DNA of 64,000 nucleotides from a virus: IMG/VR virus record IMGVR_UViG_3300032265_001317, positions 1 through 64,000 of that record; one strand, written 5' to 3'. The notes beneath the pieces were generated by a model. The model was not told where the DNA came from, ran no database searches, and worked only from the letters and a program-made list of their open reading frames with translations. This document shows, in pieces, positions 1-64,000 of this stretch (positions are counted from its first letter, which is position 1; every line of letters begins with the position of its first letter). The position numbers and the translations under genes were made by a program.

Positions 1-3000
1 GAAGTAATACTACCTTGGATGGTAGCATTAATAATACCAGCAACGTTAACGTTACCTCCAATATATACATCTTTAGCAATACCAACTCCGCCTGCTACTT
101 GTAATGCTCCATTGGTAGTAGCTGTAGAGTTTGTTGTAGTAGTAATAACCGTAGTTCCACTTACTGTTAACCCAGATAATGTAGTTTGTCCTGATACACC
201 TAATGTTCCACTAACTGTTAACTGAGTAACAGTTGTAATTGTTGCTGTTAAACCGGATAATGTAGTTTGTCCTGATACCCCTAATGTTCCATTAATTGTT
301 TCATTACCAACAACTGTTAACTGAGTAACAGTTGTAATTGTTGCTGTTAAACCTGATAATGTAGTTTGTCCTGATACACCTAATGTTCCACTACTTGTAA
401 TGTTGTTAATACCAACAAAGTTTGTAGCTGTCACAGTACCATTTATATATGCACCACCCACTATGTTAAAAATTGCACCAGAATATTGTGTAGTAGTATT
501 GATGTATACTGTACCAGTAGTGTCAATACGCATACGTTCGCTGGTATTTTGTGTAGAGAATGTAATTGGACTCGATGCATCGCCCGAAGCAAATCCTAAT
601 TGTCCACTCTGTAAGAATAATGCTCTAGGGCCATCGCCGCCGTTGATACGGAATCCACCCAAATAACTATAACCGCTAACGTATAATGCCCAAGGTTGAG
701 CACCACTCCAAGATGTATTTTGTTGAATACGTACTAGGGATCCAGACCCGTTGTTGGTACCACCATCGCCTGCTGTGGCACCAGTGACATATATATTTCC
801 ACCAATGCCTAGGCCGCCAACTATTTGTAGAGCTCCTGTAGTTGTTGAAGTAGATGCTGATGTATTTGTAATTGATACTGCAATATTGGTAGTGGCACCT
901 CTACCAGTTATAGTTTGTAATGTGCTGGTATTCCAGATAGTAATTGCACCGGTAGCTGTGCTGATTGCGGTATCAGTACCTGCAATAATATTAACTGTGC
1001 CAGTAGTGCCGTTTAAAGAAGTTACACCAAACGAACCAATGTTGGCAGATGTTAGAACCTGACTACCATTGATGTTCATGTTATTGGCACTGACTGTTCC
1101 ACCTACCCATAAGTCTCTACCAATACCAACTCCGCCAACCACAATCAATGCACCGGTTGTTGTTGATGTTGCATTGGTGTTGGTAAACATTGTTGTACCT
1201 GTACTACCAACTGAAATTTGTCTTAGTCCGGTACCGGCATTATAGTCGCCGCCTGCAAAGAAGTTAATGGTTGCAGTATTGAATGTGGCAAAATCTAAAC
1301 CAACAGCATTGTCGCCGCCACGAGCAATCCAGCTAGGATTATATCCAGTCGGTGCTCCTGCAAATCTAGAATAGTTAACATTGGCATTATTACCAGTGAC
1401 ATATAGTCCCGGAGCACCGCCTGGGTTAAATTGTATTTGTTGACTAACAGCGGTACTTGGTTGACCAATATAAATTACACCTTGATTCTTTGTAGTAATG
1501 CTTATACCAATGTTAGGATCGCCGCCGGCTGATGCTATACTAGGCGCAGATCCACTAGGTGTTCCAGTGACCTGAACATAGTTTATAGAACCCGATCCCA
1601 GTGTAGCAGAACCACCTACATATAAATTGCCTTGAATTCCTGCGCCACCGCCAACTACTAGTGAACCGGTAAGTGTTGAAGATGCGGCTACGTTGGCCGC
1701 AATGGTTACAACACCAAGGTTAGTAATTCTGATACCTGTTGCAGTTGATGACCAAGGAGCAATGTTTAAAGCACTGGCACTACCTTGAGATGCGCCACGG
1801 AAGTAAATTAAGCTGTCGCCTACTACTGTACTTGGATTATAAGAACCAGAACCTGCATATGAAATAAAATTCATACTGGTACTGCCGTTGACAACGGTTA
1901 AATCAGAACTAACACTTGGAGTATTTGCAGGGTTAACTGCAACCAGTTGGCTTGCATAAACTGAACCACCTGCAGAAATACCACCAGTTACTTGTAAAGC
2001 ACCGGTACTGGTTGATGTGGCATTAGTGGTAGTGCTGATATGTAGTTGGCCGCCGTTATCAAACCAACTACGATAACTTAATGAACCAGAATAAAAATTA
2101 ATGTTGCCGCTTGGGCCACCATAAACGTTAACATCGTTCCAAAATGACGATCCAGAAACACCTAAAGTAAAGTTATTGCTAGCGTCTTTGGACAACACGT
2201 TTCTTATATAGTTGCCATCTGAAGAAATTACACTCCAGTTGTTCATTGGCATGGCCAATATAATATTACTGATAGTGTTGTTTACAGATGTTGCTGTAAA
2301 TGTCTGTAGAGTAGCATTGAGTGTAATGTTACTGCCGTTACCAGTACTGGTATTATATGCAATAGTTCCTAATACAGTATTGCCGCCAACGTTTAAATTT
2401 TTTCCAATACCAACTCCGCCTGTGACAACCACTGCACCTGTGCTGGATGAAAAGCTATTGGCTGTGCTGGTTACTAGCAACTGAGTCTGAATTGTTGATG
2501 TACCAGAAATAGTTTCTGTTACAGCTGACACAGATGTGGCATTAAATGTAGTAGCAGTTGTTCCTTGCAAGAAACTTCCGCCTGTTACCACTAGGTTGGT
2601 AGCTGTTAATGTTGATACTACCGCGCCGCCATTTAAGAATGTTTGACCGGTGACTGTGAACTGTGCTCCAACTGTGGCACCGTTGACTACCGTCAATTGA
2701 GTAAGTGTTGATAATTGTGCTGTCAGTTGAGACAATACTGTTGGACCAACTACAGTTAATACTGTAGTCGTGAAACTGGTAGCAGTGATACCGCCTGGGA
2801 TACTGGCACTGCCTGTTACGTTTAGGTTGTTTACTGTTAGTAACCCATTAACAACACCGTTGCCAACAATGGTAGAATTGCTAGCTGTAAAATTTGTAGC
2901 AGTTAAATTCTGTAATACTGCACTTCCGCCAACGTATAAGTTTCCACCAATGCCCACGCCACCTGATACTTGTAACGCACCGGTGGCAGTCGAAGTTGCT

Positions 3001-5396
3001 TGTGTTGCATTAGAAACAGTAATAGCATTGGTAGTTGTTGCGCCGCGACCTGTAATGGTCTGTAGTGTTGATGTGTTCCAAACTACTACCACACCAGTGG
3101 TGGTTGATACTGCGGTATCTGTTCCGGCGTTAAGTGTACTAACACCATAATTGCCCAGTGTCGCGGCCGTAATCGCTGCCGATCCATTAACAGTTAAATT
3201 TTGTGCTATAGTTGCACTGCCTGTAACTACTAAATCGCTATTAATTGTGGTCAATGTACCGGCAGGGTCTAGTGTTAAGTTACCTGTCAAACTACCAAAA
3301 GTATTTCCTGACAATACCAGATTACCAACTTCGATGTTACCCGGAGTAATAGAAGTAACATTGGTACCATTGGTTACATAGATACTGCTAATGTTGTTTA
3401 GGTTAAGATTACCTGCACCAAAACTGACATTACCTGTGCGTTGATTGACCAAGAAAGCGTTACCTACACGGAAGTCTCCGTTTTGGTCAACTGTTTGATA
3501 ATGTATCACACCACCGTTGGTCTGTATCACTTCATTGGCCTGTGTGACCAAACTACTATCGTCTGATAGATCTTTACCTGCTCCAATAAAACTTAGATTG
3601 AATGCAATTAATTTTAAATCTGTACCAGTGCCGCTAGCGATAACACCTTGATTTCCAAAGCAAGCGGCAGATCCGATACAGCGTAGCTCAGCACCAAACT
3701 GATGATAGTCTGCCAGGATAATACGTGTGGCTGTGGCCGCACTTGTTCCTGTACTGGAAATATTTTGGGTAGCAACAGGATCATCCACTATGCTGGTACT
3801 GTTATTAACACCATCAAAGTGTAACATAAGCACAGTTGCGGCATCAGATGTTAATGCGGCAGTAGGTGCTGTAAAGTTTCCTGTAGATCTTGCCACATTA
3901 CTTAGACGGAAATCATCTATGTAACCTTTCCACGGACTTGCATTGTCACTGATATTGAAAGGGTCTGTATTGTTTACATTTGCGGTAGCAGTTGTACTAG
4001 CATCAAGTGTGCCGTTGATATAAACATTAAGTGTTGTGCCAACGTGTACTACTCGAGCATGATACCAGGTACCAGTACTTAGTATTGTGGTGCCGGTCGT
4101 GATAGCAGTACCGTGAGTGGCTACCAATCTACCGTTGTTCAAATAACTGGTAAAGTTTGTAGCAGTGGTTTGACCTTTTCGATAAAAATATTGTTGTGTT
4201 GAAGTAGTTGTGGTCCTGATCCAACCTTCCGCAGTATAATTGCCTGTACCAAATTGAAAATCATTGTCACTAATTGTTTCAACATAGTCGCCTACATTGG
4301 TAGTCAATAAACTAGAACCACCAAACTTGCTCTGTGCAGTTGATAAAGCGGCGCCGCCTACTACATATGGTAGTTTTGCAGTACGATCAAATACTGTTTC
4401 AAATCCCCAAGAAGGGCCGTTGATATAAACATAGCCGCCAGTACTGCTAGAAATAACTCCAGTGGCTAAAGTAGTACCTGTGGTACTCTTGTAGGTGATA
4501 GTATCACCTTTGGTAAATGTTCCAGAGATACCTGACAATCTTAATTTGACTGTTCCTGTGCTACCAAGTCCTAGCGTTCCCGCCTGTGCATAAATTGCCT
4601 TGTCTGCAAAATACACAAACCCGTTTAATAATTCTGCTCGTGCGCCGTTGGTCATATAGAAACCAGTAGCATTTGGAACAATAAATGTTGCTTCGTTCCA
4701 TAGCATAGCTGGTTCTAAACTGGTAGGGTCTAGTACGCTGGCGTCAAGATAAGCACCGTTACCAGCGTCGCCGGCATCAAATCCATACGGATCTGCGGTG
4801 CTGGTTATACTTCCGCGGGTGATTACAGAGAATCGTTCAACATACGGACTTTTAGTTGTGATTTTTGCACCTGGTGCAAATTTAAAGGCGCTACCCGGTT
4901 TAAAAAATCCGCCAACTGTAAAATCACTAATGGTTGTTTCGCCATTTAGATAAAACGCATCATTATATTTGGTAGCGGTTGTTGGGTTTACTGATACTTC
5001 TCTTAGCCCTGCGCCACGAATTGACACACCTTGCGGTACAGTCATTGGGAATATTTCTGTGTAAGTGCCTGGCTGTATAAAAACAGTATCGCCACTTTGT
5101 GCAACACTCAAGGCTTTTACAATGGTCTTAAAAGCACTGGCTATTCTACGTCCATCAGATGTGTCGTTACCTGCGGCAACGCTGACATACCATGTTTTGG
5201 TATCATAATTGAGTAAGTTGACTCCGCCTATGACAGCAGTACCACCTGCATATATTGATCCACGTAGACCAATACCGCCGGCAACTACCAGGGCGCCTGT
5301 AGTAGAAGATACAGATGTTACTGTACTTTGTACAGTCGCGGTTGAAACGACCACAAGGCCATTTTTGACTTTAAAATCATTACTGAGTGTTGCCAT
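1..5396 (-). CDS. Large tail fibre/appendage protein, truncated at the left window edge (>1790 aa); N-terminal beta-helix-like region with an inserted LamG/concanavalin-A-like domain
   Basis: Absent from the ORF track, consistent with no stop in the window. ATG at 5396 follows GGAAAGGGAA and an ATAAATA box. Reads MATLSNDFKVKNGLVVSTATVQS...TKTWYVSVAAGNDTSDG...; LamG-like segment (~3830-4340) AQSKFGGSSL...EGWIR...WYHARVV...YINGTLD...GYIDDFRLS; many TGALxVxGGxG repeats; same frame still open at base 3. Confidence 0.85.
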   Translation of the reverse strand, partial: MATLSNDFKVKNGLVVVSTATVQSTVTSVSSTTGALVVAGGIGLRGSIYAGGTAVIGGVNLLNYDTKTWYVSVAAGNDTSDGRRIASAFKTIVKALSVAQSGDTVFIQPGTYTEIFPMTVPQGVSIRGAGLREVSVNPTTATKYNDAFYLNGETTISDFTVGGFFKPGSAFKFAPGAKITTKSPYVERFSVITRGSITSTADPYGFDAGDAGNGAYLDASVLDPTSLEPAMLWNEATFIVPNATGFYMTNGARAELLNGFVYFADKAIYAQAGTLGLGSTGTVKLRLSGISGTFTKGDTITYKSTTGTTLATGVISSSTGGYVYINGPSWGFETVFDRTAKLPYVVGGAALSTAQSKFGGSSLLTTNVGDYVETISDNDFQFGTGNYTAEGWIRTTTTSTQQYFYRKGQTTATNFTSYLNNGRLVATHGTAITTGTTILSTGTWYHARVVHVGTTLNVYINGTLDASTTATANVNNTDPFNISDNASPWKGYIDDFRLSNVARSTGNFTAPTAALTSDAATVLMLHFDGVNNSTSIVDDPVATQNISSTGTSAATATRIILADYHQFGAELRCIGSAACFGNQGVIASGTGTDLKLIAFNLSFIGAGKDLSDDSSLVTQANEVIQTNGGVIHYQTVDQNGDFRVGNAFLVNQRTGNVSFGAGNLNLNNISSIYVTNGTNVTSITPGNIEVGNLVLSGNTFGSLTGNLTLDPAGTLTTINSDLVVTGSATIAQNLTVNGSAAITAATLGNYGVSTLNAGTDTAVSTTTGVVVVWNTSTLQTITGRGATTTNAITVSNATQATSTATGALQVSGGVGIGGNLYVGGSAVLQNLTATNFTASNSTIVGNGVVNGLLTVNNLNVTGSASIPGGITATSFTTTVLTVVGPTVLSQLTAQLSTLTQLTVVNGATVGAQFTVTGQTFLNGGAVVSTLTATNLVVTGGSFLQGTTATTFNATSVSAVTETISGTSTIQTQLLVTSTANSFSSSTGAVVVTGGVGIGKNLNVGGNTVLGTIAYNTSTGNGSNITLNATLQTFTATSVNNTISNIILAMPMNNWSVISSDGNYIRNVLSKDASNNFTLGVSGSSFWNDVNVYGGPSGNINFYSGSLSYRSWFDNGGQLHISTTTNATSTSTGALQVTGGISAGGSVYASQLVAVNPANTPSVSSDLTVVNGSTSMNFISYAGSGSYNPSTVVGDSLIYFRGASQGSASALNIAPWSSTATGIRITNLGVVTIAANVAASSTLTGSLVVGGGAGIQGNLYVGGSATLGSGSINYVQVTGTPSGSAPSIASAGGDPNIGISITTKNQGVIYIGQPSTAVSQQIQFNPGGAPGLYVTGNNANVNYSRFAGAPTGYNPSWIARGGDNAVGLDFATFNTATINFFAGGDYNAGTGLRQISVGSTGTTMFTNTNATSTTTGALIVVGGVGIGRDLWVGGTVSANNMNINGSQVLTSANIGSFGVTSLNGTTGTVNIIAGTDTAISTATGAITIWNTSTLQTITGRGATTNIAVSITNTSASTSTTTGALQIVGGLGIGGNIYVTGATAGDGGTNNGSGSLVRIQQNTSWSGAQPWALYVSGYSYLGGFRINGGDGPRALFLQSGQLGFASGDASSPITFSTQNTSERMRIDTTGTVYINTTTQYSGAIFNIVGGAYINGTVTATNFVGINNITSSGTLGVSGQTTLSGLTATITTVTQLTVVGNETINGTLGVSGQTTLSGLTATITTVTQLTVSGTLGVSGQTTLSGLTVSGTTVITTTTNSTATTNGALQVAGGVGIAKDVYIGGNVNVAGIINATIQGSIT
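175..393 (-). repeat. Near-identical intragenic tandem repeat, 3 copies (81- and 99-nt periods), encoding GTLGVSGQTTLSGLT(ATITTVTQLTV)
   Basis: gataatgtagtttgtcctgatac(a/c)cctaatgttcca begins at 175, 256 and 355. Confidence 0.9.
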
Positions 5397-5432
5397 TAGT
5401 TTCCCTTTCCACGTAACGGCTGTTACATTGGA

Positions 5433-5439
5433 TATTTAT
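5433..5439 (-). promoter_or_regulatory. T4-like late promoter box (ATAAATA)
   Basis: Intergenic, upstream of the RBS/ATG at 5396; same motif recurs before many structural genes. Confidence 0.65.
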
Positions 5440-5472
5440 CAAGTCTAAAGAGAAACGATTTAAGTTATAATT

Positions 5473-8208
5473 TTAGGCAGTTATGCCTAATCTAACCACC
5501 TTAATGGTCATTAAAACGGCATTTGCAGGTGAAAAATTAAGAGTTATTACCCCTACAGATAGAGTAGCATCAAAGCTACCCAGTTCGCCGTTGTTTGTGG
5601 CAATACCATATTCAGTTTTAAACACATTGGTACCATCGTGGAACAGATTGATTTCAGTAATGTGTACACTGGTACCATCAACAATCTGAACAAAGTATTT
5701 GGCAGATCTATAAGTTGTGCTACTGTAGGTATCTAAGTTTACCGGTGCAACGCCAGTGATTGTTGGGCTTGTGTAGCTGGCCAACAACATGTTATTGGTA
5801 TAAACTGCTGGAACAACGGTACCTGTACTGATTGCGCCAATGTTTGCCGCACCACCGATAATAGCATCTTTTGCAACACCAATACCACCAGCAGTTATGA
5901 ATGAAGCAAAGTTAGCCGAAGCCGCATTGGTTGTATCGCTGATAGAAACTTTGCCACCAAATGTGGCAGTTGTGGCAACGGCAATACTGTTAGCAGTTGC
6001 TTGTCCAATAATGGTAGCGGTAGTAGCAGTAAACAAATTGCCAACAGATAGATTATTACCTATTGTGGCATTGGTGTTTACTGTTAAATTATTTAATGTT
6101 AAGTTAGTAGCAGTAACATTTGCTAGTGTAGTTCCGCCAGATACTACAAGATCTTTGGCAATAGATGTGCCACCGGCAATAGTAACTGCCATGGCAGAAC
6201 TAGTCGATAATGTAGAAGTGCTAGTAACTTGTAATGTTACAAAACTAGAAGTAGTACCAGTAACACCTGCTAGGGTTGCTTGTTGTGCTACAGATAGTGT
6301 TCCTGCTACTGATACATTTCCTAAAATGTTTGCGCTGGTTGCAGTGAATACGGTTGCTGTTAATGCGGCAACTATTGATGTTCCGGTAACAGTTAGATTG
6401 GTAAATGTAACGCTGACCGCAGTTAAATTTCCAAGGTTGGTAGTACCGGTAGATGTAATACCGCCGTTGGCATTAAATGTTGATCCACCAATGGTTAATC
6501 CACCAGTTACAGACAAGGTTACAATAGTGGCAGTAGTAATGGTCGCTGTTGATATATTAGCAAGACCGGTTACAATTAAATCTTTTAGTGTAGTAGTGGT
6601 TAGAACATTTAAGTTTCCGTTAACTATTTCATTGCCTAACACAGTTAAGCTAGTTGCTGTTAGTGTTGTAGCAGTTGTAGCACCTAATATAGAATTTCCA
6701 GAAATTGATAAATTGGTTGCAGTTACAGTGCCGCCAAACGTTGCACTACCAACAGCAGTTAGTCCAACACCTGCACTAGATAATGTAATTGCAACAAAAG
6801 AAGCAGTAGTAGAACTTAATACAATCGTTCCAGATGTTCCGCCAAATGATAACTGTCCTACTACATTGATGTTTCCACCAATGTTGACATCTTTCTTAAT
6901 TCCTACGCCGCCACTAACAGTTAATGCACCTGTGTTAGTATCAGTACTGTTAGTTGTTCCAACAACAGAAGCGTTGAGTATAACTAAAGTTTCAGTAAGG
7001 GTTGACCAAGTTAAATTTGGATCAAATGCTGTTTTACCTGCTACACTTTGAAAAGGTATTTGCCCAGCAAGTCCACCTTGAATGTTGGTTGCAGTAGTAG
7101 CAAGTCCGGCACTAATACCGCCTGGAGTTCCCCAGTACGGAGCAGATCCATCAAATAATAAAATTTGACCATTGGTACCATTAGGAATAAATCCTGTTCG
7201 GCCAATGTTAGTTTGATATAGTACGTTGCCCGGCAATCCTGCGGCAATATTACTTGCGGTGTTTGCAGTGGTTATTGTCCCAGATAATAATTGTGTAGCT
7301 GTACTGTAAGTTAGTCCTGCATCGTCAATTAATTTTCCATTAAGAGAAAATACTACTCTGTTTGATGTTAAGTTATTGGCTACAACAGTGGCACCAGTTA
7401 ATGTTGAACCGGCATAGATACTTGATGCGCTGGCAATACCACCAATGGCCTGTATTGCTCCTGTGGTTGTATTAACACTAGACTGTACATCATGTGCTAG
7501 TAGTGTACCAAGATCAATGGTTGAATAGGTTCCGCTGTTGACGTAATCAGCATTAGGTATAGAACCGCTAAAACCAGGATCAATATTTTGTTTGAATACA
7601 AAATTTCCTGTGACGTTGTTACGTCCAAAGAACATGTGATTGTCAGCGGTGTCGTAATAGTGTATTACAATACCTTTGTTGTATCCATCGTTACCTGCTA
7701 GAGGTTGATTATTATATGCAGTACCAAGATCAATTACCGGATCAATGATTGCTGTGCCGGTAGAATTAATAATTGTCTGTGTACCAAGTACTGTAAAGTT
7801 TCCTGATACAACTAAATTTCCACCAAACGTTCCGTCCTTGGCCACGCCAAGTCCGCCCATGGTAAAAATACTATTTGAGTTTGTGTTGTTGGTACTAGAT
7901 GCTGTACCTGCAATATATAAGTTATTGCCAAAGTATGCACCGCCACCAACTACTAAAGAACCTATGCTGTTTGCGGCAGCTGAAGTGTTGTTATTTAAAT
8001 TAGTAATACCGTCAACATTGAGCAATCCGTATAATTTAGAATTACCCCAGACTGTAGCAGTAGACCCTACAATTAAGTTTTGGCCAATAGCGGCACCAGC
8101 ATTAGCCAGTTGCAAACCATTGCTAGCAAGGGTACTAGTCGTAGCAATGCCGCTACCTTCTAATACCAATCCGTTATTAAGTCTAAAGTCTAAAGCAATG
8201 CTTGCCAT
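5473..8208 (-). CDS. Tail fibre-like virion structural protein (911 aa)
   Basis: Thr/Gly-rich with TGALxVxGGxG repeats; C-terminal DTYSSTTYRSAKYFVQI...EYG domain shared with the neighbouring gene. Confidence 0.75.
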   Translation of the reverse strand: MASIALDFRLNNGLVLEGSGIATTSTLASNGLQLANAGAAIGQNLIVGSTATVWGNSKLYGLLNVDGITNLNNNTSAAANSIGSLVVGGGAYFGNNLYIAGTASSTNNTNSNSIFTMGGLGVAKDGTFGGNLVVSGNFTVLGTQTIINSTGTAIIDPVIDLGTAYNNQPLAGNDGYNKGIVIHYYDTADNHMFFGRNNVTGNFVFKQNIDPGFSGSIPNADYVNSGTYSTIDLGTLLAHDVQSSVNTTTGAIQAIGGIASASSIYAGSTLTGATVVANNLTSNRVVFSLNGKLIDDAGLTYSTATQLLSGTITTANTASNIAAGLPGNVLYQTNIGRTGFIPNGTNGQILLFDGSAPYWGTPGGISAGLATTATNIQGGLAGQIPFQSVAGKTAFDPNLTWSTLTETLVILNASVVGTTNSTDTNTGALTVSGGVGIKKDVNIGGNINVVGQLSFGGTSGTIVLSSTTASFVAITLSSAGVGLTAVGSATFGGTVTATNLSISGNSILGATTATTLTATSLTVLGNEIVNGNLNVLTTTTLKDLIVTGLANISTATITTATIVTLSVTGGLTIGGSTFNANGGITSTGTTNLGNLTAVSVTFTNLTVTGTSIVAALTATVFTATSANILGNVSVAGTLSVAQQATLAGVTGTTSSFVTLQVTSTSTLSTSSAMAVTIAGGTSIAKDLVVSGGTTLANVTATNLTLNNLTVNTNATIGNNLSVGNLFTATTATIIGQATANSIAVATTATFGGKVSISDTTNAASANFASFITAGGIGVAKDAIIGGAANIGAISTGTVVPAVYTNNMLLASYTSPTITGVAPVNLDTYSSTTYRSAKYFVQIVDGTSVHITEINLFHDGTNVFKTEYGIATNNGELGSFDATLSVGVITLNFSPANAVLMTIKVVRLGITA

Positions 8209-8220
8209 TTAAGTGTCCTT

Positions 8221-9294
8221 TTATACTACTAGTGCGTTTCTAACCAAATTTACCAACTTAGTTGTAGCCGCATAAGGAGTAAAATAGACTCTTACAATGT
8301 TATCAACTTGAATATCGGCACTAAACGTACCTAGCGCACCACCTGCCGTTGTTAAACGACCATATTCAGTCATGTAAACATTTCCTGCGTTGTCCACTAA
8401 TAACAAGAATTCAGTAACCTCAAAACTTGCTAATGCTCCTACACCACTATCAACTTGAACAACATATTTTGCTGATCTAAAGGTACCTAAAGAATAGCTA
8501 TCAATAACTGTTGTTGCAGTAGTATTTACCGCTATTTGGTTAGAAGCAAACATAGCATCTAGTAAGGTTAAGTTACTAGCATATACATTTCCGCCAACGT
8601 GTACATCGCCGCCAATACCAACACCACCTGTTACAGTAATTGCACCAGTGGTTGTACTGATAGATTTAGCAGTGCTTAAAAATAATACTTGATTTGTTGT
8701 GGTATTTCCACGACCTGTAACTGTTTGCAACGTAGAAGTGTTGCTAATACGTAAAACGTTTCCACCAACTTGTGTGATACTGATATCTGGACCGGCACTT
8801 AATGAATCGTTAAAACTGGCTGTGGTTAAAACTAGGCCACCACCTGCATATAAACTGCCGCCAATCCATAAGTTGCCGCCAATACCCACACCACCCTTAA
8901 CTACCAACGCACCGGTAGTTGGACTTCTACTAGTAGTCGATGAAGTAACTGTCAATATACTAAATGTTCCCGAAGTAGCATTGATTGTACCGGCATTAAT
9001 ACTTCCACCGCCTGCGGCTGTACCTGCTGTAGAAACACTTAAATTACCTGCAACGTTTAAGTTGCCGCCAATACCAACACCACCAGTTACTATAACTGCA
9101 CCGGTTGTTGAACTTGTTGACTGTGTACTTGTTGTTACAACTAAACTATTAGTAACTGTTAAAATTGGAATGGTAGTAACTGGATTGTTATATTTTGTCC
9201 ATGCATTTAATGTTGCATTCCATATCCAAGTATTGGTACCAATAGTATACAGTTGTCCGTCTGTTGGGTTTGATGGGAAATTTAATAGCGCCAT
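8221..9294 (-). CDS. Fibre-like virion structural protein (357 aa)
   Basis: N-terminal NFPSNPTDGQLYT..W.W motif; TGAxxVxGGVGIGG repeats; C-terminal RSAKYVVQV...EYG domain. Confidence 0.75.
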   Translation of the reverse strand: MALLNFPSNPTDGQLYTIGTNTWIWNATLNAWTKYNNPVTTIPILTVTNSLVVTTSTQSTSSTTGAVIVTGGVGIGGNLNVAGNLSVSTAGTAAGGGSINAGTINATSGTFSILTVTSSTTSRSPTTGALVVKGGVGIGGNLWIGGSLYAGGGLVLTTASFNDSLSAGPDISITQVGGNVLRISNTSTLQTVTGRGNTTTNQVLFLSTAKSISTTTGAITVTGGVGIGGDVHVGGNVYASNLTLLDAMFASNQIAVNTTATTVIDSYSLGTFRSAKYVVQVDSGVGALASFEVTEFLLLVDNAGNVYMTEYGRLTTAGGALGTFSADIQVDNIVRVYFTPYAATTKLVNLVRNALVV

Positions 9295-9306
9295 ATTCTT
9301 TACTCT

Positions 9307-11844
9307 TTATAGTCCTGCAAATTGTATCCAGACTCTGTTAGAGCCATCTTGTATGTATTGGAATTCAATTCCAGTATTTGGTTCAACCCAGAAATCGCCA
9401 ATACGTGCTGTGAATGGAGTTGAAGTTGAAACAATAACTCGCGGTACATATAACAAGTAATTTTCATACTCGCCACCTTCTCTGCTGTAAACACTTCCTT
9501 GAACTCCAACTCCGCCACCTACTACCAATGCGCCAGTAGTTGTACTGGTTGAGCTAGCAGTACTGCTAATAGTTAAACGTCCTATTGTTCCGTTGTAAGT
9601 TAGCCCCACAGTTGAATCAATGTTTGAATATGTTCCGATAGCTTCGGTTAATCCTAGATAGAATGTACCGGTTGTAGCAGAGTTAACAAATACTTTTGCG
9701 GCAGCGGTAGTAGTATTACTAAAAATAGTTGCCGCATTTGTCCATACAGGTATTGATCCGTTGGATACCAAAATTGTATTGGTTGTACCAATTGCCAACA
9801 TGGTTGTGGTATTAGCTGACAGTTGATAAGGAACACTACCCAGAGCGCCACCTTGTAAATTGGTTGCTGTGGTTATGACACCTGTGATGCCATTACGAAT
9901 AAACATGTTGCCGTTAATGCCAACACTGCCCACTACCTGTAATGCACCTGTATTGGTGCTGGTACTAGTTGCTATGCTTGTTACTTTTACTGTTGTAAAA
10001 ATTCCAGTACCCGGTGTGTTGTTACCAATATTTACATTATCTACACTACCTGCGGCATTTGGATATATAGTTAAGCCACCACCCAGGGTAGGTGTAATAA
10101 TAACATTACCGCCTACAGGACTTAGGTTAACGTTTTTGTTTCCTTTGCTGACATCAAGTCCACCACCAATGAATACACTCTTTCCAATACCCACACCACC
10201 GGCAACTAAAATAGCGCCGTTAGTGGTTGCGGTTGAATCTAGTGTAGATCCAACAATGATATTTTCGCTAACACCAACTCCACCTAATACTGCCAGGGCC
10301 GCATTCTGTGTTGAGGTTGCCGCATATCCAAGGCCAAGGCCAACATCACAATTTAATTGTGTATAGCCAAATCCGTCATAATAAAATGCACTACCAATAT
10401 TGATTTGATTGTCAATACCATCAACTAGATTATCACTACCAATAGCAATAATGTTGTTACCATAGGTCATGTTTTGTGCAACACTAGGACCTATGAAAAA
10501 ATTATAACTTCCAGTTGTAAAATTAGGCGCGGCATTGTCGCCAATAAAAAAGTTTTGTTCTCCAGTTTTTAACCCAGATCCTGCGTTGGTTCCAATAGCA
10601 ATATTCTTTTGTGCATTATTGTTTACATAAACAGGTGCGTCTGTTTCCCAAGGAACATCGTCGTCTAGAAGAGAAGGATATACTAGTAAACTGTCAGCGT
10701 ATAATGCAAGTGTATTAGCATCTATTGTTTTTACATAATATTGTTGGTCAAAACTAGCATTAGTTGGATCATATTCAATTGTAGCAGGTTCTTTAAAATA
10801 TGCAATTGATATCTGTTGACCTGATGATAATCCGTGGTTAGGTACAGTAATAATTCCTGTACCAGTGGTAAAAGCTGGGTACTGAGATGATGTGCTTGCT
10901 GTAACTGTTACAAGATTAAATGATAATCTAGTGGAAATTGTTGCAGTCGACAGGCTAGCATAGTTCATGATATATGTACCAGTTCCGCCAGTTCCAGTAA
11001 CTCGACCAAGAATTATAAAAGCATCAATTATTGTAGGAAAGCCGTCTGTAGTGTAAAATGTTGAACCAACAGTAACAGTTCCAGTTGTAACAGAAGTTAC
11101 ATTAACTATATTGCTTCCAGCAGTGACTTGTACTGTAACAACTGCATAACTTCCGGTGGTTGTATAGGTATATCCATTATACTGTACAGCGGTTACAGTT
11201 CCTACATACTGGAATCCTCGTATGCCTACCTGACGTAGTGCGCTATCGCCAATAGCAATACTGTTAACAATACTTGTACCCGAGCTTAGTGCCAACCGAC
11301 CAATAGCAATACTTTTTACTGCCTGGTTCATGTTTTGCAATGCATCGTAACCAATTACAATATTTTCGTGACCTGTTGGAAAATTATCAGGTACAGGAAG
11401 CGAAAGCCCCTTGATGGCAATGTTGTTTACATTACCAGAATAACCTACACCAATTTGCAGTCCGTTGACCTGTATGTCGTTTTGAGATACTAATTTATTT
11501 TGTGTACTGATTCCTCCAACCACTTGCAGAGCGGCCTTGCTTATAAAAGTTTCGCCTTGATTAACTCCGGTTGCCGCAGTAGATCCAGAAACAACCACAG
11601 TGGCTGTACCAGTTGCCGCAAGCGTAATATTGTTTCCGGGAATTTGATTGGTTATTGTACCAGTGGTGAACAACAGAAATCCCAAGCTGGATCTATAGCT
11701 GGTTACCAGTGTACTATCTGTAACAATAGTAAAACCAGTTTCAGTAGTATCTGTTGCTGGCAACTGAGGTTGGGCATTGGGAAGAGTAATGTAAGTATTA
11801 CTACCTCCTGACCTTGCAATTGATCCGCTTAATAATGATGGCAT
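9307..11844 (-). CDS. Fibre/adhesin-like structural protein (845 aa)
   Basis: YadA-head-like NIAIG/SIAIG repeats plus TGALxVxGGVG repeats. Confidence 0.7.
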   Translation of the reverse strand: MPSLLSGSIARSGGSNTYITLPNAQPQLPATDTTETGFTIVTDSTLVTSYRSSLGFLLFTTGTITNQIPGNNITLAATGTATVVVSGSTAATGVNQGETFISKAALQVVGGISTQNKLVSQNDIQVNGLQIGVGYSGNVNNIAIKGLSLPVPDNFPTGHENIVIGYDALQNMNQAVKSIAIGRLALSSGTSIVNSIAIGDSALRQVGIRGFQYVGTVTAVQYNGYTYTTTGSYAVVTVQVTAGSNIVNVTSVTTGTVTVGSTFYTTDGFPTIIDAFIILGRVTGTGGTGTYIMNYASLSTATISTRLSFNLVTVTASTSSQYPAFTTGTGIITVPNHGLSSGQQISIAYFKEPATIEYDPTNASFDQQYYVKTIDANTLALYADSLLVYPSLLDDDVPWETDAPVYVNNNAQKNIAIGTNAGSGLKTGEQNFFIGDNAAPNFTTGSYNFFIGPSVAQNMTYGNNIIAIGSDNLVDGIDNQINIGSAFYYDGFGYTQLNCDVGLGLGYAATSTQNAALAVLGGVGVSENIIVGSTLDSTATTNGAILVAGGVGIGKSVFIGGGLDVSKGNKNVNLSPVGGNVIITPTLGGGLTIYPNAAGSVDNVNIGNNTPGTGIFTTVKVTSIATSTSTNTGALQVVGSVGINGNMFIRNGITGVITTATNLQGGALGSVPYQLSANTTTMLAIGTTNTILVSNGSIPVWTNAATIFSNTTTAAAKVFVNSATTGTFYLGLTEAIGTYSNIDSTVGLTYNGTIGRLTISSTASSTSTTTGALVVGGGVGVQGSVYSREGGEYENYLLYVPRVIVSTSTPFTARIGDFWVEPNTGIEFQYIQDGSNRVWIQFAGL

Positions 11845-11860
11845 ATTCTATCTCTAAAAA

Positions 11861-12244
11861 TTATTGGTTAGCTGACTCTAGTATACTTAGCGTTAGCACA
11901 AGTGTTCCGGTACTAGACGCAAAGCATCTAATACTATCAAGCTCTTCGACGATCATTTTTCCACCAAGAGGAACTGCGGCATCGTTTGCAGGTACGCCAT
12001 AATTTTTTACCAGGTAGGTATCGTTGTTGCCTGCTTGGTATCCGTTACCTTGTGCATCAGCTAGCACCACTCGATTTCTGTGATGTATGAAATTTACATA
12101 AGCTGTTCCAGTTGAAATATTTGAAATCTGTGCCATTAGCACAATCGCAGTTGTTCCAACAGGAGCAGTGTAAACTGTAGCAGTTGTGCTAGTCGTAAGA
12201 GCGGCTGTTTTTGTTTTAAACGTGTTTAATGGAATTAATGCCAT
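11861..12244 (-). CDS. Small virion structural protein (127 aa)
   Basis: AAGGA RBS; VYTAP...IVLMAQISN beta-rich pattern seen in small structural proteins of large T4-like phages. Confidence 0.7.
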   Translation of the reverse strand: MALIPLNTFKTKTAALTTSTTATVYTAPVGTTAIVLMAQISNISTGTAYVNFIHHRNRVVLADAQGNGYQAGNNDTYLVKNYGVPANDAAVPLGGKMIVEELDSIRCFASSTGTLVLTLSILESANQ

Positions 12245-12261
12245 TTTATTTTATCCTTATT

Positions 12262-15200
12262 TTAACCCACACCAATCGCTAATACGAACGGTGTTAAATT
12301 AGCAAACAGTGATTTTGTAAATGTTCTACCACTTAACACACCTGTTGCCTGACTAATTACTAACCCTGGACCAATACGGAAGTCACCGTTTTGGTCTGTA
12401 CTTGTAAAGAATACTTTACCGCTGTCTAACTGTACTGTTTCTTTACTCTGTACAGGATCTGCATAACCCACTTGAGGCAATGCTCCATAGTTTGTTCCAG
12501 CACCAACATATTCAAATACATATCCTGACGCACTAATGTAACTACGCTGATAGAAGTTTACAGTTGCCCCGTCTGGGAACAAATCTGTACGTCTTACGTT
12601 TTCGCCTAGTTGAACAATATGGTGAGTACCATTTCTTGCCCAGTAACTTAAACCAGTCATAACGCTGTTATATCTTCCGCCAGTTTCAATATCATAAATT
12701 AATCTTTGTAATATCAACTTGATATCTCTACGGCATTTTGCATCATCATATGCAAATCCTGCTGTATATGTTGAACTAATAAAATTAATAGTGTTATTGA
12801 TAATAGTTGCTTTGGCATTCTCTAAGTTATTTACTGCTGATTGAATTGCACTAGTTGTCCAACTGATACTAGGTTGAGAAACTGCTGGCAATCCGCTGAT
12901 GCTTCCAGCATTGATCACAGAAGTTGTTATTCCAATCAATGAACTTAGCGAAGCGGCTTCTGTTGCACTGGCGTAACTAGTCGCTGTAGATTGTGTCACA
13001 GTATTTCCACTAGATCTTGTTACTGTTTGTCCTTGTATAACTTGTTGCGCCACTGAGTTTAAACGTCCAAGAGCCGCTACGGTTGCTGTAGTTTCTCCAG
13101 GAATCTGGCTTACCGCACCTACAAAATATGCACGGGCCGCACCAACACTTGCACTATTAGTTCCATATAGAATGTCATAGCATAATGCATCTACAATGTA
13201 TCCAACATCTCTTGCACATGTAGCAGTAGTGTAGTAAGGAATAGGTGCATTAAATGGTGCAATGCTACCAGCCCTCTGTACATCAATCCAACTGGTTACT
13301 TCGGTTTGTAAGAAAGTTCTGTTTGCCTGCAACAAATCTTTGGCAGCGATTCTGTTAGGATTTCCGCCAACTGGATTTGTAAATGTCAACGCAGGAATAT
13401 AATTAGTTCCACTATTAACGATACTGGCAATACTATTAAATGCGGCAAGTCCTCTTATCAATGCAGTTATATCTGATTGCAAGATAACCTGCGAACTAGT
13501 AGAAATATAATTTATAGCCGCAATTTCTTGTATCTTTTGAGCACTCAATACAAGCTGACTTGAAGAGTTAGATCTTAGGTATGCATTGCCACAAGTGATA
13601 GTGTTATAATTAGTTCCTAAAGCAACGTCATATGCCACACCATCAATAATGTATCCGCTATCTCTAGCGCAAGTTGCAGTATTGTAAACAAATCCCACAT
13701 TGGTTGAAGTCACATAGGCACTTACCTCTGCTGAGATAAAATCTAAGTTTTGTTTGATTAGTTCAATTGCACTACCGGCACCACTTGGAACAGTTCCAGA
13801 CGTGGTTCTTAACACTGCTGGATATAGTGCTTCTGCTTCGTCGCTGGTTGTTGGTTCACTAAGGATGCGAATAGTATCATTGATACGCAAATCAATAAAC
13901 GGTACCGCACCTGCTCCGCCTGCCAACAACGGAACTACTACCTGGGAAACAGTATTTTGATATGTGGTAGTTAATACCTTGTTACTGACCACTGCATCTG
14001 TAACTGTGTTGATATATCGCAATGCCGCCACGTGTGCCGCTACTTGTTCAGTTGAAGTATTAGCAGATGATAGTATGTTTGTTCCATTTATTTTAGGATT
14101 GTCAGCAATGGTACTGCTTAATACAGTGTAATAAGCATTTCCACAGAAGAATAAAGTAAAGAAGTTTGCGTTAGCTGGGTCACCACCGCCACTGGTCAAT
14201 GCCTTGTTCAAAGTTACACTTTGATAACCTAGGTCGGTTACGATTGTTCCTGTATCGGCATACAAGGTGTAATCAGTGCCAGTAAAATGTCCAAATTGAT
14301 CTCTAATATAAACTGAGTTACCAACAGCAATACCTGTGTTGTCAATACCTGTAATAGTAATTGTACCTGTTGAGATAGTTGCAAGACTTGGAGTTGCATT
14401 CAAGAAACCTGGCAAGTTTTGTTCATTTAAATGACCAGGATCTGGTTCTACTTCCATTACTAAAGAAATATGTGGACGAGGTGTAACATCAGGTAAAAAT
14501 ACTTCTACCTGTCCGTTGTTTGGCCAGAAGCCACTTGGATAATACTGGTTCAATCCATCGGGACCTGGACTATTTGGATAGGCCTTGTTTGGTGGATTAT
14601 ATAATGTTCCGCTAAATGCTCTCTTACCGTAACCTTTGGCCAACAAACAAACATCACCAAAGTTGGCGTTACTGTTAACAATAGAAGCAATACCGCCATT
14701 GGTAACTTGTACACCCACGCTGGAGAAAACAGTAAACACAGAAACTAACTGTGCATATCCGTTGTTGGTAATTTTAACTCCGTGACCACCTTGGTTAACT
14801 TGAGTAAACGCATCGTAAACAAACGAATTAATTGGACTACGATCACTAATAACTCCGCCGTCAACTAGACTTCCTCCCATAGATCCAATTGGATCTAATT
14901 TACGGCTGTTCCATGTGCTGGTGTTACCTGTGTACTCTAAAGCCAATGCTTCAACTTGAATATCATTTAATGGATATGCACTTATATCACCAAAGTAAAG
15001 AGTAGCATTATCCGCATAACCCACAGTGGCAGTGCTCAATCCAATTAGATAAACTCCAGGTTGTCCAGCATCTTCGACATAAGTTACCTTAGATGCTATC
15101 TTGACATCATCTGCCAATTGTCCTGTTGCTGAAAATAATCCGCTACCTTGCCATACAGGAGGTGCATATAAAGGACCTTGACTGATAATGGTAGTGATAA

Positions 15201-18200
15201 TATTGAAATTTCTTCTAATAGCCTGTTGTGGCATGTAATCGCCACCATACTGGAAGTATGGATTGATCACTTGCAATGCAGTTGTTCCTGTAATTACTGT
15301 TACGGGCTGATTAGCAACAACCTGTAAAGCAATATCTCTGGCATAGTTTAATGCCATAGTGGTTGTAGTTTCTTGACCGGCAATATAATTATAACCTGCA
15401 TTCCAGTAGGATAGTCCTGCTTCGATAGATTTGCTGTTGCCGTTTAACAATATGTCTTGGCTAACTGCATCAACAATTAATCCGGTATCTCGATAACATT
15501 TTGCTTCGTTGTATTCGAACGCACCAGGATTGTATGTCAATTCAAGATAAGCAATGGTTTCAGCTTTGATAAATTCTTTGTTGGCTTCGAGTCTAGCAAA
15601 TCCATACAATTCTGGCGATGTTGAACCGTAGAAAGTCAATGTGTTAATTGCTTTTAGACCAACTGCAACACCGGGACCGTTTTGTATAATATTAGTAATG
15701 GTACTGATTGCTTTGTTGATAATTGCGACACTGCCGGCATAATCTATGCCGCCTGGATCTGAATTGAAGAGTTGCACAACGTCTGTTTGCAACGGAGTCA
15801 CTGGAATATTTTGTATAATTTGTCCAGCTAAGGTTTTTACAAAATTAAATCCATCTACTGTTTGTGTAATTTCAGTTGCGATATTAGATGCACCACCGGT
15901 TACAGACCAGTATGCCAGTCCTGCTGTTACTGCTTGCTTGTTTCCGCCAGCATACATATCTAATGCGATGCTATCAATAATAGAGCCAACATCACGAGCA
16001 CATTTGGCTTCGTCGTAAATAAATCCAGGATTGGTTGCTTTTATAAACGCATTAACTTCTGTACCAAAATAATCTTTGTTGGCTTTCAATATACGAAGAG
16101 TCGCTAGTCTACTAGGCAATTCTTGATTGTTGATTTCGCCGTTTGGCACAATTCTATCTGACCATCCAGAAGTGGTACCACCTAAAATTTCAAGCACAAT
16201 ATCAAATTCAGATTTGATTATAGCAACTTCGTTGGCACTAGCTGTAATTGGAGGAGTCTGTGTATTGGCCGACACTGTATCCGACAATATGATCTGCGTA
16301 GCAGTTGAGTATCTAGGAACTAGATCATCAGTTGGTGTTATATTTTGAATAACTTTAACTGTTAGATCTTTCAAGTAGGTAACTGCATCTATTGTTTGAT
16401 TGATCTCTCCATAGATTGCACCAGTGTATCCTGTTTGATTCCAATATTGCAAGCCAGCAAATGTACTTGCTACATAAGCTCTATTTGAACCACTTGCGGC
16501 GTCGACTGGATATCTTAAATCTGTTGCAATGCTGTCAACAATCAAACCTACATCTCTAGCACACTTTTCTTGACTGTACGGAAATTGTCTATTAGCCAAG
16601 TTCCAGTTAATGTAGTTGATAGTCTGTTGTTGAATAAACTGTCTATTGGCCTGCATTAAAATTTCAGCACTCATGTATGCCGCGTCAGGTCCTGCGCCCA
16701 TATAAATTTCTGGTGCAACAGATGGACCACGTAAAATAATATCAGTGATAGTTTCAAAATTACGGTTTATAGAATTTGACGCAATGTCCCCTCCTACCAG
16801 TACAGTATTTCTAACTTGACGATATGTTGGATTGTCTGCAATATTTGTACAAGTTGTATTTGTAATAACATTTTTACACAATTGATTTAAGTAATCAAGT
16901 GCGCTGATAGTTTGAGTTTCTTGACCGCTAATACGACTAATAACTCCGTCATAGTAAGCAAGACCGCTTTGTACAGATTTTTCATTACCACCAAATACTG
17001 TATCGTATGCCACGTTCTCAACAATAATACCTACATCTCTAAAACATTTTTCTCTTGAGTAATCAAAGAAGAATAATTGATTATTGAGATACGCTAATGT
17101 TTCAGCTTGAATAAATTGTCTATTGGCCGCAAGCAGATAATAAGCATTCCAAATTTCAACATTGGTGCTGGTGTTCATATTCATTGGAATTTGCTTGCCA
17201 GCCACATCGGGGCCATTTCGTATGATATTGGTTATAATATCAATTTTTTGTTTTAGAACAGCAGACTCGTTTGATGTACCAGGTGTCAAATTGGTTACCT
17301 GTGTTACTGTACTTTGATACGTGTTGGTCAGTTTGGTAGCTGTTACAATGCCAGGAATAATTCCTCTGATGAAATTATATGCCGCAGTAGTCTGTGGTAC
17401 TTCGTTTGCTATTGCAGTAGAAGTTGATAGATAACCAAAGTAGTATGTTCCAGATTTAATTGCCTGTTTGTTACTATAACCAGCGGTAGCATCTGGATTT
17501 AATAAGTCAAATGCAACACTCTTAACTATGTATCCAACATCTCTGATACATGTAGCAGTGGTATAATTTGTAAATCCTAATGTATTATTAATATAATCAA
17601 TTGTCTGTGTTTGAATACTAGGAATAGCCGCGATCAATGCTGTATAAGCATTAATCACACTGGTCGATGTTGAAGGAGATCCGTTGGATTTTATTAAACT
17701 GGTAACACCAGCAGTGCCGTTATTGAGAATATTCAATATTACATCAAAGTCTGCGCTGACGATATCACCAATTGTAGAATTAGATGCCGCAGTTGCAATA
17801 TTGGTTGCCAGTACTTTTACATAACTGATTGCAGATGTTGTGGTTGTAATTTCGCTTGCAATAGAACCAGTATAGTCACGTTGATTCCAATATTGCAATC
17901 CGGCAAATTGACTTTCGCTTGTGGATTGATATAGTAAATCAGTAGCAATACTATCAACAATTAAACCAGTATCGCGATAACATTTGGCTTGGTCAAACGC
18001 ACCATATTGTTTGTTAATGTAGGCTACAACTTCGGCTTGAATAAATGCACGGTTAGCATTGATCAATGTAGCGGCATTTACAACCGGTGTGCTTACACTC
18101 TTGGTTAGGCTGATAGGAGTCTTGGATGTTGCGGCACCAGGGCCATTTGAAATAATGTTAATGATGGTATCAACACTAGAAGCCGCCAAGTTTGCCTGAG

Positions 18201-21200
18201 CAGTTGTTCCAGTATTGACTGTAATGACTTGAGTTACACTTGTTTGTGCAGGACTTGGTACTGCCAATCCGATAACAATATCTTTAACCAACTGTCTTAG
18301 ATATGTGTAAGCATTGACTGTTTCAACACGCTCAGTTGGTATGGCACTAGATGTTGCTGAGAAACCATAATAGTATACGCCTGATTGTATTGCTTGTCTA
18401 TTTCCTCCGTACAACAAATCAAAACTTACAGAATCAAGCATATATCCAACGTCTCTATAACATAGAGCTTGATCATATACAAATCCTGCAGTCTTTGTTG
18501 ATTCTACATAGGCAACTGCCTCTGCTTGAATATAACTTCTGTTGGCTTGCAATAATGCATAGGCATTTAATACATTACCGTCTGCGCTGGCCACAATACC
18601 GTTTGGCACAATTTTATCTGTTACTCCATTAGTACCAGTTGAAATAATATCAGTAATTATTTTAAAGTCGGTTGCAATAGCAGTGGCCTGAGTAGCACCA
18701 CTTGCCGGTAATGCAGTATTTTGACCAACTGCACTTTGATATCGTGTACCTGTGGTAATATTTCTAATAACTTTTTGTGCCAGGCTACTTACATAATTAA
18801 TAGTATTAGTTGTAGTAGTTAATTCAGCACTAATTTGTCCTGTGTATCCACTTTGATTCCAATATTGTAAACCAGCAAATGTAGACTGACTGCTGGTTGA
18901 GAATAATAAATCTTGAACAATCGCATCAACTACTAGACCTGTGTCTCTTGCACATTTACCTTGATCGTATGTAAACCCTGAATAGGTAGTATTGATAAAA
19001 TTAATCATGTTATCAATAATTGTAGCCGTTGTAGAATTAATAGTTGAAACAATATTTTGCGTAGAAGTAGTTGTCCAAGTTATGTCTGGGTAAGTTGGCG
19101 ATGGAATACTTGCGGTACTTCCGCCTGTAATTGCATCTGTGACGATTCCTACCAATCCAGCTATGGAGGTGGCTTGTGTAGCAGTTCCTAGCAATCCAGA
19201 AAACGCTTGAGTAACAATATTACCGGATGATCGAGTAACAGTCTGACCTTGTGCAACTTGTTGAGCAACAGTTGACAATCTGCTAAATGCTGCCACAGTT
19301 TGTGCAGTTTCATTTGGAACTTGTGATGCCGCACCAACAAAATATGCTTGTGCCGCTGTTACACTGGCACTGTTACCACCGTATAATACGTCATAGCATA
19401 GTGCATCTACAATGTATCCAACATCTCGATAGCAAGTTGAAGTAGAATACGTAAAGGTTGTCGAGAACGGACTAGTATTGCCTGCTACCTGTACACCTAT
19501 CCATGCAGTAACTTCAGACTGTAAGAATGTTCTATTTGATACTAATAAATTTTTAGCATAGATATTATGTACATCTCGGCCAGACGGACTTGTAAATGAT
19601 AAAGTTGCGCCTGTTCCGGAATTAATAATTGCAATCGTTGTATCGAAAGAATTATTACTTCTTGTTATTGCGGTTGCATTACCTGCGGCTATTCCGGCAA
19701 CTACTGTTTTTAAATATCCTATTGCACCTATTGTCTGTACTAATTCTGTGCTGGTTACAATAGCCGACGATGCATTACCCCTGCGGTATGCATTGCCACT
19801 AGTAATGCCGTTGTAGTTTGTACCAAGTGCAAGATCGTATTCTGCTCCTGTTAAAATAAATCCTGCATCTCTGCGACATTTAACTTTATCGTATCTAAAC
19901 CCTTGAGTAAATGCTTGGTCAACAAAGTTCACAACCTGTTCTTGCATAAACGGCTTGTTGGCCAACATCAAAGTACGAGCATTCCAGAAGCCAGGATTTT
20001 GTTGTCCAGGATTGATATACATACCAACTGTTGGTTGAACTTGTCCTAATGTTCCGGTTGTATAAACTGTTATTACTGTGTCGCCTGCGGCCCAGGTGGA
20101 TGTTCCTACCACTGTCGGAACTTGAATAGTTCCTGATGGAAGAAACATTGTTCCGTCTTTCATCCATGGACCAGATTGGTTGGTACAGTTTTGAATATAT
20201 GGTGAGTGAAACAGATCAATTTTTGCATTTCCGACCAATGGAGGGAACGCAGTAGCATAGGCTCCGCGATTAAATTCATCAAGGTATGCACCTTCTAACA
20301 ATCCACTGCGACCGTTGGTCATCTGCAACTGTGCAATATAGCATCCAGATTGTACATGGAACAAGTCTTGTGTTTTGTTGATTGGTTCGATACTGGTTGT
20401 ACGTAGATCTGATCCTACTACACTGGTATAAGGTTGTAAAAGAACTGGATTGTCTTCTAGGTAATGTCCGGCAGCTACACGGATTTGTGTACCAGGTCCA
20501 AAATATGGAGATCGAGTTGCACCAGTCACTGTGCGGCATGCACGGCTTGGATCTTCTGCACGACCATCATTGGTATCATCGCCATCCATGGTCACCCATA
20601 GCTGGTTAGTAACTACCGGCGCTGTACCAATTGGCTTTTTACCTCTGGCTCTGATGTCACCAAAAATATCAACGTATCCGCCTGCCTGTGGAAGCATGCT
20701 GATGTTTTGTGCAGAGTAGTCTGGATTGTTTGATACAGTATTGATACTCTGAATCAAGGTAGAATATACATTGTCAATAAAACCTTGACTGAATCTTTCG
20801 TTTGGATTACCTAGTGTGCTGGAAGGATAAGAACTTCCATCTGTCGCTGTTGTTATTCCTCGAGGAATAACATTTCCTTTAACACCTAAATCTTTGCCAA
20901 CAGCAACTCCGCCTTGAACAATCAGGGCGCCAGTTAAACTGCTGGTTGAGTTAGCAGTAGAGGCAACAAACATTAGATTGGTTGTCAGCAGACCAGTTCC
21001 GGGATTATATGTTAATCCCACCTGTGGATTGACATAGGTACTAGAACTTCCGTAAAGTTGCGAAGCACTCTTTCCAAAAATATCTTTCGTGAATACAGGA
21101 TAAAAATCTGTACTTGTATTTGTATTGGTAACAATTAATAATGTACTACTGGTAGCCGCGGCTACTCGTCCATAAATGTATCCACCAACGTTTAAATCTT

Positions 21201-21891
21201 TTTCAACACCAAGACCGCCTGGAATATAAACTGATCCAAACACTCGATTGGTGCTGGTATCATATACGCCAGCCGGAGGAGGAAACTGTCCCTCTTTGTT
21301 CATGCTGTCTGGATTACCAACGTTGGCTGTACTTGTACTGTTGATTAATAAAGTGGTAACAACTGTGGTTGTATTGTTTGATGTGGTAACATGAGGACCA
21401 ACAACCAGCTGACCTTCGATAGTGGTAACTGACTTTTTACCAAGCACATTAAAGTTAGTAGCTGTAATATTAACATAGGTATTGATGTACGGTGTCACAG
21501 GAACAAATAAAATAAATGTTCCTGTATTGATTGTTCCTTCAATTGGTTTATCTAATCCAACAGAGAAACTATTGGTAACTGTGGTTACTTTTGATCCAAC
21601 TGCAATGTTGGTACCGGTTACTAGATAGTTTGGATATATACCGTTTGTATTGGCAAAATACAAATAGTACGATCCGACACTTGATGATGTGGTAACTAAT
21701 CCAGCAACTGTTGTTACTGTACTTAATGCGGCTATCTGTACAACACCACCACCTGTAATGTCAAGCTCAGAACCTGCGACGATAGAAGCGGTTGTCCCTG
21801 CTACTACGGAGAATGAACCGTTTGGAACCGATATGGTTTGATTACCGTTGGGTACGCTGTTTACTACACCTGAGACTCTAACAATAGCCAT
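12262..21891 (-). CDS. Giant virion structural protein (3209 aa): split beta-helix-like scaffold carrying 13 helical CxRD repeats
   Basis: Single long ORF with late box and AAGGA RBS; WVTMDGDDTNDG...SPYIQNCT and DAFTQVNQGG...NSNANFG beta-helix segments; 13 copies of [FY]xxxxCxRDxG. Confidence 0.85.
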   Translation of the reverse strand: MAIVRVSGVVNSVPNGNQTISVPNGSFSVVAGTTASIVAGSELDITGGGVVQIAALSTVTTVAGLVTTSSSVGSYYLYFANTNGIYPNYLVTGTNIAVGSKVTTVTNSFSVGLDKPIEGTINTGTFILFVPVTPYINTYVNITATNFNVLGKKSVTTIEGQLVVGPHVTTSNNTTTVVTTLLINSTSTANVGNPDSMNKEGQFPPPAGVYDTSTNRVFGSVYIPGGLGVEKDLNVGGYIYGRVAAATSSTLLIVTNTNTSTDFYPVFTKDIFGKSASQLYGSSSTYVNPQVGLTYNPGTGLLTTNLMFVASTANSTSSLTGALIVQGGVAVGKDLGVKGNVIPRGITTATDGSSYPSSTLGNPNERFSQGFIDNVYSTLIQSINTVSNNPDYSAQNISMLPQAGGYVDIFGDIRARGKKPIGTAPVVTNQLWVTMDGDDTNDGRAEDPSRACRTVTGATRSPYFGPGTQIRVAAGHYLEDNPVLLQPYTSVVGSDLRTTSIEPINKTQDLFHVQSGCYIAQLQMTNGRSGLLEGAYLDEFNRGAYATAFPPLVGNAKIDLFHSPYIQNCTNQSGPWMKDGTMFLPSGTIQVPTVVGTSTWAAGDTVITVYTTGTLGQVQPTVGMYINPGQQNPGFWNARTLMLANKPFMQEQVVNFVDQAFTQGFRYDKVKCRRDAGFILTGAEYDLALGTNYNGITSGNAYRRGNASSAIVTSTELVQTIGAIGYLKTVVAGIAAGNATAITRSNNSFDTTIAIINSGTGATLSFTSPSGRDVHNIYAKNLLVSNRTFLQSEVTAWIGVQVAGNTSPFSTTFTYSTSTCYRDVGYIVDALCYDVLYGGNSASVTAAQAYFVGAASQVPNETAQTVAAFSRLSTVAQQVAQGQTVTRSSGNIVTQAFSGLLGTATQATSIAGLVGIVTDAITGGSTASIPSPTYPDITWTTTSTQNIVSTINSTTATIIDNMINFINTTYSGFTYDQGKCARDTGLVVDAIVQDLLFSTSSQSTFAGLQYWNQSGYTGQISAELTTTTNTINYVSSLAQKVIRNITTGTRYQSAVGQNTALPASGATQATAIATDFKIITDIISTGTNGVTDKIVPNGIVASADGNVLNAYALLQANRSYIQAEAVAYVESTKTAGFVYDQALCYRDVGYMLDSVSFDLLYGGNRQAIQSGVYYYGFSATSSAIPTERVETVNAYTYLRQLVKDIVIGLAVPSPAQTSVTQVITVNTGTTAQANLAASSVDTIINIISNGPGAATSKTPISLTKSVSTPVVNAATLINANRAFIQAEVVAYINKQYGAFDQAKCYRDTGLIVDSIATDLLYQSTSESQFAGLQYWNQRDYTGSIASEITTTTSAISYVKVLATNIATAASNSTIGDIVSADFDVILNILNNGTAGVTSLIKSNGSPSTSTSVINAYTALIAAIPSIQTQTIDYINNTLGFTNYTTATCIRDVGYIVKSVAFDLLNPDATAGYSNKQAIKSGTYYFGYLSTSTAIANEVPQTTAAYNFIRGIIPGIVTATKLTNTYQSTVTQVTNLTPGTSNESAVLKQKIDIITNIIRNGPDVAGKQIPMNMNTSTNVEIWNAYYLLAANRQFIQAETLAYLNNQLFFFDYSREKCFRDVGIIVENVAYDTVFGGNEKSVQSGLAYYDGVISRISGQETQTISALDYLNQLCKNVITNTTCTNIADNPTYRQVRNTVLVGGDIASNSINRNFETITDIILRGPSVAPEIYMGAGPDAAYMSAEILMQANRQFIQQQTINYINWNLANRQFPYSQEKCARDVGLIVDSIATDLRYPVDAASGSNRAYVASTFAGLQYWNQTGYTGAIYGEINQTIDAVTYLKDLTVKVIQNITPTDDLVPRYSTATQIILSDTVSANTQTPPITASANEVAIIKSEFDIVLEILGGTTSGWSDRIVPNGEINNQELPSRLATLRILKANKDYFGTEVNAFIKATNPGFIYDEAKCARDVGSIIDSIALDMYAGGNKQAVTAGLAYWSVTGGASNIATEITQTVDGFNFVKTLAGQIIQNIPVTPLQTDVVQLFNSDPGGIDYAGSVAIINKAISTITNIIQNGPGVAVGLKAINTLTFYGSTSPELYGFARLEANKEFIKAETIAYLELTYNPGAFEYNEAKCYRDTGLIVDAVSQDILLNGNSKSIEAGLSYWNAGYNYIAGQETTTTMALNYARDIALQVVANQPVTVITGTTALQVINPYFQYGGDYMPQQAIRRNFNIITTIISQGPLYAPPVWQGSGLFSATGQLADDVKIASKVTYVEDAGQPGVYLIGLSTATVGYADNATLYFGDISAYPLNDIQVEALALEYTGNTSTWNSRKLDPIGSMGGSLVDGGVISDRSPINSFVYDAFTQVNQGGHGVKITNNGYAQLVSVFTVFSSVGVQVTNGGIASIVNSNANFGDVCLLAKGYGKRAFSGTLYNPPNKAYPNSPGPDGLNQYYPSGFWPNNGQVEVFLPDVTPRPHISLVMEVEPDPGHLNEQNLPGFLNATPSLATISTGTITITGIDNTGIAVGNSVYIRDQFGHFTGTDYTLYADTGTIVTDLGYQSVTLNKALTSGGGDPANANFFTLFFCGNAYYTVLSSTIADNPKINGTNILSSANTSTEQVAAHVAALRYINTVTDAVVSNKVLTTTYQNTVSQVVVPLLAGGAGAVPFIDLRINDTIRILSEPTTSDEAEALYPAVLRTTSGTVPSGAGSAIELIKQNLDFISAEVSAYVTSTNVGFVYNTATCARDSGYIIDGVAYDVALGTNYNTITCGNAYLRSNSSSQLVLSAQKIQEIAAINYISTSSQVILQSDITALIRGLAAFNSIASIVNSGTNYIPALTFTNPVGGNPNRIAAKDLLQANRTFLQTEVTSWIDVQRAGSIAPFNAPIPYYTTATCARDVGYIVDALCYDILYGTNSASVGAARAYFVGAVSQIPGETTATVAALGRLNSVAQQVIQGQTVTRSSGNTVTQSTATSYASATEAASLSSLIGITTSVINAGSISGLPAVSQPSISWTTSAIQSAVNNLENAKATIINNTINFISSTYTAGFAYDDAKCRRDIKLILQRLIYDIETGGRYNSVMTGLSYWARNGTHHIVQLGENVRRTDLFPDGATVNFYQRSYISASGYVFEYVGAGTNYGALPQVGYADPVQSKETVQLDSGKVFFTSTDQNGDFRIGPGLVISQATGVLSGRTFTKSLFANLTPFVLAIGVG

Positions 21892-21911
21892 GTTGTTTTA
21901 TTCCTTTAGAG

Positions 21912-21918
21912 TATTTAT
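21912..21918 (-). promoter_or_regulatory. Late promoter box (ATAAATA)
   Basis: ATAAATA-CTCTAAAGGAATAAAACAAC-ATG upstream of the 3209-aa gene. Confidence 0.7.
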
Positions 21919-21922
21919 TGTT

Positions 21923-22441
21923 TTAATAGATCTGCAACTCAACTGAGTGTATGTTAACACCGTCTCTGTGAGGCCACTGTGGATGCGACCTAAATCTAAT
22001 TAAAACTCCAAATTCTGCATTTATATTATCTGCCAATAAACCACCCAATCCCCACAAATTTGTAGGCCCACCGTATGTCTTGATAGGGTCTACATTTAAT
22101 GTTGCTTGATTGTCACCTACTGGTTGATTATTCACCAATAACTGAACCGTTTCGTCTGTAATACGTCCTCTACGGTCAGCATTTAATCTTAATTCTATTC
22201 CTGATATTGTGCTGGGTAAGTTGTTAAAGTTAAACCCTTTGGCAACAAGGTAATAGGTTTTGTTTGTGTAATCTACTTTTGGGCTTCTGGCCAAATGCAC
22301 CAATGGTCCGTTACTAGATAACGACTGCTGACTTGGAAATGCTAGAGCATTAAATTGTTTTTCATTCCAGTTTATATGTACCAACTCTGCGCCAGGTTCG
22401 GCATATTGAGATACTGCGGTAGGATAATTCCAATTGGTCAT
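21923..22441 (-). CDS. Hypothetical protein, probably structural (172 aa)
   Basis: ORF fills the gap on the coding strand; late box 5 nt before ATG. Confidence 0.7.
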   Translation of the reverse strand: MTNWNYPTAVSQYAEPGAELVHINWNEKQFNALAFPSQQSLSSNGPLVHLARSPKVDYTNKTYYLVAKGFNFNNLPSTISGIELRLNADRRGRITDETVQLLVNNQPVGDNQATLNVDPIKTYGGPTNLWGLGGLLADNINAEFGVLIRFRSHPQWPHRDGVNIHSVELQIY

Positions 22442-22446
22442 ACCAG

Positions 22447-22453
22447 TATTTAC
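22447..22453 (-). promoter_or_regulatory. Late promoter box (GTAAATA), leaderless configuration
   Basis: GTAAATA-CTGGT-ATG; no Shine-Dalgarno between box and start. Confidence 0.6.
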
Positions 22454-22480
22454 CTGACCTTATTCTATGCGTACTCAAAG

Positions 22481-22505
22481 AAAAAGAGGCCGAAGCCTCT
22501 TTTTT
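22481..22505 (-). terminator. Rho-independent terminator (possibly bidirectional)
   Basis: Minus strand: AAAAAGAGGC-UUCG-GCCUCUUUUU, downstream of the 237-aa gene. Confidence 0.85.
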
Positions 22506-22521
22506 CTTGACTAATTTTATA

Positions 22522-23235
22522 TTAGTTGGTACTGCTTAATTTTATATATGTACCTGTCGTAGAACCCAATGTCCATGGAGCCATTTTACCTGCACTATAG
22601 ATAGCAGTACTTGTGCTGAATCTGTTCATGACACGTGCCTTACGTGCAGTTAGTTTGGTAACAAAATAAGATGCGCCTGTCCAGTCAGTTGCAATAATCT
22701 GCATAGTACCGGCTGTCAACGTAGCTGTTGTTAATTTAACTGTGCCAACGCCTTGTGTGTTACGCACAGTGTAACGACGGCTTCCACGTTGTTCAATAAT
22801 ATCGCCACCAGCTACAGCAGAACTGCCGGTAGTAAGATAGGAAGTAAATTGAATTGCGTTTTGTCTGTTGCTGGATGTGGTTGCAACAAAAGTTGCCGCT
22901 GTACCTGCAGAAGCAGGTGTAAATGTCAATGTCAAACTGGCTGTGGTGTTATAACCGCTACCAGGTTGAGTAACTGTCAAAGTTTGTATACGACCTGTAC
23001 CGCTGTCATATCGAACTTGTGCTGTACCTGTGGATACAATACCACCTGCGATATCTGGTGCGCTTGCTACCCATGTTGTGTTAGTAGTTGTGCTGTATCC
23101 ACTGTTAGTTGCTGTGTTAACAATAACAATGGAAGTGATACCTTCGGCACCGACACCTGTGTTACCACCACGGGGAAAGTTTTGACCCGGGCTAATTGTA
23201 CCACCAAAGAATTTCTTTTTAATTGGACGTCCCAT
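22522..23235 (-). CDS. Virion structural protein following the major capsid gene (237 aa; possible head decoration)
   Basis: AAGGAG RBS; MGRPIKKKFFG start; has its own late box and terminator. Confidence 0.75.
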   Translation of the reverse strand: MGRPIKKKFFGGTISPGQNFPRGGNTGVGAEGITSIVIVNTATNSGYSTTTNTTWVASAPDIAGGIVSTGTAQVRYDSGTGRIQTLTVTQPGSGYNTTASLTLTFTPASAGTAATFVATTSSNRQNAIQFTSYLTTGSSAVAGGDIIEQRGSRRYTVRNTQGVGTVKLTTATLTAGTMQIIATDWTGASYFVTKLTARKARVMNRFSTSTAIYSAGKMAPWTLGSTTGTYIKLSSTN

Positions 23236-23257
23236 TTTATTTTCTCCTTAAGAAATA

Positions 23258-23329
23258 ACGGCGTTCTAGGCCGTACGCGGTTGAGTTCCGCATAAAATTC
23301 ACCCCATGTGAATTATACCTTATATTTAG
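23258..23329 (-). promoter_or_regulatory. Late promoter (CTAAATA, 23323-23329) followed by a three-hairpin 5' leader
   Basis: AAUUCAC-AUGGG-GUGAAUU; UAUGCGG-AACUCAA-CCGCGUA; ACGGC-CUAGAAC-GCCGU; then the RBS. Confidence 0.6.
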
Positions 23330-23341
23330 CACCCGAACAAC

Positions 23342-23366
23342 AAAAAACCCGCCGAAGCGGGTTTTT
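23342..23366 (-). terminator. Rho-independent terminator after the major capsid gene
   Basis: AAAAACCCGC-UUCG-GCGGGUUUUUU on the minus strand. Confidence 0.9.
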
Positions 23367-23395
23367 GTTTTTGCTTGTGAAAGCTCGGTAACGAA

Positions 23396-24580
23396 TTACT
23401 TGAAGCTTACGTTTGCGCTAGTGATAGCAACTTTACCTAAGTAGTCAGCCGCATTACCTAGAGAAGAAGCAGTGTTGCTCAACTCTACATAACCGTAACG
23501 TGTTAGGAAGCCAACTACTGGCTCAAATGTTGCTGGGTCAAGAACAACACCAGAACTCATTAGAGGAATATATGGGCAATAGAACGCGGCAGCATCTGCC
23601 TCGCTAGCACCCTTATAACCAATAAGAACTTGGCTGTTGTCTGCGCCGCTGTCAGTTAAGTAACTGTCAACGTAGATACGCATTGCACCATTCAATGTAC
23701 CAACAAACTTGGTGTTTGTAGGAGCTTCGAATGTACCTTCAGTTGTACGTGCAAAAGCACTTGTTGTAGCAGACTGAAGAATTGTTAGAGCTTGGTTAGA
23801 AACTACAGCCCAGTTACCAGCACCACGACGTGTACGTTGAGCAATCAAGTTGCTTACACGGTTGATCTGGATAGCTAGAGCGGCATGCTCGTCGCCTACG
23901 AATGTAGCTGTACCAGAAACTAATGACTGGTCATATGTTTCTTCTACTGTTGCTAAAGCACGTAGAGAAGCTAGGATTTCTTGGTCAATTTCAGCAGTAA
24001 TTTCTTGTGCTAAAGCGGCCATGATTTCTGCTTCGATATCAATACCTTGTTGTGCTTGTGCATCTTGTGCGGCCTCGAATGTCCAACGAGCTGATAGCTT
24101 GCGGCTCTTAGCTTCGACTGGGCTCTTCAAGATCTGGATGCTCATACGCTTACCAGGTGTGCCTTCTAATGCGGCTGTTGTGTTAGCACGTGGAGTTGCA
24201 TCAACGTTGTTACCACTGTAAGCGGCAGCAATTTTGAATGGGCTCAATGCCTCATCACCAGCAACGATACCATCACCACTTGATGTATCAGCATAGCGAA
24301 CACGTAGAGTATGGATCTGACCAACTGGACCGGTCATTGGTTGTACACCAACGATTTCGTTGGCAATAACTGTAGGCATAACACGACGGATAACAGGTAG
24401 AATAACACGGTTAAGTGTTGCTACGTTACCAGCGGATGTTGCACCAGCAGTTGCGCTTTCAGCCAAGTACTTACGTGTGTTTTCTAAGCAAACTTGCATA
24501 GAAGCACGACGGTTACCTTGTAGGCCTTCAAGCAGAGCTTCTTTGGTCTCTGACCATCTTTCATTTAATAGTTGTGACAT
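23396..24580 (-). CDS. gp23: Major capsid protein, T4 gp23-like
   Basis: VGVQPMTGPVGQI, KSRKLSARWTFEAAQD, EIDQEI, FYCPYIPL, TRYG motifs. Confidence 0.95.
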   Translation of the reverse strand: MSQLLNERWSETKEALLEGLQGNRRASMQVCLENTRKYLAESATAGATSAGNVATLNRVILPVIRRVMPTVIANEIVGVQPMTGPVGQIHTLRVRYADTSSGDGIVAGDEALSPFKIAAAYSGNNVDATPRANTTAALEGTPGKRMSIQILKSPVEAKSRKLSARWTFEAAQDAQAQQGIDIEAEIMAALAQEITAEIDQEILASLRALATVEETYDQSLVSGTATFVGDEHAALAIQINRVSNLIAQRTRRGAGNWAVVSNQALTILQSATTSAFARTTEGTFEAPTNTKFVGTLNGAMRIYVDSYLTDSGADNSQVLIGYKGASEADAAAFYCPYIPLMSSGVVLDPATFEPVVGFLTRYGYVELSNTASSLGNAADYLGKVAITSANVSFK

Positions 24581-24595
24581 TTATGTCTCCTTGAA

Positions 24596-25684
24596 TTATT
24601 TTGTAAGTCCCGCTAGTTTGCGGATATCTACAATATTGTCTAAGCCTACCAAGGGCTTTGCTTCACGATTACCAGTTACTTCTGCACTTTCTGCAAGTAC
24701 AGTTTTCTTACTAATCTTCTTCTCGCCTTCCATTACTGCGGGTAGGTATTTGTCAAATGCTTGACTTAATTTGGATGTTTGCACACCTTCCATTAGTTCA
24801 CTCATTATCTCTCTTTTGTTAGCATCCAACGGCGCTAACATTTCTGCCATAACAGATTTACGTTCCATTAAATCTTTAGTTACGCGAAGTTCGCGGCTAA
24901 CGGATTCTGCAATGTGCTGTTTTTCTGCTACAACTTGTTTCGCTTCAGCTAGTTCCTGTTCTTTCTTCTTGATAATCTTTAACAATTTACTTGTTTCAGA
25001 TTTTTCATTTAGATACGAACCACTGAACTCCTGGGCAAAAGCTTCATAAATTTTACGACCAAAATCGTTGTTGCGGGCACTGTCAATATCTTCTTTCAAT
25101 TGCTTGATTTCAGTTGTCAACTTTTTAGTGACTGCGTTTTCAACAACTTTAGCTGAACGCTTGATGAAACTTGTTTTGATTTCTTCAAACTTGCTCTTGG
25201 CTTCACGAACTAACTTGACTTTCGTCTCAGCTAGATCCTTCTTGTCAACTGCAAATTCGTTGATTTCTTTAGCTAGAGCATGTACTACAAAGTTCTCTAG
25301 CTTACCAAAATTCTCAGAAACTTTCTTACGATCGTTCTGGAATTCTACTAATTCTCTACCTAATTGCTGAATTACAAATCCTTCTAATTTCTTAGAATCA
25401 CTTGTAATACGTTGTTGATATTGTGCCTTAGCTTCCGCTAGTGCTTGTTTATCAGCATGCAACTCGGCCATTTCTGCGGCCAATCTGTCGCTTAACATCC
25501 TGTCGATTGCTTCTACCATGACTTGTTTGTCATGTGTATACTTTTGTGCAAACTCTTCACGAAGTTCAGCTGAGACTTGGTCGCGATTCTCTTGAATTTT
25601 TGTGTTGAAGGCAGTTTCAATCTCAGACTTTACGTCTTCAGACATTACTCCTGACTCAACTAATTGTTTGAATGCGTCCAACAT
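24596..25684 (-). CDS. gp22: Prohead core scaffold protein, gp22-like
   Basis: Long E/K-rich coiled coil lying between the protease and capsid genes. Confidence 0.8.
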   Translation of the reverse strand: MLDAFKQLVESGVMSEDVKSEIETAFNTKIQENRDQVSAELREEFAQKYTHDKQVMVEAIDRMLSDRLAAEMAELHADKQALAEAKAQYQQRITSDSKKLEGFVIQQLGRELVEFQNDRKKVSENFGKLENFVVHALAKEINEFAVDKKDLAETKVKLVREAKSKFEEIKTSFIKRSAKVVENAVTKKLTTEIKQLKEDIDSARNNDFGRKIYEAFAQEFSGSYLNEKSETSKLLKIIKKKEQELAEAKQVVAEKQHIAESVSRELRVTKDLMERKSVMAEMLAPLDANKREIMSELMEGVQTSKLSQAFDKYLPAVMEGEKKISKKTVLAESAEVTGNREAKPLVGLDNIVDIRKLAGLTK

Positions 25685-25701
25685 CTATTTCTCCTCGGGC
25701 T

Positions 25702-26337
25702 TTATTTTAGACCTTTAATAATATGAAGGAGACTTTCCTTCAAATATTTCTGGGCCTTTGGATCTTCTTTTACTTCTTGTGCAACTTGAAACGCTCTATA
25801 CCCGCCACGTGCATTCATTAGGTGCTCGTAAACTGGTGTAGGGTAGGCTCCAGGTGCGCTCGGCTGTGCAACCACGTCCACAGTAATAATCTCAAAATCT
25901 GATACTTGACCACCCGCTTCGCTAACGTTTCCGCTACCTCGTGAGCTTACGCCAAGTTTTACACCGCTTTCAAGCATAGTACGAACTAAGTTACCCATTG
26001 GTGTTGGAAGGACTTTCATCTTTCCATAACCGTTTGGACCTTCCATCCACATTTGAGTTATCATATGGGACACACGGTCTAAATTTACTTTTAAATCTTC
26101 TGGATGATCAACTTCACCTAACACACTATAACCATTTTGAATTTGATCATTCAGTGTCTTGACAGCTTTTTCAATTTCGTCCACAGGATACACTCTGCCG
26201 TTGGCATTGCGTATACCGCCTTGGATGGCAATTCCCTTCAGGTGAAGAGTCTTACCGTCCTTGTCATCAGATTCTAAAACCATCTGAGCTTGGTCGAAAC
26301 TTAAATGCTCTCGTAGATATGAAATTTTATTTTTCAT
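25702..26337 (-). CDS. gp21: Prohead protease, gp21-like
   Basis: NANGRVYP, GEVDHP, GVSSRGSG, DVVAQPSAPGA motifs. Confidence 0.95.
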   Translation of the reverse strand: MKNKISYLREHLSFDQAQMVLESDDKDGKTLHLKGIAIQGGIRNANGRVYPVDEIEKAVKTLNDQIQNGYSVLGEVDHPEDLKVNLDRVSHMITQMWMEGPNGYGKMKVLPTPMGNLVRTMLESGVKLGVSSRGSGNVSEAGGQVSDFEIITVDVVAQPSAPGAYPTPVYEHLMNARGGYRAFQVAQEVKEDPKAQKYLKESLLHIIKGLK

Positions 26338-26350
26338 CCAGTTTCTCTAA

Positions 26351-27337
26351 TTATTTGATATGCTTAACTAATGATGTATCGTTACGTACAGAAGTTTGTC
26401 CAGCTTTGTCGCCTGTACCAGAACCAACTGGACCTGCAGACTTGTTGTTACCTGGGTAACCACTGCCTTGCTTGTTTAGTGCGGCACCATCCTTCATGCT
26501 TGACTTGGAACTACTAGCAATGTTCTTTTCAACACCTTTAGTAAACTCGCCTTGTGTTTTACCAACTAGACCACGTGAGCCTTTGTCAGCGTTAGGGCTT
26601 GTACCGTCCATTGCGCCTTCGCCTTGACTGGCTTGTGCAATGTTCTTAGCGTTTGCGCCACTTGTTGGCTTTTCGCTGTCAGCTTTTTGGTTGTATGAAC
26701 TTTTTGCGTTTACACCAGATGGCATTTTTTCACCGGTGTTTGCACCAGCAATTTCACCTTCTGCGCGGCCTTTACGCTCTGCACCGTGCCCGTCTTTAAC
26801 AGTTTCACGATACTCACGTAGACCCATCATTTCGTCTTGTGGCTCTTCTCCGCCTTCTTCGTCACCAAAGTCGCTGTCCATACCCATGTCAGCTTCTTCG
26901 CCGCCTTGAGCACGTTCTAGTTCAGCGAAAGCCGCTTCTAGTTCTTCAATTGCGTTCTTGATATCAAAAATTGCGTCGTCTTCGGACTTTTCATGACCTT
27001 CTTCATCATCATGGTCTGCACCAACTTCTTGACCTAGGTCATCAGTGGCATCACCTTCTTCGCCACCACCAAAGCCATCATCGGCTTCTAGGTTGTAAGA
27101 ATCTTCTAGTTCTTCACTAGATTCATCCATGGCTTCATCTTCTTCTTGGTCTTCGTCCATTTCTGTTTCTTCATCGCTCATAGAATCATCCATGTCCTCT
27201 TCGGCTTCTTCTTCAGCGATAAGGTTTTCATAAATTGTGCGTGACTTCTCTACAACGATCTCATGAAAAAGTTCGTTAGCTTTTTCGTGTTCTTCGTTAA
27301 CTAGATAGTCTAATAATTGTTCAAATTTTGTAGACAT
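26351..27337 (-). CDS. Highly acidic prohead core/internal head protein (gp67/gp68 position)
   Basis: D/E-rich; lies between portal and protease; AAGGAG RBS. Confidence 0.7.
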   Translation of the reverse strand: MSTKFEQLLDYLVNEEHEKANELFHEIVVEKSRTIYENLIAEEEAEEDMDDSMSDEETEMDEDQEEDEAMDESSEELEDSYNLEADDGFGGGEEGDATDDLGQEVGADHDDEEGHEKSEDDAIFDIKNAIEELEAAFAELERAQGGEEADMGMDSDFGDEEGGEEPQDEMMGLREYRETVKDGHGAERKGRAEGEIAGANTGEKMPSGVNAKSSYNQKADSEKPTSGANAKNIAQASQGEGAMDGTSPNADKGSRGLVGKTQGEFTKGVEKNIASSSKSSMKDGAALNKQGSGYPGNNKSAGPVGSGTGDKAGQTSVRNDTSLVKHIK

Positions 27338-27377
27338 TGCGTATTTCTCCTTAGGTTACGGGCAAGGTTGTGTATTA

Positions 27378-27490
27378 TATTTAAGGAGAATGTATATTAC
27401 CTGTAGGAAACAGGCCTAAAACGAGCCGTTTGAGGCGAAACGAATCAGATATTGCATCTGATTTTGAACTTTTCTGACAAAAATATTTAG
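27378..27490 (-). promoter_or_regulatory. Two late boxes (TTAAATA 27378-27384; CTAAATA 27484-27490) separated by three hairpins
   Basis: Inverted repeats cctgt/acagg (27400-27414), gcct-aaaacg/cgttt-gaggc (27414-27436), aatcagat/atctgatt (27443-27463). Confidence 0.5.
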
Positions 27491-27519
27491 TTTAATGTTA
27501 GAAAAGTTCTCTGACTATA

Positions 27520-27765
27520 TTACTGTGCGGCTTGCTCAGGAGGAGGTGCGGCGTACATTTTGCGTATCAAACCCATTTCTTCCTGTCTTTCTTTGTCGTG
27601 AGTTTCGCCAGCTTTACGTATTTCGCTTAACATTTTCAAAGTTAAGCGAGTTTTGCGCAGATCTTTTTTGCGTAAAACTGACGTATCGTTTTGGCTTAGA
27701 TACCTGTTGTCGTCAACAGGTTCAGCATGCTCACGATCAAAATAAACAAATTCTCTTAGTAACAT
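27520..27765 (-). CDS. Small head-module protein (81 aa)
   Basis: MLLREF...RKTRLTL; directly after the portal gene; late box 5 nt before ATG. Confidence 0.75.
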   Translation of the reverse strand: MLLREFVYFDREHAEPVDDNRYLSQNDTSVLRKKDLRKTRLTLKMLSEIRKAGETHDKERQEEMGLIRKMYAAPPPEQAAQ

Positions 27766-27770
27766 AGAAC

Positions 27771-27777
27771 TATTTAT
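27771..27777 (-). promoter_or_regulatory. Late promoter box (ATAAATA) overlapping the portal stop codon, leaderless configuration
   Basis: GC-ATAAATA-GTTCT-ATG. Confidence 0.6.
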
Positions 27778-29510
27778 GCGGCTGGCGGAGGAGTTGGACT
27801 TCCAGATCCAGGTGCTCCACCTGTGGCATCTGCACCCATTTCGCCTCCCATTTCTTCTGGAGGTGGCGAACTTGTGTCACTTAACCCACCAATATCACCT
27901 GACATGTTGTTAGCAGTGATGCCAGATCCACGTAGTTCTGCACTAGCGGACAGTTTAGCGCCTTCATCGACGTTTTCTTCTTTCCACATGCTTTCGTTTT
28001 CTGCAACTTCTTCAGCTGTCATGCCCAAGAAACGTTTCATAGCAAAGCGTTTTGATACAAATGGTACAGCAACCATGGTACTGAATGTAGTTACACGGGC
28101 CGTGTCCATTTCTGCTTGACGATAACTTGCAAAGTTTTGTGGAGGATTGAACTGAATATCAAAGATATTAGGGTCAATGTTAATACCTTTCTTGTTTAGA
28201 TACAGCTTGAACTCAAGATCAAACTGTTCGTTCATTAGGGTTTGTAGTCGTTCGCAGTATTTGTTAAATCTAAGCTCTTGAATGTACGCGGTTCCAACTC
28301 GACCATCATTGAAGTTAGATCCTCCATCGTCAGAGCCGGTAGGTAGATAAGAACTAGGTATGCGTAAAGCACGGAACAACTTATTAGTAAAATACTTAAG
28401 ATCATCAATTTCCCCTAAATTTTGTCCACCTTGCAGGATTTCAACTTTGCTTCCGCGACCTTCTGCTGTTTGTGGAAAGAAATAGTCTTCGTTTATGCTT
28501 AATGGATTGTATCCACTGTCAATAACACTTTGACTACCACCTGTGCTACTGGGAATTCTACGTTGATTCACTTCGTTTTTAACACGTTCAACAAATCCCA
28601 TTGCCAAATGACTTGGCATATTACCTACGTCAATGTAAAATACTCTACGTTCAGGAGCACGTTGTACACGATAGATAATGATACTGTCTTCCAACAGTTC
28701 TTTCTGTTTGAATACTTTGAAAATACTTTCTAAAAGGCTGTTACCAAACGGAAAGTTGTTGTCAATACCTTCGCTCATGCTAATATGAATCACATGTTTA
28801 GCATCAATTGCGTATTGATTTTGATTTTGACTAAAACGACCACCAGTGGTGCTGGTAGGAAATGCTCCAACCATGCCACGACTTCCACCTGCTCCGCCTT
28901 GACCTGTGCCGTAACTTCCACCAAATGTGCTTCCACCACCTTGCACATTGCTAGGTTGTATAGCTGTTGTAGCAAGTGTTTCTAAGTTAGGATTAAAATC
29001 ACGTATCATGTATTGTTCTGGCTTCTTGCCATCGCTTTCGTTTACAATGATTTTATCTACCTTGGCAGGATCTATATACATCCATGCCAGTGTTTCTGGA
29101 TCACGTACAAAAAAACTGTCACCGTATTTGAACGCATTACGTACAATTTTAAAAATACGCTTGTCAAACTTGTTGAGCTTGGTCCATTGTTGCAGGGCCT
29201 TCTTGATAATCTTGATTTCTGTGCCGGTTGCCTTCTCTTTGAAGAAAGTTTGAAACGGTGTACGATTTTCATCGTTTGTTTGTGAACAGAACTCAGCCAA
29301 AATATCCAATGCCGCATTAACTTCTGAGTCTGCATCCATTGTATCATACTGTCCATAACGTTCTAAACGATTTGGATGGCCAGCATAGATATCTGGCAGA
29401 TAACTGCTGTAATTCATTCTAGCTGGATTTGCTGATCCACCCATTGATCCACTTATTGGACTTAGATTACCTTTGGTAGCTACGGGTGTAAAATACTTTT
29501 TCCAAGACAT
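27774..29510 (-). CDS. gp20: Portal vertex protein, gp20-like
   Basis: LLEDSIIIYRVQRAPERRVFYIDVGNMP, EDYFFP, GGQNLGEIDDLKYF...LFRALRIPSS motifs. Confidence 0.95.
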   Translation of the reverse strand: MSWKKYFTPVATKGNLSPISGSMGGSANPARMNYSSYLPDIYAGHPNRLERYGQYDTMDADSEVNAALDILAEFCSQTNDENRTPFQTFFKEKATGTEIKIIKKALQQWTKLNKFDKRIFKIVRNAFKYGDSFFVRDPETLAWMYIDPAKVDKIIVNESDGKKPEQYMIRDFNPNLETLATTAIQPSNVQGGGSTFGGSYGTGQGGAGGSRGMVGAFPTSTTGGRFSQNQNQYAIDAKHVIHISMSEGIDNNFPFGNSLLESIFKVFKQKELLEDSIIIYRVQRAPERRVFYIDVGNMPSHLAMGFVERVKNEVNQRRIPSSTGGSQSVIDSGYNPLSINEDYFFPQTAEGRGSKVEILQGGQNLGEIDDLKYFTNKLFRALRIPSSYLPTGSDDGGSNFNDGRVGTAYIQELRFNKYCERLQTLMNEQFDLEFKLYLNKKGINIDPNIFDIQFNPPQNFASYRQAEMDTARVTTFSTMVAVPFVSKRFAMKRFLGMTAEEVAENESMWKEENVDEGAKLSASAELRGSGITANNMSGDIGGLSDTSSPPPEEMGGEMGADATGGAPGSGSPTPPPAA

Positions 29511-29523
29511 GTAATTTTCCTAA

Positions 29524-31833
29524 TTATGCAAATGCATCGCCGGACATGCCTTTTAAAGCATCATTATTACGTTTTGTGTAATCCGTCATTTCGGCTATGT
29601 ATGATAGCATTTGTTTGTTTTGTGTATTTAACATGTTCATTAGGCTAGTGATAGCTTTATCGGATTCCCCTGTACGGGCTAGTAGAGCCGCAATGCTGTC
29701 ATTGGATACCACGTTGCCGCTGGCTCCTACGTTTAATAACTCTGGGCCTTTTTCACCAACTAGATAGCTACCTGCATTGATTGGACCGCCACTGGCTTTG
29801 GGCTGTGGCATAACCGGTTTTACAATATCGTTGAAATCTTTATCTTTTACTAGTCCTTCTTTTTTGATGTCGTCAATTTGCCTTGTATAGGCTTTGACAT
29901 CATTTTCGGCTATCTTTCTTTCAAACCAAGTTGAATTCTTATTTTCTAGTACTTTTTGATTTTCAGCTAGCTTTGCAACTGCTTCTTTTAATTCTCTCTC
30001 AGCTTGTTCTTCTTTGCTACCTGAACCAAACAGCATCCTACCAAATGTGGTATTTCTTGATTCTTTGACAATAAAGTCAAGTACATCTTTGAATACTGCT
30101 CCCATACCTTTTTTAATATCATCCCAAAATCCCATTATCGCTGGCTTGATATCTTTGGCCCAAAAATCCTTGATTGCTGTACCTACTGGTCCATCCATGA
30201 ATTCCTTATAGGTCTTTTTAATATTATTCCATGCTTCGGTTGCTTTAGATGATAACGTATCAAAAAATTCTTTTGAAGTTTTTGCATTGCCAAGATCTTT
30301 GAACGCACTTCCAAGCCAGCCAGTAACATCGCCGAATGATTTTATTAATCCGTCTAACATTCCCGATAGTGGACCACCGTCCTTTGTTAAACCTTCGGCC
30401 ATTTTCATAAATGTTTCGCTATAGCCCACCAGTTGTGTTGTTACCGGACCAAGCACTTTGTTCATCATAGCAGTTAAACCATTACCAAAATTCTGTATCG
30501 ATTGATTAGCTTGTCCTAGTGCCGCGGCATTACCAGCACCTTGTTCGTCTTGACGTTTTTTTGCATTTTCATAAGCTTCGGCTATGGTAATATTGCCTTT
30601 TCTTAATTGTTGACCCATATTGATCATAGGTGCGCCAACATTGGTAAACATTTCGGCGTTCACTGCACGTTGTTGATCTGTCATACTGTTACTCCAATCA
30701 ACAATATTACCGCTGGCCTTTCCTAATTTGTCTAACATTATTTTTTTTGCTTCTTCGGGAGAGTATCCTTTAATAACTAACTCTCTAGAAAGCTGTGCAA
30801 TTTCTGTATACATGCCTCTGCTGGCTGTGTTTAAATCCTGTCCGGCTTTAGTGGTTGGTCCAATAATACCTTGACTTCCTAACTTGATAGCATCGGCTAC
30901 CCCAGGTCCAAATGTGGCGCTAACAGTTTCTAACGAATCTAATACTGCCTTACCACCTTTGTCAAGACTACCTTTAAATAGCTGGAAGCCTTGGTCATTC
31001 ATATTCTTTTTAAGTATGGCTTCAACATCAGCTTTTTGTATACCTGTTAATTTTGTCAATCCATCAAGCTCAACCAAATAATCTTTTGTTTTTTCTGCTA
31101 GCTGGTCAGATGTCAACGCATTTTTAGTACCCATGATACCTTGCCTAGCAATAACCATAGCTAGTCCAGCACCGGCCTCATCTGCTGTGTATCCTAGACC
31201 AAAAAGTTGTTTAGAAAATTTACTGCCAGGCCCTAACAATGCTCCGCTAGCTTGAGTAAATTTATCTATTCCGCTTTGCACATCAAACCCCATGGTTGAA
31301 AATATTTCACCGTTTTGACTTACGATTGCAGAAAATCCTTGCAATGATAATCCCGACTTGGCGGCCGCTGTACTCATGGCAAATAGATCTCCGCCAAAGC
31401 TGGCACCAGCTTTGGTCATGTTTCTATAAAATCCAGCAAGTTTATCCGCATAGTCAAAAACTTCTGCAATAATAGGAGCCAATCTACCCAGTAAAGGAAT
31501 ATCCTTAAACACCAACGCCAGTTGTCCCAGGGAAGCAGTACCATTCATTGCGGCTTTGGAAAAATCATAGAAATTGCCAGCTAAATCTGTTGCAGTGCCA
31601 ACAATGCCGCCAATTACAGTACCTAGTAGATTAAACGGAACAGCTATTGCTTTGGCCGCAAGTCCTGCAACACTAAAACTGCTAGCGGCCGAGGAGGCTG
31701 CTGACGCCAATCCACCAGTTGGACTATTAGTAGCGGTGCCACCAGACGCTTTGATAAAATTTGATAAGTTTACGTTCATGGCCTTAGCCACTAATAGTAG
31801 TTCTTGTAGTGTAGCTTCTGATGCACCGTTCAT
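29524..31833 (-). CDS. Probable tape measure protein (769 aa)
   Basis: Ala/Gly-rich helical protein with W/F-periodic segment; C-terminal ASGGPI..YLVGEKGPELL motif typical of tape-measure C-termini. Confidence 0.65.
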   Translation of the reverse strand: MNGASEATLQELLLVAKAMNVNLSNFIKASGGTATNSPTGGLASAASSAASSFSVAGLAAKAIAVPFNLLGTVIGGIVGTATDLAGNFYDFSKAAMNGTASLGQLALVFKDIPLLGRLAPIIAEVFDYADKLAGFYRNMTKAGASFGGDLFAMSTAAAKSGLSLQGFSAIVSQNGEIFSTMGFDVQSGIDKFTQASGALLGPGSKFSKQLFGLGYTADEAGAGLAMVIARQGIMGTKNALTSDQLAEKTKDYLVELDGLTKLTGIQKADVEAILKKNMNDQGFQLFKGSLDKGGKAVLDSLETVSATFGPGVADAIKLGSQGIIGPTTKAGQDLNTASRGMYTEIAQLSRELVIKGYSPEEAKKIMLDKLGKASGNIVDWSNSMTDQQRAVNAEMFTNVGAPMINMGQQLRKGNITIAEAYENAKKRQDEQGAGNAAALGQANQSIQNFGNGLTAMMNKVLGPVTTQLVGYSETFMKMAEGLTKDGGPLSGMLDGLIKSFGDVTGWLGSAFKDLGNAKTSKEFFDTLSSKATEAWNNIKKTYKEFMDGPVGTAIKDFWAKDIKPAIMGFWDDIKKGMGAVFKDVLDFIVKESRNTTFGRMLFGSGSKEEQAERELKEAVAKLAENQKVLENKNSTWFERKIAENDVKAYTRQIDDIKKEGLVKDKDFNDIVKPVMPQPKASGGPINAGSYLVGEKGPELLNVGASGNVVSNDSIAALLARTGESDKAITSLMNMLNTQNKQMLSYIAEMTDYTKRNNDALKGMSGDAFA

Positions 31834-31849
31834 ATATTAAATTTGGCCA

Positions 31850-31896
31850 TTAAATAGGTAGATAAATAGAATAACATAATCCTATTGATTATTTAT
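31850..31896. promoter_or_regulatory. Face-to-face late promoter boxes serving divergent genes
   Basis: Plus strand TTAAATA 31850-31856 and ATAAATA 31862-31868; minus strand ATAAATA 31890-31896. Confidence 0.55.
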
Positions 31897-31909
31897 CGGA
31901 GAAAAAACC

Positions 31910-32788
31910 ATGCAACCAACAACCTTTCCAACGCCAGGAGCAAGACAAAATCCGTTGACTAGCTACATGCGTCAACCAAAGATTTATATCAAATTGCCCA
32001 GCCAAGGAAACTATTGGCCTGCAAAAAGTATCAACATGCCCGAAAATGGTGAAATCCCAGTCTACTCAATGACAGCAAGAGATGAATTGGTATTCAAAAC
32101 TCCCGATGCATTGCTGAATGGACAAGCTGTAGTAGATGTTATTCAAAGTTGTATGCCAAATATCAAAGATGCATGGCAACTACCCAGCATCGATCTTGAC
32201 ATGATTTTAATTGCTATACGTTTGGCTACATATGGCGAAAAAATGACTATTAAACATACCATTCCTGTTATCAAAGAAGAAGTGGAATACGAAATTGATC
32301 TTAGAATGTTATTAGATCAACAGAGCCAAAATATCTGGGCTGAACAAGTAGCGATCGACGACAACATGATTGTGTACGTAAGACCTTTAACCTATAGACA
32401 CATAACCCAGGCCAGCATCAAGAGTTTTGAAACCAGCAGGATCATGAACATGGTCAACGATGAATCTATACCAGATGATAAAAAAATTGAAATGTTCCAA
32501 CAGAGCTTTGCCATATTGACCAAAGTCACAGTTGATATGCTCAGTGAAGGAATTTACAAAATAGTGACTCCGGACGCAGAAGTAACTGATAGGAAGTTTA
32601 TACAAGAGTTTGTTAATAACAGTGACAAGGTGGTGTTTGAAAAAATCAATCAACACTTATCTGAGATGAAAAAATTAAACGATCTTAAGCCTTTGCAGTT
32701 CTCTACCACTGACGAACAAAGAGCACAAGGTGCTCCAGAAAGCTACGAAGTACCTATTAACTTCAATCAATCAGATTTTTTCGCATAA
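31910..32788 (+). CDS. Baseplate hub/tail assembly protein, T4 gp26-like
   Basis: YIKLPSQG, MTARDEL, D..ILIAIRLATYGE motifs; C-terminal ...DFF; GGAG RBS. Confidence 0.75.
   Translation: MQPTTFPTPGARQNPLTSYMRQPKIYIKLPSQGNYWPAKSINMPENGEIPVYSMTARDELVFKTPDALLNGQAVVDVIQSCMPNIKDAWQLPSIDLDMILIAIRLATYGEKMTIKHTIPVIKEEVEYEIDLRMLLDQQSQNIWAEQVAIDDNMIVYVRPLTYRHITQASIKSFETSRIMNMVNDESIPDDKKIEMFQQSFAILTKVTVDMLSEGIYKIVTPDAEVTDRKFIQEFVNNSDKVVFEKINQHLSEMKKLNDLKPLQFSTTDEQRAQGAPESYEVPINFNQSDFFA
32776..32782 (+). other. Candidate -1 programmed ribosomal frameshift heptamer T-TTT-TTC
   Basis: In-phase X-XXY-YYZ heptamer just before the stop; the -1 frame is open into ORF 32794-33012. Confidence 0.6.
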
Positions 32789-32793
32789 GGCTT

Positions 32794-33012
32794 TTGACTT
32801 TAACACTTGACGAAATCCAGGAAGTAGTTACAGAGTTAGAAAAAGAGTCAAAAGCCATTAAAGAAGAAATTTACAAACTAGCCTGGTACATGCGCGGTGC
32901 TATTAGCATCACAGAAGCATACACACTTGACACTCAAGACAGAGAAATCTTGAACAAGATTATCGTGGATAATTTACAGACTGCTAAAGAAACAGGGTTG
33001 CCGTTTTTTTAA
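32794..33012 (+). CDS. gp51-like small hub/tail assembly chaperone; probably a frameshift extension of the upstream ORF
   Basis: YKLAWYMRGAISITEAYTL...REIL pattern; only a TTG start with a poorly spaced RBS. Confidence 0.65.
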   Translation: MTLTLDEIQEVVTELEKESKAIKEEIYKLAWYMRGAISITEAYTLDTQDREILNKIIVDNLQTAKETGLPFF

Positions 33013-34133
33013 ATTTCAATACCCAAGAATCTACTTTGGTATCCGACACGACTTTCACTTAACCCACCTTGGTGTAATTTTAAGTTAGGTTTTCCATCTG
33101 TACCAGTTGCCTGTGTTTGATCTGCTGGTTCGGCTTGCGATTGTGCTGGTTGTTCCTGTTCTGGGTGAATAGTATTAAAGTACCCTAATACTTTTTTAGC
33201 GTCATCAGATGAAAATGCCGCAACTACTTGATGTAAATCTAGCATAGACATCAATGCACCACGTGCCATTTGATAATCTTGTTTCATGTGTGTCGGTATT
33301 GCCGCTACTTTTCCGGCGGCTGTTGCTAATGCACCCGGAGTGGCTTTAGCTATATCTGCGGCTTTGCTAGCACCTGTCTTTATACCTTGTACTGCTTGCG
33401 TACCTAGCTTACCGGCAATACGACCAGCTTTGGTCATTGTACCTGTATTAGGATTTTTAGAAAGATTGGTTGCTCTAGTTGGATCGTTGTACCCAAACTT
33501 GGCACCTTTTACAAAGTTACCAATACCTTTTTTAGCATTGCTGGCCATACCTTTGAGATCAAATTCGTCAAGTTCTAGACTTTCTCCCATGGCCACTCGT
33601 TTCTGCAACATTGTTCTAACTCGTTCAACATCGTCGCCTTTTAGGTGTTGTAACGATGTTAATAAACTTTTATCGCTTAGTGGATTCGCTACTTCAGCTG
33701 ATTTTGGTGCAGATACATCACCAGCATTGCCCATAGCGTTTGAACCCGATACAGCAGTGGAAGCACCTGTGTTATTATTTACAGCTGGAGTACCTGATAC
33801 CGCCGGAGATGATCCTGTGTTATTTGGCACAGCAGTATTACCAGTTGCCGCTGTGTTATTTGAATTATTATATGATTGTGACGAACTTCCGCCATCAAGC
33901 TGATCAGCTTGTGCTCTAAGTTTTTGTGCTTTGGCTTGATTAATAGCCTGTTTGCTGTCACCACTTACTGCACTTCTACCTGCGGTATATCCTTTACCAA
34001 ATGCATCACCAGCGCCACGGATTCCACCTACTACAGCACCAGCACCTTTGGCTAGTCCTCCAGCAATAGAACCTATAGCACTTCCAATACCTTCTTCAGT
34101 ATTGCTTTCTAAAATAATATCATTGATACGCAT
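33009..34133 (-). CDS. Hypothetical low-complexity late protein, probable head-internal protein (374 aa)
   Basis: Late box at 34162-34168 and AAGGA RBS; MRINDIILES start; A/G/K-rich. Confidence 0.7.
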   Translation of the reverse strand: MRINDIILESNTEEGIGSAIGSIAGGLAKGAGAVVGGIRGAGDAFGKGYTAGRSAVSGDSKQAINQAKAQKLRAQADQLDGGSSSQSYNNSNNTAATGNTAVPNNTGSSPAVSGTPAVNNNTGASTAVSGSNAMGNAGDVSAPKSAEVANPLSDKSLLTSLQHLKGDDVERVRTMLQKRVAMGESLELDEFDLKGMASNAKKGIGNFVKGAKFGYNDPTRATNLSKNPNTGTMTKAGRIAGKLGTQAVQGIKTGASKAADIAKATPGALATAAGKVAAIPTHMKQDYQMARGALMSMLDLHQVVAAFSSDDAKKVLGYFNTIHPEQEQPAQSQAEPADQTQATGTDGKPNLKLHQGGLSESRVGYQSRFLGIEI

Positions 34134-34161
34134 AAAAGGAATTCCTTGTCTTATTAAATTT

Positions 34162-34168
34162 TATTTAT
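34162..34168 (-). promoter_or_regulatory. Late promoter box (ATAAATA)
   Basis: Upstream of the RBS of the 374-aa gene. Confidence 0.6.
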
Positions 34169-34174
34169 GTTATG

Positions 34175-34611
34175 AAATGAGCTAACGCTCATTTGCTATA
34201 TCGCTTACGCTCATAGCATTTTATCTTCTTTAGAAGATTTAAGTATTATCCAGATTCCTTGGTCACACTTCGCCCTGCACCGGGCGAAAAAATGACATTA
34301 TCCGAGTTCGAATAGTTCACACAGCGTTAGAGCATTACAGAGGCGGTCATCCGGTACCTCGAGCTCAGTCTTCATTGACGGCAGTTCATGTATATACGCT
34401 ATCATACACATAAACCCAGGGTTTTTCTCCCTTCTTTTGGCCTTTTATTACATTTTCAAACAATCAAACCGCGGCAATTTTGCGATCCTCGTCCTGTAAA
34501 GGATAGTGATTGAGTACTCTTAACGGCGAGAGATTTCCGTCCCTGCGATCCGAGATCCAGGTTTAGAGCGCATGAAGTTGGCCTGCGCAAGCTGTTACCG
34601 TCTAGTGAGCC
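34175..34611 (-). ncRNA. Putative large structured non-coding RNA downstream of the GIY-YIG gene (family not recognised)
   Basis: Largest non-coding gap in the window; more than 10 helices including nested long-range pairs and a 14-bp stem with G-U wobbles only on the minus strand. Confidence 0.6.
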
Positions 34612-35039
34612 TAAGTTTTTTTGATTATGTGTGAGCCATGTACACGGACTTGTATGTGTCCATTGTAGTATTCGTCGGATTCTAATACCTTGCGGTCGAA
34701 TTGTTCTCGGGCCTCAATGTAAGATGTTTCTGATTTGCTAGTACAATAATATAATATTTCGCGGGTAAATTTATCTATGCCTAGTTGTGTGATGTCTGCT
34801 GTTAAGTTAGGACTGGACCCGTAATATTCCTGCCAGTCACTGTCGATTTTGCTTCGAATTTTCTTTTTCTTCTTGGTGCCGTTCTTTAACTTTACAGTCT
34901 TGTAGGTCGTTTTACTAAACTTTGCTAATTTTTTGCCAATATATTTCCGCCCCGTAACTGTGTTAGTAATAAGATAAACAAAACCAACACATGTTTCAGG
35001 TAACTCTGTAACTATAGCACCTTGATACAGCCAAGTCAA
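34611..35039 (-). CDS. Minimal GIY-YIG family endonuclease (142 aa) with a Lys-rich insertion
   Basis: GFVYLITN...KYIGKK, YYGSS, FTREIL, candidate catalytic E in SYIE, YYN; TTG start abutting the upstream stop. Confidence 0.8.
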   Translation of the reverse strand: MTWLYQGAIVTELPETCVGFVYLITNTVTGRKYIGKKLAKFSKTTYKTVKLKNGTKKKKKIRSKIDSDWQEYYGSSPNLTADITQLGIDKFTREILYYCTSKSETSYIEAREQFDRKVLESDEYYNGHIQVRVHGSHIIKKT

Positions 35040-35237
35040 TTACTTTGCTGCCTTGGCTTCCTTGCGGGCATTCTTTTCAGCTGTGATTTCGTTGCGACGA
35101 GCTTTGACTAGTTTGCCTAGTTCTGCTAATGCCTTGCGACTGCGTGTGCCAGCGGCACTGTTACCACCGGTAAACTTAGCATCTTCTGCTAGGAATTCTG
35201 CAAAAGCGGCTTGTAGTTGTGTATTGGTATCATTCAT
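35040..35237 (-). CDS. Hc1 (histone H1-like) family small DNA-binding protein
   Basis: GNSAAGTRSRKAL.EL.KL matches the Hc1-type GNKAAGTRARK motif. Confidence 0.7.
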   Translation of the reverse strand: MNDTNTQLQAAFAEFLAEDAKFTGGNSAAGTRSRKALAELGKLVKARRNEITAEKNARKEAKAAK

Positions 35238-35538
35238 GTTTATTCTCTTTTTTATTATGAACCCTGGGCGGTGAGTTTAATTTTCGAAGTGCAACAGTTT
35301 CTTTTTTTAAACGTCTGGCTTCGGCCCTTCCTTTTTTCTCAATTAGAAATAAATCCCAAACTAATGAGAGCATCTCTTTCTCTGTCTTTCTAAGTTCTCT
35401 CAACATCCTTCTAAGATCTTGAGCTCCTAGTTCTGTAGTTTTTTTTAAGAAATCTTGATTCCTGTTATGATAGTTGGCAATGGTGGTAACCATGCTGTTG
35501 TATAATTCTTTATATCTTTCAAGTTCAGGATTCGACAT
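35230..35538 (-). CDS. Hypothetical basic helical protein (102 aa)
   Basis: Overlaps both neighbours in the operon; K/R-rich. Confidence 0.65.
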   Translation of the reverse strand: MSNPELERYKELYNSMVTTIANYHNRNQDFLKKTTELGAQDLRRMLRELRKTEKEMLSLVWDLFLIEKKGRAEARRLKKETVALRKLNSPPRVHNKKENKHE

Positions 35539-37309
35539 AATCTACATCATTACTATAGCTGGTAAACCCGTTTTCTTTTATTACTCTTAATACATTGTTT
35601 ACTCTACCTACCAATTCGTCTTTGTGACTAATCAAGTATATATTCTTATTCCTCTCCCTGGCCATCTTTTTTAGGACCGCTAGGGCACTTTCAACACCGG
35701 CACTATCCATTCCAGCATCTACAAGTTCGTCGATAAACAATAGATTAATACTTTGGTAAAGTCCTTCCCATACATCTCGGAAAGCAAAACTCAAACTTAG
35801 AATCAATCTGTTACGTTCACCGCGTGATAAATTATCAAAATCTAAATCTTGTCCTAATTGTGTAATCTCTACTGTTAAATCATTTTGGAAAACTACACGA
35901 TGTGGTAAACCGAGTTTATCGATATAGTATCCGAGACGTTTATTCAAGTAGGTAAGATTCTGATCGATAATTTTCTTGCGTATAAAACTGTCTTTGTTAG
36001 TCAGTAATTTATATAAGAATTCTTGATGATCTCTTAATTTTGAAAGCTCGTTGATCAGGTCCCAAGTTATTTCTTGTATAGCTGTTTTCTTTAATTCTTC
36101 GATTTGTTCTTCGAACGGATTGGACTTATTAATTTCGTTTGTAAGTTGCTTTTCCAAACTATCTACATTATTTTTATGTCCCAGTGCTTCTGCTTCTGTA
36201 TCGTAAAAGGTTGCAGGTCTCTTTGGTAATTCACCTATTTCTGCGATACTTTGATTAATACCTGCTAGGTCGCTGGTTACTTTATCAAAGTATGTGACAG
36301 CATCAACAAGACTTTTTTCAGCCATAGCACTCATTTCTTCGTGCTTGTGATCGTGTAAAGATTGTTCACATGCTGGACAAGTTTTATCTTCTAGCTTTTC
36401 TAATTCTTTGGTATACTTGTTTACAGTTTTATCGGCTTGGCTTAATGCGGCTTCTAGTGTTGCTTTTTGCTTGCCTAGATTTTTTATTGCTGTATTATTA
36501 TCTTCCCATTGCTTTAGAGACTGGTGAGATTCTAACTCTGCTGTAATATCGACTCCTTCAAGTTTCATTATAGCACGACCGAGATTTTCTATATCTTGAT
36601 CTTTTTTACTTTCCCAAGCACTACTTTTAATGGTTAGACTATCAATACTTTTCTGTACATTCTCGTTAGCAGTTTTAACACTTTCAATTCTAAATTGTTC
36701 TTTTTGTATAGAGTCTTTGGTTTCTTTAACAAGTGCTTTAAGATTTTCTGCTTTTTCACTAAGCATGGTAATACCTAGCAACTGCTCGATGATTTCGCGT
36801 TGTTCGGCCGCCTTCATTGACAGAAACGGCTCTGTATAGGTGTTTAACGCAACCAAGTGTTTAAACATGGTATGTGACATTTCTAGCATTTGCTCAATGG
36901 CTTTCTGCGTTTCTCTGCTGTCACCTTGACTATCATCTTCCTCTTTAGCGTCTTTTAACTGCTCATCGTTAACAAATAATCTAAGTATATTGGGCTTACG
37001 ACCACGTTCAATTCTGTATAGAATTCCGCCTTTTTCAAACTCTACTGTTACCAACATGGCCTTGCCGTTGGTTTTATTAATAAGGTTTTCCTTGCGGATA
37101 TTGGTTAATGCTTGCCCGTATAGTGCATAGCTTAACGCATTGATAATTGTGGTTTTACCTGTGCCATTACGAGACCCTGTGTCATCTCCTCCTAGATCTA
37201 GGTTAGCACCTAGCACAAGTGTTAGGTGCTCTTTATCAAAGTCTACTGCTTGGGTTTGATTACCTACACTTAGAAAGTTTTTTACTGTTATATTTTTTAA
37301 TTTAAACAT
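35525..37309 (-). CDS. gp46: Recombination ATPase, gp46/SbcC/Rad50-like
   Basis: Walker A NGTGKTT, coiled coil with CPAC zinc hook, LSRGE signature, FIDE Walker B, ISH. Confidence 0.95.
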   Translation of the reverse strand: MFKLKNITVKNFLSVGNQTQAVDFDKEHLTLVLGANLDLGGDDTGSRNGTGKTTIINALSYALYGQALTNIRKENLINKTNGKAMLVTVEFEKGGILYRIERGRKPNILRLFVNDEQLKDAKEEDDSQGDSRETQKAIEQMLEMSHTMFKHLVALNTYTEPFLSMKAAEQREIIEQLLGITMLSEKAENLKALVKETKDSIQKEQFRIESVKTANENVQKSIDSLTIKSSAWESKKDQDIENLGRAIMKLEGVDITAELESHQSLKQWEDNNTAIKNLGKQKATLEAALSQADKTVNKYTKELEKLEDKTCPACEQSLHDHKHEEMSAMAEKSLVDAVTYFDKVTSDLAGINQSIAEIGELPKRPATFYDTEAEALGHKNNVDSLEKQLTNEINKSNPFEEQIEELKKTAIQEITWDLINELSKLRDHQEFLYKLLTNKDSFIRKKIIDQNLTYLNKRLGYYIDKLGLPHRVVFQNDLTVEITQLGQDLDFDNLSRGERNRLILSLSFAFRDVWEGLYQSINLLFIDELVDAGMDSAGVESALAVLKKMARERNKNIYLISHKDELVGRVNNVLRVIKENGFTSYSNDVDYVES

Positions 37310-38322
37310 TAGATATTTCTATAAATTTCAAGTAGCATTGCTTTGTCAAACTGTTCCGACTCAATATTAACCAATTGTTCTGAAACAATTTGATCAACAC
37401 TTTCGAACTGCTGATCTGGATTATCGTCTACTGTGCCTTCAAGGTTAGTTTTATCTTGTATAAGACTGATCTCTCTGATGTCGTATTCGTTGACGAATGT
37501 TTCTTTGATAAAATTTGCCTCTTCATAACTGATGTCAATGTCAAGATGCACTTTTAAATGCATCTTGCTTTTCATGATTGAGTCTTTTTTGTCAATAAGG
37601 TCGCTAAGTTTAACAGTACGATACTTGGGAGCATCTGGCCAGTTAATAAATTCCGGCTCACCTCCCCATTCTAATGTCATCATACCTCTATCATCATCCC
37701 ATGCATCAGAGAAGTTGTGAGGAAACGCATTTCCTATATAGATTACCTTTTGATTGGATTGGCGTTTGTGAAAGTGCCCGCTGAACACATAGTCAGGAAC
37801 CGTAAAGTCCTCAGCATGCAATTCTCCATGATCTGGCATCTGCACCATTGCGTTCATAAAGAATTTAGGCAATTCAAAATGCCCAAACACATACTTGCTT
37901 TTGATCCCACTCATGACCTTCCATTCATCACCTACTAACCAAGGTACAAGGGTAACATCACCCCGGGTCATAATACTGTCTACAACAGTGACGCCTGGAA
38001 CGTGCCTACCAAAAGTACTCGAGTGAATGTCACGCTTGTCTTTATAAAATAAATCGTGGTTACCAGGAAACCAATAAAAGTTTTCAAATGCCGCGCCCAG
38101 TTTTTCAAGGCATCGCAAGCTGGAATCTAATGTTATAAGATTTAGACTGTTACGGTTGTGGCTCCAGTCACCTAAAAATATACCAGTTTCGCAACCTGCG
38201 GCCTTGGCTTCGGCAATGTACCAATCTACAAATTCTTCGCAGTCTTTAAGATGTGCAGTTGAGTTGCCTTTTAGGCCAAAATGTATATCAGTAAAACATG
38301 CTACCTTTTTAAACAAGGTCAT
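37309..38322 (-). CDS. gp47: Recombination nuclease, gp47/SbcD/Mre11-like
   Basis: Metallophosphoesterase motifs DIH, GD, GNHD, GHFH. Confidence 0.95.
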   Translation of the reverse strand: MTLFKKVACFTDIHFGLKGNSTAHLKDCEEFVDWYIAEAKAAGCETGIFLGDWSHNRNSLNLITLDSSLRCLEKLGAAFENFYWFPGNHDLFYKDKRDIHSSTFGRHVPGVTVVDSIMTRGDVTLVPWLVGDEWKVMSGIKSKYVFGHFELPKFFMNAMVQMPDHGELHAEDFTVPDYVFSGHFHKRQSNQKVIYIGNAFPHNFSDAWDDDRGMMTLEWGGEPEFINWPDAPKYRTVKLSDLIDKKDSIMKSKMHLKVHLDIDISYEEANFIKETFVNEYDIREISLIQDKTNLEGTVDDNPDQQFESVDQIVSEQLVNIESEQFDKAMLLEIYRNI

Positions 38323-38342
38323 AAAGTATTCTCCTAACTAAA

Positions 38343-38371
38343 AGTTTAACAGGCTGATTGGGCAATGTCAA
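38343..38371 (-). promoter_or_regulatory. Host sigma70-type promoter for the gp47-gp46 operon
   Basis: TTGACA (38371-38366), 17-nt spacer ending TGT (extended -10), TAAACT (38348-38343). Confidence 0.75.
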
Positions 38372-39282
38372 GCGGTAGGAGTAGATTCTTCGTCCTCTTC
38401 TTCAGGTACATCTTCGCTTTTTGGCATACGCATATTTTTGTATAGCTCTGCTTGCCGTGCAATTTCTTCTGCGTATTCTTGGCTGTTCTGTCTAGTCATA
38501 CTCGGTGCTAGTCCTGCTTCTTCTAACAAATCATCTCGGATGTTTTGACTTTTCTTTTCAATGTTTAGAATTCTGGTAAAGCTGTTTGTTACTGCGGCAG
38601 TATAGTAAGCAAACGGATTATCGGACTTTGATTCATCAAACTGTAGACCAATCTGACTTAGCTGTAGGATAGCCTGCCCCTTCATTTCGTCAACATAGGT
38701 GTATCCTCTCCAGTTGCTACGCTGTGCGTAACGCTCTGATAATTTGATATACATTTTGCCTAAGTTTTCTGTAATGCGTCCGTGATCCTTGCTGAAGTGT
38801 CCGGTATCTAGCGGACCTTTCCAGTGACTTTTGCCAACGCATATTAGTTCGTCTTGGTCATCAAATTTCCAATGTTGATACGGAGGAAAGTTCACTTTAT
38901 CGTGTGCATCTGCTGTAGTTTTAGTGGTCTTTTTACGACCCGGTGCTAGCGGAATATGTTCGAAAGTCATTATTCTAATTACAATATCAGTTTTGGCAAT
39001 TGTTTTGTAATCTGGAGTGACTTCGAGTAATTTGGTTTTTTTATCTCCGGCAAGTCTTAGTTTATTAAATGCTTCGATGCCTAGTCTTTTTGCCCGAGCA
39101 CGTTTAGCCTCTGCAATGGTGCGTATGTTGATTTTGTCTAAATTTGGAAGAATTAAATCGTGTTGACTGTATTCTGGTTTTTCATAGACTGAAAATGAAC
39201 ATTTGCTACGGTGTATTTCTGCTAATAAATCTTTGTTGTTTAAGTACTTAACTTTTCTTGTGGTTACAATGGGTGTGGACAT
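38368..39282 (-). CDS. gp55: Late-transcription sigma factor, gp55-like, with a central insertion
   Basis: YLNNKDLLAEI, NWRGYTYVDEM, FDESKSDNPFAYYT motifs; adjacent to gp47 as in T4-like phages. Confidence 0.85.
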   Translation of the reverse strand: MSTPIVTTRKVKYLNNKDLLAEIHRSKCSFSVYEKPEYSQHDLILPNLDKINIRTIAEAKRARAKRLGIEAFNKLRLAGDKKTKLLEVTPDYKTIAKTDIVIRIMTFEHIPLAPGRKKTTKTTADAHDKVNFPPYQHWKFDDQDELICVGKSHWKGPLDTGHFSKDHGRITENLGKMYIKLSERYAQRSNWRGYTYVDEMKGQAILQLSQIGLQFDESKSDNPFAYYTAAVTNSFTRILNIEKKSQNIRDDLLEEAGLAPSMTRQNSQEYAEEIARQAELYKNMRMPKSEDVPEEEDEESTPTA

Positions 39283-39309
39283 GTTGTTATTATTTTCCCT
39301 TTAGTTGTT

Positions 39310-39337
39310 AGTATACAACAGATTAAACATCTGTCAA
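39310..39337 (-). promoter_or_regulatory. Sigma70-type promoter for the gp55-like gene, containing an inverted repeat
   Basis: TTGACA (39337-39332), 16-nt spacer, TATACT (39315-39310); acagat/atctgt at 39318-39334. Confidence 0.7.
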
Positions 39338-39361
39338 CCGAATATAATTAAATTAGCCTTT

Positions 39362-39378
39362 TATTTATTGGTTAAATA
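39362..39378. promoter_or_regulatory. Back-to-back late promoter boxes
   Basis: Minus strand ATAAATA 39362-39368; plus strand TTAAATA 39372-39378 before the GAGGA RBS of the baseplate operon. Confidence 0.6.
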
Positions 39379-39397
39379 AGCTATAGAGGAATAAAAT

Positions 39398-40594
39398 ATG
39401 CCTACAACCTACACTCAAGCCACCTACACTCAAACGATTGATTCGTTAAATTCGGCACTGGCTAAAACACAGCCCGGAACACCGGCATATACATCGATCC
39501 TAAATCAAATAAACACAGTTAAAAACGACTATACAACACAAGTTAAGGTGTCTATTGACAATGTACAAGCGGCGCAACAGCAAACAGCCAGTGCATCTCA
39601 AACCGGTAATATAGCCGCTATCTTAGCCGGCCAGGCGGCAATAGTTGCCGCTACATCATTAGTTAAATCGCAAAAAAGCACAATTGATCTATCGACTAAA
39701 TCCACCGATGCAGTAGAAAATACAATCAAACCTACTAACGATAATGCCGCTACTACTGCATCAGCAGACAAAGTGGCAAACGCAGGTGTAGTTGGAAACC
39801 CTAACGGAGATCCTAATCCTAATGCTGTAATTACTCCCGGCACTGGTAGTAACCCTGTTGCCAATGTTGATATTACTGGTCAGATGCAAGGCAAACTTGA
39901 TACATCGATGCCAAAAATACCTGCTCCGGTAACACCGACAGTTATTTCTAAAAACTCATCAGGTCCTCCGGATCACCGTGTAAAAATAATTGTGCCAGAC
40001 TCATATATTCAAATGGCAACTCGTGGAAATATCATGGATGGTAGTGGCGGCCATATTTTTACTAATCATGGAATTGTATTTCCTTATACACCTACTATTA
40101 GTTACGAGCATAAGGCAGATTACACAGATCAAAAAATTATGCATAGTAACTATAATCAATACTTTTATCAAAGAAGTTATGTAAGTCCTTTCACTATCAC
40201 TGGCAAATTTACAGTACAAAACGATGGTGATGCCATGGCCTATCTTGCCACAGTACACCTACTAAGATCGTTAACAAAAATGCTATACGGTGGAGATACT
40301 GGTGACGAAATGAGTGGGTCACCACCACCTGTTTGTAGATTAAAGGCCTACGGAGATTACATGCTTGACGGAGTTCCTATTAGCATAACTGGTGTAAAGT
40401 TTGAATTGCCAGATGCAGTTGATTACTATACGCTAGGCAACGTGTCACCTAATAGAGTATTTGGACGTACTACGGTTCCAACATTATCAAGTATTACCGT
40501 ATCATGTATTCCTATGTACAGCCGTGCTGAACAACAAAAGTTTTCTGTTAAGAGTTGGCTTGCTGGCGACCTAAGAAAGAAAGGATATCTATAA
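39398..40594 (+). CDS. Baseplate/tail-tube initiator-like protein (398 aa)
   Basis: C-terminal GIVFPYTPTI...GSPPPVCRL.AYG tube-like domain; first gene of the baseplate operon. Confidence 0.6.
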   Translation: MPTTYTQATYTQTIDSLNSALAKTQPGTPAYTSILNQINTVKNDYTTQVKVSIDNVQAAQQQTASASQTGNIAAILAGQAAIVAATSLVKSQKSTIDLSTKSTDAVENTIKPTNDNAATTASADKVANAGVVGNPNGDPNPNAVITPGTGSNPVANVDITGQMQGKLDTSMPKIPAPVTPTVISKNSSGPPDHRVKIIVPDSYIQMATRGNIMDGSGGHIFTNHGIVFPYTPTISYEHKADYTDQKIMHSNYNQYFYQRSYVSPFTITGKFTVQNDGDAMAYLATVHLLRSLTKMLYGGDTGDEMSGSPPPVCRLKAYGDYMLDGVPISITGVKFELPDAVDYYTLGNVSPNRVFGRTTVPTLSSITVSCIPMYSRAEQQKFSVKSWLAGDLRKKGYL

Positions 40595-40897
40595 ATGACT
40601 ATCTACAGTAAAACAAGTCCTTACTATACCACTGGATATGCTAGCGGATATTTAGATGTAATTAATTTTAGAAATATTCCAGCACAAACTGATGACATTT
40701 ATTTTGAAATAACAAAAAATTATGAAAATCGTCCTGACCTATTGGCTTATGATTTATATAAAGATGTAGGCCTTTGGTGGGTGTTTGCTGTGAGAAATAG
40801 ATCAACAATTAAAGATCCAGTGTTTGATTTTGTTGCAGGTACAAAAATTTATATACCAAAGATTACCACAATCAGAACAGCATTGGCAGGTGCCTAA
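40595..40897 (+). CDS. Baseplate wedge subunit, gp53-like (LysM-like)
   Basis: RPDLLAYDLY...LWWVFA..N motif. Confidence 0.8.
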   Translation: MTIYSKTSPYYTTGYASGYLDVINFRNIPAQTDDIYFEITKNYENRPDLLAYDLYKDVGLWWVFAVRNRSTIKDPVFDFVAGTKIYIPKITTIRTALAGA

Positions 40898-40899
40898 TT

Positions 40900-43896
40900 A
40901 TGCCTATTGATTTATCCGCTACTACTAGTACAGCCTTTACTACAGGATTAAAATTTATAGATCCAAAAGTAGGCAACGTACTAAACAATTACAGATCATA
41001 TACTTATAATTTTACTCTAGATGCATTACCTACGGAATTTGCAAATGACCCTAAAAAATGGGAATTGTCTGGTGCAGAAGCGGCATCGGCACCTTATAGA
41101 ATTTTAAAATCAGGCGGCAAAGGCACCACAGGTCTAAAAACTCCAAGCGGTCCAACGTCGGCGCAAGTTGAGGCAAATACTAATTTGCAAACTGATCGAG
41201 CAGCCACAGTAGAATCTATTGCGGCGTCTCAAAAAAATATAGATACTTTGCAATTTAATGCAGATCTAGTTCCTGGTTTTAATAAAAATAGTCCAGGCAG
41301 ATTTGATTTTTTTATTGACAAGTGGGAAATGACCACTTCGTACTCCCCGAGCGATTTATACGGATTTATTCCAAATGCCAACTTTAATTTCACAGTTGTA
41401 GAACCTTATAGCATAAATGGATTTCTAGAAGTATTACATGCGGCTTCAGTTGCCGCTGGCTATACTAGTTATATGGCCGCAACATTTTTAATGACTCTTA
41501 AATTCCTTGGTTATCCAGATAATGACTCTGCAGATTCCCCTGCAGAGCCAGAGGAAGTGCCGCATTCTACTAGATCGTGGCTTATTAATATCACTAATGC
41601 TTCCTTAGAAGTTACAGAAAAAGGTTCAGTATATGTTTGCCAAGCTACTGTAACTAGTGGATTTGCAGTGGCAGATAGTAATAATAAACTTAAAAAAAGT
41701 ATCACATTTGAAGGCAGGACCGTGCAAGATTGTCTTGCAGGTCCGTTAGATTCAGAAAGACCTGCTAACTATGCAGGAAACGATTTTGTCACAAAAGTTA
41801 ATCTTTTACAAAAAGAAAGTACCAAAGACCGAACAGGCAGTGATATCTATGATGAATATCGAGTATATTTTCCTGAGGTAACCGATACCGGAGACCTGGA
41901 TTATACCAAAGTTAACAAGATAGGTCGAACAAAACTGGCAGATAGCGCACAACTGTTAAAAAGTAGTGGAATGGAAGATCCACAAACTACTGAGAAAAAA
42001 ACAAATTATAAAAACAAGCCAGAGGATACTAGCACAGAAATTACCAAACTAGATCCTGCAACAGGCAAGTACCAGCTTCAATTTCCTGAAAGTTTTAATA
42101 TAAGTGATCTTATCACAAACATTATACGAGACAGTGAATTTTATGCCGACTTGCTAAAGTCTCTAAAAGAAAATTCGGGTAGTGTAATTGATCAGCACGG
42201 ATATATTGATTACTTTAGGTTGCGTACCGAAGTAGAATTATCTAAAGCAATTAACCCTGAAACAAAAAAACCAAAATCAATTTTTAAATTTATTGTTACT
42301 CCATTCAAGGTTCATATTAGTAACTTGTCAAAAGGCATACCTACTCCGTTATGGGATGCTACTAAGTATCCTCCATTTGTGGTAAGAACCTACAACTACA
42401 TGTACACAGGAAAAAATGTTGATGTGATCAATTTTAAATTGTCTTTAAATGGATTATATCATGCCGTGACTCCTGTGGAACTAAACAATGATGTAATACA
42501 ATCTACCTACGGAGCTGGTCCTTCAAATTCAACTGATATTACTTTTAAAAATCTAACATCTAGTAACGATGTAGCCCAGCTTCAAAACGGTGTGGCAACA
42601 TCAAGGGCCGGCAGTGTACCGTATGTTCCTAAAGAAGGCCCGGGACTGCCTAAATCGGATAGTCCTTACAGAAATATTGCAAGGAGTATACATACACAAT
42701 TTTTAAACTTTCACGAAGCGGCAATGTCGCTCACAGTAGATATCATTGGCGATCCTTTATATATTGCTACTAATGGTATGAATGGTCTAATCCAAAACAA
42801 GGACGGAGCCGGATTCACAAGCAACGGAGAGGCCGATTTTATAACTTATCAAGTGCCAGTTAGTATAACATTTAGAAACCCAGTAGATATAGGCAAATCC
42901 GGTTTTATGGATTTTTCTGAAGATCAGATACCCTACAGTGGCATATATCAAGTGACCAGTATCAATAATTATTTCAATGAAGGAATTTTTAAGCAACGTC
43001 TTAACATGACAAGATTAAGTGGTCAACTGGAAGGCAAACCAATTAAGGTAAAAGATTATTCAGATCTATTTGAAGAATCTGCAAATCCACTTGATCAAAT
43101 TACAACAGACACAACCGAAGGTGCGCCAAACGTTGCCGGTAAAGTATCTGATGCTACAATAAAAAGACTAGGTGGTACAGTATTATCAAATTTAGGAAAA
43201 GCTGCCGCACTAGTCGGAGCTGCCGGATTATTAAAGAATGTATCAGGACAAGCGGCAACGGTATTAGCCGCATCATTAGCAGTACCGGCAGTTATCGGTG
43301 TAGCAAAAAGTGCAATTGATACAGTCAATAGTTTGGCATCAAAAGCCACAGGTTTAATAGGGGATGCAAATAAAAAAGTTGCATCTGCACCGAACGTGTC
43401 TGCAAGTACAGATCCTACTAACAATATTACCGCCGCAGCCAAAGCCAACATACCTGTAGATATATTAACCCAGGATCAGTTGGCAAATATTCCAAAATCT
43501 GCTCCTCCTGCTACTGCTCCAGGACCGCAAGTTGATGTATCGACATTGCAAAGTTTATATAAATCTGGTGGAGTAGCGGCCATTGCTAAAGCATATGGCG
43601 TAAAAGATATTACTAATATTTCTCCTACAGAATTGCCACTAGGTACGGTAAAAATGATAGAAGAAACAATAACGCCGTCAAATCCTTTGACAACATTAAA
43701 AGGAGTAGTAGCTAATGCATCTAGTGTAGTTGATGCTTCGATAGTAACTGACAAACTAGCGTCGGCACAAACATTGCTAAATGGCGCACAATCAGTGGTA
43801 ACAATTATACCACGAGATGCTAGTCAAGCTACATCTATTTTGACCCAAGCGGGTAGTAACGTGACCAGCCCGCTAACTAAAATATTACAAGGATAA
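40900..43896 (+). CDS. Probable baseplate hub protein (gp27-like) with a low-complexity C-terminal tail (998 aa)
   Basis: IIGDP...YSGIYQVTSINNYFNEGIFKQRL hub-type ending; position between gp53-like and gp5-like genes. Confidence 0.6.
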   Translation: MPIDLSATTSTAFTTGLKFIDPKVGNVLNNYRSYTYNFTLDALPTEFANDPKKWELSGAEAASAPYRILKSGGKGTTGLKTPSGPTSAQVEANTNLQTDRAATVESIAASQKNIDTLQFNADLVPGFNKNSPGRFDFFIDKWEMTTSYSPSDLYGFIPNANFNFTVVEPYSINGFLEVLHAASVAAGYTSYMAATFLMTLKFLGYPDNDSADSPAEPEEVPHSTRSWLINITNASLEVTEKGSVYVCQATVTSGFAVADSNNKLKKSITFEGRTVQDCLAGPLDSERPANYAGNDFVTKVNLLQKESTKDRTGSDIYDEYRVYFPEVTDTGDLDYTKVNKIGRTKLADSAQLLKSSGMEDPQTTEKKTNYKNKPEDTSTEITKLDPATGKYQLQFPESFNISDLITNIIRDSEFYADLLKSLKENSGSVIDQHGYIDYFRLRTEVELSKAINPETKKPKSIFKFIVTPFKVHISNLSKGIPTPLWDATKYPPFVVRTYNYMYTGKNVDVINFKLSLNGLYHAVTPVELNNDVIQSTYGAGPSNSTDITFKNLTSSNDVAQLQNGVATSRAGSVPYVPKEGPGLPKSDSPYRNIARSIHTQFLNFHEAAMSLTVDIIGDPLYIATNGMNGLIQNKDGAGFTSNGEADFITYQVPVSITFRNPVDIGKSGFMDFSEDQIPYSGIYQVTSINNYFNEGIFKQRLNMTRLSGQLEGKPIKVKDYSDLFEESANPLDQITTDTTEGAPNVAGKVSDATIKRLGGTVLSNLGKAAALVGAAGLLKNVSGQAATVLAASLAVPAVIGVAKSAIDTVNSLASKATGLIGDANKKVASAPNVSASTDPTNNITAAAKANIPVDILTQDQLANIPKSAPPATAPGPQVDVSTLQSLYKSGGVAAIAKAYGVKDITNISPTELPLGTVKMIEETITPSNPLTTLKGVVANASSVVDASIVTDKLASAQTLLNGAQSVVTIIPRDASQATSILTQAGSNVTSPLTKILQG

Positions 43897-43902
43897 TCAA
43901 AC

Positions 43903-45984
43903 ATGGGATTTGACGGAAGACGAAAAGGCAAATTACCGCATCCGGGTCCGTACCTGGCAGAGATAACAAACCATCTAGATTCTACTTATATGGGTAGATT
44001 AGAAGTTGCGTTAAAAAAAGGTACTCCTAGTAGCGCAGGTTCTCAAGGCGAAACATACATTGTAAAGTATCTAAGTCCATTTTATGGAATAGCACAAACA
44101 CGATATCAAGGTAACAACTCCGGGTCATTTGACGATGTACAAAAAAGCTACGGCATGTGGATGATTCCGCCCGATGTAGGTTCAACAGTAATGGTTATAT
44201 TCATTGAGGGTGATCCTAACGAAGGCTATTGGATTGGTTGTGCAATGAATGATACCTTCCAGAATCACATGGTTCCCGGAATAGCCGCCAGCGACAAAGT
44301 TATTATGACTCCGGAGCAACGCAAGAGATACGGTAGTGATTATTTGCCTGTTGCAGAGTTCTTGAAAAAGACACAAACAGGACAAAATCCAAACCCCGAA
44401 TCCTATGCAAGACCAGTGCATCCTTTTGCCGATAGACTGCTAGCGCAAGGTTTATTATTAGATAAAGTTCGTGGTGTAACATCCAGCAGTGCTCGACGTG
44501 ACGTACCTAGTAGCGTTTTTGGAATAAGCACACCCGGCCCATTAGATCCTAATGGAAAAAAAGGAAAAGTAGGATACGATGGAAATAAACAAACTCCTGT
44601 AAGCAGACTTGGCGGTGCAACTTTTGTCATGGACGATGGAGATGTTAATGGCGAAAATGAACTAGTTAGAATTAGAACAAGAACAGGACATCAAATTCTA
44701 ATGCACAATAGTCACGATCTTATCTACATTGCCAACGCCGCAGGTACAGCCTGGATAGAAATGACCGCTCAAGGCAAAATAGATATCTATGCAGGGGATT
44801 CGGTCAGTATTCATAGCGAGGCTGATTTCAACTTCCGCGCCGATAGAGATATAAATTTGGAGGCTGGCAGAAATTTTAATGTCAACATAGGCAATGACCA
44901 TAGTGTTAATCTTGTTGGTGATTATAGTTTTATTGCAAATGACGGAAAATTAAAATTTACAGGTTCTTATGATAAAACAATAGGAACTGATATGAAAATG
45001 ACTGTAGGATCTGCCCTACACATTGGATCGTCAAAGTTATATATGTCATCTGCAGGTACACTTGATCTTAAAGGTTCTACTAATAATTTTACAGCCAGCG
45101 GCGACACAAATATTGCCAGCGGCGGCAATCATTTAGAAACTGCCGGAAAAATACATATGAATGGTCCTGCAGCCGGGCAGGCCGCCGCCGCGACTGCGGC
45201 AAATGCTCCTAGCCCGTTGGGATTGTTTAACTTACCTAACAGAAGTGCCAGTGCTGGATGGGGAGATGGCAACTATTATAATGCTGGCTCTATTGCTAGT
45301 ATCATGCAACGTGTGCCAACTCACGAGCCCTGGGATCAACACGAAAACATCGATCCTGTTAGATTTACAAAAACTTTTACAGACACTGTAATTGGACAGT
45401 CACCGGGCGATGTTGCTAATTCATCTGCTAACCAGTCTTTCCCTCAGCCTAACAAAGATGTTCCTGCAGACTGGAGTAAAGATTTAGATTTTATTAATAA
45501 AGTAAAGGATGTTTGTAAAGGACTTGGATGCAATTACATTGATTTATTATGTTGCATGCAATTTGAATCTGGCATGAATCCAGCACAACCTAACCTACAG
45601 GGCGGAAGTGCAACTGGATTGATTCAGTTCATTGAAAGTACTGCAAAAAATCTTGGAACAACTACTGCATATCTAAGAACTCTGACTCGTGTACAACAGA
45701 TGGATTGGGTAGAAAAATATTTCAAAGCTACTCCTATATCCAAGGTACCTAATCCAACATTGTCCGATGTTTACATGTGTATCCTAGGACCGGCCTATTG
45801 CGGCAAGCCAGACAACACGCCTGTGTATTCTAAACCGTCGCCCAACTACTACGGAAACGCCGGACTTGATATAAACGGCGACGGAACCATTACCAAAGAA
45901 GAAGCAACAGCCAAAGGCCCTGCAACAAAACGTGCCTACGTAATGCAACAATTGGTCAACGCTGGTGTTGAAAAACCCGGCTAA
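43903..45984 (+). CDS. Baseplate central spike, gp5/VgrG-like, with a C-terminal lysozyme/transglycosylase-like domain
   Basis: OB-fold PPDVGSTVMVIF..GD...GYWIG; RTRTGHQI; beta-helix ending IHMNGP; FESGMNP...ATGLIQF. Confidence 0.85.
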   Translation: MGFDGRRKGKLPHPGPYLAEITNHLDSTYMGRLEVALKKGTPSSAGSQGETYIVKYLSPFYGIAQTRYQGNNSGSFDDVQKSYGMWMIPPDVGSTVMVIFIEGDPNEGYWIGCAMNDTFQNHMVPGIAASDKVIMTPEQRKRYGSDYLPVAEFLKKTQTGQNPNPESYARPVHPFADRLLAQGLLLDKVRGVTSSSARRDVPSSVFGISTPGPLDPNGKKGKVGYDGNKQTPVSRLGGATFVMDDGDVNGENELVRIRTRTGHQILMHNSHDLIYIANAAGTAWIEMTAQGKIDIYAGDSVSIHSEADFNFRADRDINLEAGRNFNVNIGNDHSVNLVGDYSFIANDGKLKFTGSYDKTIGTDMKMTVGSALHIGSSKLYMSSAGTLDLKGSTNNFTASGDTNIASGGNHLETAGKIHMNGPAAGQAAAATAANAPSPLGLFNLPNRSASAGWGDGNYYNAGSIASIMQRVPTHEPWDQHENIDPVRFTKTFTDTVIGQSPGDVANSSANQSFPQPNKDVPADWSKDLDFINKVKDVCKGLGCNYIDLLCCMQFESGMNPAQPNLQGGSATGLIQFIESTAKNLGTTTAYLRTLTRVQQMDWVEKYFKATPISKVPNPTLSDVYMCILGPAYCGKPDNTPVYSKPSPNYYGNAGLDINGDGTITKEEATAKGPATKRAYVMQQLVNAGVEKPG

Positions 45985-45993
45985 TTTAGGACA

Positions 45994-46000
45994 ATAAATA
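45994..46000 (+). promoter_or_regulatory. Late promoter box (ATAAATA), leaderless configuration
   Basis: ATAAATA-CAGT-ATG. Confidence 0.6.
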
Positions 46001-46004
46001 CAGT

Positions 46005-46439
46005 ATGCCATACAAGTCTAAAGAAATCACTAATGCTAGATCAATAAATCAAGCGACCACACAAGAAAGCCACTTTTATAAAGGGTTTAGTTCTGTAGGG
46101 GATACCTCTTTTGGTACACGTCTTTATGATTTTGAATTAGTAAAACAAGACATCATCAATAATTTTAACACTCGTAAAGGTGAAAGATTAATGGATCCCG
46201 AGTTTGGCTGTGTTATTTGGGATCTGCTAATGGAACCGTTAACTGATAGCGTAAGAGAACAGCTGACTACGGATATTGCGGCAATTTGTAATAAAGATCC
46301 TAGAGTATATCCAACACAAATTAAACTTACCGAGCTTGATTCTGGGTTCCTATTAGAGCTCACACTGGTGCTAAGACAAACTAACCAATCTTCAAATTTA
46401 AGATTAACTTTTGATCAAAGTATTGGACTACAACAATAA
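46005..46439 (+). CDS. gp25: Baseplate wedge subunit, gp25-like
   Basis: TRKGERLMDPEFGC.IWDLLMEP...DPRV motif. Confidence 0.9.
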   Translation: MPYKSKEITNARSINQATTQESHFYKGFSSVGDTSFGTRLYDFELVKQDIINNFNTRKGERLMDPEFGCVIWDLLMEPLTDSVREQLTTDIAAICNKDPRVYPTQIKLTELDSGFLLELTLVLRQTNQSSNLRLTFDQSIGLQQ

Positions 46440-46460
46440 TGTACCTACTTTATCTAACAA

Positions 46461-46467
46461 ATAAATA
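46461..46467 (+). promoter_or_regulatory. Late promoter box (ATAAATA)
   Basis: Intergenic, upstream of the gp6-like gene. Confidence 0.55.
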
Positions 46468-46487
46468 TGGTATAACCGAAAAAAACT

Positions 46488-49400
46488 ATGATTCCATCAA
46501 CCAACAGTAAACTTTTAGTCGCAGAAGATTGGAAAAAGATATATCAATCTTTTAGAAATGCTGACTTTAAAAGCTATGATTTTGAAACATTAAGAAGAAC
46601 AATGATAACCTATCTTCAGGAAAATTATCCTGAAGATTTCAACGACTTTATTGATTCAAGCGAATACATTGCTCTTATTGATCTAATTGCCTATTTGGGT
46701 CAAAACCTAAGTTTCCGCATTGACCTAAACGCCCGTGAAAACTTCTTGGAAACTGCACAGCGCCGGGATAGCATACTGCGTTTGGCACAGTTAGTTAGCT
46801 ATGTACCTAAGCGTAATACTCCTGCCAGCGGCTTTTTGAAATTAACGGCAGTATCTACTACAGATAATGTTATTGACAACAACGGAATTAATCTAGCAAA
46901 TACAACTGTAGGATGGAATGACAGCACAAATATCAGCTGGTATCAACAGTTTATAACCATAATGAATAGCGCAATGCCTAGCAGTTATACATTTGGAAAT
47001 CCTTATGGCAGAAGCACAATCAATGGAGTGTTGACAGAACGATATAAAATTAACAGTTCGAATACTGACGTGCCGTTGTACAGTTTCCAAAAAAATATCA
47101 ACGGTTCCAGCATGAGTTTTGAAGTAGTCAGTTGTTCTTTTGAAGGATCAACCACTGTATACGAAGAAGCACCTAAGCCTGCTAATATGTTTGGATTTTT
47201 GTATCAAAACGACAATAAAGGTTCGTCAAGTCCAAATACTGGATTCTTTGCACATTTCCGCCAAGGCGCATTAAGCCTATCAAATTTTAGTCTTGACAAT
47301 CCTGTACCTAATGAAATTGTTGGAGTTAACACTTCAAACATTAACGATACTGATGTATGGTTATGGCAGTTAGATGCCAACAACAATTATACAACACTAT
47401 GGACTAAAGTCAATGCCCTGGTAGGTAGTAACATTATCTATAACAGTTTGAATAATGATATTAGAAATATCTATAGTGTAACAACTAGAGATCAAGATCA
47501 GATTGATTTAAACTTTGCCGACGGCAGTTTTGGTAACTTGCCTAAAGGTCAATTCAGTTTATTTTACCGTCAAAGTAATGGATCAACATATACAATTAAA
47601 CCAGAGCAGATGTCTGGTATTGTTGTGCAAATTCCTTATAAAAATAAATCTGGACAACAGCATACGCTTACCTTAACTCTTTCTTTACAGTACACAGTTA
47701 ACAATAGCACAGGTCCAGAATCTAATACAAACATTAGAACCAAAGCACCGCAAACTTACTATACACAAAATCGTATGGTAACTGGTGAGGATTATAATAT
47801 TGTTCCATTGACACTGGGAAGTAACATATTAAAAGTAAAAAGTATTGCCCGTGTAACAGGCGGACTTAGCAAATATTTTGATCTTTCAGATGTCACAGGA
47901 AAATACAGTCAGACAAATATTTTTGCATCTGACGGAATGGTATATCAACAAAATCAAGAACAAAAATTTGAGTTTACTTTTACTACACGAAATGATGTGT
48001 TCTCTGTGGTTAAGAAGAAACTTGAACCTATTGTGTCTTCGCCGTCATTGAGATCATTTTATTTAGATAGATATGATAGACCCAATCTTGGCAGTTTGAA
48101 TTTAACATGGGTAAATGTTAATACTGTATCAAATCAATCTAAGGGATATCTGCAATCGGCATCGTCTCCGGTGGCTGTTGGAGAGTTTAACGATAGTAAT
48201 TTAAGATATCTTACTGTGGGAGCATTAATTAAATTTGCACCACCTACCGGGCAATATTTTTCTTCGAGTGGAAAATTAACCACTGTACGTTCTTCTGATA
48301 CTACCGACTATAGATGGGCTACTGTAATTTCTGTTACCGGCGATGGTAGCAATTCTGGATTAGGCACATTAAGTGATGGCACCGGTCCTATCGCGTTAAG
48401 TGATGTTATTGATTCCGATGCAGTACCTATTGAAATTATTCCAAAATTTGTCAGCACCTATGCTTATAGCTTTGAATCAGAAATTGTTAACCTATGTTTG
48501 GCAAAAAGTAATTTTGGTTTGAGTTTTGATGCTCTTGCTAGAAAATGGAACATTATTGCAGATACAAACTTAGACTTGATTAACGGATTTAATTTAGAAT
48601 ATCAAAACGATGTTACTAATAATAATCTAGATGCCAGCTGGATGATTGCATTCGTATGGCAAGGTGCTAGCTACCAGGTAACATACAGAGTTACAGATTA
48701 CATATTTGAAAGCGAAAGAGAAACAGCATTTTTTGTCGATTCAACAAACATCAATTATGACTTTGTAAACGATACTGTAATCAAAGATAAAATTTCTGTA
48801 TTAGGTATTAATACAAGTCCAATGAATTACGGCAACGCAGAAGTAACTATTGCATCTGTAGGGGCTTACGGCAGTATAAAATCTTTCAACATAGTTAATA
48901 GTGGAACTGGATTTGTATCAACTCCTTCTCTTAGCTTTGCTAACGGTCGTAATGGATATTTTATTCCTATACTTAAAAATGGTTCTATAAGCAGTGTTTA
49001 CATTGTAAATTCAGGAACAGCATATACTGTAGGCGATTCGGCAATTATTCAAGCATCAGACTCTGCTTACTCAACATTGCCGTTAGGTGCAGATTTTAAT
49101 TGGCAAGTTGATTCTGCTATTGTTGAATCTGACGGATATGTTGAACCAAAAAAAGTTAAGGTAAGTTTTTATGATTATAATAATTCAGGACAAATATCCG
49201 ACCCTGATACGTTTAAATCTATTGTTGCACCCTCTTCGTTAAATCCAACAACAGGATACCAAGACAAGTTTGTTTATTTCCAAACACTTTCAAATGGAAA
49301 TAGATATCAACTTTCTACAGAAACATTTATTGCTTACCCTACTCCGGCTGATGCTGATGATGCAATAACAGCAGGAACGATCACTCCTGCTACCGGAGAT

Positions 49401-50153
49401 TTATTCTATTTTTATAATAGTGCATACGATGTTGTTAATACCTATTCGTTATCAACTGTAACCAATTTACATTCTTGGATATATCAACCGTCGTATTTTG
49501 CTCGCCCAGGCAGAACAGGATTGAAATTCCATTATGTGCATAACAGTGGTGAAAATAGAAGAATAGATCCTAGCAAGAGTAATATAATTGATATCTATAT
49601 GCTAACTGCTGATTATGATTCGGCTTTTAGAACATGGTTAACCACAGGCACCGGAACTAAACCTTTGCCTCCTACAACCCAGAGCCTAGAAAGCAATTAC
49701 GGAACATCTTTGGAATTGCAAAAAACCATTAGCGATGAAATTATTTTTCAGCCAGTAAATTATGTAGTATTGTTTGGAACAGAAGCTGATATAAATCTGC
49801 AAGCAACATTTAAGGCAGTTCAAAGTCCATCTAGTACAATGAGTTCTAACTCGTTGATAACAGGAATACTTGATGCAATAAACAGTTTCTTTGCACTAGA
49901 AAATTGGGAGTTTGGTCAAAGTTTTCACTTCAGTGAATTATCAACCTATGTTATGAATTTAATGACTCCTGATATTACTAACTTTATAATTGTGCCAAAA
50001 ATAAATTCGTTTGGTGGCCTATACGAAATATCATGTCAGACAAATCAAATTTTTATCAGCGGAACCTCTGCATCAGACATACAAATAATTAGTGCAATTA
50101 CAGCATCACAGTTATTATCTACTGCAACCATTGTAACAAGTATCGGATCATAA
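46488..50153 (+). CDS. gp6: Baseplate wedge subunit, gp6-like (1221 aa)
   Basis: DFETLR..MITYL, ENFLETA.RRDSILRLA...Y.P, FADG.FG..P, QNRMVTGEDY motifs. Confidence 0.9.
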   Translation: MIPSTNSKLLVAEDWKKIYQSFRNADFKSYDFETLRRTMITYLQENYPEDFNDFIDSSEYIALIDLIAYLGQNLSFRIDLNARENFLETAQRRDSILRLAQLVSYVPKRNTPASGFLKLTAVSTTDNVIDNNGINLANTTVGWNDSTNISWYQQFITIMNSAMPSSYTFGNPYGRSTINGVLTERYKINSSNTDVPLYSFQKNINGSSMSFEVVSCSFEGSTTVYEEAPKPANMFGFLYQNDNKGSSSPNTGFFAHFRQGALSLSNFSLDNPVPNEIVGVNTSNINDTDVWLWQLDANNNYTTLWTKVNALVGSNIIYNSLNNDIRNIYSVTTRDQDQIDLNFADGSFGNLPKGQFSLFYRQSNGSTYTIKPEQMSGIVVQIPYKNKSGQQHTLTLTLSLQYTVNNSTGPESNTNIRTKAPQTYYTQNRMVTGEDYNIVPLTLGSNILKVKSIARVTGGLSKYFDLSDVTGKYSQTNIFASDGMVYQQNQEQKFEFTFTTRNDVFSVVKKKLEPIVSSPSLRSFYLDRYDRPNLGSLNLTWVNVNTVSNQSKGYLQSASSPVAVGEFNDSNLRYLTVGALIKFAPPTGQYFSSSGKLTTVRSSDTTDYRWATVISVTGDGSNSGLGTLSDGTGPIALSDVIDSDAVPIEIIPKFVSTYAYSFESEIVNLCLAKSNFGLSFDALARKWNIIADTNLDLINGFNLEYQNDVTNNNLDASWMIAFVWQGASYQVTYRVTDYIFESERETAFFVDSTNINYDFVNDTVIKDKISVLGINTSPMNYGNAEVTIASVGAYGSIKSFNIVNSGTGFVSTPSLSFANGRNGYFIPILKNGSISSVYIVNSGTAYTVGDSAIIQASDSAYSTLPLGADFNWQVDSAIVESDGYVEPKKVKVSFYDYNNSGQISDPDTFKSIVAPSSLNPTTGYQDKFVYFQTLSNGNRYQLSTETFIAYPTPADADDAITAGTITPATGDLFYFYNSAYDVVNTYSLSTVTNLHSWIYQPSYFARPGRTGLKFHYVHNSGENRRIDPSKSNIIDIYMLTADYDSAFRTWLTTGTGTKPLPPTTQSLESNYGTSLELQKTISDEIIFQPVNYVVLFGTEADINLQATFKAVQSPSSTMSSNSLITGILDAINSFFALENWEFGQSFHFSELSTYVMNLMTPDITNFIIVPKINSFGGLYEISCQTNQIFISGTSASDIQIISAITASQLLSTATIVTSIGS

Positions 50154-50156
50154 AGA

Positions 50157-53100
50157 ATGGCTAATTCAATCAAAACAATTAATTTGTTGCCCGAGTTTTT
50201 AAGAACAGATAAAAATAGCAAATTTTTATCTAGCACTGTTGACCAATGGATTAAAAAACCAGAACTAGAACGTATTGATGGATACGTGGGATCTACATTG
50301 ACTCCTACTTACAATTCTACTGCCGATGTTTATATTTCAGAATCGTTGCCTTTAAGAAAACAATATCAACTTGAACCTGCGGTTGTAATAAAAGATAATC
50401 AAAGTATTGTAACTGGTGCAGTAGCCATTGACGACCTTGTTAACGAAATTTCTATCAAAGGTGGACAAACAGGAAATTTTGACAAACTATTTAGAAGTGA
50501 ATTTTATTCGTACGATCCGCATATTGATTTGGATAAGCTAGTTAACTATACTGAATATTATTGGTTAACAACTGGTCCAAATACTGTTGTTATAAGTGGA
50601 CAACCTACAAATACAACAAGTACGTTTACCGTGGTTGATAATGAAGTTAAATCTGCATTTATTTTTACACCTAACGGACTAACACCAAACCCGATTGTTA
50701 CCTTGTATAGAGGAAATACATATAATTTTGAAATAAGTTCAGTATATAAATTTTATGTAAAAACTGATTCATCATCTGGTCCTTTTGGTTTGTTAACTAG
50801 AAATATAACAAATAACGGAATTACAACTGGCACTATTACATTAACGGTTGATCAATACACTCCTGAAACTTTATATTATATTTCTGAAACAGATGACAAG
50901 GTACAAGGACAATTTGTTATTAAAGATTCTACACAAAATTCGATAATTGATGTAGAAAAAGAAGTTATTGGGAAAAAGAGTTATAGATCAGGAACCGGAA
51001 TTGAATTATCAAACGGAATGAAAGTTCGTTTTGGTGGAACGGTTATCCCTGAATCATATCAAAATAAAGAATACTGGGTAGAAGGTGTTGGTGAATCTAT
51101 TAGCTTGATAGATTATGAATTATTATCATCCCCTGAGGCAATGGCCAGTGTATTTGACGAAAACTTTGATGCTACTGGATTTGACGATTATCCGTTTGAT
51201 AATTTTAAAACACTGCCGATTACCCCCGAGTATATTACTATTAATCGTGCCAGTAAAGATTTAAATCCATGGTCTAGATACAATCGATGGGTTCATTCGG
51301 ATGTAATTAGAATTAGTGCAGAAGCATCTGGGCAAGATCCGGTATATTCAGTTAACCTTAGGGCAAAACGTCCTATTATTGAATTTAAAGCAGATTTAAA
51401 ATTATATAATTTTGGAACAACTGGTGCAACAAACGTTGACCTAATTGACAATGTGACGCACGATGCATTTTCAGCTGTCGAAGGATCTGCTGGATATTAT
51501 GTTGACGGACTTTTATTACAACAAGGGCAACGAATTATATTCAATGCAGATACTGATTCAACTGTAAGAGAAAAAATCTACGAAGTAAATTATGTTACTG
51601 TTAACGGATATAAATCAAGATTACAATTAGTTCCTGTAACCACAAGCATTTCCGGATGTTCTGTTTCTGTAAATTACGGAAATGATTTTGCAGGTACTGC
51701 ATGGTGGTACAACGGATCTAATTGGGTATATGCTCAACAACATAACAAACTTAATCAAGCTCCTTTATTTGATTTATTTGACAAAAATGGTTATAGTTAC
51801 AGCGATACCACTGCTTATCAAAGTAATTTTAGTGGAACTAAAATATTTGGTTACGAAGTAGGTACCAACGGTGCTAATGATGCTGTATTAGGGTTTCCTT
51901 TAAAATATAAAAATAGTGTAGGCGTTGGTAGCTATCTTTTTAAAAATTATTTTACTACAGATCAAATTTCTGTTTCAGTTAATAACGTTGAAACTATTAG
52001 TGTATCAGCAGGGCAAACATTTTTAAAATTTGCTCACGCCGCAGGCGATGTATATTCAAATGTATGGACAGCCACTGAGCCATATCCTATTCCGTTGAAC
52101 GCAAATGGATATTATGATACACCTTTAGGACTTACAAATAATCCACTAAACGGACCTATTTCTAATTTTACTCTAAGTGAAATCAGCGATCATCTTGGAA
52201 CTGCTGTTGCTAGATTGCCTAACTTTGTAGGAGCATTCCCAGGAGTTAGTAATTTACGTGACAGGCCAGATGTTGCTAGATATGCCAGCAGATTAATTTC
52301 AAATGCAAATCCTATGGCATTTGCACATTTGTTTATTGGTAAAAAAGAACACAGCATCGTTGATGCAGTTACAAAAGTAGGCGACCAATACAATCAATTT
52401 AAAATGTCATTTTTGAATAAAATGATATCAGTTGGAAATCTTAACAATCCAATTGCATCAGTTGATACAATTTTAGCAGAATTAAATTTAGGAAAAAATT
52501 TACAATCTCCTTATTTCTTATCTGATATGATTGCCTATGGCAATGACAAAGTAACCAGACAATGGACTGTAAAAAATATTAGAAATACAGTCTACCCTAT
52601 TTCTGCTGACTTTGATCCTGTTGCTTTAGGTTTAAGATCGGTACTAGTTTATTTGAATGGATCTCAACTGGTATTAGGGCAAGATTATAATTTTATTACC
52701 AACGATTCATCAATAGAAATTTTAACCACATTAATGCTGGGCGATGTAATTACAGTTAATGATTATGCTACAACCGAAGGGTGCTTTGTACCGCCTACTC
52801 CGACCAAACTTGGATTATATCCTAAATTTAAACCAGCAAAATACATTGACGATACCTATGCTACACCGACACCTGTAATCCAGTGCCACGATGGTAGCAT
52901 AATGGTTGCCTATAACGATTTTAGAGATGACATTGTTCTTGAATTAGAAAAACGAATTTACAATAATATTAAGGCAGTATATCAAACAGAACTATTTGAT
53001 ATTAATTCTGTAATACCCGGCGCATTCAGAAATAGTGAGTATACATTAGCCGACTGTAATTCTATATTAATTAACGATTTTATTAAATGGTCTGGTTTTT

Positions 53101-56100
53101 ATGGAATTGAGTACACAGAAAATTCTACCTTCGATCCAGACAATTCTTTCACATGGAATTATTCTGGTAGTACCAACAAGTTATTATCTATACAAGTTGA
53201 TGGAAACTGGAGAGCAGTTTATAAATTCTTCTACGATACTGATCGCCCTCACACCGCACCGTGGGAAATGCTAGGATTAACTGCTATGCCTGATTGGTGG
53301 GAGTCGTTGTATGGTCCTGCCCCGTATACCAACGGTAACTTATTATTATGGGAAGATTTAGAAAAAGGATTAATAAAATATCCTAGCGGTTGGGTACGTG
53401 ATCCTATATATGCTAGACCCGATTTGAGAAATATTATACCGGTAGACGAAGGCGGCAATTTACTTGATCCTACGGTATTATTAAGTGAGTACACACCATA
53501 CAGTGTTAGACAAAATTGGAAATTTGGTGACCTAGGACCTGCAGAAACAGCATGGCGCCGTAGTAGCCATTGGCCTTTTGCGTTACAAAAATTATTAGCA
53601 TTATTAAAACCTGCTAGCTATGCATCATTAATGTATGATCCTAGTAGGATGACACAAAATAAAGCAGGACAGTGGTCGTACGATATTGCCGGGTCTTTCT
53701 TAAATCCTAAAAATGTAAAAATATTTGATACACTTACTACTTTAACAAGCGGTTATAGCGTATTACTTGTTGAATCAGGTAAACAGAGATCTGTTAATTA
53801 CGTCAACGAGTTAACACAAGATTTAAATTTTTTCGATATTAATTTATTTCACAAAGTAGGCGGATTTGTCAACAAGGGAAATTTACAAATTGTTATCGAT
53901 GCATACGAGCCAACCAGCACTGGCCCGGGTGCATTGCTTCCTCAAGAAAATTATCAATTATATCTTAATACCAGTAACCCAGTTAATACAACAAGTATTT
54001 CTGGTTTAATTATACAAAAAGTCGACGGCAAATTTGTTATAAAAGGGTATGACAAGTATCGTCCTTACTTCACAGTATATACTCCTGTAAGAAATAGTTC
54101 AACTCCAACATTAAGTGTTGGAGGAATCAGTTCACCATATATAAATTGGTCTGCTGGTACAGCCGATGCAGGAGCATCTAATCTTAATTCGATAGATCTT
54201 ACAACAGCCAATAGCTCTCCTGTTGGCAAGTTTTATAAAACAGGACAGATTGTTAACTACGGTAATAGATATTATATAGTAATTAAAGATCACTATGCTG
54301 AGAGTGTGTTCAATGTAGCTTATTATCAGTCACTTCCATCGTTGCCTATCTCGGGAGGCGCAACAGTTCAAACATATTATAAGTTTGACAAGGTAGGAGT
54401 AAGAATTCCTTATGGAACACAGTTTGATAACATACAACAAGTGTATGATTTTATTGTTGGCTACGGCGACTGGTTGTCAGATCAGGGATTTATTTTTAAT
54501 CAATATAATTCAACTTTAAATTCTGTATTAGATTGGAATTTCACTGCTAAAGAATTTTTATATTGGACTACACAAAATTGGGCCAATAATAGTATTATTG
54601 CTCTTAGCCCGTTTGCGGATCAACTTCAATTTAAATTTAGCAATAGTGTTGTAGATAATATTTTTGATAGTTTTTATGATTACGGAATTTTAAAAGAAAA
54701 TGGTCTCGAATTTCCTAAAAATAATTTAAATATCGGCAGGGACGAAGGTGTTTGTACTATTAGATCTATAAACACCACAGAAGGAATTTATTTTGCACAA
54801 TTAAATTCTGTACAAAAAGAACACGCCATGGTGTTTGATAACACCACAGTTTTCAACGATACTATCTATGACATTGAAACTGGATATCGTCAACGCCGCG
54901 TAAAATTAATTGGGTTTAGAACTGCCAACTGGAATGGAGATTATTTCACTCCTGGATTTGTGTACGACACAGCTCAAATATCTACCTGGGCCCAATTTAC
55001 TGATTACAAATACGGCGAAGTTGTAAGATTTAACAGCAAATATTATTCAGCAATACAAGATGTTATTGGATCCAGTAAATTTGATTTTACTAAATGGGTG
55101 TTACTCGGAAGCAAGCCTGTAGCAGAATTAATTCCTAACTTTGATTACAAAATTAATCAGTTTGAAGATTTTTATAGTCTTGACATTGACAACTTTGACA
55201 GTAACCAACAAGAGCTTGCACAGCACTTGGTTGGATATACACCACGAGTATATCTAAATAATATCTTTATTAATCCTATTGCACAATATAAATTCTATCA
55301 AGGATTTATTAAAGAAAAAGGATCAAAAAATTCTATTATCAAATTAAGTAAAGCCAGTATACAAAATCAGCAAGGATCAATTTCTTTTAATGAAGAATGG
55401 GCATTTAGAGTTGGTAGTTATGGTTCTTACGAAACGTACAACGAAATAGAAACTACTCTACATGAAGGAAGTTTCAAATCAAATCCTCAGGCAATTAACT
55501 TTGTAGATACTGTGCCAGTAGTTCCTGATGATTTATTATTGTATAAAACTCCTGGCAATTTAGCTATAGTTCCTGATGATTATGTTCCTTCTAGCACGTT
55601 TGTAACAACATCAACTTCTAATTTTGAATTAATGACAGCGGGCTATGTAAATCTAAACGATGTTACATCTACTGCTTATAATGAAGATAGTTTTATTGCC
55701 ATTGCCAATACTCGTGCATTAAACGATGGTGAAGTTATATGGCTAGGAAATACCAATAATGGTGATTGGGATGTTCGTAGATATCAAAGATCTACAGCCG
55801 GTATTATTTCCGTACAGATATATAATCCTGCAGAAAGTATTTCTTTCTCAACTGATGTTCCACACGAATTGAGCATAGGAGAAATTATTTCTGTATCTCA
55901 ATATGACGACCAAGTCAATGGGGTATATCGAGTAATTGACATATTGTCAAGAACAGAGTTTGTTGTATCTTCTACACTTTCTTTTATTACTACATTTACT
56001 ACAGATTCTCCAGGTCTGTTATTCAGCTTCAAAAGTGTTAGATATAGTAATTTTGATTCTATACCTTTGGATCAAGAATTACAAGAATTGCCATATGGAG

Positions 56101-59100
56101 CTAAATTCTGGATTGACAATGACATTTCTAGCAGTTGGAAAGTTTATGAAAAAATTGACAATTATTCAATAACACATATTACAACCAATACCAGTGGATC
56201 ATACTACGGTGCAACAATATACAAAAACAAAGGCGAGAACATAGTAATTGAAGCATCTCCGTATTATTCTTCTCCAAGTAGATTTGACATAGGTACAATA
56301 TTTGTCAAGTATATTGATCTTGATGGATATATTTTTAATTATAATATTAATCAAGCATCTTATAATCAATACTATACAGGTACAGTACATACTGAGTTTG
56401 GAGCATCTGTTGTATATGACAGTCAAGAATATAACAATACAGGCTTTGGGTTGTTCTATGCAGGAGCTCCTGGCACTAGCGGAATTAAATCTTCAAGTAG
56501 CCCAACAGGTCTTAGATATGCATCGGCGGCCGGAACTGCATCTTCACGTGTTCATGAAGGTTTAGTAAAAATCAGTAGCGTTGACCCATTGTTGTTTACA
56601 GAATTTACAGAACATGTGTTGTTAAGTCCTGCACCGGCCAGTTATGATCGTTTTGGACAATCAATATTTGTACAAACTAGTAACACATCTACTAAATCTC
56701 TGTTGGTAGGTGCCCCAGGTAACAACGGAGTGCTTGCCGGCGCAGTACATTTATATAATATTTCGTTGAATACTACTACTAATATTACTTTCAACAGAAG
56801 TATCAGTCCTCTGGTTTACTGGCTTGGCGGCGAATGGGGCTACAGCATATCTGGTTTATCAAACGCTAGCACAGTTGCGATTAGTGCTCCTAGTTACCAA
56901 CAAGGTGTAGGTTATGTTGCAATATTAACTGGTACAAATTATACCAATCTTTCTCAAATAATTTTTGGTAACACAGCCGGCCTTGATAAAAAAAGTAGAT
57001 TTGGCGACAAGGTAATATTGTCCAATGATGGTACATATCTATTTGCTACAGCGCCAGGATTTATTAATTTTGATAATTCAAAAGGAGCTGTCGCAGTATT
57101 TAAATCTGTAAATGGTGCATTTGAATTTAAACAATTAATTACTAATCCAGTAGCAGGGCCTGGAATGACTTTTGGACAAGACATTGATATCGGTACCATG
57201 TCTGACAAGTTAATTGTATCTGCACTAGGAACTGATAGAATTGATAGATCTTTTGATAACAAGCTAGCAGACAATACAACGTTTGATAGTAAGACTACAA
57301 TATTTGAAGATAGCATGACAAAATCTGGATGCGTTTTTGTATATGATAGATACAATGAACGTTTTGTTTTTGCACAAGAAATTAATCCTGGAAATTTAAC
57401 AACAGCTACCAACTTTGGTCAAAGTATAGTGTTAGATGACACTGATGTTTTAATTGGTGCTCCTAATATTAACATCACAGCTGATGGACAAACTGATTAT
57501 AGTGCAACATACAGATACAGTAAAATTGATCCGTTAGCAGACAGTTGGAAAATATTAAGACAATTTGATAATCTAGTGGACGTCAATACTTTACAAAAAG
57601 TTAGATTGATCGATACTTCTAATGATACTGTTGTTACATACCTTGATGTTATTGATCCATTAAAAGGAAAAATTTCAGGAATTGCCGACGAAGAAATACG
57701 CTATAAAACATCAGTTGATCCTGCCATCTATTCTATTGGTACTACATCTACCACTGTATTGCAAGATACAAATTGGACCGATATCCAGGTTGGTGAACTA
57801 TGGTGGGATTTATCAACTGTTAAGTATGTCTGGTACGAACAAGGCGACTTGAATTATAGAAAAAATAATTGGGGAATGTTATTTCCTGGATCAAGCATTG
57901 ATATTTACGAATGGGTAGAATCAACATATCTACCAAGCGAGTGGGCCGCGTTAGCAGATACTGCTAACGGCATTGCTAAGGGAATTAGTGGACAACCAAA
58001 GTTTCCTGATAACACTGTATTATCTGTAAAACAAGGTTACGATTCAGTTTCAAATTCTTTTACTAACATTTACTATTTCTGGGTAAAAAATAAAGTATTG
58101 GTTCCTGAGACTAAAAACAGAAGAATGTCTTCATACGATGTTGCATCTCTAATAAATGATCCTTCGTATAACGGATCAATGTATGCCGCTATTATTTCTG
58201 GCAATGGTGTAATGTTATCGGATGTTGCATCTGAATTAGTTGGCGACCGTATTAATTTAAATATTGCATTTGACAATATAAAAAATCAAATACCGAGACA
58301 TACTGAATGGTTGTTAATTGAAGAAAATTCTGTAACATCAGCTCCTAATACGTTGTTAGAGAAAAAATTAATTGACAGTTTACTTGGACATGATTCTCTT
58401 GGTAATGCTGTACCCGATCCTGCATTATCAAGCAGAGTTCGTTATGGAATAGGTATTAGACCACAGCAAACCTTGTTTAAAGATAGACTAGGTGCCTTGA
58501 GAAATCTAGTTGAATTTTCAAATTCTGTCTTGAAAGAAAATATCATTACAGGTCGCTATAATTTTTCTAATTTAAATGCTCAGGAAAGTATTCCTGATCA
58601 ATATTCACACGAGTATGATCGTATTGTTGAAGACAACTATACCTTAGAAACAATTGATACTAGAAAGCTATCTCAGGCAAAATTAACAGCACAAATATAT
58701 GACGGTAGAGTAATTGGGGTTACAATTGATAATCCAGGATTTGGTTATATCATAAGTCCTACAGTAACAGTTACCGGTAACTGCATTTCAAGTGCAGTAA
58801 TTACTACTGCTATTGATTCCAGTGGACGAGTAATATCAGTTGACATTGTTGATGCCGGAAACGGATATTCTGCAACACCTACATTAGAAGTAAGACCTTT
58901 TACTGTTATAGTTTTAGCAGATAGCATTTACAATGGCAAATGGTCAAAATTTGTATGGAAAAGCGAACTTGCACTATTTGTTAGATCTCATACACAAAAA
59001 TATAATACATCTCTGTACTGGAACAAGGTTGACTGGACAAGTGCCGATTACAATCAATATCAAGATTATTTGTTTACAGTTGATGCGGTATACGGAATTT

Positions 59101-62100
59101 ACACATTGTCAAATGTTGCAGTGGGCGAATATGTCAAAGTTAAAAACAGCGGCGACGGCAATTATATCATACTAGAAAAAATGCCTACTGGCTCAGTGGG
59201 TACGTTTGGCAATGATTACAATATTGTTTATAAACAAAATGGAACAATACAAATATCTGATGCAGTATGGAATACAGCTAATAGTACCTATGGTTTTGAT
59301 CAGATATCGAGCTTTGACCAAACATTGTATGATCAGACTCCTGATTTAGAATTGCAATATTTGTTATCTGCATTAAAGAATGATATTTTTATAAATGAGC
59401 TAAAAGTTAATTGGAATAAATTCTTTTTCAAAGCAGTAAAATATGCAATGTCCGAACAAAAATTACTAGACTGGGCATTTAAAACTTCATTTATTAATGT
59501 TATTAATAATGCAGGTGCGTTGGATCAACGTCCTGTTTATAAACTTCAAAACACACAATATTTTGAAGATTACATTAGCGAAGTAAAACCTTACCATAGT
59601 CAAATACGTTCGTTCACAACGCAATACGATAATCTAGATCAATCACACAGTTATACAACTGACTTTGATTTGCCTACACATTATAATGGCGACACAGGAA
59701 TTTTTACTTCTATAACCGCAGACAGTACATTAACCAATGTATACCCATGGAAGTCATGGAGCGATAACAGAACATTTACTGTAGGAAGTATTGTGGTTGG
59801 TAATCCGGGCGCAGGATACACCATATCGCCCACTGTTGAAATTACTGCACAACCGGGCGATCTTGGAACAGGTGCGACCGCTGTTGCATACATACGTTCT
59901 GGAGAGATAATTTCTATAGAAGTTACTAATCCTGGTAGCGGATATTTGGTTCCGCCAATAGTTAGTATCAAGGGCGGAGGCAGCACAACCTTAACACCTG
60001 CTAGAGCCTATGCACAACTCTATAATGGTAAAGTACGTTCAAATACTATTGAAATGAAATTCGATCGTATTAATCGTTCTAATCAGATTGGAGATATACG
60101 AGTTTCTGATTCCTTTATCTGTAACGGAATACAAAACGAATGGACACTCGGTTGGTTAGCTGATGCAAACAAATTGGATATCACAGTTACCCTTGATAAA
60201 ATACGTGTGCTAAGTGCAGATTACACCATAACTTATTACACAGAAAAATACAATGGTTATAATAAAAAATATTGCAAAATTGTTTTCTTAAATTATATTC
60301 CAAAAAATAATCAAATACTTTCAGTATCTTACAGAAAATCTAAAAATCTGTTCACGGCATTAGAAAGAATTGAAAATTATTATGAACCAACAAGCGGAAT
60401 GCCTGGAAAAGTTCCAGCTCAGTTAATGAGCGGGTTAGAATATCCTAGAACACAAATTCAAGGGTTAGGCTTAACTGCAACTACACATTGGGACGTATTG
60501 TTTGGAACAAATGTATATTCTGGCTTTGGTGATGCATCTTATGCAGATGATATTTCTTATTATACCACAGTTTCTTTAACTGGCACAGCACCTGCTGGTA
60601 CCAGTACTGTATCGGTTAGCACAACTACAGGATTAATGGTTGGACAGTTTGCAAATATTATCAGTAATACTGTAAATCAGTTCAGTACCTCAACTGTGAA
60701 AATAAAGTCAATTGATACAGCCGGCTCTAGTGTAACATTTAATTCAACTATTATTAACACATTGACTAACGCCACAATTGAATTATGGACATATGATCAA
60801 AATTCAACAACATTAGATACAGCTATTGATGGCGGCAATTTAATATACAATACTGCCTTGGGAATCAATCCAGACGAAATTGTTATTGATGGCGACAAAT
60901 TTTATACTCCTAGTACTGGATTTGCTCCTGAAGAGTTATTAGACGGACAGGTAACTGAAAGTCTTGGTATCAATGTATATACAAAAAATGCCAACGGTGC
61001 TCCTTTAATTTTTTCTAGCTCTTTTGATATAGATGCAAATGTTCAAGTTGTAGAATCTTTAACTATGATTCCGACTACAGTTAATAGCATTACTGTGAGT
61101 TTTAATAATAGGGTATTTGCTTATAACTCTACCACAAACTTTATGTCAACTTCGGAGTTTAATATAGATTGGGGAACTGGTTCTATTATTCTTCCTCCTC
61201 AATCGATTGGTGGAAAAGTATCTTATAGAATCATTGGTATCGGTGGAGGCAACCCAGATGCATTTGCCGGTGTTATCGATTATCAAATACTTTCTGAGCA
61301 CGATGAAGCCGTTGGTACTGTGGTAAGTTTATCGGGTATTAATACTGTAAAGAGTGCGTTTGTTACCGTGGATGGTATCGCTATCAGTACAGGAACTACT
61401 GGTTTATATTATACATTAGGACCAGATAGTCTTTTAAACGAAAGAGCCGCAGTAACAGTATATAATTTGCCAAGCGGTGCAAATACAATACAAGCATGGT
61501 TCTTTGGAACTGATGTCAATTATTATAATGAATTAGAAGAGCAAATATTTACTGTTGGTGTTGGGTTGCCTGTAACTTCTTTTGTTCTTACAAACCCGCC
61601 AAATGTAATACATCCTGCTGATGCAGAAGTTCTTGTAGAAATCAAAGACGGCGCTGGCCGCCGTCAATTGCTACCACCTTATATCAGTTATTATCAAGTT
61701 ACCAATACCAACGATAGAACATTTACTATTGATAATCATGTATTACGTCCACCTTCGACTTACAACTTGAATACAGTTAGAGTATATCGTAATGGAGAAG
61801 TGTTGTTACCTGGCTTTGATTTTAATGTCAATGTTAACGACAATACTGTTACTGTATATCCAAATATTTTAGCAGTGGGTGATGCTATTGCTGTATTAGG
61901 ATTGGTACCGGGTGATTATGATTATGACATTGTTGGAAATATTTTAAATGTTCCACTACAGTCTGGTCAAGGCGTGTTGAATGCCGAAATAAAAATTATT
62001 ACCTATAACGATCAAGATGGAATGCTGATTCAGGCAGAAAGATTTCCTGGAAATGCCAACAAGAGATTTAAACTTAGTAGATCCGTTCTACATTTAGATT

Positions 62101-63281
62101 ATGTTTGGGTCAGTTTAAATGGTGTTCCTCTAAAGAGCGGAATTGATTATGATGTACTTGACGATGCAGTAACGCTACAATTATCTGATGCATTTATCAT
62201 AACATCTGCGGATGACATTTTAGTTACCAGTATTAGTAGTAATAAATTATCTTCTACTGTGCTCGGCTATAGAATTTTTATTGATATGCTTGGCAGAACT
62301 CATTATAAGCGTCTAAGCAAGCAGGCAACCACACGACTAACACAGCCGTTGTCTTATACAGATACAGAAATTTATGTGGAAGATTCAACAGTTTTAACTC
62401 CTCCGTTGTTATCACAAAAAATACCAGGAGTTGTGCTGATTGATGGAGAACGTATTGAGTATCTACAAATTGATGGAAATGTTTTAAGAAAATTACGCAG
62501 AGGAACATTGGGTACATCACCATCTTTCTATGCAGATATCAATACAAAAGTAATTGATCAGAGCCCTAGTCAGACAGTTCCTTACACTGAAATACCTAAA
62601 AAACAGATACAATTTACACGTTCATCTACTAACATTTATAACATTAGTACTGGAACATTTAGTACAGCAACAACATTTAATACAGGTACAGTTATTAAAT
62701 CTGATGGTATTTTATTGTCGCAGGCATTTACTGCTGAAAATCAAATAGCGGTATATTACGGCGGCAGAGAGCTAAGAAAAACAGGATCATTTATTCACGA
62801 TACGACTTTTGCTTATGATAGTCCTCCTGGATCTGTTCTAGGAACTACCGCAACTGTAGCAGGGTTGCCATTGACCACAACAATAGGAGATTCATATATT
62901 GTAACCTCTACAAATCAAGTATGGGTTTATACCGGTGATACCAAAATTGACGCAGTTAAAGGATATGTTTACCAAGGATTGACTTATCTTGCCCCGGAGT
63001 TTACTGTTAATACTTCTACTGGCGTTTTAATGTTAAATATGTCTAAAGAGGTCCAAGATGATATTGAACTTGTTATTGTACAAAAACAATACAGTCAAAC
63101 AGCAGAATGGAACAACTATGGAATTTCGTTAATGAATAGTACTACCGACCCTGCTAAATTCTTACAACAACAGCCTGCGGAGCTACCAGATATTTGGTAC
63201 TACGGCGGCGACGTTACACTAAGAACTAGTGGAGGAACTCCATTAACTGATGGAAATCAGGAACCAATACAAGGATTTTAA
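50157..63281 (+). CDS. Giant baseplate-associated structural protein (4374 aa; gp7-like position)
   Basis: Single ORF following gp6; VKPYHSQIR motif, NPGxGY repeats, FG-GAP-like propeller repeats. Confidence 0.8.
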   Translation: MANSIKTINLLPEFLRTDKNSKFLSSTVDQWIKKPELERIDGYVGSTLTPTYNSTADVYISESLPLRKQYQLEPAVVIKDNQSIVTGAVAIDDLVNEISIKGGQTGNFDKLFRSEFYSYDPHIDLDKLVNYTEYYWLTTGPNTVVISGQPTNTTSTFTVVDNEVKSAFIFTPNGLTPNPIVTLYRGNTYNFEISSVYKFYVKTDSSSGPFGLLTRNITNNGITTGTITLTVDQYTPETLYYISETDDKVQGQFVIKDSTQNSIIDVEKEVIGKKSYRSGTGIELSNGMKVRFGGTVIPESYQNKEYWVEGVGESISLIDYELLSSPEAMASVFDENFDATGFDDYPFDNFKTLPITPEYITINRASKDLNPWSRYNRWVHSDVIRISAEASGQDPVYSVNLRAKRPIIEFKADLKLYNFGTTGATNVDLIDNVTHDAFSAVEGSAGYYVDGLLLQQGQRIIFNADTDSTVREKIYEVNYVTVNGYKSRLQLVPVTTSISGCSVSVNYGNDFAGTAWWYNGSNWVYAQQHNKLNQAPLFDLFDKNGYSYSDTTAYQSNFSGTKIFGYEVGTNGANDAVLGFPLKYKNSVGVGSYLFKNYFTTDQISVSVNNVETISVSAGQTFLKFAHAAGDVYSNVWTATEPYPIPLNANGYYDTPLGLTNNPLNGPISNFTLSEISDHLGTAVARLPNFVGAFPGVSNLRDRPDVARYASRLISNANPMAFAHLFIGKKEHSIVDAVTKVGDQYNQFKMSFLNKMISVGNLNNPIASVDTILAELNLGKNLQSPYFLSDMIAYGNDKVTRQWTVKNIRNTVYPISADFDPVALGLRSVLVYLNGSQLVLGQDYNFITNDSSIEILTTLMLGDVITVNDYATTEGCFVPPTPTKLGLYPKFKPAKYIDDTYATPTPVIQCHDGSIMVAYNDFRDDIVLELEKRIYNNIKAVYQTELFDINSVIPGAFRNSEYTLADCNSILINDFIKWSGFYGIEYTENSTFDPDNSFTWNYSGSTNKLLSIQVDGNWRAVYKFFYDTDRPHTAPWEMLGLTAMPDWWESLYGPAPYTNGNLLLWEDLEKGLIKYPSGWVRDPIYARPDLRNIIPVDEGGNLLDPTVLLSEYTPYSVRQNWKFGDLGPAETAWRRSSHWPFALQKLLALLKPASYASLMYDPSRMTQNKAGQWSYDIAGSFLNPKNVKIFDTLTTLTSGYSVLLVESGKQRSVNYVNELTQDLNFFDINLFHKVGGFVNKGNLQIVIDAYEPTSTGPGALLPQENYQLYLNTSNPVNTTSISGLIIQKVDGKFVIKGYDKYRPYFTVYTPVRNSSTPTLSVGGISSPYINWSAGTADAGASNLNSIDLTTANSSPVGKFYKTGQIVNYGNRYYIVIKDHYAESVFNVAYYQSLPSLPISGGATVQTYYKFDKVGVRIPYGTQFDNIQQVYDFIVGYGDWLSDQGFIFNQYNSTLNSVLDWNFTAKEFLYWTTQNWANNSIIALSPFADQLQFKFSNSVVDNIFDSFYDYGILKENGLEFPKNNLNIGRDEGVCTIRSINTTEGIYFAQLNSVQKEHAMVFDNTTVFNDTIYDIETGYRQRRVKLIGFRTANWNGDYFTPGFVYDTAQISTWAQFTDYKYGEVVRFNSKYYSAIQDVIGSSKFDFTKWVLLGSKPVAELIPNFDYKINQFEDFYSLDIDNFDSNQQELAQHLVGYTPRVYLNNIFINPIAQYKFYQGFIKEKGSKNSIIKLSKASIQNQQGSISFNEEWAFRVGSYGSYETYNEIETTLHEGSFKSNPQAINFVDTVPVVPDDLLLYKTPGNLAIVPDDYVPSSTFVTTSTSNFELMTAGYVNLNDVTSTAYNEDSFIAIANTRALNDGEVIWLGNTNNGDWDVRRYQRSTAGIISVQIYNPAESISFSTDVPHELSIGEIISVSQYDDQVNGVYRVIDILSRTEFVVSSTLSFITTFTTDSPGLLFSFKSVRYSNFDSIPLDQELQELPYGAKFWIDNDISSSWKVYEKIDNYSITHITTNTSGSYYGATIYKNKGENIVIEASPYYSSPSRFDIGTIFVKYIDLDGYIFNYNINQASYNQYYTGTVHTEFGASVVYDSQEYNNTGFGLFYAGAPGTSGIKSSSSPTGLRYASAAGTASSRVHEGLVKISSVDPLLFTEFTEHVLLSPAPASYDRFGQSIFVQTSNTSTKSLLVGAPGNNGVLAGAVHLYNISLNTTTNITFNRSISPLVYWLGGEWGYSISGLSNASTVAISAPSYQQGVGYVAILTGTNYTNLSQIIFGNTAGLDKKSRFGDKVILSNDGTYLFATAPGFINFDNSKGAVAVFKSVNGAFEFKQLITNPVAGPGMTFGQDIDIGTMSDKLIVSALGTDRIDRSFDNKLADNTTFDSKTTIFEDSMTKSGCVFVYDRYNERFVFAQEINPGNLTTATNFGQSIVLDDTDVLIGAPNINITADGQTDYSATYRYSKIDPLADSWKILRQFDNLVDVNTLQKVRLIDTSNDTVVTYLDVIDPLKGKISGIADEEIRYKTSVDPAIYSIGTTSTTVLQDTNWTDIQVGELWWDLSTVKYVWYEQGDLNYRKNNWGMLFPGSSIDIYEWVESTYLPSEWAALADTANGIAKGISGQPKFPDNTVLSVKQGYDSVSNSFTNIYYFWVKNKVLVPETKNRRMSSYDVASLINDPSYNGSMYAAIISGNGVMLSDVASELVGDRINLNIAFDNIKNQIPRHTEWLLIEENSVTSAPNTLLEKKLIDSLLGHDSLGNAVPDPALSSRVRYGIGIRPQQTLFKDRLGALRNLVEFSNSVLKENIITGRYNFSNLNAQESIPDQYSHEYDRIVEDNYTLETIDTRKLSQAKLTAQIYDGRVIGVTIDNPGFGYIISPTVTVTGNCISSAVITTAIDSSGRVISVDIVDAGNGYSATPTLEVRPFTVIVLADSIYNGKWSKFVWKSELALFVRSHTQKYNTSLYWNKVDWTSADYNQYQDYLFTVDAVYGIYTLSNVAVGEYVKVKNSGDGNYIILEKMPTGSVGTFGNDYNIVYKQNGTIQISDAVWNTANSTYGFDQISSFDQTLYDQTPDLELQYLLSALKNDIFINELKVNWNKFFFKAVKYAMSEQKLLDWAFKTSFINVINNAGALDQRPVYKLQNTQYFEDYISEVKPYHSQIRSFTTQYDNLDQSHSYTTDFDLPTHYNGDTGIFTSITADSTLTNVYPWKSWSDNRTFTVGSIVVGNPGAGYTISPTVEITAQPGDLGTGATAVAYIRSGEIISIEVTNPGSGYLVPPIVSIKGGGSTTLTPARAYAQLYNGKVRSNTIEMKFDRINRSNQIGDIRVSDSFICNGIQNEWTLGWLADANKLDITVTLDKIRVLSADYTITYYTEKYNGYNKKYCKIVFLNYIPKNNQILSVSYRKSKNLFTALERIENYYEPTSGMPGKVPAQLMSGLEYPRTQIQGLGLTATTHWDVLFGTNVYSGFGDASYADDISYYTTVSLTGTAPAGTSTVSVSTTTGLMVGQFANIISNTVNQFSTSTVKIKSIDTAGSSVTFNSTIINTLTNATIELWTYDQNSTTLDTAIDGGNLIYNTALGINPDEIVIDGDKFYTPSTGFAPEELLDGQVTESLGINVYTKNANGAPLIFSSSFDIDANVQVVESLTMIPTTVNSITVSFNNRVFAYNSTTNFMSTSEFNIDWGTGSIILPPQSIGGKVSYRIIGIGGGNPDAFAGVIDYQILSEHDEAVGTVVSLSGINTVKSAFVTVDGIAISTGTTGLYYTLGPDSLLNERAAVTVYNLPSGANTIQAWFFGTDVNYYNELEEQIFTVGVGLPVTSFVLTNPPNVIHPADAEVLVEIKDGAGRRQLLPPYISYYQVTNTNDRTFTIDNHVLRPPSTYNLNTVRVYRNGEVLLPGFDFNVNVNDNTVTVYPNILAVGDAIAVLGLVPGDYDYDIVGNILNVPLQSGQGVLNAEIKIITYNDQDGMLIQAERFPGNANKRFKLSRSVLHLDYVWVSLNGVPLKSGIDYDVLDDAVTLQLSDAFIITSADDILVTSISSNKLSSTVLGYRIFIDMLGRTHYKRLSKQATTRLTQPLSYTDTEIYVEDSTVLTPPLLSQKIPGVVLIDGERIEYLQIDGNVLRKLRRGTLGTSPSFYADINTKVIDQSPSQTVPYTEIPKKQIQFTRSSTNIYNISTGTFSTATTFNTGTVIKSDGILLSQAFTAENQIAVYYGGRELRKTGSFIHDTTFAYDSPPGSVLGTTATVAGLPLTTTIGDSYIVTSTNQVWVYTGDTKIDAVKGYVYQGLTYLAPEFTVNTSTGVLMLNMSKEVQDDIELVIVQKQYSQTAEWNNYGISLMNSTTDPAKFLQQQPAELPDIWYYGGDVTLRTSGGTPLTDGNQEPIQGF

Positions 63282-63283
63282 AA

Positions 63284-64000
63284 ATGCCACAAGTTAATAC
63301 GCTACCGTTATTAAGCACAACTACTAACCAAACATACTTTGTTGTGGTTGATAATAATCTGACCAAAAGATTAAACTTTTCAACACTCTTTAGTAATTTT
63401 GCCGGCCCTACTGGTAGTCAAGGACCCATTGGACCATTTGGTAGTACAGGCCCTAAAGGTTTTACAGGCAGTATAGGATACATTGGTAGTCAGGGTATAC
63501 AGGGGTATATCGGTAGTCAAAGTATTGTTCCTGGATTTGTTGGTAGCCCTGGATTTGTAGGAAGTCAAGGATCTGGTTTTACTGGATCAAAAGGAGATCC
63601 TGCTGGCTATACAGGTAGCCAAGGATATTATGGATCAAAAGGCGATCCGGGCGGTTACACAGGTAGTCAAGGATTTGTAGGCAGCGCCGGCGTTGGATTC
63701 ACTGGTAGTCGTAGCACATTGGTAGGATATTTTGGTAGCCAAGGATATAACGGTAGTCCTGGATTTACTGGTAGTGCCAGTACCGCAAGTGGATACACCG
63801 GTAGTGCCGGATACGACGGAAGTGTAGGATTTACTGGTAGCTTTGGTGCTACTGGATTCAACGGCAGTGCTGGTCGAGATGGATACACCGGTAGTCAAGG
63901 TTATGCAGGAAGTCGAGGATATACAGGTAGTGTAGGCTATATTGGTAGCTTTGGATTTACTGGAAGTTTAGGATTCACTGGAAGTTTAGGATTCACTGGA
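63284..64000 (+). CDS. Gly-X-Y repeat (collagen/polyglycine-like) fibre protein, truncated at the right window edge
   Basis: ATG at 63284 just after the upstream stop; MPQVNTLPLLS... then G[FY]xGSx repeats open to the end of the window. Confidence 0.85.
   Translation, partial: MPQVNTLPLLSTTTNQTYFVVVDNNLTKRLNFSTLFSNFAGPTGSQGPIGPFGSTGPKGFTGSIGYIGSQGIQGYIGSQSIVPGFVGSPGFVGSQGSGFTGSKGDPAGYTGSQGYYGSKGDPGGYTGSQGFVGSAGVGFTGSRSTLVGYFGSQGYNGSPGFTGSASTASGYTGSAGYDGSVGFTGSFGATGFNGSAGRDGYTGSQGYAGSRGYTGSVGYIGSFGFTGSLGFTGSLGFTG

What the first reader, a model, noticed from the sequence alone, without database searches (positions are those of the whole stretch)
34175..35039. Minimal GIY-YIG nuclease followed directly by a ~440-nt highly structured non-coding element: candidate new nuclease-RNA system
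Seen: the only long non-coding gap in a gene-dense window starts at the TAG of a 142-aa GIY-YIG protein. Read on the minus strand it folds hierarchically. Outer helix GGCUCA (34611-34606) pairs with UGAGCU (~34368-34363). Nested inside, GACGGUA (34602-34596) pairs with UGCCGUC (34383-34377), enclosing a ~210-nt multibranch domain: hairpins 34568-34588 and 34542-34561, a CAAUCA/UGAUUG arm holding UCCU-UUAC-AGGA and GAUCGC/GCGGUU, AGGG/CCCU, and a 14-bp stem at 34383-34416. That stem has four G-U pairs that would be A-C mismatches on the plus strand, which points to a minus-strand RNA rather than a DNA palindrome. Further 3' are GAGG..CGG-AUGA-CCG-CCUC, a possible pseudoknot (ACAGC/GCUGU), and hairpin 34262-34296 flanked by two GGAUAAU copies. 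Established: mobile GIY-YIG homing nucleases normally carry an extra DNA-binding domain, and nuclease-plus-structured-RNA pairs exist (HEARO/OMEGA). This protein is catalytic domain only, with a Lys-rich loop. Inference: the RNA may be a scaffold or guide for the nuclease, or an independent large phage ncRNA; I do not recognise the family.
Basis: partly seen in the sequence, partly recalled or inferred. Interest (0 to 1): 0.9.

Follow-up and report, generated by a model that had tools for sequence, protein, structure and literature searches.

The report
Extended Polynucleobacter-1 twin-box phage RNA
The 436-base gap behind a small nuclease gene of this uncultured giant T4-like lake phage encodes a real, multiply knotted non-coding RNA whose first third is the catalogued but unexplained Polynucleobacter-1 motif; the rest is uncatalogued and carries one short word twice, and nothing shows that it guides the nuclease.

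Summary
The element is real. Window 34175-34610 (minus strand) is a conserved non-coding RNA of about 435 nt. Covariation supports 94 base pairs, four of the helices crossing others (89% paired; covariation score 0.44, against 0.09 or less for slid controls). Its 5' third (34458-34593) is a full-length match to Rfam RF01718, Polynucleobacter-1 (121 bits, cut-off 37). The 2010 paper already placed the motif downstream of PSSM2_218-like genes, and I show that PSSM2_218 is a homologue of this GIY-YIG. The 3' two-thirds are uncatalogued. They hold a knotted GGUA...ACCGCC core and two "twin boxes" whose 3+7 letters match each other in 108 of 109 RNAs, through at least 43 parallel changes. The nuclease has intact catalytic motifs and is a fixed syntenic neighbour. 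However, the RNA also follows a PD-(D/E)XK nuclease, stands behind its own promoter, or sits on Polynucleobacter islands without any GIY-YIG. About 490 cultured phages have the nuclease but show no similar RNA by blastn. The words match no second site in three complete phage genomes and do not covary with the nuclease gene. This scan found the same RNA before on other genomes.

The parts
34175..34610 (-). Whole non-coding RNA, about 435 nt, running from just after the GIY-YIG stop codon to the terminator hairpin.
   Evidence: Conserved end to end in homologues (nhmmer). 94 pairs are 89.4% paired, with 0 of 500 shuffles as good.
34458..34593 (-). 5' domain, equal to Rfam RF01718 Polynucleobacter-1. 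Contains P1 34568-34588, P2 34543-34560, P3 34516-34534 and the P4 arm 34461-34512 with inner hairpins 34490-34506 and 34467-34487.
   Evidence: cmscan 121.2 bits against gathering score 37, model positions 1-141 of 141. Covariation in every helix.
34523..34601 (-). Pseudoknot PK1: 34598-34601 pairs with 34523-34526, which lies in the loop of P3. A 2-bp contact 34591-34592 with 34581-34582 lies in the loop of P1.
   Evidence: Pair 34601-34523 shows AU 38, GC 35, UA 18. Helix 1 is 90.5% paired and all 4 pairs change on both sides.
34418..34431 (-). Small hairpin GGG/CCU(C) in the A-rich linker.
   Evidence: 85% paired, 2 of 3 pairs with double changes.
34383..34416 (-). 14-bp stem with G-U pairs. 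Its loop 34397-34402 forms pseudoknot PK2.
   Evidence: 12 of 14 pairs change on both sides. G-U and U-G pairs are frequent on this strand only.
34321..34326 (-). 3' strand of pseudoknot PK2, pairing with 34397-34402.
   Evidence: 96.7% paired and all 6 pairs change on both sides. Pair 34398-34325 shows CG 83, UA 26.
34330..34379 (-). Knotted core. GAGC/GCUC is 34363-34366 with 34330-34333. GAGG/CCUC is 34357-34360 with 34340-34343. The crossing helix GUCA/UGAC is 34376-34379 with 34346-34349. Near-invariant GGUACCGG..ACCGCC.
   Evidence: helices 15-18, 93-100% paired. This core is kept in type-B RNAs and, with an insertion, in the bacterial copies.
34297..34320 (-). Module A: box 1 GUGA (34317-34320), a spacer, then twin box A GAA-CUC-GGAUAAU (34297-34309).
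   Evidence: Identity covariation with module B at a 52-nt offset, ID 0.99 at four word positions. 108 of 109 words are identical.
34269..34288 (-). Central G+C-rich hairpin between the twin boxes.
   Evidence: helix 19, 89.5% paired.
34245..34266 (-). Module B: box 1 GUGA (34263-34266), a spacer, then twin box B GAA-UCU-GGAUAAU (34245-34257).
   Evidence: at least 43 parallel changes.
34195..34217 (-). Hairpin capped by a GUAA (GNRA) tetraloop.
   Evidence: helices 21-23. The alignment is gappy here, so support is moderate.
34176..34193 (-). Terminal stem-loop AAAUGAGC/GCUCAUUU followed by U-rich sequence. Likely intrinsic terminator and the RNA 3' end.
   Evidence: Strong covariation on the 109-sequence alignment (34191-34178, 34188-34181, 34193-34176). 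The simple scan did not call it a terminator.
34162..34169 (-). CATAAATA, resembling the T4 late promoter TATAAATA, ahead of the next gene (ATG at 34133).
   Evidence: Read from the sequence. ATAAATA-like words recur at this place in the alignment. The promoter assignment rests on my own knowledge of T4.
34611..35039 (-). 142-aa GIY-YIG nuclease. It is a catalytic domain only, with a basic beta-hairpin insert at residues 40-66.
   Evidence: Pfam PF19835 SegE_GIY-YIG, E 2e-32. The VY..YIG motif and the conserved Arg, Glu and Asn residues are invariant. The model has pLDDT 88.7. The best fold match is the I-TevI catalytic domain 1LN0, prob 0.99.
35040..38322 (-). Upstream genes of the same strand block: gp47-like Mre11 (37309-38322), gp46-like Rad50 (35525-37309), a 102-aa ORF (35230-35538) and a 65-aa Hc1-like ORF (35040-35237).
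   Evidence: Pfam hits. This order is conserved in related contigs.

Best explanation
This is an autonomous, large, tertiary-structured non-coding RNA of giant T4-like freshwater phages. It combines the Polynucleobacter-1 motif as an exchangeable 5' domain with an uncatalogued, more widely kept 3' 'twin-box' domain.

In this window it is most likely made as the untranslated tail of the gp47-gp46-orf102-Hc1-GIY-YIG transcript and ended by its own terminator hairpin. I saw no promoter or terminator between the nuclease gene and the RNA. This transcription model is inferred, not shown.

The GIY-YIG looks like an active catalytic-domain-only nuclease. In this phage lineage it is a fixed syntenic neighbour rather than a demonstrable partner.

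The mechanism I think most likely, all inferred: the knotted core folds into a rigid scaffold that displays two copies of one short purine-rich word (box A with CUC, box B with UCU) on either side of a hairpin. One two-fold partner, or two copies of one partner, would read both boxes. Because the neighbours are consistently DNA-transaction genes (Mre11/Rad50, Hc1-like protein, nucleases, RNase H, a small tyrosine recombinase), the RNA probably acts in phage DNA replication or recombination rather than as a guide for this nuclease.
For: Real RNA:
- 94 pairs are 89.4% paired against 75.0% in shuffles. The covariation score is 0.438, against 0.185 in shuffles and 0.09 or less in slid controls. 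71 pairs show double-sided changes.
- G-U pairs fit only the minus strand.
- The small ORFs in the gap are not conserved.

Known 5' domain: RF01718 at 121 bits.

Modularity:
- 13 loci keep the 3' domain with a different 5' domain and no RF01718 hit.
- Polynucleobacter chromosomes carry RF01718 plus twin boxes.

Autonomy:
- In L263 and L225 a TATAAT-type promoter lies directly upstream of the RNA and no nuclease gene abuts it.
- In L240 and L279 a PDDEXK_15 nuclease replaces the GIY-YIG.
- In about a dozen loci an unrelated ORF of 88-331 aa lies between the GIY-YIG and the RNA.
- The bacterial copies have no GIY-YIG.

Neighbour, not sporadic invader: 64 of 75 gp46-anchored relatives have both GIY-YIG and RNA, and nearly all the rest are cut by contig ends.

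Twin boxes:
- 11 word variants, identical in both boxes in 108 of 109 RNAs.
- At least 43 parallel changes on a tree built without these columns.
- The same layout occurs in type-B and bacterial RNAs.
Against: - No expression data could be obtained.
- No partner for the twin boxes was found, so the 'two-fold reader' is a deduction from identity covariation alone.
- The adjacency to the GIY-YIG is very tight. 85 of 97 RNA hits have it within 1.5 kb upstream, 7 more are cut by contig ends and only 5 are exceptions. The nuclease is more conserved (70-86% aa identity) than gp46 (48-82%). A functional coupling therefore remains possible.
- The DNA-metabolism theme of the neighbours could be mere synteny.
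Confidence: 0.6

Rival explanations
1. Nuclease-RNA system. The RNA would be a scaffold, regulator or guide for the catalytic-domain-only enzyme encoded next to it, and the twin words would be programmable specifiers.
For: - 85 of 90 RNA loci that could be judged have the GIY-YIG upstream on the same strand, mostly less than 50 nt away.
- The protein lacks any DNA-binding domain.
- Where the GIY-YIG is missing, another small nuclease (PDDEXK_15) sits at the same spot in L240 and L279.
- Bacterial copies lie 0.8-1.8 kb upstream of a 188-aa catalytic-domain-only tyrosine recombinase.
- The twin words vary freely, as guides do.
Against: - In L263 and L225 the RNA has its own promoter and no adjoining nuclease; in L247 an unknown ORF precedes it.
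- Unrelated ORFs are inserted between the GIY-YIG and the RNA in about a dozen loci.
- 493 cultured-phage records carry GIY-YIG homologues in other contexts. No similar RNA is found by blastn in that collection, and Rfam finds none in Melnitz or P-HM2.
- No position of the GIY-YIG gene tracks the word: the highest mutual information is 0.30 bit, against word entropies of 0.4-1.0 bit.
- The 13-letter boxes and their wobble complements have no second exact site in three complete 345-355 kb phage genomes. The 14-letter boxes have none in three Polynucleobacter chromosomes.
Confidence: 0.15
2. RNA-primed replication origin or template-switch element. The transcript would stay on, or return to, the DNA and prime synthesis. 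The twin boxes flanking a stable hairpin would be donor and acceptor sites for a strand transfer, which would keep them identical mechanically.
For: - The locus sits among replication and recombination genes.
- An RNase HI gene lies just upstream in L225.
- An A+U-rich variable stretch follows box B.
- Identity is strict in phages (108 of 109) but relaxed in chromosomal bacterial copies (7 of 12). This would fit maintenance by a replication-linked process.
- From my own knowledge, identical direct repeats are used for primer translocation in hepadnaviruses (DR1/DR2) and for strand transfer in retroviruses (R).
Against: - There is no GC-skew inflection at the locus in the window or in three complete genomes. 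This is a weak test for T4-like phages.
- The constant CUC versus UCU difference inside the boxes argues against plain copying.
- Dense tertiary covariation across four crossing helices is more than known primer RNAs show.
- Nothing here measures replication.
Confidence: 0.12
3. Cis-acting untranslated region. This would be either a 3' UTR that controls stability or translation of the upstream operon, or a leader for the downstream gene.
For: The RNA starts 10 nt after the stop codon, with no promoter between. It was typed 'cis-regulatory? y' in the 2010 table.
Against: - The downstream gene differs between loci. In this window it has its own late-promoter-like box, and a terminator hairpin precedes it.
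- The upstream gene can be replaced, or the RNA can have its own promoter.
- Its size and four crossing helices exceed known bacterial UTR elements.
Confidence: 0.07
4. Decoy or antitoxin-like RNA, comparable to type III toxin-antitoxin systems or an anti-defence sponge. Its two identical boxes would bind or be cut by a host or phage protein.
For: Repeats that evolve in concert are typical of ToxI-like antitoxin RNAs (my own knowledge). The RNA occurs in phages and on bacterial islands.
Against: - There are only two short boxes inside a large unique fold, not tandem whole-unit repeats.
- The gene order is the reverse of ToxIN.
- No endoribonuclease-like toxin gene is a constant neighbour.
Confidence: 0.04

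Closest known systems
Polynucleobacter-1 RNA motif (Rfam RF01718; Weinberg et al. 2010, Genome Biol 11:R31, PMC2864571)
   Same: Window 34458-34593 matches the full model at 121 bits. The published note that most examples lie downstream of GOS11034/PSSM2_218-like genes fits. PSSM2_218 is 35% identical to this GIY-YIG, E 8e-20. The raw 2010 alignment already shows conserved sequence running 3' of the motif.
   Different: The catalogued family is 141 positions, has unknown function and was 'not detected in any sequenced purified phage'. Here the RNA is about 435 nt. It has an uncatalogued 3' domain with two more crossing helices (PK2, PK3) and the twin boxes. That 3' domain also occurs with a different 5' domain that RF01718 does not match.
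OMEGA / HEARO RNAs (IsrB, TnpB omega-RNA), reviewed in PMC13565253
   Same: A small nuclease gene is followed by a large structured RNA on the same strand.
   Different: Those nucleases have a RuvC fold, and their RNA carries a guide matching a target beside the element. Here the nuclease is GIY-YIG, no guide-target pair exists in three complete genomes, and the RNA and nuclease occur apart.
IS110-family bridge RNA (two programmable loops; my own knowledge, not read here)
   Same: One structured RNA presents two short variable segments next to a compact DNA enzyme. Bacterial copies lie near a small recombinase.
   Different: Bridge-RNA loops differ from each other (target versus donor) and match known DNA sites. 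Here the two words are identical and match nothing else. The enzymes are of other families.
Large ornate RNAs GOLLD and ROOL (PMC5737381; cryo-EM in PMC12286853)
   Same: Large, heavily covarying RNAs of unknown function that are often phage- or prophage-borne and found first in lake or metagenome data.
   Different: No sequence or Rfam relation. This RNA is smaller, at about 435 nt. Oligomerisation is untested. Twin boxes are not reported for those RNAs.
T4 Seg-type free-standing GIY-YIG homing endonucleases, and the I-TevI catalytic domain (PDB 1LN0)
   Same: Pfam SegE_GIY-YIG at E 2e-32, with conserved catalytic residues and a matching fold.
   Different: There is no DNA-binding C-terminal domain. 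There is no presence/absence polymorphism among close relatives. The protein is more conserved than gp46.

Membership tests
Rfam RF01718 Polynucleobacter-1 | Covariance-model score at or above the curated gathering score (37 bits), over the whole model | tested here: met
   121.2 bits, model positions 1-141 of 141, E 8e-26
Rfam RF01718 Polynucleobacter-1 | The family's helices are kept by compensatory changes | tested here: met
   Helices 3-11 are 82-100% paired, most with double-sided changes
Rfam RF01718 Polynucleobacter-1 | Lies downstream of a GOS11034 / PSSM2_218-like gene (2010 supplementary text) | tested here: met
   PSSM2_218 against the window GIY-YIG: 35% identity, E 8e-20
Free-standing GIY-YIG homing endonuclease (Seg type) | GIY-YIG catalytic motif with the conserved Arg, Glu and Asn residues | tested here: met
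   Invariant Y22, Y33-G35, R93, E109/E112 and N126 in 25 sequences. PF19835 at E 2e-32
Free-standing GIY-YIG homing endonuclease (Seg type) | Separate DNA-binding domain that sets target specificity | tested here: not met
   142 aa. The Pfam domain covers residues 3-129. The model shows one domain plus a beta-hairpin insert
Free-standing GIY-YIG homing endonuclease (Seg type) | Sporadic presence among closely related genomes | tested here: not met
   64 of 75 gp46-anchored relatives have the gene and the RNA. The others are almost all cut by contig ends
RNA-guided nuclease system (OMEGA/HEARO-like) | A variable RNA segment complementary or identical to a DNA target outside the RNA gene | tested here: not met
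   No second exact site for the 13-letter boxes, or for their full-length wobble complements, in genomes of 345-355 kb. One-mismatch hits to the boxes, and in G153 a few hits to the degenerate wobble-complement pattern, are scattered singletons. None in three Polynucleobacter chromosomes. Host genomes of the phages could not be searched
RNA-guided nuclease system (OMEGA/HEARO-like) | RNA and nuclease are an obligate pair | tested here: not met
   RNA without the GIY-YIG in L225, L240, L247, L263, L279 and 12 bacterial loci. GIY-YIG homologues in 493 cultured-phage records, with no blastn match to the RNA in that collection
RNA-guided nuclease system (OMEGA/HEARO-like) | Physical binding of RNA and protein | not testable with these tools
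Group I intron carrying a GIY-YIG gene | Match to the group I intron model and a split host gene | tested here: not met
   No Intron_gpI hit even at E up to 1. The flanking ORFs are complete and unrelated to each other
tRNA / tmRNA | Detected by ARAGORN | tested here: not met
   0 genes in the window

The most novel reading that the evidence does not exclude
The twin boxes could be a programmable 'double specifier'. The RNA would hold two copies of one short nucleic-acid sequence (for example two identical DNA sites on sister or concatemeric phage genomes, or a host sequence). It would hand them to whichever catalytic-domain-only DNA enzyme is encoded alongside: the GIY-YIG, the PD-(D/E)XK nuclease, or the small tyrosine recombinase on the bacterial islands. 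That would be a new, fold-independent kind of RNA-directed DNA transaction. A still stranger variant is that the two purine-rich boxes pair with each other base-for-identical-base in parallel orientation. That is the only direct pairing scheme I can think of that itself demands identity.
Probability: 0.07. Interest if true: 0.95.

Novelty: new variant of a known kind. Interest (0 to 1): 0.58.

Why it matters
Polynucleobacter-1 has sat in Rfam since 2010 as an orphan 141-nt motif of unknown function, reported as undetected in any sequenced purified phage. This locus and its relatives show three things:
- The motif is only the exchangeable front end of a roughly 435-nt knotted RNA.
- That RNA is a fixed feature of a large clade of giant (about 350 kb) T4-like freshwater phages.
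- It also rides on Polynucleobacter genomic islands.

The twin boxes are the unusual part. Two short words changed at least 43 times, always together and always staying identical rather than complementary. This kind of constraint has no standard explanation in RNA biology. It points to a specific, testable interaction: a two-fold reader, a strand-transfer step, or an unusual pairing. If the RNA proved to direct the small DNA enzymes beside it, that would be a new class of RNA-directed system. If not, it is still one of the few large ornate RNAs tied to lytic phages.

Tried and rejected
- PDB by sequence: no hit for the nuclease.
- Spacer A with spacer B helix: mean duplex energy -1.71 against -1.32 +/- 0.14 kcal/mol in permutations. 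This is marginal and absent in many clades.
- Cis partner for the words: no column pairs with them other than invariant U's.
- Trans partner: the reverse-complement 7-mer is not enriched in the flanks (81 against 60). Nothing was found in the 92-kb record.
- A 12-letter match to box B at 90268-90279 of the window's own 92-kb record (beyond the 64-kb window), inside the gp43-like gene, is not reproduced in a genome with the same word.
- A wobble-complement hit at 23341 is the tail of a terminator.
- Mini-ORF reading of the boxes (start-like GUG/AUG, stop-like UAA/UGA): the frames and spacer lengths do not fit (read).
- tRNA-anticodon mimicry, kink-turn or C/D-box reading, and CsrA GGA sites were considered from the sequences. 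I dropped them because the required letters are not invariant.
- Replication origin by GC skew: no inflection at the locus.
- Pairs with 97% or more identical GIY-YIG but different words: only six close pairs were available, one of them discordant, which is too few to use.
- Inserted ORFs between the GIY-YIG and the RNA: no Pfam family.
- Island att sites equal to the word in Polynucleobacter: none seen within +/-8 kb.
Full report
**What is at the coordinates.** The window is a fragment of a T4-like phage. It carries gp47/gp46-like Mre11/Rad50 genes and a T4 baseplate protein. It belongs to a 92-kb viral record that CheckV estimates at 26% complete, which suggests a genome of about 350 kb.

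On the minus strand the gene order is gp47, gp46, a 102-aa ORF, a 65-aa Hc1-like ORF, and then a 142-aa ORF at 34611-35039. This last ORF matches Pfam SegE_GIY-YIG over its whole length (E 2e-32). A 477-nt ORF-free stretch follows at 34134-34610, and then a 374-aa ORF with no Pfam family.

The claim that this is the only long gap is not. Stretches 1063-2211 and 3382-5208 contain only ORFs under 66 aa.

**Is it an RNA, and is it known?** Rfam cmscan gives a full-length match of 34458-34593 (minus strand) to RF01718, Polynucleobacter-1, at 121.2 bits against a gathering score of 37. This family comes from Weinberg et al. 2010 (PMC2864571).

[quoted passage not shown] I fetched PSSM2_218, which GenBank calls "NAD synthetase". 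It is 35% identical to the window's GIY-YIG (E 8e-20). So the nuclease-RNA adjacency was already on record in 2010, although the gene was not recognised as a nuclease. The raw 2010 alignment also shows conserved sequence continuing 3' of the motif.

**Extent and conservation.**
- The nuclease has more than 589 relatives in IMG/VR.
- In 82 of 98 distinct loci the sequence just downstream matches the window's gap by nhmmer, usually end to end.
- Most of the apparent exceptions have the RNA further downstream, behind an inserted ORF of 88-331 aa with no Pfam family.
- A scan with a pattern from the 3' part of the RNA, independent of the protein, gave 97 RNA hits. Of these, 85 have the GIY-YIG within 1.5 kb upstream (mostly under 50 nt), 7 are cut by contig ends and 5 are true exceptions.
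- Anchoring on gp46 instead, 64 of 75 close relatives carry both the nuclease and the RNA, and nearly all the others are truncated.

The pair is thus a fixed feature of the clade, not a sporadically inserted homing endonuclease. The nuclease (70-86% aa identity) is even more conserved than gp46 (48-82%).

**Structure.** I aligned 51 sequences (A1) and 109 non-redundant sequences. Mutual information, RNAalifold and explicit pair counts agree on 94 pairs in 24 helices.
- 89.4% of cells are paired, against 75.0% in shuffles (0 of 500 shuffles as good).
- The covariation score is 0.438, against 0.09 or less when partners are slid by 1-3 columns.
- 71 pairs show changes on both sides.

Covariation instead shows:
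- PK1, 34598-34601 with 34523-34526;
- a 2-bp contact, 34591-34592 with 34581-34582;
- PK2, the loop 34397-34402 with 34321-34326;
- PK3, 34376-34379 with 34346-34349, crossing the GAGC/GCUC and GAGG/CCUC helices.

The RNA ends in a covarying stem-loop (34176-34193) followed by U's. A CATAAATA box ahead of the next gene resembles the T4 late promoter; that resemblance is from my own knowledge. The small ORFs in the gap are open in only 14 and 7 of 109 homologues.

**Modularity.** Thirteen loci keep the 3' half (roughly 34164-34384) behind a different, conserved 5' domain of about 190 nt. Rfam does not recognise that domain.

RF01718 also occurs in 18 of 151 Polynucleobacter genomes, at chromosomal positions. 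There the RNA lies on islands with this layout: a divergent DUF6641 gene, the RNA, a variable ORF, and a 188-aa tyrosine recombinase that is little more than a catalytic domain. No GIY-YIG is present.

**The twin boxes.** Two modules flank the central hairpin. Each has a GUGA box, a spacer, a 3-letter prefix, a fixed triplet (CUC in module A, UCU in module B) and a 7-letter word.
- In the window these read GAA-CUC-GGAUAAU (34297-34309) and GAA-UCU-GGAUAAU (34245-34257).
- Across 109 RNAs there are 11 word variants, and 108 RNAs have the same word in both boxes.
- On a tree built without these columns, each box changed at least 43 times, in parallel.
- The layout recurs in type-B RNAs, including one with GUUAGA in both boxes.
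- It recurs in the bacterial copies as GAACUC/GAAUCU plus an 8-letter word, but there only 7 of 12 pairs are identical.

This is identity covariation, not complementarity. I found no partner anywhere I could look:
- none in cis;
- none in the nuclease gene or the 120 nt upstream of it (highest mutual information 0.30 bit);
- none in the 92-kb record;
- none in three complete genomes of 345-355 kb, which I fetched whole, either as exact 13-mers or as full-length wobble complements, apart from a few scattered singleton hits (one-mismatch box matches, and in G153 matches to the degenerate wobble pattern);
- none in three Polynucleobacter chromosomes.

Pairing of the two spacers is marginal.

**The nuclease.** The GIY-YIG motif (here VY..YIG) and the conserved Arg, Glu and Asn residues are invariant. 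An AlphaFold model (pLDDT 88.7) shows a single domain with a basic beta-hairpin insert at residues 40-66. Its best structural match is the I-TevI catalytic domain.

Homologues at 52% identity or less occur in 493 cultured-phage records, mostly T4-like cyanophages but also Melnitz, phiM12 and ACP17. They sit in other gene contexts. The RNA has no blastn match in that collection, and Rfam finds none in Melnitz or P-HM2.

**Does the RNA depend on the nuclease?** The exceptions are informative.
- In L240 and L279 a PDDEXK_15 nuclease sits where the GIY-YIG should be.
- In L225 a PD-(D/E)XK-like gene and an RNase HI gene are followed by tandem repeats, a TATAAT box and then the RNA.
- In L263 the RNA follows an amidoligase-like ORF and has its own TAGACA-17-TATAAT promoter.
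- In L247 an unknown ORF precedes it.

Together with the bacterial islands, this shows that the RNA is the autonomous unit. The recurrence of small DNA enzymes beside it is suggestive but could be synteny.

**Mechanism.** What is shown: a conserved, knotted RNA with a modular 5' domain, a constant 3' domain, two words under selection or a process that keeps them identical, and neighbours that are mostly DNA-transaction genes.

What is inferred: co-transcription with the upstream operon, termination at 34176, and a scaffold that presents the two boxes to a two-fold reader acting in replication or recombination.

GC skew shows no inflection at the locus in the window or in three complete genomes, which is a weak test.

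**Limits.** No expression data could be had. Host genomes are unknown. The tree is a FastTree on recombining phage sequences, so 43 is an estimate.

Earlier notes of this scan describe the same RNA on other genomes with the same verdict. I reached my reading before reading them and re-tested their main claims here.

Noticed in passing
window 23233-23313 (-): Rfam RF02980 freshwater-2 RNA (77.6 bits). It lies in the 5' UTR of the ORF that starts at 23235, just after a terminator hairpin and a TATAAT promoter. The same motif lies 11-16 kb from the twin-box RNA in the three related genomes where I located both, and is also present in two more.
   Followed up: partly
window 1063-2211 and 3382-5208: Two ORF-poor stretches of 1.1 and 1.8 kb, with only ORFs under 66 aa. 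Neither has an Rfam hit even at E 0.1. They could hold many tiny early genes or further non-coding elements.
   Followed up: partly
window 213-398: A 99-nt unit repeated 1.9 times in tandem at 95% identity.
   Followed up: no
window 35011-35039 (-): Near-consensus sigma-70-like promoter (TTGACT, 17 nt, TG-n-TATAGT) that overlaps the TTG start and the conserved N-terminus of the GIY-YIG ORF. It is probably coding sequence that happens to look like a promoter.
   Followed up: no
L022, L026, L033, L039, L041, L057, L066, L070, L075, L079, L201, L204, L208 (first ~190 nt after the GIY-YIG stop): A second, conserved 5' domain ('type B') replaces the Polynucleobacter-1 domain in front of the same twin-box 3' domain. 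Rfam has no match to it.
   Followed up: partly
L405-L416 (Polynucleobacter chromosomes): The RNA sits on a recurrent island. The layout is a DUF6641 gene (opposite strand), the RNA, a variable ORF, a 188-aa catalytic-domain-only tyrosine recombinase, and a conserved 250-290-aa ORF with a YYWWW motif. Some genomes hold two copies.
   Followed up: partly
L217:8262-8647: A natural deletion variant of the RNA that lacks the 3' strand of PK2, module A and the central hairpin. Only box B is left. It could also be an assembly artefact.
   Followed up: no
L225 (upstream of the RNA): At least four tandem copies of CAGTTACCCTAAAG and a TATAAT box lie between an RNase HI gene and the RNA.
   Followed up: no
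L477:26712-27149 and rows: GenBank and RefSeq label many homologues of this GIY-YIG nuclease 'NAD synthetase' (for example PSSM2_218). This looks like a propagated misannotation.
   Followed up: partly
G000:C1:90268-90279 (+), outside the window: A 12-letter exact match to twin box B (ATCTGGATAATA) inside the gp43-like DNA polymerase gene. It is not reproduced in a related genome with the same word, so it is probably chance.
   Followed up: yes
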